From Kofleriaceae bacterium (GTDB lineage: Bacteria > Myxococcota_A > Polyangia > Haliangiales > Haliangiaceae), in the NCBI GenBank assembly GCA_964203225.1, contig CAXNMK010000002.1, positions 609,664 to 673,663 on the forward strand: a stretch of DNA of 64,000 bases. The letters are read 5' to 3'. Below are positions 1 to 64,000 of this stretch, piece after piece. The notes beneath the pieces are model-generated. The model was not told the DNA's origin and did not search any database. It worked only from the letters and a program-made list of their open reading frames with translations. Numbering within the stretch: the first letter of the stretch is position 1; each line of letters starts with the position of its first letter. The translations under genes were made by a program, and so were the position numbers.

Positions 1-941
1 GGCCGCCACTCGTCGACACGTTCTTCACGAACGTGTTCTCGTACAACGGCACGGCATGGACCGCGAACGCATCGACCGGCCATCCCTCGGTGCAGAGCGC
101 GACGATGGCGTACGACTGGGTCGCGAATGGGCTGGTCACGTTCGGCGGCGCGATGCCGGCCTCGCCGTTCACGAACTTCGACACGACGTGGGTGTGGAGC
201 CTGACCGGCGGCTGGCAACAGCGACCACCGGCGACGACGCCACCCGCGCGACGCGGCGCGCAGAGCGCCTACGATCCGGTACGCAAGCGCACCGTCATGT
301 TCAGCGGCAATCCCAGTGGCGGCGGCAGCATCGCGGACACCTGGGAGTGGGACAACACGAACTGGACGAACATCACGACGTCGACGGGCCCGAACGACCG
401 GATCGGCGGGCTCCTCTACTACAACTCCGACGCCGCGAAGGTATGCGCGTTCGGTGCGTCCGGCGGCCTCGCGAGTGAAGACCTGTGGGAATGGAATGGC
501 ATCGAGTGGACCGAGCGCATCGTGCTCGGAGCCATCCCCTCCAAGTACAAGACCGCCGCTGCGTACGACGCGGCGAACAAGGAGCTGCTGGCGTTCTCCG
601 GGCGAGACGCCGGCGGATCGGGCGGGCCGACCCAGGGCACGGTCATGCTCCAGTACCGCCCCAACGTGCCGGTCGAGACCTGCACGTCGGCCGATCTCGA
701 CTACGACAACGACGGCAAGCTCGGCTGTGCCGACGAGGAATGCTGGTCGGTGTGCAAGCCGCTGTGTCCGCCGGGCGTCACCTGCGCGCCGACCGCACCC
801 CGATGCGGCGACTCGACGTGCAACAGCCCCGTCGAGGACTGCAACATCTGTCCAGGTGATTGCGGCGCCTGCGCTGGCAAGTGCGGCGACTTCCATTGCG
901 ACACCGGCGAGACCGCCGCGCTGTGCCCCAACGACTGCTGA
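1..941 (+). CDS. Kelch/beta-propeller-like secreted protein with Cys-rich C-terminal module; 5' end lies outside the window
   Basis: The ORF is open to the window start and stops at 939-941. It has repeated W-x-W / GG / DxWEWD blades (TWVWSLTGGW, TWEWDNTNW, DLWEWNGIEW). The C-terminus carries about 20 Cys (CKPLCPPGVTCAPTAPRCGDSTCNSP...CPGDCGACAGKCGDFHCD), typical of myxobacterial Cys-rich repeats. Confidence 0.6.
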   Translation, partial: PPLVDTFFTNVFSYNGTAWTANASTGHPSVQSATMAYDWVANGLVTFGGAMPASPFTNFDTTWVWSLTGGWQQRPPATTPPARRGAQSAYDPVRKRTVMFSGNPSGGGSIADTWEWDNTNWTNITTSTGPNDRIGGLLYYNSDAAKVCAFGASGGLASEDLWEWNGIEWTERIVLGAIPSKYKTAAAYDAANKELLAFSGRDAGGSGGPTQGTVMLQYRPNVPVETCTSADLDYDNDGKLGCADEECWSVCKPLCPPGVTCAPTAPRCGDSTCNSPVEDCNICPGDCGACAGKCGDFHCDTGETAALCPNDC

Positions 942-1131
942 GGCAAGACCCGGGCCCTCCCAGGCTCCTGGACCTCGGTGTTGGGCACACCTCGCATGTC
1001 GTTGATCCACTTACATGGTCAAGCTCGACGAGCTGATCGTAGAATACACAATCGTGGCCGAACAAAAGTCTCCGCCAGATGAGGGCAACCCGGCAACCCA
1101 CCGGCGCACGGCTGCGGTCGCATCCGCCACG

Positions 1132-4038
1132 ATGGGGGCTCCACCCATTACCCGCTCGGTTCCACCGAGTGGTCCTCGGTCGCCGCCGCGACCCTCGTCG
1201 ACTTCGATCCTGGCGCCCGATCAGGTGTTCCCAAATCCCGCTGGCGGATCGGAGCGCAAGAAGGCCGACACCCAGGCACCACTGGAGTTTTCCGAGAACC
1301 AGCAGATCGGGCGGTTCGAGCTGATCCGCGAGATCGCACGCGGTGGTATGGGGCAGGTGTTCCTCGCTCGCGATACCAAGCTCGGTCGCAAGGTCGCGAT
1401 CAAGTTCCTGCTGCGCCCCGATCCGACCTTCGTCAGCCGGTTCGTCATCGAGGCTCGAGCGACAGCGCGCTGCACGCACGAGAACATTGTCACGATCTTC
1501 GAGGTCGACGAACACGATGGCCTGCCGTTCATGGTGCTCGAGTATCTCGAGGGCAAGACACTCAACGAGGCGTTCGAGACCAGGCCAGCGCCGCGCCAGT
1601 TCGCGGAGCTGATGGTGTCGGTCGCGCGCGCCCTCGAGCGTGCCCACGAGCACGGCATCGTCCACCGCGATCTCAAGCCGAGCAACATCTTCATCACCGA
1701 TCGTGGCGTGGTGAAGGTGCTCGATTTTGGAGTCGCGAAGTGTTTCGACAACCCGGTCGATGCGTTCGATCACGTGATCACCGCGACGGCATCCGGGAGC
1801 CGCGTGCCTCGCGCGCTGTCGGCGAGCTCCGACACGTTCGCTTCGGAGTACGTCACGTTCTCCGGTGGTGGCACGATGGTCGGCACGCAGCCGTACATGT
1901 CGCCCGAGCAGTGGGGCGCCGACGAGGTCGATCAGGCCTCGGATATCTGGGCGTTCGGCATCATGTTCTGGCGGGCGCTGGCCAAGAAGCATCCGGCCGG
2001 CTCGATGGCGCCCGACAAGTTACGCGCCAGGTTGTGCGATCTCGAGGCGCCGCTGCCGAGCATCCTCGCGGGCGATCCGACGCTGCCGAGCGACCTCGGC
2101 GCGATCGTCGACCGCTGCCTCTCGAAACGCAAGGCCGACCGCCCGACGGCGACCGACCTGGTCGCCGAGCTCCAGGCGTTCTTGCAACCGAAGGCGCGGA
2201 TCTCTGACGACGCCTGCCCGTACCGCGGGCTCGCCGCGTTTGGTGAGCGTGATGCAAAGTACTTCTTCGGCCGGTCGTCCGAGATCCGGACAGCGATCCA
2301 GCAGCTCGACGTCTGGCCCTTGCTCGCCGTGATCGGGCCGTCGGGTGTCGGCAAGTCGTCGTTCGTTCATGCCGGCCTCGCCCCCGCGATCCGCGACGCA
2401 GGCGGCAACTGGCAGATCCGGGTGCTCCGCCCCGGTCGCAACCCGCTCCAGAGCCTGGCCTCGGTCGTCGATGACGTCCTCGAGAGCAACGGGCAGGGTG
2501 TCGAGATGGTGGTCGCGCAACTGCGCGATGCGCCCGGGTTGTTCGGCGACATGCTGCGCAAGGCCGCCAAGCGTCGCAAGCACGAGGTGATGATCATCGT
2601 CGATCAGCTCGAGGAGCTGTTCACGCTGTCCGACGATGGCGAGGTGCGGGCGCTGTTCCTCGCGGCGCTGCTCGCGGCGGCGGACGATCCGAGCGCGCCG
2701 GTCCGGATCGTGCTGTCGATGCGCGCGGACTTCCTCGACCACCTCGCCGATCACAAGCAATTCATGGTGGAGCTCACGCGGGGGATGTTCTTCCTGTCGG
2801 CCCCCGGTCGTGACAACCTACGCGAGACCCTGGTGCGTCCCGCCGAGCTTGCCGGCTACGCGTTCGAGAACCAGGAGATCGTCGAGGACATGCTGCAGTC
2901 GGCGACCAGTCGAGGCGCGCTGCCGCTCCTCCAGTTCGCCGCGACCCAGCTGTGGGACGCGCGCGATCGCACGAGGAAGCGCCTGACCGCCGCCGCGTAC
3001 GCCGCGATGGGTGGCGTCGGCGGTGCGTTCGCGCGGCACGCCGATGAAGTCGCGGCGGCGGTCCCCAAGCACAGTCAGCTGCTGCTCAAGGCGATCATGA
3101 CCCGGCTGGTCACCCCCGAAGGTACGCGCGACGTCGTCGACCAGCGCGAGCTCGCCGGACTCACCGAGGACCAGAGCGAGGTCGCGCGGATCCTCGATCA
3201 GCTGGTTCGCGCGCGCCTGATCCACGTTCACAGCGACGACGTTCAGGGGGCGACCGTCGAGATCGTGCACGAGGTGTTGATCAGCGAGTGGCCGATGCTG
3301 GGCCGCTGGCTCGAGGAGGGTCACGCGTTGCGCGGGTTCATGCAGGAGCTCGGTCAGGCGGTGCGCCAGTGGGTCGCCCGCGGCAAGGCGAGCGATCTGG
3401 TGTGGCGCGGCGCGACCGCCCAGGAGGCGCTCGCCCTCACCAACCGCCACGTGCTCGATCTGTCCGCTGCGGAGCGCGAGTTCCTGCTCGAGGCCGAGCT
3501 CCACGCTGCGCGCGGCCGGCGCCGCAAGATGCTCGTGTTCGCGTCGATCTTTTCGGTGCTCGGGCTCGTGATCGCGGGGGGCGCGATCGCGGTCGTGCGG
3601 ATCTCGAACGCGCAGGAGGCGACCAACCAGCAGGCGATCGCCGCGCAGTCCGAAGCGAAGAAAGCCCGTTCTGCGGAGGCCGATGCGGCGCGCCAGCTCG
3701 ACGCCTTCAAGGCCGAGGAGCAACGCCGCGCGACCGCCGAGTTCGGGCGCAAGCAGGCGGAGGCCGCCGCCACGACCGCGAACCTCGCCGTCGATGCCTC
3801 GCGCGAGGAGCTGCAGCAGGCGAACCTCGATCTCCAGCGCACGCTCAAGGAGTCTCAGAATGACAAGGACCAGGCGCAGGCGCTCGCGGTCGCGGCCAAG
3901 GCGGCGGCCGAGATCGCGCGCAAGGCCACCGACGAGGCGAAGTCGGCGAACGCGAAGTTGCAGACCCTGCTCGCACAACAGAAGGATCGCGTGAAGCAAC
4001 TCGAGCTCGAGAAGAAGAAGATTGCGACCGGCCTGTGA
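1132..4038 (+). CDS. Ser/Thr protein kinase fused to nSTAND1-type P-loop NTPase, one TM helix and a C-terminal coiled coil
   Basis: Kinase motifs are present: [21 protein letters not shown] (1661-1690), DFGVAK and SPEQ. They are followed by the nSTAND1 hallmark CPYRGLAAFGERDAKYFFGR (2212-2275), Walker A GPSGVGKSS (2337-2363) and Walker B-like IIVDQLEELF. A TM helix (MLVFASIFSVLGLVIAGGAIAVV) and an A/E/K/Q-rich coiled coil run to the stop at 4038. The 5' end is uncertain. The ORF opens at 1015, but 1015-1110 is AT-rich with low GC3, so the ATG at 1132 is preferred. Confidence 0.85.
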   Translation: MGAPPITRSVPPSGPRSPPRPSSTSILAPDQVFPNPAGGSERKKADTQAPLEFSENQQIGRFELIREIARGGMGQVFLARDTKLGRKVAIKFLLRPDPTFVSRFVIEARATARCTHENIVTIFEVDEHDGLPFMVLEYLEGKTLNEAFETRPAPRQFAELMVSVARALERAHEHGIVHRDLKPSNIFITDRGVVKVLDFGVAKCFDNPVDAFDHVITATASGSRVPRALSASSDTFASEYVTFSGGGTMVGTQPYMSPEQWGADEVDQASDIWAFGIMFWRALAKKHPAGSMAPDKLRARLCDLEAPLPSILAGDPTLPSDLGAIVDRCLSKRKADRPTATDLVAELQAFLQPKARISDDACPYRGLAAFGERDAKYFFGRSSEIRTAIQQLDVWPLLAVIGPSGVGKSSFVHAGLAPAIRDAGGNWQIRVLRPGRNPLQSLASVVDDVLESNGQGVEMVVAQLRDAPGLFGDMLRKAAKRRKHEVMIIVDQLEELFTLSDDGEVRALFLAALLAAADDPSAPVRIVLSMRADFLDHLADHKQFMVELTRGMFFLSAPGRDNLRETLVRPAELAGYAFENQEIVEDMLQSATSRGALPLLQFAATQLWDARDRTRKRLTAAAYAAMGGVGGAFARHADEVAAAVPKHSQLLLKAIMTRLVTPEGTRDVVDQRELAGLTEDQSEVARILDQLVRARLIHVHSDDVQGATVEIVHEVLISEWPMLGRWLEEGHALRGFMQELGQAVRQWVARGKASDLVWRGATAQEALALTNRHVLDLSAAEREFLLEAELHAARGRRRKMLVFASIFSVLGLVIAGGAIAVVRISNAQEATNQQAIAAQSEAKKARSAEADAARQLDAFKAEEQRRATAEFGRKQAEAAATTANLAVDASREELQQANLDLQRTLKESQNDKDQAQALAVAAKAAAEIARKATDEAKSANAKLQTLLAQQKDRVKQLELEKKKIATGL

Positions 4039-5078
4039 GAAGCATCCTGATCATCGGCGTGCTGGTCGCGAGTGTGGGCGCCGCGAGGGCTGTCCCGGAT
4101 CAGCCCGCTTCCAAGAAGCCGGTCGAGCAGGTCGATCCCAAGCCGGTCGAACCGACGCCGGAACCGCCAGGCGACGCCGAGCACAAACCTTGGTACGACG
4201 GGGTTCCCGAGGCCACCCAGCAGCAGGCGCACGTCATCTTCGCCGACGGCAACACGCTGTTCTCTCAGCAGCAGCACGCCCCTGCGCTCGAGAAGTACCG
4301 CGTCGCGCTCGCGTTGTGGGAGCACCCGCTGATCCGCTTCAACCTGGCGGTGACCGAGATCCGGCTCGAGCGTGTCCTCGAGGCGGCTGACGATCTCGAG
4401 AAGGCGCTCCAGTTCGGAGCCGCGCCGTTCACGCCCGAGCTCTACCAGCAAGCACTCGACTATCAGTCCCTGCTCAAGGGCCGGGTCGGCTACATCGAGG
4501 CATCGTGTACCGCTCAGGCCAGCGTGCAACTCGACGGCAAGCAGTGGTTCAGCTGTCCCGGCACCAAACGCGTACGCGTGATCGCGGGCGAGCACACGCT
4601 CGTCAGCGAGCGACCGGGCTACCTGACCAACTCGCGGCGGGTGGTCGTCCCGGGTGGCAAGACCATCACCGAAAAGCTCGTGGTCGTGTCGATCGAGTCG
4701 GCGGTTGTCCTGGAATACCCCTATCGTCAATGGATCCCTTGGACGATCACCGCGACCGGCGCCGCGATCGCCCTCGGCGGTGCGGGGTCGTGGTTCGCGG
4801 GCAGGAACCAGATGACCGAGTTCGATGCCAACTTCTCACGCGCCTGCACGGTGACCGGCTGCGAACCGGATCTCTCACAACATCCCGCCTTGCGTGATCA
4901 GCGCGACTCCGCGGCATTCAAGGGCACCGTCGGGATCTCGCTGATGGTCGCGGGAGGTGCCGTCGCGGTCGGCGGCCTCGTGATGGCGATCATCAACCGA
5001 CCGAAACGGATCATGCCGAACATCGAGGTCACGCCGACCGCCGACGGGATCAAGACGCAGGTAGGCTGGCAGTTCTGA
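4035..5078 (+). CDS. PEGA-domain / TPR-like membrane protein, translationally coupled to the kinase-NTPase
   Basis: A GTG start overlaps the upstream stop (GTGA). It has a signal peptide, a helical TPR-like region, a PEGA-like block (RVRVIAGEHTLVSERPGYLTNSRRVVVPGGKT) and two C-terminal TM helices. Confidence 0.7.
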   Translation: MRSILIIGVLVASVGAARAVPDQPASKKPVEQVDPKPVEPTPEPPGDAEHKPWYDGVPEATQQQAHVIFADGNTLFSQQQHAPALEKYRVALALWEHPLIRFNLAVTEIRLERVLEAADDLEKALQFGAAPFTPELYQQALDYQSLLKGRVGYIEASCTAQASVQLDGKQWFSCPGTKRVRVIAGEHTLVSERPGYLTNSRRVVVPGGKTITEKLVVVSIESAVVLEYPYRQWIPWTITATGAAIALGGAGSWFAGRNQMTEFDANFSRACTVTGCEPDLSQHPALRDQRDSAAFKGTVGISLMVAGGAVAVGGLVMAIINRPKRIMPNIEVTPTADGIKTQVGWQF

Positions 5079-6196
5079 TGAGTGTCTGGCGTGGGTTGGC
5101 CATGGCGTTTGGACTCGTGGGCCTGGTGGGCGGCTGCAAAGGTGACCCGGACCCGACGCCGCAGCCCAAGCCGCTTCCGGGTCATTCCATCGCAGCTGTC
5201 CGCGCGCCACGACCGAGACTGTCGCAACGCGTCTTGCCGCAGCTGCCAACTCTGCCGCTCGCGGATGATCCCCGGCGCGCCAACAAGATCGCCCTCGGTC
5301 ACGCGTTATTCTTCGACAAGCGGCTCTCGGCGAACAGCGATCGCGCGTGCTCGTCGTGTCACGAGGCCCCGCGCGGAGCGAAGGAGACCGCTGGCGGTCC
5401 CGATCCGATCGCGATCGGATCGGGTGACAAGCCGCTCTCGCGACACGCCCCCGCGTTGTGGAATATCGCGTATGGACAGGGCGCATTCTACTGGGACGGT
5501 CGGGCGACCACGCTCGAGGCGACCACGAAGGCCGAGTGGCGCGGTCCTGCCATGGGCATCGGTGACAGGCTCGACACGAAGGCGGCCGCACTCGCCGCGA
5601 TTCCGGGCTACAGGAAGTTATTCGCCGCCGCGTTTCCCGGCGCGCCGATCACGGCGGAACAGGTCACGCAGGCGCTGGCCGAGTACGAGCGGACCCTGCT
5701 CTGCACCACCACGCCATACGACCGCTTCGCCGCTGGCGACAAGGCCGCGCTCACCGATCAGCAGCAGCGCGGCCTCGACCTGTTCCTCGACAAGGGCCAG
5801 TGCCTGAGCTGTCACGCCCCACCCTACTTCTCGACCGCGATGGGCCTCGATCCGGCCAGCAACACCGTCGGCTACCAGAACGTCGGGATCGGGACCGACC
5901 GCGCCGACGACAAGGTCGACCTCGGCCGCATGGCCGTGACCGGTGCCGCGATCGACTGGGCCGCGTTCAAGCCGCCGAGCCTGCGCAACGTGACGAAGAC
6001 CGCGCCGTATTTTCACGACGGTTCCGGCGCGACGCTCGATGCGGTCGTGCGGACCATGACGACCGGTGGGATCGCCAACAAGAACCTGAACCCGGCGATG
6101 ACCGACCGCGGCTTCACGGATGCCGAGCGCGCCGATCTGATCGCATTCCTCGGTGGCCTCGAGTGCCCCGACGCGGTCGTCGCAACGCTGCCGTAG
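5078..6196 (+). CDS. di-heme cytochrome c peroxidase (CCP/MauG family) lipoprotein
   Basis: The ATG overlaps the previous stop (TGATGA). It has a lipobox (LVGLVGGC), two CxxCH heme motifs (CSSCH at 5349, CLSCH at 5803) and the C-terminal LIAFLGGL signature. Confidence 0.85.
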   Translation: MSVWRGLAMAFGLVGLVGGCKGDPDPTPQPKPLPGHSIAAVRAPRPRLSQRVLPQLPTLPLADDPRRANKIALGHALFFDKRLSANSDRACSSCHEAPRGAKETAGGPDPIAIGSGDKPLSRHAPALWNIAYGQGAFYWDGRATTLEATTKAEWRGPAMGIGDRLDTKAAALAAIPGYRKLFAAAFPGAPITAEQVTQALAEYERTLLCTTTPYDRFAAGDKAALTDQQQRGLDLFLDKGQCLSCHAPPYFSTAMGLDPASNTVGYQNVGIGTDRADDKVDLGRMAVTGAAIDWAAFKPPSLRNVTKTAPYFHDGSGATLDAVVRTMTTGGIANKNLNPAMTDRGFTDAERADLIAFLGGLECPDAVVATLP

Positions 6197-6717
6197 CGCC
6201 TGGCTCTACCTTCGCAAGGTGGCATCGGCACGCTCTCCGCGCTACCGGTGGCAAGCGTCGCCGCGTCAACGGGATGCGGATCATTCGCCGCGGGCTCGAC
6301 GACCTGGACCGTCACGGGCTCGACGACCCGGACGGTCGCGGGCTCGATGACCAGCAGCGGCAGTTGGCCGTCGCCTGGCGGTGACGCGATGGCCACCGGT
6401 GGGCCGGCCAGTGGCGCGGTGTCGCGAGCTTGCGCGGACTGCCACGCGACGAATTATCGCCGCACGGGCGTGTAGCTGGCTCCATCACCCTGTCGACATC
6501 CGCCAGCGCTCCGAATTTCCCAACTTGTCCGATCTTCTATCGAACTGCGCAACCCCTCGTTATCAGATCAGTTCAGGAGCGCCGTCATGAACCCTGGGTG
6601 CTCGCGACGGAGGCCGCTCCGGGCGTTCGTCGCGCGCCGTACCGCCGTGCACCCGGGGCGCTCGCGAGTACGCCCCGGCGAGGAGGCGTCCAGCGGACGT
6701 GCGCCTCGGTCGCGACG

Positions 6718-7983
6718 CTAGCGCATGAACCGCAGGCCGACGCCGAGCACGAGCGCGCGGCCGCCGTACGACGCCGCCATGGTGTCAGGGCTGCTGTCGG
6801 GACTGGTGGTCTCGCGGCGCAGGATCCACAGGTGCTCGGCGAACGCGTCCGCGCTCCACGCGGGCGACACCGCGTAGCTCGCGCCTGCGGTCAACCCGAG
6901 GCGGTGGCCGTCGGGCGTGGTCGGCGACAGCCGGGAGGTGGGCACCGGCGACGGATCGACGTAGCCGCCGCCGCGGATCACGAGCCGGCGGTGCATCCAC
7001 TCGACGCCGGCGCGCACGCCCGTGGTGTTGCCCCAGTCGTTGCGCTGGACGGCGGTGTCGGTCGCGGCGCTCGCGAACGTGATGGTGGTGGCGCGGTTGA
7101 CGCTCCACCGCGTGTGCTCGACGTCGACGAGCGCGGTCATCGCGCTGCGCCGGTAGCGCGCGCCGAGCACGATCACGTCCGGCATGGTCATCGTGGTGCG
7201 CGCGGTCTGATCGGGCGCCTTGCCGGCGAACGCATCGGGCGTGGTGAAGTTCGCGTTGCCGTCGAGGTCCAGGTGGGTGCGGCCGCGGTAGGTCAGGGCG
7301 AGCGCGAGGTCGGCGCGCGGGACGTAATACGCGGAGGCGTCGAGGCCAACGCCGGTGCCATCGAGATCGAGGCGGACGTCGCCCTCGGCGTCGATGAAGT
7401 CGAGGTTGCGCGCGACCTGGAGCCGGGCGACGTCGAGGTGCACGCCCACCGCGAGCCGCAGCCGGCCGAGCCTGCGCGCGACGAACGGCGCCGCGCGCAG
7501 CACGCGCAGGTCGGACGCGACTGCCTCGGTGGCGCCCGGCCAGGTCGCCGGCCACGCCACGCCTCCACCGAACGGGACGCCCACGCTGATGCCCCCCGCC
7601 CACGCACCCTGGGCGAGGCTGGCGTCGAGGTGCGGTGGCGTCGACCACCGGCCCTCGCTGTCCGTGGTCCACGCGCCATCCGCGGCGCGCGCGGTGATCT
7701 GCGGTCGCGCGAGCACCAGCGACAGGCCGAGCCGCAGGCCGCCATCGTCGGCGAGCGCGGCCGGGGCGTGCCAGGCGGCGCCCGGATCGTCGTCGCGCCC
7801 GGCGCCCGCGCCGCCGGTGCCCGCGGACACCGCGGTCTGCTGGCCCACGGCGGTCCCGCCGGCGTGCGCGGTGCCGGTGAGGCCGAGCACGAGGGCGAGC
7901 GCACCCACGGCCGCACGACCCGGAACCCGGCCGTCCCGCGGGGGCCACCCGGCGGGCGCCGCGCCTGCATCGAGCGCGCTCAC
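6718..7983 (-). CDS. FadL/OmpP1-like outer-membrane transporter for hydrophobic compounds
   Basis: The GTG start at 7983 overlaps the stop of the upstream lipase (GTGA). It has a signal peptide (AAVGALALVLGLTGTAHA), amphipathic beta-strand periodicity and a C-terminal ...GVGLRFMR. The long Arg-rich extension of the 6718..9975 ORF was rejected. Confidence 0.65.
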   Translation of the reverse strand: MSALDAGAAPAGWPPRDGRVPGRAAVGALALVLGLTGTAHAGGTAVGQQTAVSAGTGGAGAGRDDDPGAAWHAPAALADDGGLRLGLSLVLARPQITARAADGAWTTDSEGRWSTPPHLDASLAQGAWAGGISVGVPFGGGVAWPATWPGATEAVASDLRVLRAAPFVARRLGRLRLAVGVHLDVARLQVARNLDFIDAEGDVRLDLDGTGVGLDASAYYVPRADLALALTYRGRTHLDLDGNANFTTPDAFAGKAPDQTARTTMTMPDVIVLGARYRRSAMTALVDVEHTRWSVNRATTITFASAATDTAVQRNDWGNTTGVRAGVEWMHRRLVIRGGGYVDPSPVPTSRLSPTTPDGHRLGLTAGASYAVSPAWSADAFAEHLWILRRETTSPDSSPDTMAASYGGRALVLGVGLRFMR

Positions 7984-10592
7984 GGCTGGAGCTCCCCGCT
8001 GAGGAAGTCCGCGAGCTCGCGTACCCCGCGGAAGTACGCGGGCTCGAGCGGGATCGTGATGAACCCGTGCTCGCCGAGGTAGTCGCGGCGCGGCGCGCCG
8101 GTGACCTGCTGGAGCAGCTTCGTCGCCGCGTTCGGGATGATGAAGTCGAGCGTGGCCATCTGGATCAGCAGCGAGCGGGCACCGGTGATCGGGCCCAGGT
8201 GCTGCGGATCGACCGCGTCCATGAACCAGTGCGCCACGGTGAGGAACCGCCGGCCGTCGTAGCTGTCGCGCTCGATGCCCTGGCGCGTGAACAGCGCGTC
8301 GAGCTGGGCGCTGAAGAACGTGGAGTCGTCGAACATCGGGATCAAGTCCGCGCCCGGCACGTTGAGGACCGCGCGCTCGATGTCCGGATCGGTGCCGAGG
8401 AACACCGCGCCCATGATCCCGCCGAGCGACTGACCGGCGTAGAGCATCCGCGAGGTGTCGACGGGATGGCCGAGGACCGGCTCCCACGCGCCGCTGCGCA
8501 GCGAGCGATCGAGCGCGCCGAGATCGATCAGCGCCTGCTGGAAGTGGTCCTTGCTGTTCGAGATGTGGTCGATCTCGAGGAACACGGCGCCGGAGGCGAC
8601 GGGCATGTCGATCACGCCCCACGTCGCGAGCGCGTTGCCCTGGCCCTGCGCGTCGACGCAGCGGCCCTCGTCGTTGCACGTGGTACCGGCGCGGCACGGG
8701 TTCAGGGACGCGAGGCTGCCGGTGAACGGGTTGACCACGGACACCGGCCCGCCCCGCGCGCAGTAGGTGCGCTCGCCGTGGTACGGAAAGTCGATCGAGA
8801 TCGTGGCGTAGCCCTTGGCGGCGAGCGCGCTGCCGACGGCGAGCACGAACCGGCGCTCGGTGACCAGGCCGTGGCCGAACATCACCACGGGCATCGGCCC
8901 GGGCGCCGGGTCCGAGGGCACGGTCATCGTGAACCGGACGTCCTCGAGCACGTGCCCGCCGTCGCCGCGCCACGCGCGCGTGATCGGATCGAGGAACACC
9001 GGCGAGCTGATCGTGCCGTGGACGACACGGTCCACGTTCAGCAGCGAGCCGATGCCGAACGGGAAGTCGAGCAGCGCCTGCCCGGGGCTCTGGGTGGTGA
9101 CGCTCGCCGGATCCGCGGGCACGTCGAGGCGCGCGGCGGTCTCGCGCAGCGCGCGCAGCGGGGCGGTCACGCTCATCGTGGTGAACGGCCACGCGGCGAG
9201 CAGGTCGTCGCGGCCGAGGACATCGAGCGCCGCGGCGAGCTTGGCGCGCGAGGCCTCGAGCTTCGCGGCGTCGCGGTCCGTGATCGACGGGATCTGGCTC
9301 CGGCCGCCCTCGAGCAGGGGGGCGCGCGCCGCGAGCAGCGCGCCGATCGGCATCGCCACCACGGGCACGCCGTCGGCGTCGCGCACGCCCGCGCTCACCA
9401 CCACCGCGTAGGTCGTGGTCTCGGCGAGCCGACCCGCCTTCGGCGTCACCACCAGGTGGCGGCGATCCGCGAGCAGCTCCACGGAGGCCGGCACGCGCAC
9501 GGGCGTGCCCTCGATCTGGTAGATCGCCACGGTGCTCTCGCCGACGGTGCTCGGCGTCACCGGCTGCGTCAGCTCGAACAGCTGGCTGCCCGACAGCGCC
9601 GCGCCATCGAACGCGGCGAGCGCGCGCTTGGCCTCGGCCTCGAGATCGGTGTCCCACGGCGCGACCGGCGCGTCGATCTTGCCGGTGGTCGGATCGAGGA
9701 ACAGGTCGATCGGCAGCGGCATCCGCTGCGACGGCTGGTCCATCGCCAGCTCGGTGTGGGTGGTCACGGTGAACGCCCACAGCGCGGCGATCTCGGCGCG
9801 CGGCAGGCCGGTGGCCTCGAACCGCGCGAACGCGGGCGCCAGATCGAGCCGGATGTCCTCGAGCTGCTGCGCGTTCGCGCGGCGCTCCTCGGCGGTGACG
9901 CCGGGGAACGCGCGCTCGTGCGCTGGATCCGTCAGCGGCGTGGTCAGCCGCAGGAAGTAGAACGCGGCGTCGCACTCCACGCGCTCGCCATCGAGCCCGG
10001 CCAGGCCGCGCGCTCCGCCGCGCGCCACCGCCACGTAGCGCTCGCCGCGCTCCCAGCCGGTGCGCGGGGGATCGATGGTGAGCGTCCGACCGTCGGCGGA
10101 CACGTGGAGGCGGACGTCCTCGACGCGGTCGGGCTCACCGGTGCGCGGCCAGTGCCACACCTGCACGGTGCCGCTCGACACGCTGGCCGGATCGATCGCG
10201 CCGGTCAGCTCGAGCGTCGCGGAGGCCAGGGTCGACCAGCCGTCGAGCGTCTCGAGGAAGGTGAACAGCTCCGCCTCGGCGGGCGTCAGCGCTGCGCGCT
10301 CCTCGGCGGTGTCGTTGGGCAGGTCGAGGCGCGCGGCCGCGGCGTCGCGCAGCACGTCGGTCGGCATCGGGATCACGCGCGCGTCGGGATCGAACCGCGC
10401 GTGGATGACGGCGGGCGGCGGATCGAGCGTCAGGCTCGAGCACGCTCCGAGCCCGACGAGGAAGGTGACGGTGAGCTGGTGGAGCGTGGTGATGGCAGCA
10501 GGTCGCACGGGCGGGCCCCCCCCCCTGTTGGTTGGGGCCGGTTGTGGCGCGCGGGGGGGCCCCCCGTCAACACCTTGTTGACCAACGTTCAA
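7980..10592 (-). CDS. secreted alpha/beta-hydrolase (lipase/esterase) lipoprotein
   Basis: It has a lipobox (FLVGLGACSS) and a nucleophile elbow GQSLGG. The protein is long and non-Arg-rich. The start is unclear: only a TTG at 10592 is in frame before the signal peptide, and the 5' end contains C10 / G7 / C6 homopolymer runs (10516-10565). Confidence 0.7.
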   Translation of the reverse strand: MNVGQQGVDGGPPRAPQPAPTNRGGGPPVRPAAITTLHQLTVTFLVGLGACSSLTLDPPPAVIHARFDPDARVIPMPTDVLRDAAAARLDLPNDTAEERAALTPAEAELFTFLETLDGWSTLASATLELTGAIDPASVSSGTVQVWHWPRTGEPDRVEDVRLHVSADGRTLTIDPPRTGWERGERYVAVARGGARGLAGLDGERVECDAAFYFLRLTTPLTDPAHERAFPGVTAEERRANAQQLEDIRLDLAPAFARFEATGLPRAEIAALWAFTVTTHTELAMDQPSQRMPLPIDLFLDPTTGKIDAPVAPWDTDLEAEAKRALAAFDGAALSGSQLFELTQPVTPSTVGESTVAIYQIEGTPVRVPASVELLADRRHLVVTPKAGRLAETTTYAVVVSAGVRDADGVPVVAMPIGALLAARAPLLEGGRSQIPSITDRDAAKLEASRAKLAAALDVLGRDDLLAAWPFTTMSVTAPLRALRETAARLDVPADPASVTTQSPGQALLDFPFGIGSLLNVDRVVHGTISSPVFLDPITRAWRGDGGHVLEDVRFTMTVPSDPAPGPMPVVMFGHGLVTERRFVLAVGSALAAKGYATISIDFPYHGERTYCARGGPVSVVNPFTGSLASLNPCRAGTTCNDEGRCVDAQGQGNALATWGVIDMPVASGAVFLEIDHISNSKDHFQQALIDLGALDRSLRSGAWEPVLGHPVDTSRMLYAGQSLGGIMGAVFLGTDPDIERAVLNVPGADLIPMFDDSTFFSAQLDALFTRQGIERDSYDGRRFLTVAHWFMDAVDPQHLGPITGARSLLIQMATLDFIIPNAATKLLQQVTGAPRRDYLGEHGFITIPLEPAYFRGVRELADFLSGELQP

Positions 10593-10638
10593 TGATGCCG
10601 CGCTCGCGCCCGACGCCGGGTGGGCGAGCCCTGCCGGG

Positions 10639-11757
10639 TCAGCGCGTGTAGATCAGGCCGGCGTACAGCGACGCGCGGCGGAACGACGCCTGGACATCGT
10701 TTCCGAGGTTGCGCCAGATCGCGCCGCGGCCCTCGATCGACCACGCCCCCGCCACCGGGCGTGCGATCCGGAGCTGGACGGAGCTGCGGTTCTCGTCCTC
10801 GAGGCTGGTGAACTCCGAGCGGTTGAGCGCGGTCTTGAGCACGAGGCCGTCGGGGAACTGGTCGAGCTGGAGCTGTCCGAGCACGGTGCCGTACAGGCCG
10901 CCGGGCAAGGCGGTGGTTGCCGAGGCGGTCGCGCGGTGGCGGACCAGCGACTGGCCGTAGCTGTTCGAGTCGATCACGGACAGCTGGTAGCCCGCGGCGG
11001 TGATGATCGCGCCGGTCCACGTGATCTCGGCGCCGACGCGCGACACCCGATCGCGCCGCTCGATCGACGTCCCGGCGGAGCACATGTCGCTCGGCGGGGC
11101 GGCGGCGGGGCAGGCGTTGGCGAGCGCGGTCGATGCGTACGTGCGGTCCTCGAACGCGGCGAACGTGGCGAGCTCCAGCGAGCGGGCGCCCCCCGGCGGC
11201 TGCCACAGCGTGCGATCGAGGCGCGCGCTGACGACCGGGCCGACCCAGTCGAACTGGCGATCGACCTTGTACGTGAAGCTGCGCGCGCCGGCGGCGAACG
11301 ACAGCGTCGTGACCTCGCCGCCATCGAGCGACAGCAGCGCGTCCGCGCCGAGGTTCCGGAACGTGCGCGCGCCGACCGCCTCGGTGATCGGCAGCGCGTC
11401 CGCGGCGAGCATGGCCACGCCGAGCGACACCGGGCGCGCCTCGATCGGGCGCAGGTACCGCGCATCCGCGGTGATGAGCGTGACGTTCTCCGTCGAGGTG
11501 GCCGGGTCCGCGACCACGCGCGACAGCGTGGACAGCATCAGCCCGTACGCTCCACCGGCGAGCGTGTCCTTGTGGCCGAGCTTGCCGCCGACGAGCAGCA
11601 CGCCGGCGACGATGCGCGTGGTGTCGATGCCAGGCCCGGTCTCGACGCGCTGGACGTTGGTGTCGGCCTCGCCTCCGCCCTCGAGCGTCACCGTCCACGG
11701 CGCCGCGTGTGCGACGCCGACGGTCGCGAGCACGACGCTGATCGCCGCGTGGCGCAT
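10639..11757 (-). CDS. secreted hypothetical protein, possibly an outer-membrane beta-barrel
   Basis: The ATG at 11757 is followed by a signal peptide (MRHAAISVVLATVGVAHA). The sequence is beta-rich and ends ...AGLIYTR. The upstream Arg-rich extension was rejected. Confidence 0.55.
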   Translation of the reverse strand: MRHAAISVVLATVGVAHAAPWTVTLEGGGEADTNVQRVETGPGIDTTRIVAGVLLVGGKLGHKDTLAGGAYGLMLSTLSRVVADPATSTENVTLITADARYLRPIEARPVSLGVAMLAADALPITEAVGARTFRNLGADALLSLDGGEVTTLSFAAGARSFTYKVDRQFDWVGPVVSARLDRTLWQPPGGARSLELATFAAFEDRTYASTALANACPAAAPPSDMCSAGTSIERRDRVSRVGAEITWTGAIITAAGYQLSVIDSNSYGQSLVRHRATASATTALPGGLYGTVLGQLQLDQFPDGLVLKTALNRSEFTSLEDENRSSVQLRIARPVAGAWSIEGRGAIWRNLGNDVQASFRRASLYAGLIYTR

Positions 11758-11803
11758 GGTCGCAGCGTATCGCAACGGACGGTGCTCGTGGTACGCAGCG
11801 CCC

Positions 11804-12208
11804 ATGCGAGCCGTCCTCCTGGTGCTGGCCCTCCTCGGCACCACCGCCGCCTGCAAGGCGGACAAGAACAAGTGCGAGGCGGCGTGCCGCAACCACTTCA
11901 CGCTCGTGTACAAGGCCGAGCTCGACGCCGAGCTCGCGAAGGCGCCCGAGGCCTGCCCGCCCGCCGCCGCCGTGCCCGCCCCGGGCGAGGCCGAGCGCGC
12001 CAGGGCCCAGGCCGCGGTCTTCGGCACCGAGGTCGGCTGCGTCGATCGCAAGACGCTCAAGGCCCGGCGCAACGCCGAGTTCTCGAGTCGCCTCGAGAAC
12101 GGCGTCAACCTGTGCATCGAGGGCTGCGTGTCCGCCGGCAACGACGACCAGATGGAGTGCCTGATCAAGGCGAAGACCGCCAAGGCCTCGAAGGCCTGCC
12201 TGGACTGA
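11804..12208 (+). CDS. small Cys-containing lipoprotein
   Basis: The ATG is at 11804. It has a lipobox (LLGTTAAC) and eight Cys. It is divergent from the 10639..11757 gene with a 46-bp spacer. Confidence 0.55.
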   Translation: MRAVLLVLALLGTTAACKADKNKCEAACRNHFTLVYKAELDAELAKAPEACPPAAAVPAPGEAERARAQAAVFGTEVGCVDRKTLKARRNAEFSSRLENGVNLCIEGCVSAGNDDQMECLIKAKTAKASKACLD

Positions 12209-12263
12209 CACGAACGAGCGACGCGGCGGCGGCCGGCGCTCACCGCACCTGCGCCGCGGCGGC

Positions 12264-12890
12264 TCAGCGACGGTGAGCGCGGATCGTGGCGCCGCCGAAC
12301 CCGCCTCCGCCGGGTGACGGCGCCGGGCGGTCGTAGCCGCTGTCCCGGTGATCGCGGATCTTGTCGTCCTTGCGTTCATCCGTTCTGTCGTCGGCCTTCT
12401 CGTTGTCGCGGTGATCGCGAATCTTCACGGGCTCGTCGCGTCCGTCGCGGCTGCCATCGCGGGGCGGGACGTCGAGTGGGACGTCGAGCGCGAGGCCGAT
12501 GCCGAGCGCAGCGATGTCCGGCGGCACGGGCTCGCCAGGCAGCATCCAGCCGCCGGCGTTGCACACCCAGCGGCCGTCGATCCAGGCCCACGCGCCGGGC
12601 AGCCAGCGCGCGCCCTCGATCGGCGGCTCGCCGGGCTCCTCGACGAGCGGGGCAGGGCGGGGCGGCCGCGGCACCGCGCCGAGACCCTCCCAGCGCGCCC
12701 GCAGCGCGCCGCGGACGTGGGTCGCCTGGGCGAGCCGATGCTGCAGCGGGGCTGTCGGCATCACCGTCGGTCGCGGATCCGGTGTCTGTCCGGGTGCCTG
12801 CGCGGCGGCCGGCGAGGCGAGCGCGCCGATGGCGGCGAGCGCGAGGAGCGTGGACAGCAGCAGCCCGCGGACGTCGCCAGCAGCACGCAT
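12264..12890 (-). CDS. secreted hypothetical protein with a charged C-terminal tail
   Basis: The ATG is at 12890. It has a signal peptide (LLLSTLLALAAIGALASPAAAQA), a W-rich block (WLPGAWAWIDGRWVCNAGGW) and a tail RDHRDNEKADDRTDERKDDKIRDHRD. Confidence 0.5.
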   Translation of the reverse strand: MRAAGDVRGLLLSTLLALAAIGALASPAAAQAPGQTPDPRPTVMPTAPLQHRLAQATHVRGALRARWEGLGAVPRPPRPAPLVEEPGEPPIEGARWLPGAWAWIDGRWVCNAGGWMLPGEPVPPDIAALGIGLALDVPLDVPPRDGSRDGRDEPVKIRDHRDNEKADDRTDERKDDKIRDHRDSGYDRPAPSPGGGGFGGATIRAHRR

Positions 12891-12961
12891 GGCACCGAGC
12901 GGGCGCAAGTGCCCCGCCACGGCGCGCGCACGCGGGCGCTGGCGTTGGCCCCGCGCTTGCG

Positions 12962-13435
12962 ATGCCCATGACCATGAAGTCGGAGCTCTCACGGCGTGGC
13001 GCCTATTTGCAGGCGGTCGAGCATGGCGTCCAGCACGGGCCGGGCGTCCTGGCGGCGGCGGTGCGTGACGCCAGCACCACGGTCGCACGCGACAGTGTGG
13101 TGCGGCCGCAACGCTGGTGGATCGCGCTGCGCGCGGCGATCGTGACGGCGATCGCGCTGGCGCTGCTCGCGTGTGGCGGACCTACCCGCACCGACACGTA
13201 CGCCCGCGGCGCCGATCTCCAGGAGGCGTGCTGCGAGAGCCTGGCAGGCGCGCCGCGCGATGCCTGCCAGCGCGCGATCGTCCGCATCCAGGATCCCGGC
13301 GCGGCGGCGACCGCCACCAACCAGCAGACCTACGCGTGTGTGGTCGACCACTTCGTCTGTGATCCCGCGACCGGGCACGAGACCGCAGCCAGCGCACAGG
13401 CCCAGCACGATTGCACGGACGAGCTGCTACAATGA
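12962..13435 (+). CDS. small lipoprotein or membrane-anchored Cys-rich protein
   Basis: There is a hydrophobic stretch with a lipobox-like LALLACGG, then a Cys-rich C-terminus (CCESLAGAPRDACQ...YACVVDHFVC...HDC). The start may be the internal GTG near 13094. Confidence 0.4.
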   Translation: MPMTMKSELSRRGAYLQAVEHGVQHGPGVLAAAVRDASTTVARDSVVRPQRWWIALRAAIVTAIALALLACGGPTRTDTYARGADLQEACCESLAGAPRDACQRAIVRIQDPGAAATATNQQTYACVVDHFVCDPATGHETAASAQAQHDCTDELLQ

Positions 13436-13438
13436 AGG

Positions 13439-13757
13439 CGTGACGTCACGCCCCTCGCGGACCCACGCTCAGCGGCTCGCCGCGCGGGTGCGCTGGCTCG
13501 AGCGCTGGCGGCGCGTCACCGCGGTGCTGGTCGCCGCCGTCGCCGCGCCGATGTCGGTCGCCTGGCTGCTGTCCGCGGCGAACATCGGGACGCGGCCAGG
13601 CGTGTACGTGCTGCTGGTCCCGCTGATCGCCGCGATCACCTGGTGGTTCGTCGAGGCCGGCCTCGGCCTGCTCACCGCGGTGTGGGAGACCGATCTCGAG
13701 CGCGAGCTCGGGTGCGAGCTCCCCCGCGCCGAGTTGCTGCCGCCGCGCGATCGGTAA
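13439..13757 (+). CDS. small two-TM membrane protein
   Basis: A GTG lies 3 nt after the previous stop and is preceded by GAAGG. Two hydrophobic helices are present (VTAVLVAAVAAPMSVAWLL and VYVLLVPLIAAITWWFV). Confidence 0.4.
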
Positions 13758-13758
13758 G

Positions 13759-13878
13759 GGCCCGCGAACGGACATATCGATCGATGATCGCGGTCGAGCC
13801 GCGCCGCGGGCGAGGAGCAACGACGCCCCCGGGGATGGATCGGCGGTGAGGGCGATTGAGATGTCCGTTCGCGGGCCC
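13759..13878. repeat. perfect 18-bp inverted repeat (GGGCCCGCGAACGGACAT ... ATGTCCGTTCGCGGGCCC) flanking an 84-bp spacer
   Basis: Arm 1 (13759-13776) is the exact reverse complement of arm 2 (13861-13878). The element sits between two convergent genes, downstream of groEL. Confidence 0.8.
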
Positions 13879-13890
13879 TGAGCCTGCAGG

Positions 13891-13950
13891 CCGACCGTGG
13901 GCCGACCGTGGGCCGACCGTGGGCCGACCGTGGGCCGACCGTGGGCCGAA
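13891..13950. repeat. 12-bp direct tandem repeat (GCCGACCGTGGG) x5
   Basis: Five perfect head-to-tail copies lie immediately after the inverted-repeat element. Confidence 0.85.
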
Positions 13951-14015
13951 ACGAGCAACGGCGCCCGGTGAGGGGCGCCGTGACCGTGCGTGCGCGGGTG
14001 CGTACGCGGCGTGGA

Positions 14016-15987
<1,972 letters not shown>

Positions 15988-16018
15988 AAGGGCTCCTCAG
16001 AAGGGTGGTCGACGTTTG

Positions 16019-16045
16019 TTAGCACTCACCCGAGGCGACTGCTAA
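16019..16045. promoter_or_regulatory. CIRCE operator (HrcA binding site) upstream of groES
   Basis: The sequence is TTAGCACTC-N9-GACTGCTAA, against the consensus TTAGCACTC-N9-GAGTGCTAA (one mismatch). It lies 32 nt upstream of the groES start. Confidence 0.85.
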
Positions 16046-16251
16046 CCGGCGCCTTGGTAAGGCTGGCGCGGCGTGTGCGCAAGCCCCCAGGTGAGTGATT
16101 TTGCTGATCGCCCGGGGCGATCGCGGGAGCGCCGGGAGGCGCGGTGTCGCAGCGCGATCCGGGGGCTCGCACCCGGGTTCCGGAGGTGGAGCTAACCCCC
16201 CTACATCACCAAGGAACTTGAATTGGTACCCGATCGGCTGAACATCGAATC

Positions 16252-16836
16252 ATGGACGTCACCCTGGCAGTTTCCGTGGACGCCTTCTTCCATGAAGCGG
16301 TGACCGACGCCCTGTCGGCGGTCGACCTCGAAGCCTCTGAACCCGCGAGCTGGTACCTGGTGTCGCTGCTGGGCGACTTCACCCGGGCCCGCCTCACGGA
16401 CGAGCCCCTCGGGCTCAAGCTGGTGGGGGCCGGGAGTGATCCCGGGGAACGGGTCAAGACGCTCAAGCACGTGGGGGACACCTCCCTGTACGTGGCCGGG
16501 TTCTTCGCCGGATCCCTCAGCCGGTCCCTGGTCGACGTCGAGTACTACGTGGGCCTGGGCCAGAGCGCCTACAGCCAGCTCGCGCGCACGTTCGGCACCA
16601 CGCGTGGATCGTCGCACCACCTGGCGGACGTCTACCAGGAGCTGGCGGCCGAGTTCCCGCGGTTCGTCGATGTGCTGATGGAGGTCCGCAAGCGGACCCA
16701 CATGGCCGAGATGAACGCCGAGACCGACATCACCAAGCTCTACGAGATCTGGCTGCGCACCCGCGACGAGTGGGTGGAGAAGAAGCTGATGGCGGCCGGC
16801 CTGATCGTCGACCCGGGTAGCAAGGTGATCCAGTAG
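16252..16836 (+). CDS. hypothetical protein (194 aa), divergent from groESL
   Basis: The composition is non-Arg-rich. No family was recognised. Confidence 0.5.
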   Translation: MDVTLAVSVDAFFHEAVTDALSAVDLEASEPASWYLVSLLGDFTRARLTDEPLGLKLVGAGSDPGERVKTLKHVGDTSLYVAGFFAGSLSRSLVDVEYYVGLGQSAYSQLARTFGTTRGSSHHLADVYQELAAEFPRFVDVLMEVRKRTHMAEMNAETDITKLYEIWLRTRDEWVEKKLMAAGLIVDPGSKVIQ

Positions 16837-17474
16837 TGCGGCCGCTCGCGCGGGTGCAGCGCGGGCTCGAGGCGATGTACCGCGTCGAGACCGGCGTCGA
16901 GGTCGGCGACTTCATGGTGGGCACCAGCTACCGCGATGGCATCGCCCCCGCCCGCAGGGCGCGCGAGCAGCTGTTCGTGGTCGAGGCCCACGGCGAGATG
17001 AGCATCGCCCTCTACATCGAGGAGGGCGCGCTCGCGAACCTGGCCGCCAACGATCCGGCGCGCCAGCTCGGCGACCACAACCTCGGCGACTTCCTGCTCG
17101 CGATCGAGGGCGTGTCGCACTTCATCTACACCGTGTGCTGCGCGCGGGCCGAGCGCCCGGTCAGCCAGCTCGAGCTCGAGCTGCAGGCCGAGGTCGACAA
17201 GTACGTCACGTGCCTGCTCACCGTGGCGCCCGACGGCGGCCTGTCGGAGCTGCTGCGCCACCGCCTGTTCGGCGACGCGATCTACGAGCCCGATCTCGAC
17301 GTCGACGAGCACGACCGCTACCGGGTCGCCAACGACAACGCGCTCCGCTATGCGACCTACCTCGAGGCCAGCTACGTCCGGCCGCGCAAGATCCCCGAGA
17401 TGCTCGCCGAGCTGCGCCGGTTCTACCGGCAGGGGCTGGCCGCCAAGCTCGCGATGATCGCGCGCGCGGCCTAG
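16836..17474 (+). CDS. hypothetical protein (212 aa), translationally coupled to the previous gene
   Basis: A GTG start overlaps the upstream TAG (TAGTG). The composition looks like normal coding sequence. Confidence 0.5.
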   Translation: MRPLARVQRGLEAMYRVETGVEVGDFMVGTSYRDGIAPARRAREQLFVVEAHGEMSIALYIEEGALANLAANDPARQLGDHNLGDFLLAIEGVSHFIYTVCCARAERPVSQLELELQAEVDKYVTCLLTVAPDGGLSELLRHRLFGDAIYEPDLDVDEHDRYRVANDNALRYATYLEASYVRPRKIPEMLAELRRFYRQGLAAKLAMIARAA

Positions 17475-17707
17475 GGGGCAGGCGATCGCGCATCCTGGTG
17501 CCGTGTCAGGCGGCCTTCTTGCGGATGGCAATCCCACGGTCGAGCGGATCGAGTTCGGGTTCGCGCGCGCCGCGATCTCGCCGACGCTGGAGGGGATGTC
17601 CGCGGCGGTGAGTGCGCTGTCGCCGACGCGCGATCTGGCGCTGTGCTCGAGCGGTGAGCGCGCTTTTGGCCACCCGGAGCGCCGACGTGACGTGTAGGCT
17701 GCGCGCC

Positions 17708-18835
17708 GTGATCCGCCCCGCTCATGTTGCGCTGCTCGCGGCCCTGGCCGCGTGCGGCAGCGAGTCAGACCCGCTGTCCGAGGCCGACGCAGGTCCGGGC
17801 GCCGACGCACCCGCCGACGCGGCCGTCGATGGAATCGCGCCTCCGGAGATCTACCCGGACGCGGCGGCGCCCGGCGACGGAGACACCGCCGTGGACATCG
17901 CGGCGACCACGACGGCGATGTTCCGCATCGACGTCGAGCCCGATCAGCACGTCGGCGTCCACCTCACGTTCGCGCCGCAGCCGGGCGTCGTGATGGCGGT
18001 CGAGCGGTGGGACGGCATGGCGCCGACCACGATCGGCCAGACCGACGCGGGGATCGGGCGGCGCGTGCTCGCGGTGCGGGATGCCGAGGTGCGCCGCACC
18101 TACTGGGTCCGGGTGACCGCGGGACCGGCGCCGCTCGTCGGTACGCTCGCGGTGACCCGCACCGCGTTCGAGGACGGCACCGCGTGCGCGTCCGACTGCG
18201 CCCGGCTCCTCCAGCTGCCGCTGGCCAACGACCCGGCCCACGACGGCTACGCGACCGACGCCAGCACCGTGTTCCGGTACTGGTTCGGCCGCCGCGATCT
18301 GGTGATGTTCGTGCGCGCCGCCGGCCGCGCCCAGGCCACCGCCGGGCGCCAGCCGTTCGTCCCGCAGGATCTGTCGCAGTGGGATGGCGCGACGCCGGGG
18401 GCGGACGTCGGTGCCCCTCGCCATGCCTCGCACCAGCGCGGCAAGGACGTCGACCTGTCGGTGTATGGCACCGATGGCCTCGCGCCGTGGCGCAGCTACT
18501 GCACGACCACCACGACCAGCGGCGGCCGTGAGTGCGTCGCGGGCTCGGCGCGTGACTTCGGCGGCCAGGCCACCGCCATCGCGCTCAGCACGATGTTCGC
18601 CACCGGCCGCGTCACCATGAGCTTCCTCGACCGCGAGCTGATCGACCAGCTCGTCCCCGGCGCAGAGGCCGCTGCGGCCGGCGGTGCGCTCGCCCCGTCG
18701 CTGGTGCCACTCTACGGCGACGGCCAGCACGTCCAGCACTGGCCCAACCACGACAACCACATCCACATTCGCGTCAGCGAGGACACGGCGGCCAGGCCCG
18801 CGCCGGGCGCGGTGGCGCCGTTCGAGGCGCCGTGA
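17708..18835 (+). CDS. LAS-family metallopeptidase lipoprotein (MepA/M74-like murein endopeptidase)
   Basis: It has a lipobox (LAALAACGS), the motif HASHQRGKDVDL and a C-terminal HDNHIHIRV (HxH), matching the Zn ligands of MepA-like enzymes. A GTG start is proposed at 17708. Confidence 0.55.
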   Translation: MIRPAHVALLAALAACGSESDPLSEADAGPGADAPADAAVDGIAPPEIYPDAAAPGDGDTAVDIAATTTAMFRIDVEPDQHVGVHLTFAPQPGVVMAVERWDGMAPTTIGQTDAGIGRRVLAVRDAEVRRTYWVRVTAGPAPLVGTLAVTRTAFEDGTACASDCARLLQLPLANDPAHDGYATDASTVFRYWFGRRDLVMFVRAAGRAQATAGRQPFVPQDLSQWDGATPGADVGAPRHASHQRGKDVDLSVYGTDGLAPWRSYCTTTTTSGGRECVAGSARDFGGQATAIALSTMFATGRVTMSFLDRELIDQLVPGAEAAAAGGALAPSLVPLYGDGQHVQHWPNHDNHIHIRVSEDTAARPAPGAVAPFEAP

Positions 18836-18903
18836 TCCGACGCGCGCGCTGACGCCGCGACGCCGGCAGGGCGCGCTGGACTCCCGCGCTCGCCTGGGTC
18901 TTG

Positions 18904-19134
18904 TCAGGGGACGTCGACCGACCGCGCCTCGATCCGGTAGTCCCCGTTCGTCTCGTACACCCGTGCATCGATGATCAGGTCGATGCAGCCGGACTCCGCG
19001 GTCCACAGATCGACGAACCGACCCCCGCGGAGCTCGTCGAGTGCCTGCCGTGGCTCGAGCCCCAGGACGGGCATGTTCAGTGGCCCGCGCATGCGCGTGC
19101 GACGGTGGCCGATCTCGCGCGGAGGCTGGGCCAT
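18904..19134 (-). CDS. small hypothetical protein (about 76 aa)
   Basis: The C-terminal 76 aa of the 18904..19323 ORF have normal composition. The ATG shares the palindromic CCATGG with the divergent gene. The start could be an internal Met. Confidence 0.35.
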   Translation of the reverse strand: MAQPPREIGHRRTRMRGPLNMPVLGLEPRQALDELRGGRFVDLWTAESGCIDLIIDARVYETNGDYRIEARSVDVP

Positions 19135-19813
19135 GGCGTTTAGGCGCACGACCTCGCCCGAGGTGATGCCCGCGCCGGACGATCTCACCGCTCGCATGGT
19201 GGGGATCGGGATGAACATCGCCGCGGCGGCGCAGCCGGACGCCGACATCGAGGGCACGCTCGTGTTCGCGTCGGCGCTCGGCATGGACGACGGTGATCTG
19301 CGCGTGCTCGCCGTGCTGACCACCTGGCTCGGTGTTCATCACGCGCACGTCAACGCGGACCGGCTCGTGCGCCTCGTCGGTACGCATCCATCGGCGCGCG
19401 TCCGCGCGTACTGGGCGGCTGTCGCGACGTGGCTCGCGAAGGATCGCCGGCTCGCGCGCCTCGCGGCCGCACACACGGGGGACCCGATCGACCTGCTGCC
19501 CACCGGCACGGCGTTCCAGCTCGAGCGGCGCGGCGCGGACCCGCGGTTCCAGGGCGGAGCGCTGCGCGTGCCGAACGGCACCATGCGCGACCGGCCCGCG
19601 GACGTGCTGACCCCGGAGGCCCTGGTGCGGCGTCACGCGGGCTACCGCAACCGCGTGCTGATGGGCCCGTCGTTCCGCGCGGACGTGTGGACCGCGCTCG
19701 AGCGCGCGCCCGACCTGTCGATCACCGAGGTCGCGCGGCAGGCCGCGTGCTCGTTCGCGACCGCCTGGCAGGCGACCCAGGACTACCGGCTGCTGCGCGC
19801 CGCGGGCCGTTGA
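19133..19813 (+). CDS. hypothetical protein with an HTH-like C-terminus
   Basis: It reads MAFRRTTSPEVMPAPDD... to the stop at 19813. The C-terminal LSITEVARQAACSFATAW looks HTH-like. The upstream part of the listed ORF is Arg/Ser-rich and was rejected. Confidence 0.45.
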   Translation: MAFRRTTSPEVMPAPDDLTARMVGIGMNIAAAAQPDADIEGTLVFASALGMDDGDLRVLAVLTTWLGVHHAHVNADRLVRLVGTHPSARVRAYWAAVATWLAKDRRLARLAAAHTGDPIDLLPTGTAFQLERRGADPRFQGGALRVPNGTMRDRPADVLTPEALVRRHAGYRNRVLMGPSFRADVWTALERAPDLSITEVARQAACSFATAWQATQDYRLLRAAGR

Positions 19814-19856
19814 GTGGGCAGGTCGGTCATCGGCGGGTGGGGGCCGGGCGTGCACC

Positions 19857-20079
19857 GTCTCTGCGGAGACGTCGCCGACCGTCTCCGCGGAGACGTCGCC
19901 GAACCACATTCGGGTAGGCACGGCGCGGGGGGCAACGGGGTCCGGCGAAACCAACACAACCATCTGTGGATAACTCGCCACGTGCGCCGACGCAGCGAGT
20001 TGCCGACGCGGACCGTCTCCGCGGAGACGTCGCCGATCGTCGTCGCGTGCAGGCCGCCCCGCAACGTCTCCGCGGAGAC
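19857..20079. repeat. four copies of a 23-bp element containing the 14-bp perfect palindrome GTCTCCGCGGAGAC
   Basis: Copies are at 19857-19878 (one mismatch), 19881-19902, 20015-20036 and 20066-20087. The first two are tandem. The core is CGTCTCCGCGGAGACGTCGCCGA. Confidence 0.85.
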
Positions 20080-20218
20080 GTCGCTGAACGTCATCCGGGC
20101 GACGGTGCTGGCACCGGCGGTTCGCGCGGGCGTGATGCCCGCGCAGGGCGCGTGCTAGCGTTCATGGGTGAGCGCGAGCGCCCGCGCCGCGGATGTGCGC
20201 CGCGGCGGGACGCGGTCG

Positions 20219-21550
20219 ATGACACGCGCGTGGTGCACGCTCGTCGCCCTCGCGGCGTGCTCGAGCCCGGCCCCGCGGTCGCCCGCGCCACCGGCGCCGT
20301 GGACCGACGCGTGGATCCTCGCGCAGGCGCCGACGTACCTGGCCGACACCGCCGGGCGGCGCGCCGCGCTCGAGGCCTCGCTGTCCAACCCAGGAAATCT
20401 CTATGCGCGCCAGCGGCTGATGTCGTACGGGCTCGGCGACCGCGGCTGGGACCTGCTGCCGGCGTGGAACCCGCGCTCGCGGCCGGTGACCGCCCTGCTC
20501 GCCGCCACGCTCGCGACCGGTGACATCCCCGCGCTGCCCGACGACGCTCCGCCGCTGTGGGACGGCACCACGCCGACGACGATGGCGGCGTGGGTCGCCC
20601 TCGGCAGGCGCGTGTTCCTGGGCTACCCGATGCGCGCCGAGGTGTTCATGGAGTACGGGCTGACCGAGCCCGCGCTCGCCGCGTCCGTCGGCATCGAGCG
20701 CGCCGCGACCGGCGATGTCCCGGGGCTGGTCGTGTTCGCCGACGTCGGCGAAGAGGCGCGGGTCGGCATCACCTGCGCGATCTGCCACGCGAGCGTTCAG
20801 GGCGGCGAGGTCGTGCTCGGCCAGGCGCGGCGGAGCTTCGACTACGGCCGCCTGCGCGTCACCTACGACCGCGTGCACGCGGTGCCCGTCGATCCCGAGG
20901 AGGCGCGCCGGATGGCGGCGTGGGGGCCCGGGCGCGCGGACGTGACCGAGGACTCCGACGAGGATCCGGTCGCGATCCCCGATCTGTGGGGCCTGCGCGC
21001 GCAGCGCTGGCTGACGGCCGCCGGGACGATCCGCCACACGTCGCCGCTCGCGCTCGCGATCCGGCAGGAGACGCAGCTGATCGACTCGAACCACCAGCTG
21101 ATCCGCCCGCCGCGCGAGCTCGCGTGGGCGCTCGCGATGTTCCTCTACTCGCTGGCCCCGCCGGCGCGCGTGCCCGCGACGGCGTCACCGCTGATCGCGC
21201 GGGGCGTGCAGCTGTTCGCGGCGCACTGCGCGTCGTGCCACGCGAACGCAGCCGGAGGTGGCGGCGTGATCGCGGCCGCGCGGATCGGCACCGATCCGGC
21301 GCTCGCCACCGGGCGGGGACGTGGCACGGGCACGTACCGGGTGCCGGCGCTGCTCGGCGTCGGGGCAGGCGCGCCGTACCTGCACCAGGGCGCGGTCGCC
21401 TCCCTCGACGAGCTGCTGTCCCCGGCGCGGTTCGCGGCGGACCATGCCGGCGGAACGCGCGGGCCGGGCGCGATCCTCGGGCATGACGCGGGCACGGACC
21501 TGGGCGCCGATGACCGCGCGGCGCTGATCGCGTTCCTCGAGACGCTGTGA
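20219..21550 (+). CDS. di-heme cytochrome c peroxidase-like lipoprotein
   Basis: The ATG at 20219 gives MTRAWCTLVALAACSS (lipobox). Two CxxCH motifs are present (CAICH at 20773, CASCH at 21227). The C-terminal LIAFLETL matches the CCP family and the gene at 5078. Confidence 0.8.
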   Translation: MTRAWCTLVALAACSSPAPRSPAPPAPWTDAWILAQAPTYLADTAGRRAALEASLSNPGNLYARQRLMSYGLGDRGWDLLPAWNPRSRPVTALLAATLATGDIPALPDDAPPLWDGTTPTTMAAWVALGRRVFLGYPMRAEVFMEYGLTEPALAASVGIERAATGDVPGLVVFADVGEEARVGITCAICHASVQGGEVVLGQARRSFDYGRLRVTYDRVHAVPVDPEEARRMAAWGPGRADVTEDSDEDPVAIPDLWGLRAQRWLTAAGTIRHTSPLALAIRQETQLIDSNHQLIRPPRELAWALAMFLYSLAPPARVPATASPLIARGVQLFAAHCASCHANAAGGGGVIAAARIGTDPALATGRGRGTGTYRVPALLGVGAGAPYLHQGAVASLDELLSPARFAADHAGGTRGPGAILGHDAGTDLGADDRAALIAFLETL

Positions 21551-22246
21551 TCAGGTCTTGACGTTGGGCGGCAGGATCGTCGGCGCGGCGATGTGCACGT
21601 CCTTCGACACGGTCTGCGCATCACCACCGACGGTGACCGTGGCCTTGACCGTGTACGTCAGGTCGTGCCGCCCCACGGGGTTCAGCGACGGCTGCGACAG
21701 GACGTAGCTGACGTTGAGCGTCTGCCCCGCGGCGATCGACCCGCCCCACGGCTGGTACGCGCCCTTGGCCACCGACCACACGCGCGGCGACTTCGCCGTC
21801 AGCACGCCGAGCGCCGCGCCGCTGTCGTCGAACAGCTCGACCTTCTTGACCCGGAGCGTCGTCGTCTTCGCGCCGGCCGCCGCGGTCGCCGACAGCTGCA
21901 TCGACGTCTGCTCGCAGCGCCGGCTCTCGCGCTTCGCCTTGGCCGTGGGTTCGTACGGCGCGTCGGCCTTGGCGCGCGCACCAGAATCCAGCGCCGGATT
22001 CTGCTGCGACGCCGGCATCGACGCCGTCCTCGGCGGGGGCGGCGCCGCGAACGTTGGTGCGCTGGCGGGCGCCGCGCCGCCGCAGTCATCCGCCAGGGTC
22101 GCGGCGGTCATCACGACCGTGATCTTGGGCGCGGGCGCCGGCTTGCGCGCCGGCGCCGGCCTGCTCGCGGGCGGACGCGCCACCTGTTCGGCCATCGCGA
22201 CGTTCGCCGCCAGCATGGCCACACACCACACGGAAACCTTCAGCAT
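21551..22246 (-). CDS. secreted hypothetical protein (231 aa)
   Basis: It has a signal peptide (MLKVSVWCVAMLAANVAMA), an Ala/Pro-rich linker and a beta-rich C-terminal domain. It is convergent with the CCP gene. Confidence 0.55.
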   Translation of the reverse strand: MLKVSVWCVAMLAANVAMAEQVARPPASRPAPARKPAPAPKITVVMTAATLADDCGGAAPASAPTFAAPPPPRTASMPASQQNPALDSGARAKADAPYEPTAKAKRESRRCEQTSMQLSATAAAGAKTTTLRVKKVELFDDSGAALGVLTAKSPRVWSVAKGAYQPWGGSIAAGQTLNVSYVLSQPSLNPVGRHDLTYTVKATVTVGGDAQTVSKDVHIAAPTILPPNVKT

Positions 22247-22383
22247 CCCGCAACGCTAACACCGCGGCGGGCGCGGGGCCCGGCCGAACATCGGCAGCCT
22301 GGGAGATCAAGGCCCGGTCGATGTTCGATCGACAGGCTCTGCCGGGCGGCCCGCTGCGCTCCGGTCCTCCGCGCCGTGGCGAG

Positions 22384-22397
22384 GTCTCCGCGGAGAC
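22384..22397. repeat. fifth copy of the GTCTCCGCGGAGAC palindrome
   Basis: An exact 14-mer lies in the divergent promoter region between 22246 and 22518. Confidence 0.85.
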
Positions 22398-22517
22398 GTG
22401 CATGGATCGCGTCGGCCCGCGCGCACTTCGGCCCGGCGGACCTTGCGCCGCGCGGACTTCGCCCGCGCGCCACCCGGTCGCTTGTGACCTGCGCCGGGGC
22501 GGCGCAGACTCGGAGGC

Positions 22518-24941
22518 GTGCGTGGACACCTCTCCCTGATCCTGCTGCTCGCGGCCTGTGGAGACAACGCGGCGTCGGGGCCGCCGGTGCTCGTCGCGGA
22601 TCCGGCCATCGAGATCGGCTGCGTCCCGCACGTGGAGGGTCGCGCGCGCGTCAAGGTCGTCGCGTGCGCCGAGGAGCTCGTGCCCGGCGCGCTGGCCGCG
22701 GGCCGCGTGGGGGACTTCGTCCTGGAGAACGGTCGCGTCCGCGTGATCGTGCGCGGGCCCGGCGCCGGTTACTACCTGCATGGCTCGTCGGGCGGCGGCA
22801 TCGTCGACGCGGTCCGCACGACCGCGGACGGGACGAGCGAGGATCTCGTGAAGGAGTTCCTGCCCGCGATCGATCTCGCGGTCGGGGCGTTCGACGAGTT
22901 CGTGATCACCGAGGCCGGCGACGATGGCGCGGCCGAGCTCGTGGTGCGCGGCCGCGTTGCGCCGCTCGAGCTGATCGCGGCCGTCGGGAGCCGCGAGCTG
23001 CCCGACGTCCTCCTCGAGCACCGGTACCGCCTCGCCGCGGACGCCTCCGCCATCGAGCTGACGACGCGTACGTACGAGCTCGGTGGGGCGGCCGCGAGCC
23101 ACGACCTGTACGACGCCATGTTCACCGGCGGACGCGCGCCCGCGTTCATCCCGGGCCTCGGGTTCGTCGGGGGTCAGGTCCGCGGCGAGCTGATCGCGAC
23201 CGCGGGCACCACGACTTCGTACGGCCTGGTCTACGCGGACTCCGCCGGCCTGATCGACCTCGCGGGGATCCGCCTCGTGCAGGGGCCGGCGGTCGACCAG
23301 GTCGGGACGACGCGGCACCTGGTGATCGGCGACGGCACGGTCGAGGACGTGACCCGGCAGGCGTGGGCGCTGCGCGGCACCCCGACCGTCGCGCATGCCG
23401 TGCGGGCGCCGGCCGGCCTCGATCTCGTGGTGCTCGACGCCGCCGATCGCGTGGTCACCATCGCGCGCGCAGACGCCGCCGGGGACGCGACGATCACCGT
23501 TCCGACCGATGCCGGCGCGCTCCGCATCCAGGTTCAGGCGATGGGCTACGCGCCGGTCGCGCCGGTCGCGCTCACCGCCGGCGCCGTCGTGGCGCCCGGG
23601 GCGAGCGGGACGCTCGCGATCTCCGTGCGCGACGACGGCGGCGCCCCGCTCCCCGCGCGCGTCACCATCGAGTCGCCCACGGCGGAACGTCGCATCCTGT
23701 GGACCGATGCCTCGGGCGACCTGCGCGTGCCGCGCGTTCCGGGTACGTCCACGGTCGCGATCTCGCGCGGCCTCGAGTACGACGCGTTCGTCGCGAGTGC
23801 GGTCACCGTGGCCGACGGCCAGACCGCCCCGGTCGCGGCGATCCTCGAGCGCGTGGTCGACACCGGCGGCTGGATCTCGCTCGACACGCACCTCCACTCG
23901 GAGCTATCGACCGACTCGACGTTCCCCGTCGATGATCGGCTGCGCGCGGTCGCCGCCGAGGGCATCGAGGTCCCGGTGTCGACCGACCACGACGTGATCA
24001 CGCCGTACGGCCCCATCATCCGCGCGATCGGGCTCGAAGCGTGGCTCGGCGATCTGATCGGGTCGGAGGTGTCATCGCTGATCTGGGGCCACCTCAACGG
24101 CTTCCCGCTCACGCCCGATGGTGATCGCACCGGCAACGGCAGCCCGAGCTGGCTCCTGCGCACCCCCGCGCAGGTGTTCACCGCGATCCGCGATCGGGGG
24201 CCCGGCGCGATCGTGCAGGTCAACCACCCGCGCGACGGCTCGACGAGCCTGTTCAATGCCCTCGATCTGAACGCCGCCACCGGGCTCGCCGGCGCCGATC
24301 CGGTGGCGCTCGGTCTCCCCGCCGGCACGGACCTCTCGGACCTCGGCTTCGACGCCGTCGAGGTCGCGAACGCGTCGTCCGAGAGCGACTTCGAGGAGGT
24401 GTTCGTCGACTGGCTCCAGCTCGTCAGCCTCGGCCACCCCGCGTGCGCGACGGGCTCGTCCGACTCGCACGGCCCGACGGCATACGCGGGCGAGGCGCGC
24501 ACGTACGTCTACGTCGGGCCCGGCAACGACGATCCGCGGACCGTCGATCAGGACGCGATCGTCGACGCGATCCGCGCGCGGCGCGTGGTCGTGGGCACCG
24601 GCGCGTTCGTCACCGCGGGCATCGAGACGACCGGAGGCACCACGCTGCCCGGGGACACCGCGGTCGTCAGCGGCGAGGTCCGCCTGCGGATCCGGGTCCA
24701 GGCCCCACCCTGGCAGCCGCTGCAGCGGATCCGCATCTACCGCGGCGCCGCCGAGGTCCAGGTCATCGAACTCGCCCCCGCGGACACCGCGGCGGTCCGC
24801 TACGATCAGGTGGTCACCCTCCCGCTGCCGCCGGCCGACACGTTCTACGTCGTCCGCGTCGACGCGACCGGATCTGGCGCGCCGGTCAACGACAGCGCGA
24901 TGCCGTCGTTCACGAACCCGCTGTTCGTCGACGTACCGTAG
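22518..24941 (+). CDS. large lipoprotein with a C-terminal PHP / CehA-McbA-type metal-dependent phosphoesterase domain
   Basis: It has a lipobox (LILLLAACGD). The motif LDTHLHSELSTDS at about 23881 and a downstream STDHDV are PHP-like metal ligands. The protein is 807 aa. Confidence 0.65.
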   Translation: MRGHLSLILLLAACGDNAASGPPVLVADPAIEIGCVPHVEGRARVKVVACAEELVPGALAAGRVGDFVLENGRVRVIVRGPGAGYYLHGSSGGGIVDAVRTTADGTSEDLVKEFLPAIDLAVGAFDEFVITEAGDDGAAELVVRGRVAPLELIAAVGSRELPDVLLEHRYRLAADASAIELTTRTYELGGAAASHDLYDAMFTGGRAPAFIPGLGFVGGQVRGELIATAGTTTSYGLVYADSAGLIDLAGIRLVQGPAVDQVGTTRHLVIGDGTVEDVTRQAWALRGTPTVAHAVRAPAGLDLVVLDAADRVVTIARADAAGDATITVPTDAGALRIQVQAMGYAPVAPVALTAGAVVAPGASGTLAISVRDDGGAPLPARVTIESPTAERRILWTDASGDLRVPRVPGTSTVAISRGLEYDAFVASAVTVADGQTAPVAAILERVVDTGGWISLDTHLHSELSTDSTFPVDDRLRAVAAEGIEVPVSTDHDVITPYGPIIRAIGLEAWLGDLIGSEVSSLIWGHLNGFPLTPDGDRTGNGSPSWLLRTPAQVFTAIRDRGPGAIVQVNHPRDGSTSLFNALDLNAATGLAGADPVALGLPAGTDLSDLGFDAVEVANASSESDFEEVFVDWLQLVSLGHPACATGSSDSHGPTAYAGEARTYVYVGPGNDDPRTVDQDAIVDAIRARRVVVGTGAFVTAGIETTGGTTLPGDTAVVSGEVRLRIRVQAPPWQPLQRIRIYRGAAEVQVIELAPADTAAVRYDQVVTLPLPPADTFYVVRVDATGSGAPVNDSAMPSFTNPLFVDVP

Positions 24942-24951
24942 CTCGACAGGG

Positions 24952-25665
24952 TCAGTCGACGTGCTTCGCGGGGATGGTCGGGCGGTCGTCGGCGGGAAGG
25001 GCGGTGGTGGGCTTGCCGGTGGCGTCGATGTAGCCGGGCTTGTTCCCGATCGCGACCTTGGCCACGCCGTGGCAGAACGGGTACGCGAACGCGTACTGCG
25101 GCTTGATGGCGACCTTGCCGTCGAGATCGACGAACCCGAACCGGCCCTGGGCGTCGACGATCCGGACGAAGCCGTCGCTCCAGTAGTCCGGGCCGTTGTC
25201 GAACAGGAACGCGGTGCCGAGCTCGGCGCCGGCGGGGTCGATGAACCGGAACGGGTGGCCCTTGCTGGTGGCGACGGTGACGGCGGCGGCGCCGCGCCCG
25301 TCGAACGCGGTGGCCTCGCGGTAGCGCGCGGGGATGACGACCTTGCCGGCCGCGGTCTTGTAGCCCCACAGCTCGGTCTTCGGATCCTGGAACGCGACGA
25401 GGTCGGGCGGCGTGATGGTCGGGACGCGGGGCGGGGTCGACGCGCACTCGTCGCCCTCGGTCGGCGGCTCCATGGCCGCGGCGGGCTCGGCCGCCGCCGG
25501 TGCGGCGTCGACGGGCGTCGGCGCGGGGAGGGTGGCGGCGGGGGCCGGGGCCCTGGCGACCGCGGGCGGGACCACCGAGGGAGGCGGCGGCTCGCGCGAG
25601 CAGCCGGCGAGCGCGGCGGCGAGAAGGGCTCCAGCGAGGGCGAGGCGCGACATGCGGACCATCAT
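24952..25665 (-). CDS. WG-repeat lipoprotein
   Basis: It has a lipobox (ALAGCS) and a Pro/Ala linker. Repeated WGY / GFVD / GYIDATGKP-type units match WG-containing beta repeats. Confidence 0.6.
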   Translation of the reverse strand: MMVRMSRLALAGALLAAALAGCSREPPPPSVVPPAVARAPAPAATLPAPTPVDAAPAAAEPAAAMEPPTEGDECASTPPRVPTITPPDLVAFQDPKTELWGYKTAAGKVVIPARYREATAFDGRGAAAVTVATSKGHPFRFIDPAGAELGTAFLFDNGPDYWSDGFVRIVDAQGRFGFVDLDGKVAIKPQYAFAYPFCHGVAKVAIGNKPGYIDATGKPTTALPADDRPTIPAKHVD

Positions 25666-25713
25666 GCCCCCGGTGAGCGGGGCGTGTCGCGCCCGGCGTG
25701 TCGCGGCGGGTGA

Positions 25714-26538
25714 TCAGCCGAGGACGCGGTTGTCGATCAGGCGCGTGGTGCCGACGAACACGGCCATCGCGAGCACGGCACGCTTCTCGACGCGGACCAG
25801 CTCGGTGAGGTCGTCGGGATCGCGCAGCTCGAGGTAGTCGATGCGGGCGAGGCCGGCGTCGACGATCGCGGTGATCGGCGCGCGCGCGGTGGCGACCAGG
25901 CTTGCGGCGTCGCGCTCACCCGCGGCGAACGCGGCGGCGGCGGCGGCGAGGCCGCGCGACAGGGCGAGCGCGGCGGTGCGCTGCTCCGGGGACAGGTACG
26001 CGTTGCGCGAGCTCATCGCCAGGCCGTCCGGTTCGCGGACGATGGGCACGCCGACGATGGTGACGTCGAAGTCGAGATCGCGCGTCATCCGGCGGATGAT
26101 CGCGAGCTGCTGGTAGTCCTTCTCGCCGAACACCGCGAGGTGCGGCTTGGTGATGTGGAACAGCTTGGCGACGATGGTGGCGACGCCGGCGAAGTGGCCG
26201 GGCCGGCTCGCGCCGCACAGCGGCCGCTGCAGCTCGCGGACCTCGACGAACGTCTGCGCGCCAGCCGGGTACATCGCGGCGGCGTCGGGGCAGAACGCGA
26301 GGTCGATGCCGGCGGCGCGCGCCTGGGCGAGATCGCCCTCCTCGTCGCGCGGGTAGCGGGACAGGTCCTCGGTGGCCCCGAACTGGGTGGGGTTGACGAA
26401 GATCGTCAGGATCACGACGTCGGCGCGGGCGCGCGCCTGGCGCACCAGCTCGAGGTGGCCTTCGTGGAGGGCGCCCATCGTGGGGACCACGGCGATCCGC
26501 CGGCCATCGCGGCGGAGATCCTCGACGCGTGCGCGCAT
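25714..26538 (-). CDS. panC: pantoate--beta-alanine ligase
   Basis: The motif IAVVPTMGALHEGHLELV is present. The ORF opens at 26580, but the internal Met at 26538 fits the PanC N-terminus better. Confidence 0.9.
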   Translation of the reverse strand: MRARVEDLRRDGRRIAVVPTMGALHEGHLELVRQARARADVVILTIFVNPTQFGATEDLSRYPRDEEGDLAQARAAGIDLAFCPDAAAMYPAGAQTFVEVRELQRPLCGASRPGHFAGVATIVAKLFHITKPHLAVFGEKDYQQLAIIRRMTRDLDFDVTIVGVPIVREPDGLAMSSRNAYLSPEQRTAALALSRGLAAAAAAFAAGERDAASLVATARAPITAIVDAGLARIDYLELRDPDDLTELVRVEKRAVLAMAVFVGTTRLIDNRVLG

Positions 26539-26624
26539 CGCGGCCGGCTCGCGGAACACCTCGAACGGGACGCGGATCACGACGGCACTCTACCGCGCGC
26601 GCGTCGTGCGCGCCGGTCCCCGGC

Positions 26625-27608
26625 TCAGCAGTTCGCGAGGTTCATGCACTCCTGCAGCGTGCTCATCAGCAGCAGGAGGTCCACCGTCGAGCCGCCCTGG
26701 AGGTTGGCGCACGACAGGCCCTCGATGCGGTCGACGCAGCGCTGGGCGGCCGGGCAGGTCGGCAGGGTGCCGTCGGCGAGGGTGTCGATCACCGTGCAGT
26801 ACTCGCCGAGGTCGGGGCTGCACGACGCGAGCTTCTTGCACGCGCGCGCCGCCAGGGTGATGTACGAGCGGGCGTCGCCGCCGAACATTCCGCCGGCACC
26901 ACCGCCGCCGGCTGCACCGCCGCCGGCACCACCGCCGCCGGGGCCGAACGGGTTGGCGAACGGATCCGCGCTGAGGTCGTCGGGATCGGGCGTGGGGGCG
27001 GGAGCGGGATCGGGATCTAGATCGGGCACCTGCTGCGGCACCGTGCCGGGCGGCGGGGTGGGCGCGGCCCACGGATCGGCGCCGCCGGGCGCGCCCGGCG
27101 CGCCCGGGATGACGTTCGGCTGGGGCGTGGGCAGCACCGGCGTGACGTCCATCCGCTCGGGCGCGGGCGGCGGGCGCAGCACCCGTGGATCGGCCTTGGC
27201 CTCGGGGGTGGCGGGCGGCCACAGCATCAGCACGAGGGCTGCCACGATCGCGATCGCGGCCAGGACGATCACGATGATCGGCCAGGTCCGCCACAGGCCG
27301 CGCGCCGGGGCGGCGTCCTGGCGGCCGGTCGGGCGCGGCGGCAGCACCGGGGTCGAGCCGAGGTCGGCGGCGTACGCGGCGGCGACCGGCAGCGGCGCGA
27401 ACTCGGTGCGGGGCGCGGCTTCGATGGGCGCCGTGGCCGCGACGAGCGGCGGCAGCGCGGCCGCGGCGGCCGGGCGCGACGAGCGATGCGCGGACAGGTC
27501 TGCCTTGCAGTGCCGGCACCGCCCCGCGACGGGGTGGATCAGGCCGCCGCACCGCGGACATGACACGCGAGCTTCCGACGGGCCGGGAGGACGAGCCACC
27601 GCTGCCAT
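26625..27608 (-). CDS. membrane-anchored zinc-ribbon protein with a Pro-rich linker, a Gly-rich segment and a Cys-rich C-terminal domain
   Basis: The ATG is at 27608. It has CPRCGGLIHPVAGRCRHC, a TM helix (WPIIVIVLAAIAIVAALVLMLW), a PxP-rich region, a poly-G/A stretch and 10 Cys at the C-terminus. Confidence 0.55.
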   Translation of the reverse strand: MAAVARPPGPSEARVSCPRCGGLIHPVAGRCRHCKADLSAHRSSRPAAAAALPPLVAATAPIEAAPRTEFAPLPVAAAYAADLGSTPVLPPRPTGRQDAAPARGLWRTWPIIVIVLAAIAIVAALVLMLWPPATPEAKADPRVLRPPPAPERMDVTPVLPTPQPNVIPGAPGAPGGADPWAAPTPPPGTVPQQVPDLDPDPAPAPTPDPDDLSADPFANPFGPGGGGAGGGAAGGGGAGGMFGGDARSYITLAARACKKLASCSPDLGEYCTVIDTLADGTLPTCPAAQRCVDRIEGLSCANLQGGSTVDLLLLMSTLQECMNLANC

Positions 27609-27741
27609 GCCCTCATGCTGGCAGGAGATCCGCCCGGATGCAAAGCGATGCAACGCGATCGTCCGGGCGTGCGCGGAGGTGCGCCCTGGCAGCGGCTGGC
27701 AACCGCTTGCCGAGCCTCCGTGCGCACCGCACAGTGCCTCG

Positions 27742-28533
27742 ATGCCCGGCCTTGCTCCTCCGCGGGTGACCCGCCACGACGTGTTCGTCCGCGGCCTCGA
27801 CCCGCGCCACGACGGGGTGCGGATCGCGCACCTGTCGGACATCCACGTCGGCTCGCTGACGCCCGCGACGCACATCCGCGCGGCGATCGACGCGTGCAAC
27901 GCCGAGGCGCCCGATCTGGTCGCGCTGACCGGCGACTACGTGTGCTGGCGCCGCAGCGACGTGGCCCGCGCGTCCGAGCAGCTCGGCGGCCTGCGCGCGC
28001 CGCGCGTGCTCGCGGTACTCGGCAACCACGACTACTTCGTGTGGGGCGCCGGCGTCCGCCACGTCCTCGAGGGCCACGGCTACGACGTGCTCCGCAACCA
28101 GACCACCGTGTGCGAGGTGCGCGGCGCGCCGCTCGCGCTGGTCGGCGTCGACGATCCGGTGACCCGCCACCACGATCTCGACGAGGCGTTCCGCGGTGCG
28201 CCCGCGCATGTCTCGCGCGTGGTGCTGTGCCACGGGCCGGATCTCGCGCCGCAGATCGCGCCCCGCGGCGCGGCGCTGGTGCTGTCGGGTCACACCCACG
28301 GCGGCCAGATCTACGTGAAGGGGCTGACCGAGCGCGTGATGAAGCGACTCGGGCTCGGCTACCGGCGCGGGCTGTACGACGTCGGCTCGCCCGCGGGGGC
28401 GCCGGTGGGCTCGACCCAGCTCTACGTCACGCCCGGCGTCGGGTTCTCGGGCGTCACGCGCCGCCACGGCGAGGGCACGCACGCCGAGGTCGCGGTGCTC
28501 ACGCTGCGGGTCGCGCGGCCGGCGCCGCGCTGA
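27742..28533 (+). CDS. calcineurin-like metallophosphoesterase
   Basis: The motifs are HLSDIHVG, LTGDYV, GNHDY, GHTHGG and a C-terminal GVGFSG. Confidence 0.8.
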   Translation: MPGLAPPRVTRHDVFVRGLDPRHDGVRIAHLSDIHVGSLTPATHIRAAIDACNAEAPDLVALTGDYVCWRRSDVARASEQLGGLRAPRVLAVLGNHDYFVWGAGVRHVLEGHGYDVLRNQTTVCEVRGAPLALVGVDDPVTRHHDLDEAFRGAPAHVSRVVLCHGPDLAPQIAPRGAALVLSGHTHGGQIYVKGLTERVMKRLGLGYRRGLYDVGSPAGAPVGSTQLYVTPGVGFSGVTRRHGEGTHAEVAVLTLRVARPAPR

Positions 28534-29280
28534 TCACGGGTGGCGCTGCTCGAGGTACATCCGCAGCGCGAACGCGCCCGCGGGGGTCGCGCGCCACGCC
28601 CGCACCTGCGCGCGGCCGGCGGCCGGGAACGCGTCGAGCGGCGCCGGCGGCACCGGATGCCCGTCGGGCAGCAGTACGGGCGCGGCGAGCGCGGCGAACG
28701 TGAGGTCCGCAATCGAGAACCGCTTGCCGACGAGGAACCGGCGCCCATCGGCGAGCAGGGCGCTGATCTTGGCGAGTTGCTCGTCGATCTTGACGCGCGA
28801 GCGCTCGGCGCCGGCGGCGTCGATCTTGAGGCCGCGCTTGAGCAGGCCCACGGCGACCGGGCGCGCCACCCGCAGCGCGATCTGCTGCCAGCGCGGCGTG
28901 GTCTTCGCGAGCGCGTGCAGGATCTCCGGGCGCGGCAGCAGCTGGTAGTAGCCCCACCGGCGGGTCGCCGGCCCGAGCTGCGCGCCGAGCTCGTCCTCGA
29001 GCGCACGCGCGGCGGCGCGATCGTCCGGATCGCCCGGCAGCAGCGCTCCCGGCGTCAGGTGGTCCGCCCACGTCACGATGTCGAGCGAGTCGCCGAGCAC
29101 CACGCCGTCGCCGGTGACGAGGGCCGGCACGGTGCGGCCGGCGCCCGCGCGGCGGTTGGCGAGGTTGTGGAAGATCGGCAGGCTGCCTTCCTCCGTGAAC
29201 GGGATCCGGCTGCGCTCGAGCGCCCATCGCGCCTTCTCGCAGTAGTGGGAGAACGGGATCGTCAGCAGCCGGGCAGTCAT
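28534..29280 (-). CDS. glutathione S-transferase family protein
   Basis: The ATG at 29280 gives MTARLLTIPFSHYCEKARWALE (GST N-terminal thioredoxin-like fold). It is convergent with the phosphoesterase gene. Confidence 0.75.
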   Translation of the reverse strand: MTARLLTIPFSHYCEKARWALERSRIPFTEEGSLPIFHNLANRRAGAGRTVPALVTGDGVVLGDSLDIVTWADHLTPGALLPGDPDDRAAARALEDELGAQLGPATRRWGYYQLLPRPEILHALAKTTPRWQQIALRVARPVAVGLLKRGLKIDAAGAERSRVKIDEQLAKISALLADGRRFLVGKRFSIADLTFAALAAPVLLPDGHPVPPAPLDAFPAAGRAQVRAWRATPAGAFALRMYLEQRHP

Positions 29281-29359
29281 GGTGGTCACGATACGCGAGG
29301 CTCGGTCCCACGGGGCGCGGCCTGGCGGTCCGCGCGCCAGGGCTCGCCAGGGTCGTCGC

Positions 29360-29698
29360 TCAGCCCGGCGGGCGGCACACCGCGCCCGGACCATCGGCGA
29401 CGGTGATGCACGCCGTGCCGTCGGGGCAGCCCTTGCCGTCGGCACAGGTGACCTCGCAGCTGGTGAACGCGGGGCCGCGCGGGCCGGCGATCCCGTGATA
29501 GGTCACGCAGCTGCCGGCGGCGCACGTGCCGTCGGCGGCGCACGGCTGGCCGAGCTTCGCGAGGTCGAGCGCGGGCGGTGCGGGTTCGGGCAGTGAGGGC
29601 TCGGTGACCGGCGCGGGCGGCGTGGTGGACGTGGCGGGCGGGGTGGCGCCGCCGCACGCGGCGAGCAGCACGGTGGCGAGGCAGGCGAGGCGAACCAT
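29360..29698 (-). CDS. small Cys-rich lipoprotein
   Basis: It has a lipobox (LLAACGG) and 10 Cys in 112 aa. The ATG is at 29698. Confidence 0.5.
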
Positions 29699-29712
29699 GC
29701 GCGCAGCGTAGC

Positions 29713-30858
29713 TCACCGCCGCGCCATCGCCCCGCGCATCAGGTCGACGAACCCGCCCTGGCCCTCGGCGAGCATCGCATCCAGCTCCTGGCCGACGGCG
29801 CGCACCTGCGGGCGCTTGCCGAGCGCGAGCACCGCGGCGATCTGGATCGTGATCAGCATCGACAGCCGGATCCCGGCCATGCCCGCCCAGCCGCCGGCGC
29901 CGAACGCCAGCACCCCGAACCGCAGCAGGGTGCCGAGCGGCTCGGCGACGTCGTTGAACATCCGTCGCGGGGGCGCCAGGGCGGACGCACCGCGCCGGGC
30001 CAGCGCCTTGCTCGCGGGCGCGGACTCGTCGGGGCGCGGCGTGCTCCGGGCGAGCAGCGCCACGACCTCGCGCGCGCGCTGCGGGCGCTTGTCGGGATCC
30101 GGATCGGTCATCGCCGCGAGCGCGTCGCGCAGCACGGGCTCGAGGTGGGGCAGGTGGCGCGCGAGGTCCATGCGCAGGCCCTTGCGCGGGACGTCCTCGG
30201 GCTCCACGCCGCCGGCAAGCGCGACGATGGTGGCGCCGAGCGCGTACAGGTCGGTTGCGGGCACCGCCTGGCCGTGGAGCTGCTCGGGGGCCATGTAGCC
30301 AAACGTGCCGACGATCGTCGAGCCACCCTTGTCGCGGGCGGCATCGAGGACGCCGCCGAAATCGACGATCGCCACCCGGCCGTCCGGCGCGCGGACGATG
30401 TTCGACGGCTTGAGATCGCGGTGGATCACCGCGGGCGCGCGGGTGTGGAGGTAGTCGAGGATCTCCAGGCAGCGGACCAGCACGTCGCGGAGCTCGAGCT
30501 CCGAGAATCGCCGGCGCGCCGCGATCGCGCTCAGGTCCTCGCCGGGCGCGCGCTGCATCACCAGGTTGAACGTGCCGGGCGGCTCCTCGATGGTGGCGAA
30601 CAGGCGCGGCACGCCGGCGTGGCGGAGCTGCCCGAGCACCTTGCCCTCGCGCTCGAACAGCTCGAACGACTTCCACGTGCCGCGCGGGGTCAGGCGCTTG
30701 ACGATCACCTCGCGCTCGGCGGCGACCTTCGCCTGGGTGTCCTGCGCGAGGAAGATGTCGCCCTGCGACCCCTTGCCGAGGCGCGGCCCGAGCCGGAACC
30801 GGCCGCCGAGGAGCGGTCCGTCGAACACACCTGCCATGACGCTCGCCCAGCGTGGCAC
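29713..30858 (-). CDS. Ser/Thr protein kinase with a C-terminal TM anchor
   Basis: The motifs are [28 protein letters not shown] and APEQ. A hydrophobic helix lies near the C-terminus. Confidence 0.9.
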
Positions 30859-30904
30859 GAGCCGGGGCGCGTCACCAGGGCACGGGCGTACCCTGGACGG
30901 ACGT

Positions 30905-31012
30905 CCCTCACGGGGCGCCGTCCATGCCCCTCGCGGGGCGCCGTCCCCGCCCCTCGCGGGGCGCCGTCCCCGCCCCTCGCGGGGCGCTGTCCCGGCCCCT
31001 CGCGGCGCGCCT
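30905..31012. repeat. about 24-bp tandem repeat (CTCGCGGGGCGCCGTCCCCGCCCC) x~4.5
   Basis: Imperfect head-to-tail copies lie between the MVP-like stop (31022) and the kinase start (30858). Confidence 0.8.
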
Positions 31013-31021
31013 CCCGCGCGT

Positions 31022-33480
31022 TCACCCCGTGGGGAGCGCGTGCCCGTTCGAGGGGACCGTCCGCGCCTGGACCCGGGCGATCACGCCCTCGAGCGGCGTG
31101 CCCGCGAACACCTTGTCGATCACGTCGGTCAGCGTCTTGCCGCCGACGAACGCCTGCACGCTCATCGCCTCGGCGACCTTGGCGAGCGTGTCCGCGTTGG
31201 ACAGCGCCAGCAGCGCCTCGCTGAACCCACCCTGCGCGGCGCCGAACCGGGCCACCGCGGCGTCGACCTCCGCGCGCAGCGCCTCGAGCACCAGCCCCTG
31301 GCGGGCGCGCGCGATCGCGCCCTCGTGCTGGGCGCGCGCCTGATCCCGCGCGAGCTGGGCGCCGTGCTCGGCATCGACGATCGCGCTGCGGGCGAGCGCG
31401 GCCTCGCGCTGGCGGGCGGCCTGCTCGAGCTCGGCCGCGAGCTGCGCGAGCCCGACGCGCAGGCGATCCCCGGTGGCCGCGACCTCGAGCTCGGCGAGCC
31501 GGCGGCCGGTGTCCGCGCGCGCCTCGGCCTCGCCGCGCGCGATCGCCTCGCGCCGCGCGGTCAGCTCGAGGCCGCGGGTGGCGCGCAGGAGGTTGATGCT
31601 GGCCTCCACGGCCTCGTGCTGCGCGTCGCCGAGCAGCGCCGCGATCGCTGGGTCCTCGATGTCGACGCCGAGCACCTCGACGTCGGTGACCCGCATCCCG
31701 ATCTCGGGGAACCACATCCCCGGACGTACGACGGGCATGACGTCCGTGACGTCCGGCGCGGTGGACGGCGCAAGAGCGCGCCCGAGGATCGCGTCGCGCA
31801 CGAGATCCACGGCGTGCGCGTAGAACCCCTCGATGGGGTGGCGCTTGGCGCTGCCCTTGAGCACCGAGCGCACGTGATCGCACAGCAGCTTCACGTAGTT
31901 CTCCACCTCGAACCAGCGCGCGGGCTCGCCCTCGAACGACACCCGCATCGCGTAGCCGAGCGCGACCTCCACGTGATCGGCGGTCTCGACCACGCAGCGA
32001 TCGCTGACCTTGTTGCCCAGCACCCGCAGGTACACGGTCTCGACCAGGCGCTCGGTGGTCTTGGGCGTGCCGGTGGACAGCTGCACCATCTCGAGGGTCT
32101 CGTCGTACGCGAGGATCAGGTTCTGCGGCCCCTGCTCCACGCGCCGGCGGCCCTGCTTGTCGACGACCATCACCGCGTAGCCGACCCACACGCCGACCGC
32201 GGGCGCGCCCTCGAACCGGGTGTCGATCATGAGCGTGCGCGGCTTGGTGAACGTGTTCGAGCGGTCGACCGCCTCGAACGAGGGCGCGGTGGTGCCCGGC
32301 GCGTGCGCGGCCTCGGCCGGGACCGGCGCGCCATCGGCGTGGCGCAGCGCGCGGTTGTGCGCGAGCACCTCGGCGTTGCCCGGGTACCAGGTGGCGCACT
32401 CGCGCGCGGTCAGGGCGCGGCGGACGATCACCTCCTCGACGGGGTTGGGCAGCAGCATCGCGGGTCCGCGCACCGTGCGGATCGCGCCGGTCTGCTTGTT
32501 CATCACGTAGCGCGCCTCGCCGGCGGGGACCGCCACCGCGAAGTGCTTGTCGTGCCCGTCGGAGCGCACCAGCGCGTGCTCCTCGCGCGGGAAGTAGATC
32601 GCGGTCTGCTTGCCGGTGATGAACAGCTCGTCGCCGACGTGCCGGGCCACGCCGTCCTCGGTGTACGGGGCGATCACCTTGACGTGCAGGCCCTGGATCT
32701 CGGACAGCTCGATCGCGCGGAACTTGCGGGCGCCGCCCTGCGTGATCACCGCCTCGGTGGGCGCGGGGAACACCACCTGCGGCCCGCGCTCGTAGCGCTT
32801 CTTGCCGCTCTCGTCGACGAGGATGCAGTACTCGAGGCGCTCGAGCGTGAGCGCCTCGCGCACCCACGCGCCGGGCTCGTCGGGCACCACGCCCACGCCG
32901 GTCGGCGGGATGTAGAACGACACGTCCGTGCCCTTGATCAGCAGCAGCTTGCCGACGGTGAGGTCCGCGGGGACGCGCACGACCGGGGCGCCGCATCGGG
33001 CTCCCCGGCCGCCGGCTTGATCACCGCCTCGCCCCAGCTCCGGCGCGCCTCGTCCTCGTTGTAGACGCGCACGAGCAGGTACTGGTTCGAGCGCAGGTGG
33101 TGGCCCTGCACGAGCTGCACGAGCTGACCGGGCCACAGCGCGAATGCGCACGGGCCGGTGATGTTGATCTTGCGGCCGACGAGCAGGTCCGGCGACGGGT
33201 ACACGCCGCCCGCCGCCGGGTGCTCCTGCTTGGCGGCGGGGTTCTTGAGGATCAGGTAGAAGCCCTCCGGCGCGATCGCGATCTGCTGGACCGCGTCCTC
33301 GAGGGAGCACGGCGCGAACTGCTTGGTGTCCGGATCGAACACCACCGGCCGCTCCTGCGCGGTCGGGTTGATCACCGTCGGGCCGGTGTACGTCTTGACG
33401 ATCCCCTTGGTGACGTCTTGCATGTAGGCGTACTCGGTCGGGGCGAGGACCAGATCGCGCTTGGTGGTTCGGTCGTCCAT
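31022..33480 (-). pseudogene. major vault protein (MVP) homolog; apparent 1-nt frameshift near 32985-32992 (a C4 run where a C5 run is expected)
   Basis: The gene starts with ATG at 33480 with a GGAGGG SD. N-terminal MVP repeats are present ([49 protein letters not shown]...YLLVRV). The reading frame then shifts by one and continues with the shoulder-domain hallmark VVETADHVEVALGYAMRVSFE (compare MVP [22 protein letters not shown]) and an Ala/Glu/Arg-rich cap-helix-like coiled coil. The total is about 815 aa across two frames (ORFs 32938..33759 and 31022..33559). Confidence 0.8.
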
Positions 33481-33679
33481 GCGTTTCCCTCCGTTCAAGA
33501 ACGTGACCAGCCGCAGGTGCGCGAGCGCCCGTGCCGCACGAGCCCGGGCGCTGCTCCATCGGCGAGCACCTGCGTCAGCGTGGAGCGGCCTGCGCCGTGC
33601 TGGCGCAGCGTCCCTCGTCCTGGCGCTGATGCACCGGCATGGCGGATCGTCGCGGCGTCGATCGCGGTTCGATCGCGCG

Positions 33680-34516
33680 TCAGTCGGCGTACGGCGCGAA
33701 CGCCGCGCGCGAGCTGCGGCCGCGGTTGAGCGCGGCGAGCTCGGCGGCGGTGAACGCATCGGGGGTGCCCGCGGGCAGGCGCGCGCGGATGAACCCGATC
33801 ACCAGGCGGCGGGCAGCGGCGCCGGCCTCCGCGATCGCGTCGCTGTCGCTGCCCGGCTCGGCGCACTCGTCCCACAGCTCGAACAGCGCGCGCCGGCGGG
33901 CCGCCGGCTCGGACACCGTCGCCCACAGCACGTCGAGGTTGCGCTGCACGTGGGCGGGCGCCTGCGCGAGCTGCGCGGCGCGATGGCGCGTGCCGATCAT
34001 CACGCGCTCGTCGCGGGTGGCGTCGAGGAACGCGAGCTTCTTCGACGCGTACGGGTCCTGGCCGTGGCGGCGCATCAGCGCGTCGGTGATGTCGAAGCCG
34101 CCGCCGATGATCGCCACGGTCTGGCCATGATCGGGGCGGGTGTCCGCGCCGGTCACGTTCTGATCCTGGCGCCGGGATGCGCCATCGGCGGGCACCGTGC
34201 CGAGCGTGCCGACCGGCCTGGTGTCGTTCTCGTACCAGGCCGCGATCGCGCGGCCCAGCTGCCGCGGGCGCGGCAGCGCGACGTGGATCTGGAAGTTGCG
34301 GCGGTCCTTGAGCGACACCGAGCCATCGCGCTCCACGGTGGCGGTGAACACGCCCTCGTCGGCGCGGTGGCGGCCGTGCCCGGACGGCGCGAGCTTCCCG
34401 GTCTCGAGGTGGGGATCAGCGGTCGGCGCGGTGCCGGCGGGCGCGTGGTCGAGGTCATCCCACCGGCCGGTCGGCAGGGCGCCGGGAGCCAGCGTCACGT
34501 CGCCCGGCCGCCGCAT
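33680..34516 (-). CDS. hypothetical protein; possibly the C-terminal domain of a TM-anchored protein starting at 34971
   Basis: The composition is normal from the Met at 34516 to the stop at 33680. The other frame (34495..34971) has a real-looking N-terminus with a TM helix (LALSAAAHVVLVVWVGV) that loses coding character near a (CTGCCG)x3 repeat at about 34647-34665, where this frame gains it. This suggests one gene with a frameshift. Confidence 0.4.
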   Translation of the reverse strand: MRRPGDVTLAPGALPTGRWDDLDHAPAGTAPTADPHLETGKLAPSGHGRHRADEGVFTATVERDGSVSLKDRRNFQIHVALPRPRQLGRAIAAWYENDTRPVGTLGTVPADGASRRQDQNVTGADTRPDHGQTVAIIGGGFDITDALMRRHGQDPYASKKLAFLDATRDERVMIGTRHRAAQLAQAPAHVQRNLDVLWATVSEPAARRRALFELWDECAEPGSDSDAIAEAGAAARRLVIGFIRARLPAGTPDAFTAAELAALNRGRSSRAAFAPYAD

Positions 34517-34983
34517 GTGCAGCCACGGCGACGGGCTGGTGGGCGGGCGCGCGGGCGGGGTGTCTGCGCCCGGCGCGGTGCCGGGGGCCGTCGCGGTCGC
34601 GGCGAGGCGGGCGGTGGGCGCGCGGCGCACGCGGCCGGGGTCCGGCGGCAGCGGCAGCGGCAGATGGCGGCGGTCGCGGCGGCGTCGAGGAACGCGAGCT
34701 CGACGGGCGCGGCCTCGTCGACGGCGGGCGGGGGCGGCGCGGTGAGCTCGATCAGCTCGATCCGGGGCGCCGGCGGCCGGGGCGGGGGCGCCTCGGCGCG
34801 CACGCCCACCCACACCACCAGCACCACGTGGGCGGCGGCCGAGAGCGCGAGGGCATCCGGGAGCGGCCGCACCGTGGGTCTGACCGGTCCACCGCGGAAT
34901 TCGTTGTCTGGCCGCCGAAACCCGGCGATCCGCCCGACACCTCCCGGACGTGCGATGACAGTCCCGGGCATGGAGAGGCGACG

Positions 34984-35601
34984 ATGATCGTGGCGCTGCT
35001 GGCGCGGTTGTTCCGGACCCGCGGGGACCTGCCCGCCGCCCGGGCGGGTGATCGGGTGGCGATCGGCCGACTGTACGACGCCCACGTCGACGGCCTGTAC
35101 GCGTTCGTGTTCTACCGGGTCGGCCGCGAGGCCGCGCTCGCGGAGGACGTGGTGCAGGAGACGTTCGCGCTCGCCCTGTCCCGCGAGGCCGCGTACGACC
35201 CGGCCCGCGGCTCGGTCGGGAGCTGGCTGACCACGCTGTCGCGCAACGTGATCCGCGATCACCTGCGCGAGCACCGGCGCACCGACGACCTCGCCGACGC
35301 GTGGGAGCGGATCGACGCCACCCTCGCGCAGACGTTCGCCGCGATGGCCGAGCACCCGCTACCCGGCGAGGTCCTCGAGCGCGCCGAGACCCGCGACCTC
35401 GTGCACATGGCGGTCGCCCACCTGCCGGAGCAGTACCGCACCGCGCTGTCGCGCAAGTACGTCGATGGCGAGAGCCTCGAGACGCTCGCGGGCGAGCTCG
35501 GCCTGTCCATCAGCGCCACCAAGTCACTCCTCGCCCGCGCCCGCCGCGCGTTCCGCGACACGTTCGCGACGCTGACGGCGCACCTCTCGGAGGCCGCATG
35601 A
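34984..35601 (+). CDS. ECF (sigma-70 family) RNA polymerase sigma factor
   Basis: It has the sigma-2 region (RLYDAHVDGLYAFVFYRVGREAALAEDVVQETF) and the sigma-4 region (LPEQYRTALSRKYVDGESLETLAGELGLSISATKSLLARAR). The stop overlaps the next start (ATGA). Confidence 0.85.
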   Translation: MIVALLARLFRTRGDLPAARAGDRVAIGRLYDAHVDGLYAFVFYRVGREAALAEDVVQETFALALSREAAYDPARGSVGSWLTTLSRNVIRDHLREHRRTDDLADAWERIDATLAQTFAAMAEHPLPGEVLERAETRDLVHMAVAHLPEQYRTALSRKYVDGESLETLAGELGLSISATKSLLARARRAFRDTFATLTAHLSEAA

Positions 35602-38600
35602 CCCGCACGCCCGATCCCGACGCGACCCGCGACGGCAGCATCCTCGATCGCAACGTCGAGACCCTGCTCGAGACCGGCGGCGATCCGCCGCGCATCGGCG
35701 ATGACGCGCGCCGCCGGATCCGCGCCGAGCTGTTCCACCGCCACGGCGCGGCCACCCCCGCGCGCGGCCTCCGCACGCCCGTGATCGCGATCGCCCTCGG
35801 CCTCGCGGCCACCGTCGTCGCGGCGCTTCTCGTCACGCGCCTGGTCGGCGGCAGCGTCGCGCCCGCGAGCCCGAGCACCCCCGGCGCGCTCGCCGATGGC
35901 TCGACGTGGATCCCCGGCCCCGGGGGCACGGTCACGCTGCTCGGCGCGCGCCGCGTGCGGGTGGAGGGCGCCGTGCTGCTCGACATTGCCCCCGCCCCCG
36001 CCCTTGCCCCCGCCCCCGCCCTCGCCCCCGCCCTTGCCCCCGCCCCCGCCCTTGCCCCCGCCCCCGCCCTTGCCCCCGCCCCCGCGTGCCCCCGGTCACG
36101 GCACGTTCGTCGTCGAGACCGCGCGCGGCCGCATCGAGGTGCTCGGCACGCGGTTCCTCGTCGATGCGTCCGCCGAGCGGACGACCGCCGCCGTGGTTCG
36201 CGGCCAGGTCAGCCTGGCCACCGGGGCCGGGCAGGTGCTGCTGCATGCCGGCGAGCAGGGCATCGCGGAGCGGCAAGGTCCGCCCACGCGCGGCCCCGCC
36301 CCGCGGCTCACTCACCTGGTGTCGTGGGCCGCGGAGGCGCGCCGCACCGCCGAGGTGGACGCCCGCCCGGCGCGCACCGGCTCGCTGTTCGCGCGGTCGC
36401 CCGCCGTGCGCGGCGACGCGCTCGGTCCCGAGGTGCCGCTGCCGCTGCGCGCGCTCGCCGTCGACGTGGTGATCGAGGATCAGGTGGCGCGCATCGCCCT
36501 CGATCAGACGTTCCACAACGCCAGCGATCAGGTGCTCGAGGGTGTGTACCGGTTCGCGATCCCGCCCGACGCCGCGCTCCAGCGGCTCGCGATGTACGTC
36601 GACGGCAAGCTCACCGAGTCCGCGGTCGTCGAGCGCATGCGCGCGCGGCGGGTCTACGAGGAGCTGGTCTACCGCCGCGTCGATCCAGCGCTGCTCGAGT
36701 GGGCGGGCGCCGGGCGGCTGTCGCTGCGCGTGTACCCGCTGCCCGCGCACCAGGACAAGCGCCTGGTGCTCGCGTACACGCAGAGCCTGACCCGCCTGTA
36801 CGGCGACTACACGCTGCGCGTGCCGATGCCCGAGATCGATCTACCCGTCGGCGAGCTCGCGCTCGACGTCACCGTGCGCGGCTGCGCGGGCTGCGAGCTG
36901 GCCTCGCCGAGCCACCAGATCCGCGTGACGAAGCAGGGCGACGACGCCCTCGTCACCTACCGCGCCACCGCCGCGACCCTCGGCGACTCGCTCGTGATCC
37001 ACGTCCGGGATCCGCGCCGCACGCCGAGCGTGGTCACCCACACCGCGGGGGCGGACCGCTACCTGCTCGTGCGGGCGCCCGCCCTGCTCCCCGCGCAGGC
37101 GCGCCCGTACCGCCCGCGCACGTGGGTGATCCTCGACGACGTCAGCGCCTCGCGCGGCGCCCCCGAGCGGGCGGCGCAGGCCGCGCTGATCGACGCGTTC
37201 ACGCGCGAGCTCGACGAGGAGGATCGCCTCGCGGTGGTGGCGTTCGACGTCACCGCCCGCACCCTGCTCTCACCGACGCGGGTCCTCGACGTCGACCGCC
37301 GCACACTCGCGACCGCGCTCGCAGACGAGGGCGAGGTCGGCGCCACCGATCTCGGCGTGGGCCTGGCCGCGGCGCTCGCGCACCTCGAGGGCGTGCGGCC
37401 CGACGACGCGATGCTCGTGTACCTCGGCGATGGGGTGCTCACCAGCGGCGGCGCCGTCCCGACCCGGCTCGATGCGCTGCGGGCGCAGGTCACCGGCAAG
37501 GCGCGGTTCGTGGGCGTGGGCGTGGGGGATGGTGCCGATCCGCAGGCCCTCGAGGCTCTCGCGGCCGCGACCGGGGGCTACGTGACCACGATCGACCTCG
37601 CCGACGACCTCGGCTGGCGCGCGTTCGATCTGGTCGCGGCGCTGCACACCACCCGGGTCACCGGGCTCGGCGCCCGCCTCGTCGATGCCGCGGGTGCGCG
37701 GGTCCCGGCGACGGCGTACCTGCGTGCGACGCAGCTCGCCGAGGGGGAAGAGCTCGAGCTCGTCGCGCAGCTCGTGGGCGCGGCGGCGCCGGTCGCGCTC
37801 GAGCTGACCGGCTCGATCGAGGGCACGCCCTGGTTGCAACGGATCGCCCTCCCGTCCGGCGCGGGGGCCCGCGCGGGCTACCTGCCGCGGCTGTGGGCGC
37901 AGCGCCACATCGCCGCGCGGCTGCTCGCCAAGCACGAGCCCGTGATCGTCCCGCCGTGCGTGAACGCCGCGCGCTGCCCCACCGAGGCCCAGCTGCGCGA
38001 GCAGCGCGACGAGGCGATCCGCCAGGAGGTGGTCGCGCTCGGCAAGCGCGAGTTCCTGCTGTCGCGGCACACGTCGTTGCTCGTCCTCGAGAACGACGCG
38101 ATGTACGCGACCTACGGCGTGACCAGGGGCGCCGGCGACACCTGGGCCCCGTACGCCCTGCCGGCGACCATCCCCGTGGTCGCGACCCGGCCGACCGGGA
38201 TCCCGGCGGACGTCGCGGCCGATGCCGAGCTGGTGCGCGCGCCGCTCGAGCCGTTCGCGAGCCCCGCCTCGACGGGGTGGGGCACGATCGGCACGCGCGA
38301 GACCGGTGGGACGCGCGGCGTCGGCTCCGGGCAGGGGTTCGGCGTCGGGTTCGGGCGCTCGGGCGTCGGGATCGGCGGCGGGGGCGCGGCGGCAGGCCCG
38401 GCCCCGAGCGCGGAGACCAGCGCCGCCAGTGGAGCCCCGTTCGCCGACATGGAGCGCCAGGCCAGGGTCGAGACCAAGGACCGGGATGTGCGCGCGGCGG
38501 AGCCCGATCTGGCCGTCGGCCTCGGGCAGCGGCCCGCGCTCGCGCAGCGGCGGCGGGTGCAGGCCGGCGAGCTGGTCGGGCTGGGTGGGCTGATCGGGAA

Positions 38601-54082: not shown

Positions 54083-54372
54083 GCCTTGGGCGCGACCGCG
54101 CGCTCGACCTTGGCCTGTGTCAGGCCGTGCAGCGTGCTCATCACGCTGTAGGCCGTCAGCTCTGCGAGGAGCTTGGTGACGCTGGCGTGCTGCTCGTCCG
54201 TGAGCGTCGACTCCACGGCCTTCATGGCGGCGACCAGGTTCGCCTCCTGGGTCGCGAGCTCCGAAGCGTCGATCACGCCGTCGGCGATCGACTGGGTGAA
54301 GTGCTCGAGCTGCTCCACGTGAGCGTCGAGGTCGGGCGTCGAATCATCACCAATCCAGCTGCTGCGTGCCAT
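54079..54372 (-). CDS. small helical hypothetical protein (97 aa)
   Basis: The ATG at 54372 has an AAGGAGA SD. It is the normal-composition C-terminal part of the 54079..56103 ORF. Confidence 0.5.
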   Translation of the reverse strand: MARSSWIGDDSTPDLDAHVEQLEHFTQSIADGVIDASELATQEANLVAAMKAVESTLTDEQHASVTKLLAELTAYSVMSTLHGLTQAKVERAVAPKA

Positions 54373-54392
54373 CGGGTTCTCCTTGTGCCGGT

Positions 54393-56189
54393 CTAGCGTC
54401 GTTCTTCGAGGATGCTCTTGATCGCGGTCAGCCGCTCCTGCAGCTTCTCCCGCCCGCCGTAGCTGTCGAGCTTGTCCCGCTTGGTCTGCGGGAGGAACTC
54501 GATGTCGGTGCACTCGATGATCGCGGCCAGCTCCTGGGCCTCGCGCTCGAGGGTCTGCGTCGACGGCATGAACCCGGCGAGCGCCTGCGCCAGCGCGTCC
54601 TTGGTGATCGTGCGCGAGCCGCCGAGCAGCGAGGTGCGGTATGCGCGGCCGACGATGCCCTCGATGTCCGCGCCCGACAGGTGGCCCTGGTGCGGGATCA
54701 CGTCGGGCAGGTCGGCCTCGGCGAGCGACGTGCCGGTCTTCCTCGCGAGGATCAGCAGCATCGAGCGCAGCTCGGCCTGATCGACCGGGTAGAACAGCGG
54801 GATGTGGATCTCGGCGCGTCCCTGGCGCTTGAGGTCGATCGGCAGGTTGTCCGGCCGCGCCGTCAGCAGCATCCACAGGATCTTGCCGCGGTAGGCGGTG
54901 TCCCCCATCTGCGACGCGATCATGCCGAAGATCCGCGCGCCCACGCCGGAGTCGCCGCCCTGGTCGCGATCGCCGAGCATGGCGTCGGCCTCGTCGACGA
55001 TCACCACGACCGGGCCCATCGAGCGCAGCACGCCGAGCACCCGCTCGAGGTTGCCCTCCGTCTCGCCGACGTACTTGCTGCGGAAGTTCTTGAGCACGAC
55101 CGCCGGGATGCCGATCGAGCCGGCGACGCAGGTCGCGAGGAAGCTCTTGCCGGTGCCGACCGGGCCGCAGAACAGATAGCCCATCGGCACGGTGTCGAGC
55201 TCGCCGCGCTTGACCAGCTCGGCGTCGTCGAGGAGCCGCTTCTTGGCGGCCTCGTGGCCGACGACGGTGTCGAGGCCCCACCTGGGCTCGACGAACTCGA
55301 GCAGGCCCTGGGCCTGGCGCTCGATCAGCCGCTTCTTGAGCTCCTTGAAGTACGTGCGGTCGAGGCGGCGGCTGCCCTCGATGGTCGAGCGCACCAGCAC
55401 CTCGAGGTCGGTCAGGCCGATGCCGGCGGTCAGCTTGCCGAGCTCCTCGGCGGTGTAGTCGGAGAACGTGCTCAGCTCGCGGCCGCTCGTCTTGATCTGC
55501 GCGTCGAGGAACGCGGCGCGCTCGGCGGCGTCGGGCAGGGGCACCTCGAGCGCGGCGACGTGTGGGTTGCCGGTCAGGCGCTCGGCGAGCGACGACAGCC
55601 GCGGGTCGATCAGCACGAACGCCATGTTGAGGCGCTTGACGTACGGGCTCGACGCCCAGTTGAGCAGCGTCACCAGGTGGGTCTGCTCGTTGAGATCGAG
55701 GTTGTCGCCCGAGGGCGCCACGTAGCCCGCGTGGTCGATCAGGACCGCCGTCCGCAGGCGCTTGTCCGGATCCGCCATCACGTTCTTCTGGACCAGCAGG
55801 TCGATCGCGGCGAGCCCGCGCGTGGGATCGCGGGGGAGCTGCCGGAGGTCCCCGATCCACTTGTTCGCGGTCTCCACCATGTCTGCCAGCCGCTTGCCGT
55901 TGCTGCCGGCAGCGCAGCGCAGGCCGCGCGCGAGGTCGTAGTGGATGACGAGGTCCCAGCGGCCGAACAGCTGCTCGGCGAGGAAGTCGGCGAGGCCGAC
56001 CCAGCGATCCGGTCCCGCGCGCACCACGTCGAACGTGTTGCCGTGGATCATGAACATCGACGTCGTGCCCGAGAAGTACAGCTCGGCGAGCTTGCCGGCC
56101 CACGCCGGAAAGTGCGCGGGCAGGGCGGTGGCCCGGGTCACGCCATCACTGCCGGCGAGCACCTTGTCGGTGCGGTTGTCCGTCGTCAT
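54393..56189 (-). CDS. classical-clade AAA ATPase with an about 330-aa N-terminal domain of unknown function
   Basis: The ATG at 56189 has a GGAAGGG SD. It has Walker A GPVGTGKS, Walker B VVIVDEADA and a second region of homology TARPDNLPIDLKRQGRAEIHI. Confidence 0.75.
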   Translation of the reverse strand: MTTDNRTDKVLAGSDGVTRATALPAHFPAWAGKLAELYFSGTTSMFMIHGNTFDVVRAGPDRWVGLADFLAEQLFGRWDLVIHYDLARGLRCAAGSNGKRLADMVETANKWIGDLRQLPRDPTRGLAAIDLLVQKNVMADPDKRLRTAVLIDHAGYVAPSGDNLDLNEQTHLVTLLNWASSPYVKRLNMAFVLIDPRLSSLAERLTGNPHVAALEVPLPDAAERAAFLDAQIKTSGRELSTFSDYTAEELGKLTAGIGLTDLEVLVRSTIEGSRRLDRTYFKELKKRLIERQAQGLLEFVEPRWGLDTVVGHEAAKKRLLDDAELVKRGELDTVPMGYLFCGPVGTGKSFLATCVAGSIGIPAVVLKNFRSKYVGETEGNLERVLGVLRSMGPVVVIVDEADAMLGDRDQGGDSGVGARIFGMIASQMGDTAYRGKILWMLLTARPDNLPIDLKRQGRAEIHIPLFYPVDQAELRSMLLILARKTGTSLAEADLPDVIPHQGHLSGADIEGIVGRAYRTSLLGGSRTITKDALAQALAGFMPSTQTLEREAQELAAIIECTDIEFLPQTKRDKLDSYGGREKLQERLTAIKSILEERR

Positions 56190-57133
56190 CGGCGGTTCCC
56201 TTCCACGGCGCGCTGCGGGGTCAGATCGGTGTCGAGGATCGACGGGGTGCCATCGGCGTCGGTGACGCCCGTGATCTGCTGCAGCTCGCGGATCGTCTGC
56301 TCGGTCTGCGAGATGCCCTCGGAGATCGCGTCGATGCGGTGGGTCATCTCGTCCGGATCGGTGCTGCCGACCGCGAGCTCGGTGACCGCCTGGATCTTGT
56401 TCTCCAGCCGATCGATCTCGGTCGCGATGAACTCGGCGTTGTGCCGCGCCTTCTCGACGTTGTCCTTGCGCGCCTCCGCGGTGGAGATGCTGTCGTCGAG
56501 GGAGCGGATGATGCGGTCGTCGGCCTGGTTGACCTCGCCCACCGAGTCCGCGCGCTTCTTGCGCCGGACCTTGAGGTCCCCGAGGGTCTTGTCGATCGAG
56601 CCCTCGTCGGCGGCCTGCAGGAACCGCGAGATCGCCTGCTCGGACAGCAGCAGCCGCAGGAACACCCACAGCAGCCGGTCGAGCGCCGGCGTGCGCAGCT
56701 CGGTCGAAGCGCCGCTGGCGTCCCCGGTGTCGCCACGCACGGCGTTGGCGATCCGCGACATCTCCACGCAGCGCGCGCGCAGCCGGAGGAACCGCGACCG
56801 GCGATCCTCGGTCAGCGACTTCAGCACGTCGAGGATGCGCGCGCGGCCGGCCTCCGGATCCTGGGTCGCCCCCGGCGAGGTCGCGGGGCGGCCCCCGGTG
56901 AGGCCGCGCTCCTCGGCGCGCGACCTGGCGTCGATCGCGCCCTGGAACCGCGGCAGCGACGTCAGGCCCGCGAGGTAGGTGACCTCGGCGGCGGCGATCA
57001 GCGGCAGCGCGATGTCCGCGTGCCCCGACACGATCGCGGCGGCGGCCGCTCCCCCGAACAGGAGGAGGTTCCAGCGGAACATGAACGCTTCCTTGAGGTA
57101 GCGAATCAGTCCGGCTTTGTGGGGTTCGGCCAT
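56186..57133 (-). CDS. membrane protein with N-terminal TM helices and a C-terminal coiled coil
   Basis: It has a hydrophobic segment (NLLLFGGAAAAAIVSGHADIALPLIAAAEVTYLAGL) and a coiled-coil C-terminus. The stop overlaps the AAA ATPase start (ATGA). Confidence 0.55.
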   Translation of the reverse strand: MAEPHKAGLIRYLKEAFMFRWNLLLFGGAAAAAIVSGHADIALPLIAAAEVTYLAGLTSLPRFQGAIDARSRAEERGLTGGRPATSPGATQDPEAGRARILDVLKSLTEDRRSRFLRLRARCVEMSRIANAVRGDTGDASGASTELRTPALDRLLWVFLRLLLSEQAISRFLQAADEGSIDKTLGDLKVRRKKRADSVGEVNQADDRIIRSLDDSISTAEARKDNVEKARHNAEFIATEIDRLENKIQAVTELAVGSTDPDEMTHRIDAISEGISQTEQTIRELQQITGVTDADGTPSILDTDLTPQRAVEGNRR

Positions 57134-57137
57134 CGCG

Positions 57138-58492
<1,355 letters not shown>

Positions 58493-58493
<1 letters not shown>

Positions 58494-59560
58494 CACAGGT
58501 CCTTTCGCCACGCGAACACGCCGCGCTGCAGGGTGCGGAGCACCAGATCGAGGGTGAACGCGAGCGCGGCGATCACGAACAGCAGCAGGTACACGTGGTT
58601 GTACAGGCCCTGGCGCTGGCTGACCGTGATCAGCTTGCCGAGGCCGAAATGCGTGTCGACCTCCTCGACGAGCATGATGTAGCCGAGCGCCAGCCCGAGC
58701 TGGAACCGCAGGCTGGTCAGGATGTCGGGCAGCGCGAGCGGGATCAGCACCTTGCCGACGATCTGCAGGCGCGAGGCGCCGAGCGTCTGGGCGGTCTCGA
58801 CGTAGCGGTCCGGCACGATCGCGATCGCCTTGACCGTGTCCGAGAACACGAACGGGACGATCGCGAGGAACAGGAACATCCACTTCTGCTTCTCGCCGTC
58901 CGAGAACAGCAGCAACGTCAGCGGAATCAGCGCGCCCATCGGCACCGACCGCAGGAAGATCACGAGAGGTGCGAGCGTGGCGCCGACGCCGCGGTTCGAT
59001 GCTGCGAGGACGCCGACCGAGATCCCGACGAGCGCGGCGAGGCCGACGCCGAGGAACACGCGCGTCAGCGTGTCGATGATGCTGTCGATCAGGTTGCGGT
59101 CGGTGAGCGAGCCGAAGCTGCCGAACACCTCGCCGGGGCTCGGCAGCTTGACCGGCGAGATCACGCGCTCGGTGGCCGAGCCGCGCGTCAGGAGGAACCA
59201 CAGCAGGAACACCAGGACGATCAGGCCGATGCCGAGGGCGATCCGGACGCTCGCCGGTGGATCGGCGCGCAGCGTCTGCCACCACGGCGGCGCCGAGGGA
59301 ACGCCCTCGGCGTGGGGCGACGCCGCGGCGACCACCGCCGTGCCGGCGGCGGGCTGCTTCTGGGAGTCGATCGATGGGGGGCCTGCCCGCCCCCCCTTCG
59401 CCGGCGCAGCCCGCGAACTCACCCCTCCACGCGCTTCCCGCGCGGAGTCGGACGGGGGGGTCGCCTCGGCGCCCTTCGCCGCGGGCGCGGTGGCCGTCAC
59501 CTTCTCGCCCGACCCCACCTCCGGCGCGTTCGCCGGATCCTTCGACGGCTCGTCCGCCAC
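58493..59560 (-). CDS. ABC transporter permease (binding-protein-dependent family)
   Basis: It has six TM helices and an EAA-like loop (TLGASRLQIVGKVLIPLALPDI). A GTG start lies 6 nt after the upstream TAG. It has a hydrophilic N-terminal extension. Confidence 0.75.
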
Positions 59561-59566
59561 TGCGCT

Positions 59567-61309
59567 CTACTGCGCCTCGGCCGGGACGACCTTGACCTCC
59601 ACGCGACGGTTCTTCGCGTGGTTGGTGGGGTCGCTCGGGTCCGCGGGCTTCGACCAGCCGTGGCCGGTCGTCGAGAACTGGTTCGGCTGCATCTTGAACC
59701 GGTTGACGAGCGCCTCCTTGACGGAGTTCGCGCGCTGCTCGGACAGCCCCTTGACCAGGCTCTCGTCCGCCGAGCCCTTCATCGAGGCGTCGGTGTGACC
59801 CTCGATCACGATGCGCGCGGCGCCGAACTGACCGGCGAGCTTCGCGATCTCCTCGACGGTGTACTCGACGTTGCCATCGTAGAGCACCTCGCCGGGGCCG
59901 CTCGTGGCCGCGACCTTCTTGGTCAGGTCGTACGAGTTCGGGAAGAAGTTGATGGTCACCGTCTTGGTGAGCACCGAGCTCTCGACGTTGATCTCGCTGC
60001 CCGACGCCGGGGTGAACTTGAACTCGTACTCGTTCGTGCTCGCGGCGTACTTGGGGTCCGCGCCGAGCTTCTTGATCACGGAGAAGTCCATGATCTTGTC
60101 GAACGCGGTCTTGTCGGCGACCGCGCGGATCGCCTTGTAGAGCAGGAACGCGGTGTTGTACGTGCGCTCGAAGTTGGTCGGGTTCGAGGCGACCAGGAAG
60201 AAGTCGCGGTTCTCGGCGTAGTTGGTCCAGTGCGCGTCGGCGAGCATGCCCGAGGCGGTGCCCGGCGGCAGGCCGTAGAAGTCGTCCATCAGCTTCGAGA
60301 CGCCGGCCTTCTTGTCGTCGGCCTTGAGCTCCTCGGTCGAGTCGAGGATGCCGCGGACCAGGCCCTCGATGATGTCCGGGTTGTCACGGCCGAAGTCGGC
60401 GCGGGCGAACCACACGTCGGCGATCAGCTTGTTCGCGGTCGCGGTCGACACCAGCATGCGGTTGCCCATGCCGGTCTTGGTCAGGTTGTAGATGTCCGGG
60501 GCCCACGTGACGACGCCCGCGATGTCCTTGTTCTGGTTGAACGCGGCGGCGGCCTGGAACGCGTCCTTGGTGAACTTCATCTTCACCTCGGACGGCTGCA
60601 CGCCACCGTTGAGCAGGACGTTGAGCAGGAAGTAGTGCGACGGCGAGTTCTGCGCGAGCACGACGGTCTTGCCGCGCAGGTCCGTGATGCTCTTGATCGC
60701 GTCGCGGACGACGATGCCATCGCCGCCGTTGGACCAGTCGATCTGCTGGTAGACGCGCGGCATCGTGCGCGGGTCGCTCTTGAGGCGCTCGATCAGGAGC
60801 GGCAGCATGTCGACGGTCGCCCACCCGATGTGGACGCTGCCGTTCGCGACGGTGTTGCCCATGCTGACGGGGTCGTCGACGAGGACGAGCTCGACCTGGA
60901 AGTCGTTGCCCTTGGCGTCCTTCCAGACCTTGCCGGGCTTGCCGCCCTGGTTGGCCCACAGGATCGGGGCCCAGCCGGCCCACACGTTGATCGCGAACCG
61001 CACGACGCGCGGCTTGCCGAGCGCCTTGTACTCCGCCGTGCCGGGGACGGCGGGCAGGGTGGTCGACGGCTCGAACGCGTACTCCGTGACCGTGGTCGGC
61101 GGCGCGTTCGGATCCGGGTTCTCGGCACTGGAGGCCGATCCCGCGCCGGAGCCCTTCTTGACGATGTTCGGATCGATGAAGGTGGCGTCGCCCCCGGTGT
61201 CCTTCTTGCTCGAGTTACAGCGGTAGAACGCCAGACCGCACAGGCCCGCCACGACGGCGAGCACGGCGATCAAGAACGCCGGCTTCGGCTTCCCTGCTCC
61301 GTTGGACAT
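59567..61309 (-). CDS. ABC substrate-binding protein (NMT1/TauA-like) fused to a C-terminal OmpA-like peptidoglycan-binding domain, with an N-terminal TM anchor
   Basis: The N-terminal TM is FLIAVLAVVAGLCGLAFY. The NMT1-like SBP core is FAINVWAGWAPILWANQGG... The C-terminus has OmpA_C-like motifs (ARIVIEGHTDASMKGSADESL...SEQRANSVKEAL...NRRVEV). GC content is locally lower. Confidence 0.7.
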   Translation of the reverse strand: MSNGAGKPKPAFLIAVLAVVAGLCGLAFYRCNSSKKDTGGDATFIDPNIVKKGSGAGSASSAENPDPNAPPTTVTEYAFEPSTTLPAVPGTAEYKALGKPRVVRFAINVWAGWAPILWANQGGKPGKVWKDAKGNDFQVELVLVDDPVSMGNTVANGSVHIGWATVDMLPLLIERLKSDPRTMPRVYQQIDWSNGGDGIVVRDAIKSITDLRGKTVVLAQNSPSHYFLLNVLLNGGVQPSEVKMKFTKDAFQAAAAFNQNKDIAGVVTWAPDIYNLTKTGMGNRMLVSTATANKLIADVWFARADFGRDNPDIIEGLVRGILDSTEELKADDKKAGVSKLMDDFYGLPPGTASGMLADAHWTNYAENRDFFLVASNPTNFERTYNTAFLLYKAIRAVADKTAFDKIMDFSVIKKLGADPKYAASTNEYEFKFTPASGSEINVESSVLTKTVTINFFPNSYDLTKKVAATSGPGEVLYDGNVEYTVEEIAKLAGQFGAARIVIEGHTDASMKGSADESLVKGLSEQRANSVKEALVNRFKMQPNQFSTTGHGWSKPADPSDPTNHAKNRRVEVKVVPAEAQ

Positions 61310-61324
61310 GTTCGTGACTCCTGC

Positions 61325-62089
61325 TTACTCGGTGACCTTGGTGGGTTCGCTGCGCTCGGTCTCGGCGGGGCCGAGGTCCTTGGCGGTGGCGATCACGGGC
61401 GTGGTCTCGGGCGCGCGCATGCCGAGCTCGACCTCGAGGTCGCGCAGCGCGTCGTCGGCCATCGACTGCTCCATCTTCTCCTCGGCGACGATCTTGTCGA
61501 GGCCCTCGTTGGAGAGGTCGCTGGCGACCCGCGCCTTGCCGCGGTTGCCATCGATCTTGCGCTGGATGACGTCCTCGAGCTGACCGAAGTCGGTCGTGAC
61601 GTCCATGTTGAAGCTCTGGGTGAGCTTCGCGACCTCGGCCTCGGCCTCGCTCATCTTGAGCTCGGCGTCGTACTTGGAGATCTTGTCCTTGACCTCGACC
61701 AGCTTCTTGTTCGCGAACTGGATCTTCTTGAGGTTGTTCTGGTAGGCGCCCTCGTGCATCGCGAGCTGCTGCTGGTTCTCGTCGAGCGTGGCCTTCGCCT
61801 TGGTCAGCTGCAGCGCGAAGCTGCCCGCCGTCTCGCGATCACCCGCCTTGAGGTAGGCCTTGGCCTGAGCCTGGAGCTTGGCGATCTCCTTCTCCCCGTC
61901 CTTGACCTGCCGAGACACCCGCTCCACCAGGCCGCGGTACTGCTCGAGGCCAATGCGGCCTTCCTTGAGCTGCTCGACCGCCTGATCGTACTCGTACTGC
62001 ATCTGGGCGATCGGGTCGGCCTCCCAGAAGTAGTTCGCGAGCTTGTTGAGCTGAGCCCGGATCGCACCAAAGAACTTACCCAGAATCAT
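61325..62089 (-). CDS. PspA/IM30 (Vipp1) family protein, a bacterial ESCRT-III-like protein
   Basis: The ATG at 62089 has a GGAGG SD. The N-terminus (MILGKFFGAIRAQLNKLANYFWEADPIAQMQYEYDQAVEQL) aligns with PspA (IFSRFADI...EDPQKLVRLMIQEMED). The rest is a long coiled coil. Confidence 0.7.
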   Translation of the reverse strand: MILGKFFGAIRAQLNKLANYFWEADPIAQMQYEYDQAVEQLKEGRIGLEQYRGLVERVSRQVKDGEKEIAKLQAQAKAYLKAGDRETAGSFALQLTKAKATLDENQQQLAMHEGAYQNNLKKIQFANKKLVEVKDKISKYDAELKMSEAEAEVAKLTQSFNMDVTTDFGQLEDVIQRKIDGNRGKARVASDLSNEGLDKIVAEEKMEQSMADDALRDLEVELGMRAPETTPVIATAKDLGPAETERSEPTKVTE

Positions 62090-62320
62090 CTTGGACCTCC
62101 GCCCGCGCTCATCACCCGGCGCCGGGGAGGGAAAGGTACGAAGGACCCCGAGCGGGCTCAAGCCCGCGGGACCACGTTTACGCCGTCCAGGTGATCCGGG
62201 TGGCCCCGGAGGGGCCGTCGCGGGGCCGGGGGGCGCGGTCGCACGCGGGCGCAGCGCGGCCTTGCCCAGATGTGGCGCGACGGACGTGGCGGCGAGCGGC
62301 CCCGCGCGGGGACCGCCTGG

Positions 62321-63688
62321 CTAGAACGAGACCTGGGCCTCGACGCCGACCGACAGCGCGAAGTTGTCGGTCGAGAAGTAGCGGTGGCCGACGAGGTCGA
62401 TCGCCGGCACGCTCGCCGGGTTGACCTCGCGCGTGCTCGGGTTGACGACGTCGTTGGTGTCGGTCTCGCAGTCGGACGTGGAGCCGTCGCAGGTCGGCAG
62501 GTCGATGCCGGCGTCGGCGAACGTGATCGCGTGATCGGACTTCCAGGCGAGGTCCGCGACGGCGGCGAACTGCACGTTCTTGCCGAGGCGGCCGCGCAGG
62601 GCGACCCGGGTGGCGGTCTCGATGTAGTTCTCGACGTTGGACACGCCGGGGTATGACAGCGCCTGGGTGCCGCTGGTCACCGGGTCGCGGTCGAGGATCA
62701 GGGGGCCGGTCCCGCGGCTGTCACCGGCGAGCGCGAACACCTCCCACATTTCGGTGTACGCGCGACCCTCGAAGTGGGCGACCAGGCGGGCGCCGACGTC
62801 GAATCCGATCTGGTTGCCGTTGGCGGTGTCGTTGACGATGTAGGTCTCGAGGCCGAACGAGGTGCCGGCGGTCTGCGACGGGGCCGGGTTGGTCGAGCCG
62901 TACCCGGGATCCTGGAACAGCGAACCCCGCGTGGTGGTCAGCGGGACCATCCAGAACGCCTCGAACCAGCCCTCGGCGCGGCTGAACTGGCGCGCGACGC
63001 TGGTGTAGAGCCGGAGCTCGTGGATGCCGCGGCCGACCGCGGTCTCCGAGCCGGGATCGAGCGCGTCCATCTTGGCGACGCCGCCGACCGCGAGGCGGAC
63101 CTCGCCGCCGATCTTCCAGGTCGGCTTGGTGTCGTCGCGGCGCTGGTTCATCGGCGCGACATGGAGCCCGAGGTGGATCTGGTCGAGGCCCGAGCGGGAC
63201 AGGCCGCGGAAGGCGAGGCCGCCTGGAGGGGCCGCCGACGGGTCGCGGGCGTCGAACCCGCCGCCGGTCAGCAGGCCATCGGTGAACGTCGACGAGCTGG
63301 CCGCGTTGACGCCATCGGCGAACCCGAGCTCGCGGGCCTGCCCGATCGTGATGGGCAGTGCGAGTGACAGCCAGGTGTCCTGGAACACGCTGAGGTCAGC
63401 GCGCGGCGTGATCACGTGCTGGGACTGCGTGAAGTCGAGGTCCTTCGCGCGCGGGATCGCGGCGAGCGGATCGCTGACGGTCCCGACCCGCTCGCGCGTG
63501 ATCGTCGAGCGATCGAGCTGGTAGCTGTAGTCCAGCCGGACGTGCAGGTCGATCGAGTTACCCGGATCGCCCGCGCTCGGCACGGTGGACGCGGGATTCG
63601 CCTGCACGGCGCTCGTGAGGGCGAGGAGGCTCGCCAGCGTGGTCACCAGCGTCGTCGAATGTCGAAGCACCGCCCCGGACGGTATCAC
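62321..63688 (-). CDS. outer-membrane beta-barrel protein
   Basis: It has a signal peptide ([17 protein letters not shown]), alternating beta-strand pattern and a C-terminal ...[10 protein letters not shown]. Confidence 0.6.
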
Positions 63689-63783
63689 CAGATGTGCCGC
63701 GATGGCAGGAGCGCCCTGCCCGGAAGCGCGCGGGATCCCGCGGCGTCGGGCCCGGCACCGGGCCGGGGGGCTGGTCCGCCGGC

Positions 63784-64000
63784 TCAGGCTTCCTTGTCGC
63801 GCAGCCCGAGCTCCTTCATCTTCATCTGGAGGCTCTTGCGGCTGATCTTGAGCAGGCGCGCGGCCTGCGTGACGTTGCCGCCGGTCTCCTCGAGCGCCTT
63901 GATGATCAGCTCGCGCTCGACGCGCGAGGTCTCGGCGCGGACGATGTCCTTGAGCGATCCGGAGGCCGCGCCCCCGTGCTCGCCGACCACTGCGTCGTCG
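63784..64000 (-). CDS. C-terminal fragment of a sigma-54-dependent (NtrC-family) regulator; the rest lies beyond the window
   Basis: The C-terminus is a Fis-type HTH ([37 protein letters not shown]). The ORF is open to the window end. Confidence 0.7.

Follow-up and report, generated by a model that had tools for sequence, protein, structure and literature searches.

The window (the whole stretch of 64,000 nucleotides that was analysed) carries near its start a gene whose product joins a protein kinase to an NTPase of the nSTAND1 clade. Its presence raises the question of whether this locus belongs with the conflict systems in which nSTAND1 proteins are usually discussed, or whether it serves signalling between the cell envelope and the cytoplasm.

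Domain organization of the kinase-nSTAND1 protein

The longest reading of the gene is an ORF at 1015..4038 (+) that begins at ATG 1015 and encodes 1007 aa. Unless stated otherwise, residue numbers refer to this reading. The features of the gene and its upstream region are as follows.

1016..1045, + strand: sigma70-like promoter match TGGTCA-18-TAGAAT within a low-GC stretch, a match to the consensus only
1054..4038, + strand: gene for the kinase-nSTAND1-TM-helical tail protein, 994 aa from a probable GTG start
1318..2166, + strand: Hanks-type Ser/Thr protein kinase domain (residues 102-384, Pfam Pkinase)
2215..3393, + strand: nSTAND1 NTPase module (residues 401-793) with CPYRGL..FFGR, Walker A/B and sensor-1, then putative helical and winged-helix parts
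3511..3597, + strand: Arg-rich stop-transfer patch RGRRRK and single TM helix (residues 839-861)
3601..4035, + strand: predicted extracytoplasmic helical region rich in Ala, Gln, Lys and Glu (residues 863-1007, ~145 aa)

A preliminary description of this DNA assigned a conspicuously AT-rich stretch at about 1000-1110 to the promoter and 5′ UTR rather than to the coding start. GC content does fall over 981-1100, although the dip is modest (0.47-0.57 in 40-nt windows, versus ~0.68 elsewhere), and the promoter search returned one sigma70-like match, at a GC content of 0.47-0.53, where 0.1 were expected in shuffled sequences. If this predicted match serves as a promoter, the transcript would start just 5′ of GTG 1054. 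However, the coding start probably lies within the stretch and not downstream of it. The N-terminal peptide MAEQKSPPDEG..AAVASATMG aligns with the N termini of six homologues (P0003, P0005, P0006, P0012, P0017 and P0074), and the portion shared with them (KSPPDEG...AAVASATMG) begins at approximately nt 1063-1066, so GTG 1054 is the probable start rather than ATG 1015 or ATG 1132. The last of these was rejected, since it is located inside the conserved peptide and is replaced by GTG in a 99%-identical relative.

The kinase domain matches Pkinase (PF00069) over residues 102-384 with an E-value of 6.1e-42. In addition to this above-cut-off HMM match, it has the Gly-rich loop, beta3 lysine, HRD loop, DFG and APE-like motif of Hanks-type kinases, with VAIK at residues 127-130, HRDLKPSN at 217-224 and DFG at 237-239. 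A variable, Ser/Thr-rich insert of 51 aa separates DFG from SPE. The kinase core is 82% identical across 40 homologues.

The proposal that the CPY...FFGR signature and adjoining P-loop mark an nSTAND-type NTPase was to stand or fall on a profile search, and this search was strongly positive. Residues 402-793 match PF20703 over profile positions 1-378 of 379 (E 2.9e-105), with a score of 353.5 bits against a gathering cut-off of 27.1. The signature CPYRGLAAFGERDAKYFFGR occupies residues 401-420 (nt 2215-2274) and is followed by Walker A GPSGVGKSS (residues 441-449, nt 2335-2361), Walker B IIVDQLEE (residues 527-534, nt 2593-2616) and sensor-1 SMRADF (residues 568-573, nt 2716-2733). All motifs quoted earlier for this gene are present at the positions given here. 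The nSTAND1 motifs are invariant in alignments of 14 and of 40 sequences, and by sequence the catalytic set is intact. Identity over this region is 72% among the 40 homologues, and AlphaFold2 models it with a pLDDT of 85-95. Comparison with PDB chains, whether by the single sequence or by a 14-sequence profile, gave generic P-loop/ABC matches only.

Beyond the NTPase there is one hydrophobic segment (residues 839-861, Kyte-Doolittle 2.41), with RGRRRK on its N-terminal side. The position of these positive charges indicates an N-in, C-out orientation. Since the kinase and the NTPase use ATP and must face the cytoplasm, the tail is predicted to be extracytoplasmic. With a cytoplasmic kinase, a single TM helix and an extracytoplasmic C-terminal domain, the protein has the layout of a receptor-type Ser/Thr kinase, its topology being predicted from the TM segment and the positive-inside charges. 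The tail runs for 142 residues past the TM helix without proline and consists of 27% Ala plus Gln, Lys, Glu and Leu. AlphaFold2 draws one continuous helix through the TM segment and then a second long helix (805-913 and 920-991 in the 994-aa numbering), with low confidence (pLDDT 46-79). Hence the order kinase, nSTAND1, TM and helical tail given in the preliminary description holds, but its coiled coil is less secure: heptad periodicity is weak, and therefore ‘long helical ectodomain’ is the safer wording. This is the most variable part of the protein at 41% identity, yet its length is conserved (occupancy 0.98, 40 homologues). More distant kinase-nSTAND1 partners keep the TM helix, a helical tail of ~130 aa and the C-terminal motif LLAxxKxRVKQLExEKxKIxxGL (nt 3967-4035), which persists in the distant loci L026, L031 and L032.

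The partner gene and its linkage

The second gene, ORF2, overlaps the end of the first and encodes a predicted exported membrane protein.

4035..4038, + strand: GTGA start/stop overlap (GTG 4035-4037, TGA 4036-4038), the translational coupling junction
4035..5078, + strand: partner gene ORF2, 347 aa
4035-4091, + strand: ORF2 signal peptide
4209-4478, + strand: ORF2 TPR domain (residues ~59-148)
4485-4679, + strand: ORF2 putative PEGA-like beta-sandwich of seven strands (residues ~151-215)
4731-4802, + strand: ORF2 TM1
4845-4862, + strand: invariant CxxxxC in an ORF2 loop of ~40 aa
4932-4994, + strand: ORF2 TM2
4995-5075, + strand: ORF2 conserved tail

This product had been called a PEGA/TPR membrane protein. 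The signal peptide, the TM segments and the TPR (residues ~59-148, by a helix-turn-helix repeat fold or an HMM match above the cut-off) agree with that name, but PEGA (PF08308) is below threshold in ORF2 itself (13.1 bits versus a gathering score of 20.8, E 0.09) and is clearer in relatives. At the homologous position the model scores 34.1 bits in P0330, 20.4 in P0311 and 17.4 in P0388, and 43 of the 56 ORF2 relatives match it at E<=1. An hhalign comparison of the ORF2 family profile with one bona fide PEGA domain gave no significant match. Thus, ‘PEGA-like beta-sandwich’ is the defensible name for the domain. The best PEGA match among the relatives, that of P0274 at 41 bits, was dropped as support because it falls in an extra N-terminal domain that is not the homologous one.

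The membrane part of ORF2 is probably a hairpin of two TM helices, with a topology that is ambiguous: TM1 attains the hydropathy threshold in 5 of 28 close and 35 of 56 distant relatives. The loop bearing CxxxxC is probably cytoplasmic. The TPR and beta-sandwich, both predicted to be periplasmic, are the most conserved parts of the protein. ORF2 represents a TPR/PEGA-like/2-TM family of 648 clusters at E<=1e-30 that has no Pfam family of its own.

The GTGA overlap of the two genes, noted previously, is confirmed in the sequence. Of 35 genomic loci that contain an ORF2 relative, 34 have the kinase-nSTAND1 gene next to it, the exception being cut by a contig end, and an RTGA (ATGA/GTGA) overlap joins the genes in 27 of the 31 co-directional loci, with spacers of 8-12 nt in the remaining 4. 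Linkage also persists in other gene orders: the two genes diverge in L029-L031 and L037, ORF2 comes first in L032, and distant relatives mostly have them converging. Among the 17 distant loci (30-41% identity) with at least 3 kb on either side, to which this count was limited, the linked gene is kinase-nSTAND1 in 12 and a different Hanks kinase in 4. The conserved adjacency, the conserved 4-nt overlap and the survival of the linkage through these reorderings support the earlier suggestion of a joint membrane-associated module; by sequence the pair is a single, co-translated unit. The downstream di-haem peroxidase gene (5078..6196) was rejected as a third member, since apart from the window only its 99%-identical relative has it.

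Possible functions of the gene pair

More than 100 full-length homologues of the first gene exist at 59-71% identity. They span uncultured myxobacteria, and every relative comes from MAGs or metagenomes; no cultured host of the family was found among them. Exact-sequence look-ups of P0005 and of the window protein gave no match. The module is inherited vertically and in multiple copies: there are at least three paralogue groups, each in a distinct conserved neighbourhood, and several MAGs have two or more copies. Catalytic cores are 70-80% identical across homologues. Clustering of neighbours at 36 loci yielded a sigma factor, membrane proteins and DUF4215-propeller proteins, with synteny within paralogue groups, and no caspase, TIR, EAD, nuclease or restriction-type neighbours. 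Giant secreted DUF4215-Kelch or DUF4215-NHL propeller proteins are encoded beside two of the paralogue groups.

The reading we favour, with confidence that leans only somewhat to its side, is that the pair encodes a two-protein transmembrane signalling module that converts an envelope cue into protein phosphorylation. The direction of signalling, the contact between the proteins, the oligomerization of the STAND domain and the nature of the cue are points that we infer. The first protein would hold its kinase and nSTAND1 domains in the cytoplasm, cross the inner membrane once and extend a helical stalk of ~145 aa into the periplasm. The second, made in step with the first by way of the overlapping stop and start codons, would be exported and anchored by its Gly/Ala-rich helical hairpin, with the TPR and PEGA-like beta-sandwich in the periplasm. 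This module and the stalk might jointly read an envelope or extracellular cue, with the conserved C-terminal stalk peptide as a candidate ligand for the TPR. The change could then be relayed through the membrane helices and a conserved post-STAND helix to the NTPase, which would exchange nucleotide and oligomerize like other STAND/NLR switches, though we know of no nSTAND1 protein in which oligomerization has been demonstrated. An oligomer may gather the N-terminal kinases, permitting trans-autophosphorylation of their long Ser/Thr-rich activation loops and, subsequently, phosphorylation of cytoplasmic targets.

We give a smaller but substantial chance to an arrangement in which the NTPase responds to a cue from the cytoplasm or is no more than a timer or scaffold. 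In that case, the TM helix and tail would simply localize the kinase or span the periplasm as in TolA, and ORF2 would act not as a sensor but as a substrate, anchor or negative regulator. The composition of the tail (Ala, Lys, Glu, Gln) does resemble TolA domain II, and the tail has no recognizable ligand-binding fold; the CxxxxC loop, probably cytoplasmic, and the conserved C-terminal tail of ORF2 could touch the cytoplasmic domains, and ORF2 relatives in the wider family also pair with kinases that lack nSTAND1. However, the TPR and beta-sandwich, typical ligand or peptide binders, are what ORF2 conserves most, and the retention of the stalk C terminus in distant relatives suggests a specific extracytoplasmic contact. 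Moreover, STAND proteins without a C-terminal sensor region are unusual.

A role as a counter-invader system, wherein nSTAND1 would detect an invader and the kinase would be a toxic or alarm effector in phage defence or abortive infection, appears improbable. Roles of this type have been proposed for other nSTAND1 proteins and demonstrated for some defence kinases. The literature supports a conflict setting for nSTAND1, as the preliminary description had it: the clade was defined in predicted counter-invader systems in which an S/T/Y kinase is listed among the N-terminal domains (Kaur, Iyer, Burroughs, Aravind 2021, eLife 10:e70394), there as an effector. The neighbourhoods and conservation of the family in the window are unlike such a setting. 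The PADLOC models PD-T4-6 and MADS Mad6 match the kinase domain only, without the whole-protein match and cognate partner genes that mark members of those anti-phage systems, and NCBIfam MAD6 scores 123 bits, below its cut-off of 460. The candidate PADLOC model PDLC01088 does span residues 108-973. ORF2 and ORF3 have no PADLOC match, and the matches obtained are generic kinase-domain similarity. Multiple copies of the family would also suit defence, as would the plasmid nSTAND1 relatives of Streptomyces and cyanobacteria, annotated with WD-repeat, caspase, trypsin-like or HTH domains (the latter three at the N terminus), but at a coverage of 80% or more of the STAND-TM-tail query no homologue lies on a plasmid. 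A sensor-position region predicted to be extracytoplasmic would not meet phage proteins or DNA, and it is of fixed length beside catalytic cores of 70-80% identity. Conserved cores, a variable ectodomain of fixed length and syntenic paralogues are together a pattern that, judged from sequence, is typical of a regulator and not of an arms-race gene. Therefore, given the conserved cores and the lack of caspase, TIR or EAD neighbours at the 36 loci, envelope-to-cytoplasm signalling is favoured over phage defence.

Short overlaps are common in high-GC genomes, but a chance overlap of unrelated genes in one genome is scarcely credible given the adjacency and overlap counts above and a linkage kept under three further gene orders and among relatives at 30-41% identity.

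Comparison with known systems

The signalling module favoured here is assembled from known parts, and full-text literature searches found no description of a kinase-nSTAND1-TM-tail protein with a TPR/PEGA partner. It shares with published nSTAND1 systems the NTPase clade, the PYxGLxxF...FFGR signature, Walker A/B and an N-terminal kinase. Those systems have cytoplasmic, C-terminal, lectin-type FGS domains as the predicted sensor, and EAD adaptor genes and a variety of effectors are linked to them (eLife 10:e70394), whereas no EAD or effector neighbours were found here in the 36 loci. Instead of a cytoplasmic FGS sensor, a TM helix and a predicted extracytoplasmic helical stalk hold the sensor position. 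A TPR/PEGA-like membrane protein is the constant partner, the kinase is the sole N-terminal domain seen, and the neighbourhood is syntenic and effector-free. This speaks against taking each nSTAND1 protein for a defence gene.

Bacterial receptor kinases are usually pictured as a kinase, a linker, a TM helix and a sensor. Compared to PknB, StkP and PrkC, a STAND NTPase of ~400 aa replaces the short juxtamembrane linker, a helical stalk forms the ectodomain instead of PASTA or another ligand-binding fold, and the putative ligand-binding domains belong to a second protein, co-translated with the first. The stalk itself resembles TolA domain II and other helices rich in Ala, Lys and Glu that span the periplasm, with a TM anchor on the N-terminal side and a long, low-complexity, Pro-free helix of similar composition. 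It lacks the TolA C-terminal domain (the tail has no Pfam TolA match at E<=10) and is joined to signalling enzymes.

Proteins that combine a kinase with an NTPase switch include M. tuberculosis PknK (kinase and MalT-like STAND), ROCO/LRRK2 and plant kinase-NB-LRR proteins such as Tsn1. As in these, a kinase and a nucleotide-driven switch expected to gate it are present in one polypeptide. They are soluble, with cytoplasmic repeat sensors and NTPases of the MalT/AAA_16, Roc GTPase and NB-ARC clades; that of the window protein belongs to a different clade, and to our knowledge none of them has its switch between kinase and membrane anchor. The usual view counts STAND/NLR NTPases among cytosolic sensors. 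In this family, a complete STAND switch is set between the kinase and the membrane, and the likely ligand-binding domains are assigned to the co-translated partner. If the direction of signalling is right, STAND switches could be driven across a membrane, the unannotated TPR/PEGA-like/2-TM family would gain a role as kinase co-receptors, and the pair would offer a mutable system for how nucleotide-dependent oligomerization gates a Hanks kinase. More tentatively, the first protein may be an NLR-like receptor that spans the membrane and is triggered on the extracytoplasmic side through its helical ectodomain and a dedicated TPR/PEGA co-receptor, with the fused Hanks kinase as output and the DUF4215 propellers as conceivable ligands or contact sensors. 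Were the propellers to act in one of these ways, social myxobacteria could use the module for signalling at the cell surface or on contact with kin or prey. Such a receptor would merge the logic of the surface receptor kinase with that of the cytosolic NLR, which are separate in eukaryotes.

Architecture of the kinase–NTPase protein

The pair and the gene that follows it are arranged as follows.

1015–4038, forward strand: ORF of protein 1, the kinase protein, 1007 aa
4035–5078, forward strand: ORF2, the partner, 347 aa; its GTG start overlaps the TGA stop of protein 1
5078–6196, forward strand: third ORF, 372 aa

The GTGA overlap reported in the preliminary description is thus confirmed, and every protein 1 motif quoted there was located in the sequence. 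As proposed, a eukaryotic-type kinase is N-terminal (Pfam protein kinase, residues 102–384, E = 6.1e-42), and kinase signatures including SPE are found. Next comes a full-length nSTAND1 NTPase (PF20703; residues 402–793; E = 2.9e-105), whose score of 353.5 bits compares with a cut-off of 27.1 and whose match spans profile positions 1–378 of 379. A profile search had been named as the test that could refute the nSTAND1 assignment of the CPY...FFGR and P-loop region, and it returned this match. The domain includes the N-terminal motif CPYRGLAAFGERDAKYFFGR (residues 401–420), Walker A GPSGVGKSS (441–449) and Walker B IIVDQLEE (527–534). More than 100 full-length relatives (59–71% identity) each carry both Pkinase and nSTAND1, with named sources in Myxococcales, Kofleriaceae or Myxococcota, plus one ‘Acidobacteriota’ MAG.

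The NTPase is followed by a conserved helix, an RGRRRK patch and one hydrophobic segment (residues 839–861; Kyte-Doolittle 2.41). No proline occurs in the final 142 residues, in which Ala, Gln, Lys, Glu and Leu are abundant. An AlphaFold2 model built with 40 homologues gives pLDDT values of 85–95 for the NTPase region and places the TM segment inside one unbroken helix, followed by a second long helix (pLDDT 46–79). The membrane-spanning part of the C-terminal coiled coil proposed earlier is borne out at the level of prediction, but heptad periodicity is weak, and for this reason we term the tail a long helical stalk rather than a proven coiled coil. Two features predict that the stalk is extracytoplasmic: the kinase and NTPase domains depend on nucleotide from the cytoplasm, and the positive charges flank the TM segment on its N-terminal side.

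The low-GC stretch at the beginning of the gene (0.47–0.57 over positions 981–1100, in 40-nt windows) had been taken to hold the promoter and 5′ UTR rather than the coding start. A promoter within it is plausible, since a sigma70-like consensus match, TGGTCA-18-TAGAAT, occurs at 1016–1045 (0.1 expected in shuffles), but the probable start codon also falls within the stretch and not after it. Homologues share an N-terminal peptide (MNDSKSPPGEG..AAVAAATMG in relative P0005; MADGKQPEKK..AAATM in P0006) whose counterpart in the window is ..AEQKSPPDEG..AAVASATMG, so coding must begin by about nt 1063. From sequence, the strongest candidate for the start is GTG 1054, and the transcript is possibly leaderless or has a very short leader. 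ATG 1132 was rejected because it is internal to the conserved peptide and reads GTG in the 99%-identical relative L038. The peptide KSPPDEG...R.AAVA[SA]ATMG.P (window 1066–1140; residues ~18–42) is conserved in many homologues and may function in docking or regulation; outside it, the ~80-aa N-terminal tail varies and is predicted to be disordered.

The partner protein ORF2

The preliminary description assigned a PEGA domain and TPRs to ORF2. By sequence, all TPR matches are sub-threshold, as is the PEGA match (E = 0.09; 13.1 bits versus 20.8). Support for PEGA comes from the family, in which 43 of 56 relatives (28–51% identical) match at E ≤ 1 and one, P0330, scores 34 bits at the position homologous to the ORF2 sandwich. 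The best single match, in P0274, was discounted because it is an additional N-terminal domain rather than the homologous one, and hhalign of the ORF2 family profile against a single PEGA sequence gave no significant result. The claim thus finds support at the family level, with a sub-threshold match in ORF2 itself, and ‘PEGA-like’ is the term that can be defended for its beta-sandwich. Two further invariant cysteines, C158 and C174, lie within the sandwich.

TM2 is strongly hydrophobic across all ORF2 relatives. TM1 is rich in Gly and Ala, and its hydropathy exceeds the customary threshold in 5 of 28 close relatives and in 35 of 56 distant ones. About five Lys/Arg residues are found in the loop that joins the two helices, along with an invariant motif:

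4845–4862, forward strand: CxxxxC in the inter-helix loop of ORF2

The likelier predicted topology is a two-TM hairpin whose termini both lie outside the cytoplasm. ORF2 ends in a highly conserved tail, NRPxRxLPxxEVxPxxGGxxAxVGWxF (residues 321–347; window 4995–5075), with a C-terminal aromatic residue. Weak matches to PF20712 (CyanoTRADDas_TM), a two-TM domain of conflict systems described by the group that named nSTAND1, occur in the two-TM region of 7 of 56 aligned relatives (best E = 0.0022, below cut-off) and probably reflect Gly/Ala-rich composition.

Relatives of ORF2 at 55–68% identity have no precomputed Pfam domain save one TPR_2 match, and many are on contigs equal in size to those of protein 1 relatives. 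When 1.84 billion cluster representatives were searched with a profile, 648 ORF2-like clusters were recovered at E ≤ 1e-30, which places ORF2 in a large family without a Pfam family of its own.

Linkage, copies and neighbourhoods

A scan for ORF2 relatives, with one genome per species, gave 34 loci, all from MAGs labelled Kofleriaceae, Haliangiales, Myxococcales or Polyangia; L001 was added through exact-sequence look-up, making 35. The kinase–nSTAND1 gene directly adjoins the ORF2 relative in 34 of these, and in the remaining one ORF2 is at a contig end. Counting the window, 27 of the 31 co-directional loci show an ATGA or GTGA stop–start overlap; an 8–12 nt spacer separates the genes in the remaining four, with a GGAGG/GGGGG-like purine run in three. 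Four loci (L029–L031 and L037) have the two genes in divergent orientation, and in L032 the order is reversed, with ORF2 leading. Distant ORF2 relatives (30–41% identical to the window protein) were used to seed a metagenome scan, which gave 80 loci, 17 of them with at least 3 kb on each side. Among these 17, a kinase–nSTAND1 gene lies within 6 kb in 12, mostly convergent; another Hanks kinase is present in four, and neither in one. The distant kinase–nSTAND1 proteins retain the Arg-rich patch, the TM segment, a ~130-aa helical tail and a similar C-terminal motif (...R.KQLE.E..KI...). Adjacency, overlap and linkage kept through rearrangement all support the earlier suggestion of a module, and judged by these comparisons protein 1 and ORF2 are one unit.

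Compared with the window protein, the 40 homologues are most alike in the kinase core (82% identity), followed by nSTAND1 (72%), the post-STAND helix (64%), the TM segment (52%) and the stalk (41%), although the length of the stalk is fixed. Free variation is confined to the N-terminal tail and a 51-aa Ser/Thr-rich insert in the activation loop. Six MAGs carry at least two copies. The copies fall into neighbourhood groups, one with a sigma-70-family gene and a ~840-aa membrane protein upstream, one (to which the window belongs) with a giant DUF4215-Kelch protein, and one with a giant DUF4215-NHL protein.

Recurrent neighbours of the pair
DUF4215-Kelch type (6 loci): window/L038, L002, L013, L025, L028, L034
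DUF4215-NHL type (7 loci): L014–L017, L019, L020, L022
Sigma-70-family gene upstream of the kinase gene: L001, L004–L008, L012, L016, L018, L021, L024, L027, L033, L035
Phage_T4_gp19-like gene: L001 (14169–15113) and six other group-A loci, L008, L018, L019, L024, L027, L035

The ORF upstream of the kinase (33–941, forward strand) represents just the C-terminus of a giant secreted protein, which in L038 (3–5552) has at least 1849 aa with DUF4215 Cys-rich repeats and Kelch beta-propellers. An RCC1-propeller gene fragment lies upstream of the distant ORF2 relative P0262. Encoded next to the pair in two paralogue groups, the giant DUF4215-propeller proteins may serve as a third component or as the ligand; alternatively, such genes may just be abundant in myxobacteria. 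In another paralogue group, a sigma-70-family gene (regions 2 and 4) is upstream of the kinase in 13–14 loci, directly so in L001, the sole such locus with called genes; it is preceded by the ~840-aa polytopic protein, which has no Pfam match. Within this group, the kinase may act on this sigma factor as a downstream target. One paralogue group also has a recurrent Phage_T4_gp19-like (contractile tail tube) gene, ~5 kb downstream of the pair. Two complete pairs (L016 and L019) are ~10 kb apart on the 24-kb contig JBLMXA010000831.1 of a MAG labelled Acidobacteriota. Since every other hit is from Myxococcota, this probably reflects a binning error, or else transfer.

The third ORF (5078–6196) encodes a di-haem cytochrome c peroxidase of MauG/MbnH type (CCP_MauG, E = 1.3e-38), with every NCBIfam equivalog below cut-off and a lipoprotein-like signal (..LVGGC). 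The ATG shares one base with the stop codon of ORF2, and in L038 the called start is 24 nt later. Because it accompanies the pair only in the window and L038, it probably lies outside the conserved module. Farther downstream, GC content is 0.75–0.83 over 6600–8100.

6718 to ~8000, reverse strand: resembles, in translation by eye, an outer-membrane beta-barrel (FadL-like) gene
7980–10592, reverse strand: 870-aa gene, after the FadL-like gene

Proposed function and comparison with known systems

nSTAND1 was named as one central NTPase of predicted counter-invader systems, in which N-terminal adaptor or effector domains, including kinases, are combined with C-terminal lectin-type sensors (Kaur et al. 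2021). A defence role for the pair is conceivable. Other proteins with nSTAND1 on Streptomyces and cyanobacterial plasmids are 30–37% identical and annotated with HTH, caspase, trypsin-like or WD-repeat domains, and none of those found covers the TM–stalk part of the query. The neighbourhoods of the loci show no recurrent caspase, TIR, EAD or nuclease genes, and PADLOC gives only generic kinase-domain matches for protein 1 and none for ORF2. Based on conservation, copy groups, neighbours and the PADLOC results, we prefer a vertically inherited regulatory module, which fits the pattern better than an arms-race defence gene.

For such a regulatory module, the position of the predicted sensor, C-terminal to the NTPase in the systems of Kaur et al. 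(2021), is held here by the TM segment and stalk. The recognisable binding domains, TPR and PEGA-like, are only on ORF2 and are predicted to be periplasmic. Most economically, ORF2 and the stalk would sense an envelope or extracellular cue, and the membrane helices and conserved post-STAND helix would relay the change to the NTPase. Nucleotide exchange and oligomerisation could then gather the kinase domains for trans-autophosphorylation, followed by substrate phosphorylation. One specific candidate ligand is the conserved end of the stalk, given that C-terminal peptides are frequent targets of TPR domains.

Full-text searches of the literature returned no description of a kinase–nSTAND1–TM protein or of a TPR/PEGA-like partner. 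Protein 1 shares its NTPase clade with the nSTAND1 conflict-system proteins, but its C-terminus, partner and genomic context are all unlike theirs. Among its closest known kinds are PknK, LRRK2 and Tsn1, which are soluble kinase–NTPase switch proteins. The parts of the pair are familiar, and their arrangement would represent a membrane-embedded STAND switch with extracytoplasmic input. Together with a large unannotated family of putative co-receptors, this predicted function is a concrete, testable proposition.

Follow-up and report, generated by a model that had tools for sequence, protein, structure and literature searches.

Several systems of short repeats are close enough to the locus analysed here to serve for comparison. 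The BOX elements of Streptococcus pneumoniae (boxA-boxB(n)-boxC) join fixed modules to a sub-unit of variable tandem number; they are intergenic and gene-adjacent, form structures, and carry no transposase of their own. The MIRU/VNTR loci of Mycobacterium consist of 40-100-bp tandem units between co-oriented genes, with copy numbers that vary among close relatives and unit lengths that are mostly multiples of 3, giving rise to short spurious ORFs. Enterobacteria and Pseudomonas harbor extragenic palindromes (REP/BIME/REPIN) that are capable of forming hairpins and are sometimes hit by other mobile elements. A fixed period with a perfect inverted repeat in each unit characterizes both the 43-bp sopC repeats of the F plasmid and the MetJ metbox arrays (metbox, AGACGTCT), MetJ being a gammaproteobacterial protein.

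The repeat described here lies in a 64-kb stretch of a Kofleriaceae genome (hereafter, the window) and resembles each of these systems in part. It can be likened to BOX in having a fixed module, a tandem sub-unit of variable number, structure-forming potential, and an intergenic position beside genes without a transposase of its own. This is a functional analogy only: the two have no sequence relationship, phylum and GC content differ, and the window repeat has few copies in one variable region, a perfect palindrome as its core, and no identified terminal boxC-like module. Tandem unit size, placement, variable copy number, and spurious ORFs recall MIRU; unlike MIRU, however, the repeat has a palindromic core and an 84-bp head, the 50- and 51-bp spacings seen among relatives preserve no frame, and there is no homology. 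Every window unit contains AGACGTC, which agrees with the metbox at 7 of 8 bases. Identity with a metbox was dismissed on taxonomy, and in contrast to the sopC and metbox arrays, the window repeat has no Par-, Sop-, or MetJ-type partner gene, varies in copy number among close relatives, and includes a copy that is decaying (copy 5).

The palindrome itself, the 14-mer GTCTCCGCGGAGAC, has four exact occurrences and a fifth with a single mismatch, and all five sites fall inside 2.5 kb of the window (Table 1). The preliminary description had reported five such elements in two promoter regions, and we arrive at the same count. Each copy occupies intergenic sequence ahead of a gene start. A mismatch search combined with a unit profile detected neither exact nor diverged copies elsewhere in the window (61 kb). 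Allowing up to two mismatches, GTCTCCGCGGAGAC gave 6 matches against 1.62 expected, a number reached in 0 of 100 shuffles. Perfect 14-nt palindromes number 21 in the window, against 20.6 expected under a Markov model; among these, only GTCTCCGCGGAGAC recurs, and a multiplicity of at least four arose in 2 of 200 simulations. The longer 23-mer CGTCTCCGCGGAGACGTCGCCGA is found on the plus strand at 19856 (one mismatch), 19880 (none), 20014 (none), and 20065 (one), and on the minus strand at 22376-22398 with three mismatches (CGTCTCCGCGGAGACCTCGCCAC), whereas the shuffled window contained no match to it. The fifth copy does lie in a divergent promoter region, as first reported, between the secreted-protein gene (21551-22246, minus strand) and the PHP lipoprotein gene (22518-24941, plus strand), but its orientation is opposite to that of the other four.

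Table 1. Coordinates of the repeat modules and of the adjacent genes in the 64-kb window.
Feature	Position	Strand	Remarks
226-aa conserved hypothetical protein, HTH-like C-terminus	19133..19813	+	mobile DUF6036 + ~230-aa pair, second gene
Copies 1-2, 24-bp short units in tandem	19854..19902	+	palindromes 19857-19870 (1 mismatch) and 19881-19894
84-bp head module, GGGGTCCGGCGAAACCAACACAACCATCTGTGGATAACTCGCC...GAGTTGCCGACGCGGA	19927..20010	+	from BLAST and alignment; single-copy in the window
Perfect DnaA-box consensus TTATCCACA, within the head	19965..19973	-	conserved in all head copies of L126 and L127
51-bp alpha unit, copy 3	20011..20061	+	palindrome 20015-20028; second half is a decayed 24-27-bp unit
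Terminal beta unit, copy 4	20062..20108	+	palindrome 20066-20079, within the 18-bp perfect palindrome ACGTCTCCGCGGAGACGT
443-aa di-haem cytochrome c / RoxA-like lipoprotein (earlier "second CCP")	20219..21550	+	cytochrome c / RoxA-like models only
Copy 5, inverted	22376..22398	-	palindrome 22384-22397; divergent intergenic region of 271 bp

Examination of the sequence around each site revealed a longer unit with a defined orientation, 24 or 51 bp in length, in which the palindrome forms the unchanging core. The basic unit of ~24 bp corresponds to CGTCTCCGCGGAGACGTCGCCGA plus one base; its tandem arrays take the form of 24-bp repeats for copies 1-2 (period 24, 2.0 copies, and 96% matches by TRF) and of 51-bp double units with a decayed second half for copies 3-4 (TRF reports period 24, 4.0 copies, and 67% for 20007-20104). 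In the window, two short units are followed by the head and then by two further units. The pair formed by copies 1-2 begins 41 nt past the stop codon of the 226-aa gene; copies 3 and 4 are 51 bp apart (about five helical turns), and copy 4 is 132 nt upstream of the cytochrome c start codon. Similarity among copies is not limited to the palindrome but extends into one-sided flanks (GTCGCCGA..., up to ~30 nt). Conserved flanks had been reported before; in copy 5, the flank is conserved only in part. Since these flanks are oriented and non-palindromic, and the tandem periods are 24 and 51 bp, the copies appear to be related by descent from one unit. The head, which begins with GGGGTC, was also considered as a Tn3-type inverted repeat or TIME and rejected, as no inverted partner occurs in the window or in L126.

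Two neighboring genes required closer attention. The gene downstream of copies 3-4 had been named a second cytochrome c peroxidase; that name does not hold, given that the product lacks a CCP_MauG domain, which is present instead in the gene at ~4898-6196. The earlier placement of four copies 140-360 bp upstream of this gene is correct if translation starts at ATG 20219, a start that agrees with the 443-aa database protein P0001. Upstream of the repeat, the DUF6036 gene that would precede the 226-aa gene has been deleted from the window except for its last ~115 nt (19018-19132). The 226-aa protein has no sequence match in the PDB, and a structure model of mediocre confidence (pLDDT 66) yielded only weak local HTH matches in a fold search. 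The DUF6036-pair operon has its own conserved promoter together with a separate inverted repeat, GGTATCGG-N5-CCGATACC, in L126, L127, L131, and L133. As a binder of the palindrome, the 226-aa protein was rejected by inference: its 80-82% orthologues have no palindromes nearby, and their operon carries this different inverted repeat. A Pfam scan of the neighboring genes and window ORFs returned no transposase, Y1/RAYT, integrase, recombinase, Rep/Par protein, or plausible local regulator.

Comparison with close relatives (87-97% nucleotide identity to the window) revealed that the layout of the repeat is variable. In L126 and L127, the same cytochrome c gene is preceded by the head and by copies 3-4, spaced 50 bp apart; copies 1-2 are missing. 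L128 lacks the head and has three 51-bp units straight after the 226-aa gene. L126 contains three copies of the head in a 4-kb span (5794, 7503, and 9181), always in the same orientation, and palindrome units follow at two of the three sites; head copies, paralogous and orthologous alike, are 92-97% identical. One L126 head copy is 97% identical, yet its palindromic units have decayed beyond recognition. Copy 5 is absent in L129 and L134, both of which retain the two flanking genes, and is degenerate in L130, where the substitutions are asymmetric and none is compensatory. More generally, variants of the palindrome in relatives break pairs, and no compensatory change was found among them. At cytochrome c orthologous loci of 76-79% identity (L124 and L125), there is neither an intergenic region nor a copy, and the DUF6036-pair orthologues of the more distant relatives L131-L133 have no palindromes alongside. 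Outside this locus, ~45 kb of relatives' sequence contains zero copies.

Against this variability, copies 3 and 4 are well preserved. The copy 3 orthologue is invariant in L126 and L127, copy 4 is conserved in L126, L127, and L134, and the two copies with their immediate flanks are invariant in all three, whereas the 35-nt spacer between them differs at ~20%. The intergenic region as a whole is 92% identical to that of L126, compared with 86-87% at third codon positions. Because the cores are invariant beside a diverged spacer, and the region exceeds third positions in identity, these alignments suggest that the palindrome cores of copies 3-4 are under constraint or evolve in concert. The region is also a hotspot of gene-content change, with TA-type modules inserted or deleted in relatives, although rearrangement breakpoints relative to L126 are mostly not at palindromes. 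Assemblies of relatives break at the repeat, with an N-gap right after a palindrome in L126 and a contig end 22 nt before one in L134. In L128, the third palindrome is the insertion site of a group II intron (RF02005, 140 bits); for some introns of this group (class IIC), a position 3' of a terminator or another inverted repeat is described as typical (PMC1702495).

We favor, with somewhat better than even confidence, the interpretation that the five sites belong to a small, fast-changing, modular intergenic repeat that varies in copy number and is restricted to one narrow group of Kofleriaceae-like myxobacteria, similar in kind to BOX, MIRU, or REP. The sites would be the invariant palindromic cores of this repeat, attached to the 84-bp head, rather than an independently selected set of protein-binding sites. 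The family would spread and change by local duplication, for which replication slippage, unequal recombination, and gene conversion among copies are candidate routes, the last of which would in addition maintain identity among the cores. Effects on neighboring genes would probably be incidental and exerted through structure: the pair formed by copies 1-2 could, as a long GC-rich hairpin, stop or stabilize the transcript of the 226-aa gene, and copies 3-4 would fall within, or close to, the promoter or leader of the cytochrome c gene. Copy 5 is an isolated inverted unit undergoing decay. The variable layouts in relatives, the duplication of the head at several intergenic sites in L126, the decay of copy 5, and the lack of distant copies all count for this interpretation, as do the shared oriented flanks and tandem periods, the lack of further copies in the window, the lack of mobility, Rep/Par, or local regulator genes nearby, the assembly breaks, and the intron insertion in L128. 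Counting against it are the constraint or concerted evolution of the cores of copies 3-4, the folding of single copies no better than shuffled sequence, and the lack of compensatory changes; moreover, a loop-free perfect palindrome of 14-18 bp would be expected at a dimeric DNA-binding site sooner than in a hairpin element, and the recurrence of the core across phyla (see below) could mean that a protein recognizes it.

The strongest competitor, which we nonetheless regard as unlikely, holds that the sites are operators of a symmetric dimeric factor encoded elsewhere, with copies 3-4 acting cooperatively on the cytochrome c gene and copy 5 on the secreted-protein/CehA-like pair. A spacer-free palindromic core, the intergenic location of every copy ahead of a gene start, the invariance of copies 3-4 in three relatives while the spacer diverges, and conservation exceeding that of third codon positions are all consistent with it. 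The pattern of loss is not, as close relatives that keep both genes have lost copy 5 or carry it in degenerate form, copies 1-2 are specific to the window and lie just 3' of a stop codon, and more distant orthologues lack copies. The one-sided flanks and tandem periods point to unit duplication, there is no adjacent candidate regulator, and the neighboring HTH protein has a different conserved operator. Conservation and the shared flanks likewise speak against the regulon that the preliminary description offered as one of two alternatives, linking the peroxidase gene, the secreted protein, and the PHP lipoprotein. A sigma-70 promoter scan beside the palindrome sites found none, and no canonical sigma-54 promoter accompanies them either. 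Activation from an upstream site by a sigma-54 enhancer-binding protein was rejected in its own right, as neither intergenic region has a canonical -24/-12 promoter and TGGCAC varies in relatives. The window has a TGGCAC 30 nt after copy 4 and an enhancer-binding-protein gene at 50926-53103. For copies 3-4, an operator role is possible, judging from their conservation.

A role in RNA is improbable. Under such a role, copies 1-2 and the L128 array would be selected as U-tract-less terminators or 3' stabilizers of the 226-aa transcript, and copies 3-4 as structure in the leader of the cytochrome c mRNA. Copies 1-2 can indeed fold together to give a stem of 16 bp (-34.2 kcal/mol, z -4.6) shortly past a stop codon, the L128 array likewise directly follows that stop codon, and the group II intron sits at a palindrome. 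Single copies, however, are unremarkable hairpins that fold no better than shuffled sequence (z ~0 to -2), a terminator scan of 19600-22700 gave 0 terminator-like sites, and no palindrome copy is followed by a T run. A terminator would also be senseless for copy 5, which lies between two divergent starts, and the variants in relatives disrupt pairing without compensation. With Rfam 15, no match in the window attained the gathering score, and only chance-level matches (E ≥0.23) were obtained for 19000-23000.

A classical high-copy REP/REPIN family dependent on a RAYT-type transposase for its mobility, with one cluster happening to lie in the window, seems distinctly improbable. The elements are palindromic, extragenic, and repeated, assemblies of relatives break at them, and paired copies of the core are dispersed as composite elements in other phyla. 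In E. coli, REP density is ~1 per 8 kb, and at a similar density ~8 copies would be expected where the other 61 kb of the window has 0, as does the ~45 kb from relatives; the window thus gives no sign of high density. Unlike REP/BIME/REPIN, the repeat is a loop-free perfect palindrome with no GTAG/CTAC foot, its units are direct tandem repeats and not inverted doublets, and no Y1 transposase or RAYT is present among the window ORFs scanned. The earlier suggestion of a REP- or MITE-like dispersed repeat was nearer the mark than the regulon but likewise inexact; the behavior is that of a local, modular tandem repeat joined to an 84-bp head. The 14-mer appears in no indexed paper found by our literature search, which also found no myxobacterial REP literature.

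Occurrence outside the lineage was assessed by scanning 185,579 GTDB species representatives with the 20-mer, which returned 87 scattered stretches. Among those listed, nearly all are single matches and many lie in coding sequence, as exemplified by an HNH/DUF222-like gene ('RVSAETSRRLACDA'). No genome had more than ~4 exact 20-mer matches, and none had clusters, among the matches listed (80 of the 87 stretches), which again speaks against a REP/REPIN family. The same 14-16-mer does recur, paired and non-coding, in unrelated metagenome contigs from high-GC phyla, with 36 contigs showing the paired pattern, and a composite palindrome-22 nt-palindrome element is found in at least 11 different contexts. 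In L108, a YefM/RelE cassette lies between paired copies of the palindrome. No relevant match came from collections of plasmids, phages, and viruses.

This recurrence invites the view that the 16-bp palindrome CGTCTCCGCGGAGACG is the recognition site of a dedicated DNA-binding or recombination protein, within a cassette-shuffling or site-specific regulatory system. We give that view very little credence; it draws on the paired recurrence across phyla, the flanking of YefM/RelE in L108, and, in a region of TA-module exchange, the bracketing of the cytochrome c and secreted-protein gene pair by inverted palindrome copies. Least credible is an iteron, origin, or centromere-like array (sopC-style with a DnaA box), or a set of recombination sites bounding mobile cassettes: direct tandem repeats with an internal palindrome, a perfect DnaA box in the head, the TA-module hotspot, the inverted bracketing, and the L108 pairs are in its favor, but no rep, par, integrase, or recombinase gene is among the window ORFs scanned, the DnaA box is single (the sole match at up to one mismatch in 64 kb against 1.25 expected, not significant by itself), cumulative GC skew makes no turn, breakpoints relative to L126 are mostly away from palindromes, no attC-type GTTRRRY core is present, and the plasmid, phage, and viral collections are without a match. 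An origin deduced from the DnaA box was rejected for the same single box, unturned skew, and missing rep gene.

The ORFs created by the repeat were also considered. Three of them, 19783-20094 (-), 17765-19981 (-), and 19814-20158 (+), contain DVSAET or VSAETS, so the spurious DVSAET ORFs first described are real. A coding repeat was rejected: the copy pairs, 134 bp apart, are mutually out of frame, relatives, with their 50-bp spacing and an indel of 29 bp, do not maintain the frames, and the DVSAET-containing ORFs have no family matches.

If the modular-repeat interpretation is true, the locus would add one more small, lineage-specific intergenic repeat family, the practical value of which is limited. 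It would explain the spurious DVSAET ORFs and the assembly breaks in related metagenome contigs, and it would mark a locally unstable region that has experienced gain and loss of TA modules and insertion of a group II intron. As a VNTR-type marker, the repeat could also be used to tell strains of this Kofleriaceae lineage apart. The finding would carry greater weight if copies 3-4 were an operator pair for the RoxA-like cytochrome c gene, or if the palindrome were recognized by a protein across phyla.

The palindrome GTCTCCGCGGAGAC occurs exactly at positions 19881, 20015, 20066, and 22384 of the window (~74% GC) and with one mismatch at 19857; these sites, numbered copies 1-5 by position, bear out the preliminary description of a recurring family. 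Allowing up to two mismatches gives six sites where 1.6 would be expected, and not one of 100 shuffles gave as many. Perfect 14-nt palindromes number 21 in the window (20.6 by a Markov model), and GTCTCCGCGGAGAC is the only one that recurs. The 23-mer CGTCTCCGCGGAGACGTCGCCGA matches the forward strand at 19856, 19880, 20014, and 20065 with zero or one mismatch; its single reverse-strand match (22376-22398), where none is expected, carries three. Copy 5 is thus present as described, but it is inverted and shares its flank only in part. A search of the 64 kb with a profile built from all units retrieved no additional diverged copies. A two-mismatch version, GCCTCCTCGGAGAC (53856-53869), lies ~750 bp upstream of an FHA/sigma-54-activator gene (50926-53103) and is probably a chance occurrence, given a unit-profile E value of ~1 or worse. 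ORFs encoding DVSAET peptides are present and, as had been supposed, appear spurious, having no family hits and reading frames that are not kept in relatives.

Coordinates of features in the window, at related loci (L126-L134), and on metagenome contigs (L108, L123)
Feature	Position	Description
Gap with four forward-strand copies	window, between 226-aa gene (19133-19813) and cytochrome c ATG	405 bp
Copies 1-2	window, from 41 nt past stop codon of 226-aa gene	24-bp tandem pair, 96% identical
84-bp segment (head)	window 19927-20010	separates copies 1-2 from copies 3-4
Copies 3-4		51 bp apart
Di-haem cytochrome c / RoxA-like gene	window, ATG 20219	443 aa
18-bp tandem repeat	window 22124-22173	2.8 copies, 5' part of secreted-protein gene
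15-bp tandem repeat	window 22415-22469	GCCCGCGCGGACTTC, 3.6 copies, adjoining copy 5 in divergent intergenic region
Major vault protein-like ORF	window 31022-33574 (-)	~850 aa; MVP_shoulder 2e-18, Vault_3 2e-6; unusual for a bacterium
DUF6036 two-gene module	window 19018-19813; L126 7860-9169; L131/L133 5372-6696	
AbiEii-type nucleotidyltransferase + 83-aa gene	L129 8307-9070; L134 1510-2393	insertion
Group II intron	L128 5202-6057	RF02005 group-II-D1D4-6, 140 bits, 5289-5505; RT ORF from ~5797
Palindrome pairs around candidate toxin cassette	L108 1497-2290	~40 nt shared flank
Triple palindrome	L123 1499-1550	19-bp spacing

Tandem Repeats Finder resolves 20007-20104 into four decayed 24-bp units, so the 51-bp unit is a double one. 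The head contains a perfect DnaA-box consensus, with no second one in the window. The gene downstream of copies 1-4 had been labeled a second cytochrome c peroxidase; 20219-21550 matches only Cytochrom_C/RoxA-like_Cyt-c, CCP_MauG being absent there and present in the gene at ~4898-6196, and the label does not hold.

The window comes from a Kofleriaceae-like myxobacterium, Kofleriaceae MAGs supplying its best named homologues. Close relatives (L126-L130 and L134; 87-97% nucleotide identity to the window) were found by way of the secreted protein, a cluster member of the cytochrome, and the 226-aa protein. L126 and L127 retain the order 226-aa gene, intergenic region, cytochrome c gene, together with the head and copies 3-4 (spacing 50 bp), without the ~110 bp bearing copies 1-2. 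In L128, three units spaced 51 bp apart lie immediately 3' of the 226-aa gene, and the head is missing. The head occurs three times within 4 kb of L126 (5794, 7503, and 9181), in a single orientation; after the copy at 7503 come palindrome units and, beyond them, a gap in the assembly, and the head at 5794 is 97% identical to that of the window, with the adjoining unit region decayed past recognition. L134 retains copy 4. L130 has a degenerate copy 5 (GACTCCGCGGAGAT, forward strand of L130) whose changes are not compensatory; copy 5 is absent from L129 and L134, though both flanking genes are retained there. No palindrome is found at the more distant loci L124, L125, and L131-L133. The L124 and L125 cytochrome c orthologues (76-79% identity) overlap the upstream gene, so these loci have no intergenic region; L131-L133 carry DUF6036 plus ~230-aa pairs (80-82% identity) in different genomic contexts. 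A scaffold gap in L126 (7644-7653) lies directly past a palindrome and the L134 contig begins 22 nt upstream of one, which suggests that assemblers break at the repeat in related metagenomes.

The region around the repeats is structurally unstable. A module pairing a DUF6036 nucleotidyltransferase with a ~230-aa HTH-like protein, highly conserved (73-94% amino acid identity, 961 homologues) across unrelated genomic contexts, has the 226-aa gene in second position. Most of the DUF6036 gene has been lost from the window, where homology to the pair begins at 19018; the last ~115 nt remain and the second gene is orphaned. At all four loci examined, a conserved TTGACG promoter and the inverted repeat GGTATCGG-N5-CCGATACC lie just 5' of the module's start codon, and with its unrelated contexts these give the module a resemblance to a toxin-antitoxin pair. 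In L129 and L134, the AbiEii-type insertion, which the window lacks, sits at the 3' end of the cytochrome c gene, reducing it to 423 aa, and separates it from the secreted-protein gene. The L128 group II intron starts right at the third palindrome, at a position corresponding to just downstream of window 19813; because its GTGCG directly follows GTCTCCGCGGAGA, the palindrome is, or lies at, the insertion site.

One-sided shared flanks, tandem periods, copy number and arrangement that differ among very close relatives, a head module itself duplicated, and a decaying isolated copy all indicate that the copies descend from one unit through local duplication, rather than being independently maintained binding sites. 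Taken with the instability of the region, these sequence patterns tip us slightly toward a reading in which the elements form a modular intergenic repeat confined to this lineage.

Some observations point instead to operator sites of a dimeric regulator, as the preliminary description had proposed. Copies 3-4 are unchanged across three relatives while their spacer has diverged by ~20%, and the whole intergenic region (92% identity) is more conserved than third codon positions (86-87%). A perfect, loop-less palindrome is also what a dimeric protein would recognize. These points count against a modular repeat, although gene conversion between copies could equally yield invariant copies 3-4. Shared flanks, tandem periods, variable layout, the decaying copy 5, and the lack of an adjacent regulator leave the operator and regulon claim unsupported as stated, and we consider it unlikely. 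The C-terminus of the 226-aa protein is HTH-like (structure model pLDDT 66, weak local matches only), but the protein travels with DUF6036, whose module has a different inverted repeat. Scans at the sites found no sigma-70-like promoter, terminator, canonical sigma-54 promoter, or Rfam family.

A classical REP family is very unlikely, and a low-density dispersed one is conceivable. The REP-like suggestion made earlier comes nearer in modified form, but classical features are missing: a GTAG foot is absent, direct tandem repeats take the place of inverted doublets, and the window ORFs scanned include no transposase. Zero copies lie elsewhere in the window or in the relatives' remaining sequence. 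Among the matches listed, no GTDB representative genome has a cluster of the 20-mer, which falls in 87 scattered stretches, nearly all single matches and many in coding sequence. At L003, L008, L014, L017, L019, L028, L029, L064, L066, L070, L074, and L076, single matches sit in a conserved ORF (Vicinamibacterales, Gemmatimonadota, and others) translating as ...LEDADGLRVSAETSRRLACDAA.VVMRH..., which we take to be typical of DUF222/HNH-endonuclease-type proteins; coding sequence is therefore another source of the palindrome.

Searching metagenomes for palindromes paired at a distance of 8-38 nt gave 36 contigs, maybe no more than abundant hairpin-repeat families there would give. On many of them, high-GC contigs (L088-L122), a composite element, [CGTCTCCGCGGAGACG]-22 nt containing CACGCAATTGCG-[CGTCTCCGCGGAGACG], appears in at least 11 different contexts. 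In L109 one copy falls within a helicase ORF of 1177 aa, in a linker between domains. The spacer of a second class is 24 nt long, CTTGTGCAATATTTCACAAG. The composite element appears to be a hitherto undescribed palindromic repeat of the dispersed kind, and a mycothiol-type enzyme among its neighbors indicates that these contigs are probably actinobacterial. In L108, two palindrome pairs bracket a candidate YefM-type antitoxin/RelE-type toxin cassette, assigned from the encoded sequences. L123, a 42% GC contig from an entirely different organism, carries three exact GTCTCCGCGGAGAC copies. The flanks of the metagenome pairs are unlike those of the window. Recurrence of the core on these contigs could mean that the 16-bp palindrome is the recognition site of a dedicated DNA-binding or recombination protein, which we regard as very improbable.

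As a lineage-restricted modular repeat, the elements would work much like BOX, MIRU, and REP elements, by analogy in function and probably with no homology to any of the three. Any side effects of the repeat are likely structural. Copies 1-2 together can pair into a stem of 16 bp (-34 kcal/mol, z -4.6), whereas a copy taken singly is unremarkable. The elements would then be a commonplace type of feature and modestly interesting.

What the first reader, a model, noticed from the sequence alone, without database searches (positions are those of the whole stretch)
31022..33559. Bacterial homolog of the eukaryotic major vault protein (MVP)
The minus-strand product aligns with human MVP repeat by repeat. 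[28 protein letters not shown] matches [36 protein letters not shown] matches [26 protein letters not shown] matches SFFLQPGEQLEQ..GLLLRA. The shoulder-domain signature VVETADHVEVALGYAMRVSFE matches [22 protein letters not shown]. A long cap-helix-like coiled coil follows. MVP is the shell protein of eukaryotic vault particles. Bacterial copies are rare and patchy, so a myxobacterial one is worth examining for particle formation. The coding sequence needs a 1-nt correction at a C4 run (G-run 32985-32988 on the top strand) to be continuous.
Basis: partly seen in the sequence, partly recalled or inferred. Interest (0 to 1): 0.8.

Follow-up and report, generated by a model that had tools for sequence, protein, structure and literature searches.

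The report
Myxobacterial major-vault-protein homolog, frame-broken
This is a genuine bacterial relative of the protein that builds eukaryotic vault particles, but such relatives are already known and common in this bacterial group, and the one-base break in the gene is most likely an assembly error.

Summary
On the minus strand, an ATG at 33480 opens a reading frame that must shift by -1 near 32985-33005 to reach the stop at 31022-31024. Adding one base gives an 819-aa protein.

It is clearly homologous to eukaryotic MVP:
- Pfam MVP_shoulder 1.8e-18 and Vault_3 at threshold.
- PDB MVP chains at 8e-17, or 3e-46 with a family profile.

I parse seven beta repeat modules (rat has nine), an SPFH-like shoulder, a 138-residue helix and a conserved tail.

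It is not novel. Myxobacterial MVP homologs were described in silico in 2013 and 2019. The family has about 1172 clusters at 50% identity and at least 463 loci in species-representative genomes. Many related MAGs carry two paralogs.

All close homologs read through the break, which lies in a variable loop. The next two genes upstream also carry frame breaks in G/C-rich repeats. An assembly indel is therefore the likeliest cause (about 0.7). Cage formation is inferred, not shown.

The parts
33487..33492 (-). Shine-Dalgarno-like GGAGGG, 6 nt upstream of the start codon
   Evidence: Read directly from the sequence.
32989..33480 (-). N-terminal coding segment (aa 1-164) in the first frame. It covers repeat modules 1-2 and the first half of module 3.
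   Evidence: ATG at 33480. It is 85-87% identical to aa 1-159 of intact homologs from L001 and L002. The N-terminus is conserved in alignment A1.
32985..32988 (-). C4 run (G4 on the top strand), the most likely site of the missing base (-1 frame break)
   Evidence: Coordinates. tblastn HSPs change frame between 33004 and 32992. The break lies in a length-variable loop, aa 156-170. The G4 run at 33003-33006 and the C3 run at 32998-33000 are not excluded.
31025..32984 (-). C-terminal coding segment (aa 167-819 of the joined product) in the second frame. The 652-aa database product P0001, which starts at a GTG read as MRVPADL, lies within it.
   Evidence: P0001 is 100% identical over 80% of the query. 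It is 71-73% identical to aa 159-814 of homologs.
31022..31024 (-). Stop codon TGA
32015..33459 (-). Seven predicted beta repeat modules: aa ~8-58, 60-116, 118-200, 205-250, 252-305, 310-355 (followed by a helical and disordered insert to ~425), and 428-489
31655..32014 (-). Shoulder domain (SPFH/band-7-like), aa 490-609
   Evidence: Pfam MVP_shoulder, 67 bits, E 1.8e-18. It is found in 49 of 49 family members, and Band_7 in 19 of 49. SPFH structures are the next-best fold matches after MVP.
31238..31651 (-). Cap-helix-like single long helix, aa 611-748
   Evidence: DSSP gives H611-748, with pLDDT mostly about 60-79. The family profile aligns through rat MVP 647-802.
31025..31237 (-). C-terminal tail, aa 749-819. 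Sequence is strongly conserved (FGAAQGGFSEALLAL...VFAGTPL) but the monomer model has low confidence here. Its position corresponds to the cap-ring of MVP.
   Evidence: Invariant columns in A1. pLDDT below 50. The functional equivalence to the cap-ring is inferred.

Best explanation
The locus encodes one 819-aa cytoplasmic protein of the bacterial MVP-like family. This family is the MVP branch of the SPFH superfamily. The 1-nt frame break in a G/C run inside a variable surface loop is most likely an assembly indel, so the gene is probably intact in the organism.

Shown here:
- Homology to eukaryotic MVP.
- A predicted architecture of N-terminal beta repeat modules, an SPFH-like shoulder, one ~140-residue helix and a conserved tail.
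- Colinearity with hundreds of intact homologs.

Inferred by analogy with the solved vault and SPFH cages:
- Subunits pack side by side through the repeat modules and shoulder.
- The long helices bundle into a cap.
- The result is a ring-symmetric hollow cup, or a closed two-cup shell, that encloses or scaffolds a still-unknown cargo.

No membrane anchor or signal peptide is apparent at the N-terminus by inspection.

Separate confidences: true MVP homolog about 0.97; break is an artefact about 0.7; forms a vault-like or SPFH-like oligomeric cage about 0.5.
For: Homology:
- Pfam MVP_shoulder 1.8e-18 and Vault_3 29.0 bits against a cut-off of 28.8.
- phmmer against PDB MVP chains, 8e-17.
- A 133-sequence profile against PDB MVP, 3e-46, with profile 463-780 matching rat 457-802 and 222-352 matching rat 279-409.
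- AlphaFold model with pLDDT 84.2. Its top Foldseek hits are all MVP, 1.5e-33 to 5.5e-26, followed by R1-R7 at 1.5e-15 and then SPFH cages.

A family under selection:
- 5490 hits at E<=1e-5 among the 8000 candidates scored.
- 1172 clusters at 50% identity.
- All listed homologs are 750-910 aa and read through the junction.

Break is an artefact:
- The break sits in a G/C homopolymer context within a variable loop.
- The N-terminal fragment is 85-87% identical to orthologs and has no other lesion.
- The next gene upstream is one ORF in four orthologs but is split over two frames here. HMM positions 16-106 hit at E 3.4e-8 and positions 115-438 at E 9e-110, again with one base missing.
- The FecR-VIT-vWA gene beyond it is split by a 100-nt GCCCCC tandem repeat that orthologs lack.
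- That makes three frame breaks within about 3.2 kb, all in G/C-rich or repetitive sequence.
- No canonical slippery heptamer is present at the MVP break (my reading).
Against: No reads are available, so a real, very recent frameshift cannot be excluded. The six syntenic genes downstream are unbroken, so errors are not uniformly dense. Three broken neighbours could also reflect real decay of this region.

Oligomerisation was not modelled or tested. No experimental report of a bacterial vault-like particle exists in the searched literature.

The Pfam Vault repeat model (PF01505) is below threshold, at 17.4 bits against 27, and matches only 4 of 49 family members.

No conserved partner gene was found, and no vault-RNA-like or Y-RNA-like gene. 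The cargo and function are therefore unknown.
Confidence: 0.6

Rival explanations
1. The frameshift is real. The gene is a recent pseudogene, or it is expressed as a 180-aa N-terminal fragment plus a 652-aa product restarted at a GTG, so this strain lacks a functional full-length MVP-like protein.
For: The sequence as given is frame-broken. The database product for this locus is the truncated 652-aa form, P0001. Related genomes often carry a second paralog that could make loss tolerable. Two neighbouring genes are also broken, which could reflect regional decay.
Against: There is no other lesion. Identity to orthologs is as high upstream of the break as downstream, 85-87% against 71-73%. All three breaks lie in G/C homopolymer or tandem-repeat contexts typical of assembly indels. 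Every close homolog is intact.
Confidence: 0.27
2. The break is a programmed -1 ribosomal frameshift or transcriptional slippage that produces both a short and a full-length product.
For: Only that a -1 shift would restore the frame.
Against: There is no X XXY YYZ slippery heptamer at the site, and the run is only four bases. None of the aligned homologs needs a shift. The site lies in a non-conserved loop.
Confidence: 0.02
3. The protein is a true MVP/SPFH homolog but does not build a closed vault. It forms a single SPFH-type ring or dome that scaffolds another complex (as HflK/C, flotillin and prohibitin do), possibly as a hetero-oligomer with the second paralog.
For: After MVP, the next-best fold matches are SPFH cages. 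Band_7 matches 19 of 49 family members. I count seven rather than nine repeat modules. Many related genomes carry two diverged paralogs of about 70% and 52% identity to the query. This recalls the paralog pairs of SPFH cages seen among the fold matches: PHB1/2, HflK/C, erlin1/2 and flotillin-1/-2.
Against: Unlike classical SPFH proteins, it has no N-terminal hydrophobic anchor that I can see by inspection (sequence). It keeps the long N-terminal repeat wall specific to MVP. The paralogs lie on different contigs and are not co-located.
Confidence: 0.25
4. The resemblance to MVP is a chance or low-complexity match driven by the Ala/Glu/Arg-rich coiled coil.
For: The coiled-coil region is compositionally biased. 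Earlier literature noted spurious TolA-like hits for this family.
Confidence: 0.01

Closest known systems
Eukaryotic major vault protein (rat, human and rabbit MVP; PDB 4V60/4HL8, 9BW5, 9Z4W)
   Same: Same domain order: N-terminal beta repeat modules, SPFH-like shoulder, one very long cap helix and a C-terminal tail. The alignment is colinear from repeat 6 to the cap helix. MVP is the top fold match. Length is similar, 819 aa against 861-893 aa.
   Different: Only about 18-22% identity in structural alignments. I count seven repeat modules against nine. The Pfam Vault repeat model is below threshold. No TEP1-, cytoplasmic vPARP- or vault-RNA-like partner was found nearby. Assembly into a 78-mer shell has not been shown.
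Previously described bacterial MVP-like proteins (Corallococcus coralloides H8MNI3; Plesiocystis pacifica A6FXM1 and A6FXE2; Enhygromyxa salina A0A0C2D5V5; Saprospira, Microscilla, Herpetosiphon; Daly et al. 2013 PMC3762200; Sokolskyi 2019 bioRxiv 10.1101/872010)
   Same: The same kind of protein, in the same phylum (Myxococcota) for several of them. Domain content is MVP_shoulder with band-7 similarity. Two copies per genome were reported for Plesiocystis and are seen here in related MAGs.
   Different: I did not align this protein directly with those UniProt entries. This copy comes from a Kofleriaceae/Haliangiales-like genome and is frame-broken in the assembly. Its nearest database relatives are 77-78% identical MAG proteins.
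SPFH / band-7 cage proteins (HflK/C, flotillin, prohibitin, stomatin, erlin, QmcA)
   Different: SPFH proteins lack the roughly 480-aa N-terminal repeat wall and are membrane-anchored. No hydrophobic anchor is evident here by inspection.
Asgard archaeal MVP homologs (Nat Microbiol 2026, PMC12962969)
   Same: They are prokaryotic MVP homologs predicted to have a cap helix, a shoulder and fewer repeat domains than rat MVP.
   Different: The Asgard proteins are reported with five repeats, and some branch with eukaryotes. This protein has about seven and belongs to the large bacterial clade. No phylogeny was done here.

Membership tests
Major vault protein family (Pfam MVP_shoulder / Vault repeats) | MVP shoulder domain (PF11978) above the curated threshold | tested here: met
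   67.1 bits against a cut-off of 25, E 1.8e-18, aa 490-609. Found in 49 of 49 family members.
Major vault protein family (Pfam MVP_shoulder / Vault repeats) | Vault repeat domains recognised by sequence models (PF01505 Vault, PF17794 Vault_2, PF17795 Vault_3, Vault_4) | tested here: inconclusive
   Vault_3 scores 29.0 bits against a cut-off of 28.8, only just met. Vault scores 17.4 against 27, not met. Across the family, Vault_3 matches 48 of 49 members, Vault 4 of 49 and Vault_2 1 of 49. The N-terminal repeats are recognised by fold, not by these models.
Major vault protein family (Pfam MVP_shoulder / Vault repeats) | Overall fold and domain order: tandem beta repeats, then shoulder, cap helix and C-terminal region | tested here: met
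Major vault protein family (Pfam MVP_shoulder / Vault repeats) | Nine repeat domains (R1-R9), as in rat MVP | tested here: not met
   I count seven modules from the model's secondary structure and the profile self-alignment. Colinear alignments place aa 216-346 on rat 279-409 and aa 435 onward on rat 466 onward. That leaves three modules where rat has R1-R5. The rat domain boundaries are recalled from Tanaka et al. 2009, and the count is my own parsing.
Major vault protein family (Pfam MVP_shoulder / Vault repeats) | Self-assembly into a hollow, two-halved 39+39-mer shell | not testable with these tools
   No multimer prediction or experiment was available. No report for a bacterial homolog was found in the searched literature.
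Vault ribonucleoprotein (complete particle) | Associated minor components: TEP1 (TROVE/NACHT/WD40), vPARP/PARP4 and vault RNA | tested here: not met
   No Rfam family matches anywhere in the window. No broadly conserved neighbour was found across 80 loci. A VIT+vWA protein lies nearby, but it is a FecR-type anti-sigma fusion that I infer to be extracytoplasmic, and it is syntenic in only 3 loci. Only the window and 5-6 kb flanks of related loci were examined, not whole genomes.
SPFH / band-7 superfamily | SPFH fold followed by an oligomerising coiled-coil helix | tested here: met
SPFH / band-7 superfamily | N-terminal membrane anchor | tested here: not met
   The N-terminus [17 protein letters not shown] runs straight into beta module 1. 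I see no hydrophobic segment by inspection. No dedicated transmembrane predictor was run.

The most novel reading that the evidence does not exclude
MVP-like proteins of Myxococcota (Haliangiales, Kofleriaceae, Nannocystaceae) assemble into true vault-like hollow shells in the bacterial cytoplasm. They might do so as hetero-oligomers of the two diverged paralogs many of these genomes carry, as paired SPFH cages do. That would make them a prokaryotic counterpart, or even a source lineage, of the eukaryotic vault, with about seven repeats and an unknown cargo. This locus would be one ordinary member of that system.
Probability: 0.35. Interest if true: 0.65.

Novelty: new member of a known kind. 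Interest (0 to 1): 0.28.

Why it matters
Vault function is still unresolved after decades of work. A bacterial system with conserved MVP-like genes could offer a simpler route to finding what such shells enclose, and it bears on whether the vault has a prokaryotic origin.

That opportunity belongs to the family as a whole, which is already documented in silico. This locus adds no new architecture, partner or context. Its practical value is threefold:
- It confirms that the family is large and under selection in Polyangia-type myxobacteria.
- It flags the two-paralog pattern.
- It warns that this assembly carries indel-type frame breaks, so truncated gene calls here should not be taken as biology.

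Tried and rejected
1. The first AlphaFold run used a 13-sequence alignment and gave pLDDT 44.6, which was unusable. It was replaced by a 133-sequence alignment.

2. An exact look-up of the 652-aa database product (P0001) in the contig index found nothing, and its cluster has no name or accession. The source organism could not be named directly.

3. NCBIfam gave no hit. PADLOC gave no hit for the MVP-like protein. The neighbouring kinase hits only kinase-containing defence models such as PD-T4-6, which I do not take as evidence of a defence role.

4. Conserved Ser/Thr kinase partner. The orthologous kinase follows the gene only in the nine closest distinct loci. Elsewhere kinase hits are weak and variably placed. 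I reject it as a family-wide partner. Myxobacteria are kinase-rich, so chance adjacency is expected (my background knowledge).

5. Stop-to-stop ORF clustering of flanks across 80 loci was noisy because of shadow ORFs in high-GC DNA. No neighbour was present in more than 20 of 80 loci.

6. VIT-vWA neighbour as a vPARP analogue. Rejected, because it is fused to a FecR-type anti-sigma module with a transmembrane segment and is syntenic in only three loci.

7. Rfam searches for vault or Y RNA were negative.

8. Programmed frameshifting was rejected for lack of a slippery site and lack of conservation.

9. tblastn alone could not place the N-terminal part of the upstream gene. An HMM built from four orthologs did.

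10. A metagenome DNA scan for an intact allele was not run. No protein closer than 78% identity exists in the 15-billion-protein collection, so an exact DNA match was not expected.
Full report
**1. What is in the sequence**

The window has 72% G+C. On the minus strand, an ATG at 33480 is preceded by GGAGGG at 33487-33492. It opens a frame that reads [43 protein letters not shown]... for 180 codons, up to a TGA near 32938.

A second frame, shifted by -1, reads ...VVRVPADLTVGKLLLIKGTDVSFYIPPTG... and continues to the stop at 31022-31024. A GC3 frame plot shows the coding phase switching at about 32940-33060 with no loss of coding signal.

Adding one C to the C4 run at 32985-32988 (a G run on the top strand) gives a continuous 819-aa product. 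The true start is 33480, and the N-terminus is conserved in homologs.

**2. Is it MVP-like beyond chance?**

Yes, on three lines of evidence.

*Sequence:*
- Pfam MVP_shoulder: 67 bits against a cut-off of 25, E 1.8e-18, aa 490-609.
- Pfam Vault_3: 29.0 bits against 28.8.
- Pfam Vault: 17.4 bits, below its cut-off of 27.
- NCBIfam has no model for it.
- phmmer against PDB sequences finds only MVP chains at significant E-values, at 8e-17. Query 435-728 aligns to rat 466-764, including VVETADHVEVALGYAMRVSFE against [22 protein letters not shown]. A weaker colinear stretch aligns 211-346 to rat 274-410.

*Family profile:*
- A profile of 133 family members raises the match to 3e-46. Profile positions 463-780 match rat 457-802, and 222-352 match rat 279-409.

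*Predicted fold:*
- With that alignment, AlphaFold2 gives a confident model: mean pLDDT 84.2, pTM 0.64.
- The top twelve Foldseek PDB hits are full-length rabbit, human and rat MVP, at 1.5e-33 to 5.5e-26. Next comes the murine R1-R7 fragment at 1.5e-15, then SPFH cages (flotillin, HflK/C, prohibitin, erlin, stomatin).

**3. Anatomy**

From the model's secondary structure and a profile self-alignment, I parse seven beta repeat modules:

| Module | Residues | Note |
|---|---|---|
| 1 | ~8-58 | |
| 2 | 60-116 | |
| 3 | 118-200 | contains a length-variable loop, aa 157-177 |
| 4 | 205-250 | |
| 5 | 252-305 | |
| 6 | 310-355 | followed by helices 359-384 and a disordered stretch to ~425 |
| 7 | 428-489 | |

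After the repeats come the shoulder (490-609), one uninterrupted helix (611-748) and a C-terminal tail (749-819). The tail has low model confidence in the monomer but is among the most conserved parts of the alignment.

The colinear alignments place modules 4-7 on rat R6-R9. That leaves three modules where rat has R1-R5. The rat domain boundaries are from my memory of Tanaka et al. 2009, and the count of seven against nine is my own parsing, not a superposition.

That is expected for a repeat protein, but it means 'repeat by repeat' is only loosely true. The N-terminus shows no hydrophobic anchor or signal peptide by inspection.

**4. The frame break**

Intact homologs, which are 63-78% identical and mostly 780-860 aa, align across the junction without interruption. 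The junction lies in a loop that varies in length and sequence between homologs.

tblastn with two orthologs gives two HSPs in different frames. Residues 1-159 map to 33480-33004 at 85-87% identity. Residues 159-814 map to 32992-31031 at 71-73% identity. The gene has no other lesion.

The break can be placed only within about 32984-33006. Inserting at the C4 run gives a loop (EPDAAPP) that resembles homolog loops, while inserting at the nearby G4 run gives an unlikely GGARCGAP.

There is no slippery heptamer, and no homolog needs a shift. I reject programmed frameshifting.

**5. Artefact or real?**

I found two more frame breaks in the next two genes upstream.

(a) The adjacent minus-strand gene has a transmembrane segment, a proline-rich region and a conserved C-terminal domain. 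It is a single ORF in four orthologs (L016, L017, L027, L051). An HMM built from those orthologs hits the window in two different frames:
- positions 16-106 at 34869-34597, E 3.4e-8;
- positions 115-438 at 34642-33689, E 9e-110.

This again implies one missing base, in GC-rich low-complexity DNA.

(b) The plus-strand gene after the ECF sigma factor reads ...LLDIAPGKGTFVVE... in one ORF in its orthologs. In the window, residues 5-130 map to 35622-35987 in one frame and residues 131-599 map to 36088-37503 in another. They are separated by a 100-nt GCCCCC tandem repeat, whose length is not a multiple of three.

In contrast, six syntenic genes downstream are each a single HSP.

Three breaks within about 3.2 kb, all in G/C homopolymer or repeat contexts and all in otherwise well-conserved genes, fit assembly indels better than three independent recent pseudogenisations. 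I put this at about 0.7. Without reads it remains an inference. The database product for this locus is the truncated 652-aa form starting at a GTG (P0001).

**6. How common and how new?**

The word-indexed search found 5490 proteins at E<=1e-5 among the 8000 candidates it scored. JGI already names many of them 'major vault protein'. The exhaustive search of 50%-identity representatives found 1172 clusters at E<=1e-3 and 606 at E<=1e-30.

A scan of one genome per species, using only two peptide patterns, confirmed 463 loci. The best 80 are almost all Myxococcota MAGs (Kofleriaceae, Haliangiales, Nannocystaceae, Polyangia). Isolated hits occur in Candidatus Achromatium palustre, a Planctomycetota MAG and a Bradymonadia MAG. 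At least 16 assemblies in that list carry two paralogs on different contigs, at about 63-74% and about 51-54% identity to the query.

The literature already covers this ground:
- Daly et al. 2013 list Corallococcus coralloides and Plesiocystis pacifica (two copies), among other bacteria, as predicted MVP folds able to dock laterally.
- Sokolskyi 2019 analyses Myxococcales, Cytophagales and Oscillatoriales homologs.
- A 2023 preprint reports phage MVPs.
- A 2026 paper reports Asgard homologs with five repeats.

I found no experimental demonstration of a bacterial vault-like particle in the searchable library.

**7. Context**

Downstream synteny is MVP-like gene, then Ser/Thr kinase, a ~110-aa putative lipoprotein, GST, metallophosphoesterase, an unknown gene and pantoate ligase. 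It is shared with the closest relatives.

The orthologous kinase follows the gene in only the nine closest distinct loci. Elsewhere kinase hits are weak and variably placed. No flanking gene is shared by more than 20 of 80 loci.

No Rfam family matches anywhere in the window. PADLOC has no model for the protein.

One curiosity is that the frame-broken gene 2.1 kb upstream carries VIT and vWA domains, the pair also found in vault PARP. However, it is fused to a FecR-type anti-sigma module with a transmembrane segment, so I infer the VIT-vWA part is extracytoplasmic. The adjacency is seen only in three close relatives. I regard it as coincidence.

**8. Mechanism**

Shown:
- A cytoplasmic-looking protein with the MVP domain order.
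- Strong purifying selection across a large family.

Inferred from solved vault and SPFH cages:
- Lateral packing of the repeat modules and shoulders.
- Bundling of the ~140-residue helices.
- Together these would give a ring-symmetric hollow cup or a closed shell.
- The conserved C-terminal tail is a likely apex or partner-binding element.

Cargo and physiological role are unknown. A single-ring SPFH-like dome, or a hetero-oligomer of the two paralogs, is not excluded.

**9. Verdict**

The observation and the homology claim are correct. The gene is a new member of an already described bacterial MVP-like family, not a rarity within its lineage. The frame break is probably technical. Interest is modest. 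The open and worthwhile question, whether these proteins build vault-like particles, concerns the family as a whole and needs experiments.

Noticed in passing
window 33683-34870 (minus strand): The gene immediately upstream of the MVP-like gene has a transmembrane segment, a proline-rich region and a conserved C-terminal domain with no Pfam hit (motifs NPYLDMRR, GGFDITDA, DPYASKKLAFLD). It is one ORF in four orthologs but is split over two frames here, with one base missing somewhere around 34600-34690.
   Followed up: yes
window 35988-36087 (plus strand): A 100-nt GCCCCC-rich tandem repeat (18-nt period, 5.9 copies) sits between LLDI and APGHGTF of the FecR-type anti-sigma/VIT/vWA gene. Orthologs lack it. 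Its length is not a multiple of three, so it breaks the frame. It reads APAPAL in one frame and PPPPPL in the other.
   Followed up: yes
window 35601-41004 (plus strand): This large gene follows an ECF sigma factor (34978-35601). It combines an anti-sigma N-terminus, a transmembrane segment and FecR, VIT, vWA and TPR domains. VIT plus vWA is also the pairing in vault PARP, 2.1 kb from an MVP homolog. The adjacency is shared only with L016, L027 and L051, and the domains are probably extracytoplasmic.
   Followed up: partly
window 30905-31015: A 23-bp tandem repeat (4.9 copies, 91% matches) fills the spacer between the MVP stop codon and the kinase start. Each unit contains a CGCCCC-GCGA-GGGGCG hairpin. 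The unit occurs nowhere else in the window (4 matches against 0.03 expected). Its function is unknown; it could be a terminator or attenuator array, or a REP-like element.
   Followed up: partly
loci L005/L082, L014/L074, L010/L071, L021/L067, L027/L076 and others: At least 16 related Myxococcota assemblies carry two diverged MVP-like paralogs on different contigs, at about 63-74% and 51-54% identity to the query. This echoes the two copies reported in Plesiocystis pacifica. Whether the source genome has a second copy could not be checked.
   Followed up: partly
window 25717-30858 (minus strand); L001, L002, L007-L009, L016, L017, L027, L073: A conserved gene order lies downstream of the MVP-like gene in the closest clade: Ser/Thr kinase (381 aa), a ~110-aa Cys-rich putative lipoprotein, GST, metallophosphoesterase, an unknown gene and pantoate ligase (panC). 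The kinase-to-GST core is seen in all listed loci, though L016, L017 and L027 lack the small lipoprotein. The metallophosphoesterase-to-panC part was checked only in L001 and L002.
   Followed up: partly
L048 (Candidatus Achromatium palustre), L054 (Planctomycetota MAG), L061 (Bradymonadia MAG): Full-length relatives at 53-69% identity occur outside the core Myxococcota set, suggesting lateral transfer or MAG binning noise.
   Followed up: no
joined protein aa 749-819 (window 31025-31237): The C-terminal tail is nearly invariant among close homologs (FGAAQGGFSEALLAL...AEAMSVQAFVGGKTLTDVIDKVFAGTPL) but is predicted with pLDDT below 50 in the monomer. It is a candidate oligomerisation or partner-binding element.
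   Followed up: no

Follow-up and report, generated by a model that had tools for sequence, protein, structure and literature searches.

The large gene that follows an ECF sigma factor gene in the window (the whole 64,000-nt stretch of Kofleriaceae DNA analyzed here) is a conserved Kofleriaceae ECF-sigma regulator possessing, in this order, an N-terminal region, a TM helix and FecR, VIT, vWA and TPR domains. Its coding sequence is interrupted by a tandem array across which the reading frame changes, and we suggest that the locus should be read as one conserved FecR-VIT-vWA-TPR regulator with a young loop insertion, and neither as two proteins nor as a phase-variable gene. The lesion that breaks the frame is very probably non-programmed, be it an error of the assembly or a mutation; a switch or a recoding event is improbable. 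The features on which this reading rests are compiled in Table 1.

Table 1. Coordinates of the regulator gene, its array and the neighboring features in the window
Feature	Position	Strand	Basis
Divergent conserved neighbor gene (TM helix and Pro-rich region), interrupted by a second frameshift near 34661	33680..34971	-	comparison with L060
(GCGGCA)3.2 perfect hexamer repeat with the second lesion	34645..34663	+	TRF, blastn
ECF sigma factor gene, 205 aa, intact	34984..35601	+	Pfam, NCBIfam
Regulator 5' part: cytoplasmic N-terminus, TM helix (about 61-82), first FecR strands, ending ...RVEGAVLLDIAP	35598..35993	+	frame 0 translation, GC3
100-nt lineage-specific insertion (array body)	35994..36093	+	TRF, direct reading, ortholog comparison
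Defective repeat element GCGT, the sole element out of the hexamer register	36084..36087	+	direct parsing
CCC_C (frame 0 TGC CCC CGG) just before GGT at 36094; speculative slip site	36090..36093	+	direct reading
Regulator 3' part: FecR C-terminal half, VIT, vWA, long uncharacterized region, C-terminal TPR	36094..41004	+	frame 1, Pfam
Gly-rich putative lipoprotein, signal peptide with lipobox-like FAGAC	41070..42425	+	translation

The regulator gene and its array

The sigma factor was recognized by Pfam (Sigma70_r2, 54.4 bits; Sigma70_r4_2, 44.9 bits) and by the NCBIfam model TIGR02937 (sigma70-ECF; 74.3 bits, the cut-off being 42.9), and the TGA stop codon of its gene (35599-35601) overlaps with the ATG of the regulator gene (35598-35600). 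This pairing is kept in 48 related loci, across which the sigma factor shows about 80% identity, and also in the sister loci L061 and L067. Judging from this gene context, the regulator probably binds the sigma factor; its residues 1-132 gave no Pfam or NCBIfam match to an N-terminal anti-sigma or pro-sigma domain. The protein is predicted to span the membrane once and to expose a periplasmic domain of the FecR fold: the AF2 model contains a helix at residues 63-80 and strands at 103-129, and Foldseek matched the protein to ITIH1 (6fpy; E 7.5e-10), to PupR (6ovk, CCSSD; E 6e-7) and to an anti-sigma protein (4m0n; E 2.5e-7).

A previous sequence-only reading of this DNA had placed the anti-sigma N-terminus, the TM helix and the start of the FecR domain in one frame, and the remainder of FecR together with VIT, vWA and TPR in the next; Pfam, third-position GC and translation all agree with this anatomy. 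In frame 0 (position mod 3 = 0), the GC content of third codon positions stays at 0.95-0.97 until about 36000; in frame 1, it amounts to 0.90-1.00 from about 35960 on. The 5' part is colinear with the N-termini of the proteins P0001-P0030 and of 43 loci. The 3' part matches Pfam models for FecR (24.4 bits), VIT (73.8 bits), VWA_3 (40.4 bits) and TPR, is colinear with 51 loci in tblastn searches and contains no further frame break or stop in its 1636 codons (4.9 kb). Joining the flanks without the array yields one continuous FecR match (profile positions 39-96 of 97), by which the FecR score of the regulator rises to 34 bits against a cut-off of 24. Separate expression of the frame-1 ORF, either from the ATG at 35896 or from later GTG codons, was rejected since it overlaps genuine frame-0 coding sequence (third-position GC of 0.95); on its own, the product of this ORF would carry neither a signal peptide nor a TM helix, and the VIT-vWA part would not be exportable.

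Tandem Repeats Finder reports the array at 35986-36085, with a period of 18 nt (5.9 copies, score 158) and a sub-period of 6 nt (16.3 copies), which together with direct reading confirms its previously proposed location. Read directly, its units measure 18, 18, 12, 18, 18 and 16 nt and are followed by GTGCCCCCGG; in the hexamer register that begins at 35988, sixteen hexamers (GCCCCC, GCCCTT or GCCCTC) precede GCGT and a final GCCCCC. The block inserted relative to the orthologues comprises exactly 100 nt (3 x 33 + 1), and its first unit reuses the flanking TT from the codon ATT. Unit parsing thus upholds the earlier statements that the array is 100 nt long, not a multiple of three, and that it contains a 12-nt unit; the 16-nt stretch listed there as a further unit exists as well, but it is the last 18-mer minus two C's and not a repeat unit in its own right. 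Translation gives APAPAL in frame 0 and PPPPPL in frame 1, as had been noted.

The array has a GC content of 0.889, contains no homopolymer longer than C5 and, on the minus strand, exceeds all other G-quadruplex-prone tracts of the window in length. Allowing up to three mismatches, its unit is found 11 times in the window (0.54 expected by chance), with eight of these matches inside the array. A dispersed repeat or mobile element was rejected, as copies elsewhere in the window are at chance level at three mismatches and none of the 58 related loci carries the array. A single substitution distinguishes the units, a T to C change at 36023 that turns CTT into CTC in frame 0, without altering the encoded Leu, and replaces Leu by Ser in frame 1, and this faintly hints at frame 0 as the translated frame. 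Codon usage is no guide in this respect: the array holds codons that are very rare in the genome (CTT, 0.6% of Leu; ATT, 0.6% of Ile), and CTT and TTG are equally rare, with 0.6% of the Leu codons each. Several further young tandem arrays are present in the window.

The site of the 2-nt deficit is the element GCGT, which stands where the hexamer register calls for GCCCGT. Here the window reads ...GCCCCCGCGTGCCCCCGGTCAC...; insertion of CC after 36085 restores a single ORF of 1802 aa, without an internal stop, that reads ...APAPARAPGHGTFVVE... across the junction. Gain or loss of units cannot change the frame since these are 6, 12 or 18 nt long, and the long in-phase homologies within the array (16-45 nt, the maximum of 45 nt being reached at offset 18) are without exception offset by a multiple of three. 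Deletions of 16, 34, 52, 82 or 100 nt would restore the frame, and for these only an 8-nt microhomology, TGCCCCCG, is available. The alleles can be told apart by diagnostic sequences: CCCCCGCGTGCCCCCGGTCAC for that of the window, CCCCCGCCCGTGCCCCCGGTCAC for an in-frame repaired allele and GACATTGCCCCCGGTCAC for one that lacks the array. A trans-frame product across the array would read ...APAPACPGHGTFVVE... or similar.

Related loci and the age of the array

Orthologous regulator genes were found at 52 loci in GTDB species representatives (best identity 70%) and at five loci in JGI metagenomes (best identity 71%), and a protein search gave no match above 74% identity among the matches listed. 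Absence from the protein search is not evidence of absence, since relatives of about 90% identity and identical proteins exist in the exact-match collection. At 43 orthologous loci the gene is a single ORF with a seven-residue loop and no array; P0001-P0030 likewise represent single ORFs. The sister lineage (L061 and L067; about 90% nucleotide identity) possesses intact genes for proteins of 1754 and 1752 aa that have the loop DVAAGHG and no array. The single ORFs of the 43 loci and of the two sister genes indicate that the array is young and lineage-specific, and a search of all 58 loci failed to find it in any of them. The regulator gene of L058 shows at least six frame changes. Near-identical contigs were retrieved by exact-protein look-up (L059, L060, L064-L066), and none of them crosses the array; L060, an independent MEGAHIT short-read assembly that is 99.65% identical to the window, ends 22 nt before it. 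This contig stems from a different strain (32 SNPs in 16.9 kb) and encodes an identical sigma factor.

The loop itself tolerates insertions. In two orthologues (L038 and L049), 7-11 aa are inserted in frame at the site of the array, and the AF2 model places the array residues (135-168, pLDDT <50) between the strands 119-129 and 171-174. Other in-frame repeats occur in linkers of the same protein in relatives, for example (PAT)n in L035. The array itself is genuine, and we propose that it is a very young slippage expansion, seeded by GCCCCC in the ancestral loop codons ...GAC ATT GCC CCC GGT CAC.... The loop in question is exposed to solvent and connects two beta-strands of the periplasmic, FecR-like domain; read in frame 0, the array would lengthen it by about 34 residues, (APAPAL)n. 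The frame break is due to the 2-nt deficit in the last unit and not to the number of repeats. If this deficit is an error of the consensus, the real gene would be one ORF of about 1802 aa without any switching.

Possible origins of the frame break

A second frameshift, absent from the sequence-only reading, lies 1.3 kb from the array in the divergently oriented neighbor gene. Orthologues of this gene align in a single frame over residues 20-331 or so, and the gene is intact in the near-identical strain L060. Residues 1-104 of the L060 protein correspond to 34971-34660 in frame -2 of the window, and residues 105-331 to 34660-33980 in frame -1. At the lesion, blastn aligns GCGGCAGCGGCAGCGGC-AGATGG in the window with GCGGCAGCGGCAGCGGGGAGATGG in L060; the change at 34661 consists of a substitution plus a deletion and yields a perfect copy of the adjoining repeat unit. 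The two alleles are distinguished by CAGCGGCAGATGG and CAGCGGGGAGATGG, and the sequence that keeps the frame is GCGGGGAG.

For the regulator gene, a deletion-type consensus error of the assembly comes close to an even chance, which makes the assembly indel that the earlier reading had named as its first alternative one of the two leading explanations; the other, a real and very recent mutation that leaves the regulator gene as a fresh pseudogene or hypomorph, is credible at a chance only a little lower. An error is judged most likely, and we infer, with due reserve, an artefact rather than a mutation. The tract consists of tandem repeats, has 89% GC and is prone to form G-quadruplexes. According to PMC10519405, G-quadruplex motifs raise the number of deletion errors with all of Illumina, HiFi and ONT, and direct-repeat motifs do so with Illumina and HiFi. 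Both lesions are small deletions in just such surroundings, namely in hexamer tandem repeats that belong to the top 1.2% of the window in 200-nt GC, although the rates given there were measured on human reads and not on a polished bacterial consensus. Since the short-read contig of L060 stops so shortly before the array, the tract is evidently hard to cover or polish with short reads; the size of the source contig (854 kb) suggests a long-read assembly. The localized nature of the lesion, the conservation of the gene as a single ORF in relatives, the lack of other defects in the downstream codons, the tolerance of the loop for insertions and the second hexamer-repeat deletion nearby, at which the independent assembly of L060 keeps the frame, also support an error. 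A mutation has to contend with a conserved module that all relatives examined have kept intact (for the neighbor gene, these include the 99.65% identical strain), with an intact sigma factor gene, and with the lack of a second lesion in the remaining 4.9 kb of the 5.4-kb regulator gene. On the other hand, alignment of the window with independent assemblies revealed not one gap in about 15 kb, even though this sequence holds a G8 run, seven more runs of 6-7 nt and two tandem arrays, so that the accuracy of the consensus is high in general, which counts against an error; a generally noisy assembly was rejected on these grounds and because the Pfam matches of the other genes are full length. Furthermore, the loss of 2 nt within a run of three C's is unlike the classic miscall of a long homopolymer, the pattern at 34661 resembles a templated repeat correction and is what a real misalignment mutation would give, and if the assembly came from a short-read de Bruijn graph, there must be reads that contain the junction k-mer. 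Just two frameshifts were detected in the 64 kb, and both sit in adjacent, syntenic genes of a single conserved module, as real decay of this module would lead one to expect. The strains truly differ from each other (15 synonymous and 11 nonsynonymous SNPs outside the module), so the indel could be a strain difference, and within the module all five coding SNPs are nonsynonymous, compared with 11 of 26 elsewhere (one-sided p of about 0.026); this excess, however, amounts to five sites that lie in low-complexity linkers. Neither frame's product has a protein record, whereas there are records for the sigma factor, for CorA and for the helicase encoded on the same contig, and the missing records are consistent with pseudogene calls by the depositor or by PGAP. 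If the mutation were real, the product would consist of the N-terminus, the TM helix and half of the FecR domain, followed by about 980 nonsense residues; with the neighbor gene frameshifted as well, the whole sigma module would be decaying, and, as with truncated MucA, deregulation of the sigma factor might follow.

The alternative that the DNA is correct and that the G-quadruplex-prone array works as a rough ON/OFF switch or dimmer of the VIT-vWA sensor, the frame being regained either through microhomology deletion (16 to 100 nt) or through a +1 slip of tRNA-Pro at CCC_C, has little probability. In its genetic form, which we regard as very unlikely, array-length variants in the population would turn the sensor part ON or OFF, through deletions or duplications in which the out-of-phase copy at the end of the array (TGCCCCCG at 36087) recombines with in-phase copies. 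Each of the five frame-restoring deletions named above would indeed accomplish this, the array is young and evidently unstable in a window with other young arrays, and the break of the near-identical strain's contig just before the array could reflect heterogeneity; yet GC content and coverage explain this break equally well. The strong homologies are frame-neutral and the frame-restoring ones merely 8 nt long. To our knowledge, coding-sequence repeats that are known to be phase-variable have a unit not divisible by three or a long homopolymer. The array shares with contingency loci the coincidence of a coding-sequence tandem repeat with a change in reading frame, but with frame-neutral units and no long homopolymer it is missing their defining property. 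Gating of expression by repeat length, as the sequence-only reading had envisaged, finds no backing either in the units or in the orthologues and sister genes, none of which has the array or a frame change; the comparison of repeat lengths among orthologues proposed there does not indicate a conserved switch. The translational form, in which a +1 slip of tRNA-Pro at CCC_C or within the array would make the full-length regulator at a low, possibly regulated, level, is the least probable of all readings considered. Background slippage at CCC-C-type sites is about 1 percent at most. The site is the only place at which such a slip would enter the downstream frame, since a ribosome shifted by +1 on CCC would continue precisely with GGT CAC GGC (GHG). 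CCC-C is a documented +1-prone site, dependent on m1G37 and EF-P (PMC4519876, PMC7577736). Against recoding, the two-frame layout is not conserved, the gene being single-frame and free of the array at the 43 loci and in L061 and L067. Direct reading of the slip site detected no in-frame stop, rare-codon pause or internal Shine-Dalgarno sequence; neither a stimulatory downstream RNA structure nor a known recoding element was found, the fold being no more stable than that of shuffled sequences (z = +0.87) and Rfam giving no match at the site.

Known systems, implications and neighboring genes

Like FecR/PupR-type regulators, the protein is ATGA-coupled to an ECF sigma factor and combines a short cytoplasmic N-terminus and one TM helix with a FecR fold (PF04773) that is predicted to be periplasmic. 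It differs from them in its unmatched N-terminus, in the enormous, array-interrupted periplasmic part (VIT, vWA, about 900 uncharacterized residues and TPR), and in the lack of a neighboring TonB-dependent transducer, as neither a Plug nor a TonB_dep_Rec match was found among the 30 large ORFs of the window scanned with Pfam. The succession of VIT and vWA recalls the modules of inter-alpha-trypsin-inhibitor heavy chains and of VPARP-like proteins, with ITIH1 as the best structural match; here, they form the predicted extracytoplasmic part of a bacterial sigma regulator.

A precedent for the lesion is mucA22, the loss of 1 bp in a G5 simple sequence repeat of the Pseudomonas aeruginosa anti-sigma gene mucA (PMC2781719). 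In both cases, a transmembrane anti-sigma gene is one or two bases short in a brief G/C tract, such that the periplasmic part is truncated while the sigma-binding N-terminus and the TM helix are kept. Experiments have established mucA22, which recurs and is selected for in the lungs of cystic fibrosis patients; the lesion described here was seen once, in a sequence read from an assembly, and lies where a hexamer array ends. As in expansions of Ala/Pro linker repeats, near-identical in-phase units would encode (APAPAL)n in a loop predicted to be disordered, but the array differs from these by its very rare codons (CTT, ATT) and its frame-breaking defect.

With an average GC content of 72%, rising to about 80% around the regulator gene, the locus illustrates a trap of extreme-GC genomes: hexamer repeats capable of forming G-quadruplexes are places of small deletions, be these consensus errors or real mutations. 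Past the array, frame 0 encodes Arg-rich nonsense that stays open to 39038; high GC thus keeps a wrong frame open for kilobases, here for 3 kb, and frameshifts can go unnoticed or be over-interpreted. Should the lesions be real, the strain would represent a naturally occurring mutant in a sigma module conserved across the Kofleriaceae and could help to find the regulon of this module. If the ON/OFF reading were true, it would imply heterogeneity in envelope signaling, at the population level or in translation, in a free-living myxobacterium.

A linkage of the adjacent major-vault-protein homologue with the VIT-vWA gene is unsupported, as this adjacency is kept in L009 only. For the putative lipoprotein encoded downstream of the regulator gene, no exact-match protein record was found; its gene is syntenic in close relatives, with 57% identity in L058 and a gene called at the same position in L061 and L067.

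Frame switch and repeat array in the regulator gene

Read from its ATG (frame 0), the regulator gene specifies a short N-terminal segment, one hydrophobic helix and the opening FecR strands, up to ...RVEGAVLLDIAP (35993); 3' of the array this frame encodes Arg-rich nonsense and stays open to 39038. Frame 1 gives GHGTFVVETARGRIEVLGTRF... from 36094 on, has no stop codon until 41004, and contains the C-terminal half of FecR followed by VIT, VWA_3 and TPR domains (Pfam). Between ~35960 and 36080 the third-position GC signal moves out of frame 0 into frame 1, and once the array is removed the rejoined flanks match FecR without interruption. The sequence-only reading had assigned the N-terminus, TM helix and start of FecR to one frame and the rest of FecR, VIT, vWA and TPR to another; translation, Pfam and third-position GC bear this out: in this sequence the frame does switch.

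Direct reading of the array gives units of 18, 18, 12, 18, 18 and 16 nt, with GTGCCCCCGG coming next, so that the reported 12-nt and 16-nt units are indeed present, as are the two translations, APAPAL in frame 0 and PPPPPL in frame 1. The unit has 11 matches at ≤3 mismatches, versus a chance expectation of 0.54. In hexamer register from 35988, the block consists of 16 hexamers (GCCCCC/GCCCTT/GCCCTC), the 4-mer GCGT (36084-36087), GCCCCC, and the unique flank GGTCAC. Insertion of CC (GCGT to GCCCGT) yields a single ORF of 1802 aa (...(APAPAL)n APAPAR AP GHGTF...). Since GCGT is the sole out-of-register element and CC restores the ORF, the "16-nt unit" is the last 18-mer minus two C's. The length of 100 nt, noted earlier as no multiple of 3, was confirmed and reduces to a 2-nt deficit at this one place; as a lesion, the frame break is trivial.

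The array is young, since four of its five full units are identical in sequence and it is built from codons nearly unused in the genome (CTT, TTG and ATT, each 0.6% of its own codon family). The TT in the array goes back to a rare codon, the ATT at its 5' edge. The array, the longest G4-prone tract within the window, is a real feature. As an unremarkable tandem-repeat expansion within a coding sequence, it adds one more case to a familiar type of event. It had been described correctly and interpreted excessively.

The array site in relatives and in the predicted fold

Kofleriaceae conserve the regulator as a single-copy gene paired with sigma. A protein search listed single-ORF orthologues (57-63% identity, 97-100% query coverage) and nothing above 74% identity; two 90%-identical full-length proteins (P0083, P0084) were found by exact-protein matching instead, as were identical neighbouring proteins. 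Close relatives can thus escape the former search. The region was readable in 43 of 52 GTDB loci and always reads ...LLD[VI][AV]PGKGTF... in one frame. Two homologous loci with ~89-93% DNA identity (L061, L067) carry the sigma gene and one intact regulator ORF (1754 and 1752 aa, respectively); their loop, GAT GTC GCG GCC GGC CAC GGC (DVAAGHG), lacks the array, and the repeat motif was absent from every homologous locus retrieved. Compared with the ancestral ...GAC ATT GCC CCC/GGT CAC GGC..., the window is thus longer by an inserted block of exactly 100 nt (35994-36093). Two distant orthologues (L038, ~3460-3520; L049, ~3480-3540) carry 7-11 inserted residues, in frame, at precisely the same FecR loop, which is therefore a recurrent insertion site. 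In-frame repeats occur elsewhere in linkers of orthologous regulators, e.g., (PAT)n in locus L035.

The first 495 residues of the repaired protein were modelled with AlphaFold2 (alignment A1; mean pLDDT 65.5); in the model the array (residues 135-168, pLDDT <50) lies in a loop between beta-sandwich strands 119-129 and 171-174. Structural matches to this model are the cell-surface-signalling domain of PupR (6ovk, E 6e-7), a Bacteroidetes anti-sigma factor (4m0n, E 2.5e-7) and, for its VIT part, ITIH1 (6fpy, E 7.5e-10). On this predicted fold, an in-frame (APAPAL)n insertion would plausibly be tolerated. With FecR/PupR-type transmembrane sigma regulators the protein shares a TM helix, the FecR fold and the coupling to an ECF sigma gene, and it probably works like them. 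It differs in that we found no recognised N-terminal anti-sigma domain in it and no TonB-dependent transducer nearby; its VIT/vWA/TPR ectodomain is unusual.

Origin of the two-nucleotide deficit

The assembly indel proposed by the sequence-only reading would lie at GCGT; that the deficit there is a consensus error has, in our estimate, nearly an even chance, while a real recent mutation is a serious contender at somewhat below even. The window derives from an NCBI contig of 854,426 nt, and near-identical strains (99.65-99.94%) are present in several metagenome assemblies. Compared with three homologous contigs (L059, L060, L064), the window shows 32 mismatches and a single gap over 16.9 kb. 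This gap, at ~34661 inside a perfect (GCGGCA)3 repeat (34645-34663), splits the divergent neighbour gene, whose orthologues are colinear in one frame; relative to L060, from a 99.65%-identical strain, 1 nt is missing from the window and a neighbouring base is substituted (GGGG to GC). With this gap the conserved module has two frameshifts, 1.3 kb apart. Each lesion is a small deletion within a hexamer repeat, and each ranks in the top 1.2% of local GC; PMC10519405 reports raised deletion errors at G4 motifs on all three major platforms and, for Illumina and HiFi, also at direct-repeat motifs. L060, a MEGAHIT contig, ends 22 nt short of the array. Outside the lesions the window is indel-clean in these comparisons, even at a G8 run, and its other genes give full-length Pfam matches; in contrast, homologous contig L058 (ERZ25039510 contig_12901, 3.0 Mb) has at least six frame changes in the regulator and at least seven in sigma plus regulator within ~6 kb, typical of unpolished long-read assembly. 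Three points favor a real mutation: at 34661 the altered bases produce an exact duplicate of the unit next to them, as templated misalignment mutagenesis would, both lesions fall within a single functional module, and coding SNPs are nonsynonymous in 5/5 cases in the module versus 11/26 elsewhere (p about 0.03, at sites in low-complexity linkers). If the array lesion is real, the nearest known parallel is found in frameshifts of the mucA22 class, which affect a G5 run in an anti-sigma gene (PMC2781719). No protein record was found for the product of either frame, though neighbouring proteins of the same contig are on record; this suggests that they already count as pseudogenes in the depositor's annotation.

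The proposed gating of expression by repeat-length variation is unsupported. Unit lengths are 6, 12 and 18 nt, and the direct homologies of 16-45 nt that would drive slippage (offsets 18, 30, 36, 48, 66, 84) are all frame-neutral, whereas frame-restoring deletions (16, 34, 52, 82, 100 nt) have as usable homology just 8 nt, TGCCCCCG, in common with the out-of-phase copy at the end; at duplication offsets in the array the homology never exceeds 5 nt. The comparison with orthologues revealed neither array nor two-frame organisation in any relative, which speaks against a conserved switch and leaves nothing conserved to mark one or a programmed frameshift. A contingency switch, with array-length variants toggling the frame, is accordingly very improbable. 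Translational recoding is harder still to credit: slipping by +1 at CCC_C (36090-36093) would bring the ribosome precisely onto GGT, but the site shows no stimulatory RNA structure (z = +0.87), Rfam element, stop codon or Shine-Dalgarno-like element. That the sensor domain is dimmed through microhomology or slippage is a slim prospect.

Other features of the window

Features of the window and their coordinates
Feature	Position	Strand	Description
Ser/Thr kinase	1015-4038		1007 aa, fused to nSTAND1 NTPase
11-nt array	13889-13949		Perfect, 5.5 copies, GGCCGACCGTG; convergent intergenic region downstream of groEL
groEL	14016-15686	-	In-frame 9-nt x 6 repeat (14024-14078) encoding the classical GGM tail
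24-nt arrays	19854-19902, 20007-20104		Common core CCGCGGAGACGT; upstream of cytochrome-c gene
Cytochrome-c gene	20168-21550
Ser/Thr kinase gene	29713-30858	-
23-nt array	30905-31015		4.9 copies, 91% identity, period not a multiple of 3
Major vault protein (MVP) homologue	31022-33559	-	845 aa; MVP_shoulder, Vault_3 (Pfam)
Neighbour gene	33680-34971	-	Conserved; TM helix, Pro-rich region; frameshifted in window, intact in L060 and orthologues
ECF sigma gene	34984-35601		Sigma70_r2, Sigma70_r4_2, TIGR02937; TGA overlaps ATG at 35598
Regulator array	35986-36085		Period 18, 5.9 copies, score 158; 6-nt sub-period, 16.3 copies (Tandem Repeats Finder)
Putative lipoprotein	41070-42425		Gly-rich; signal peptide, motif FAGAC
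kup	45998-48001		K+ transporter, after corA

The homologue of the eukaryotic MVP matches rat MVP (phmmer E 8e-17), colinear over residues 461-754 and of similar overall length. It lies two genes from the regulator, and the VIT-vWA pair also occurs in the vault component VPARP; this adjacency is probably coincidental, because it is retained only in one homologous locus (L009). The 23-nt array, between the MVP-like gene's stop and the 5' end of the kinase gene, may be a promoter-region repeat. The 11-nt array has the same copy number in the independent contig L059 (0 gaps), and the groEL repeat shows that the window also holds a coding repeat of a benign kind. The putative lipoprotein, directly downstream of the regulator and syntenic in L058, L061 and L067, gave no family match and may belong to the sigma module. 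The region downstream of corA is a synteny break between close lineages, with a response regulator and histidine kinase pair at the place of kup in L061-L063 (91-96% identical). Third-position GC is about 0.91 in the first ~6 kb of the window, versus about 0.95-0.97 in the rest.
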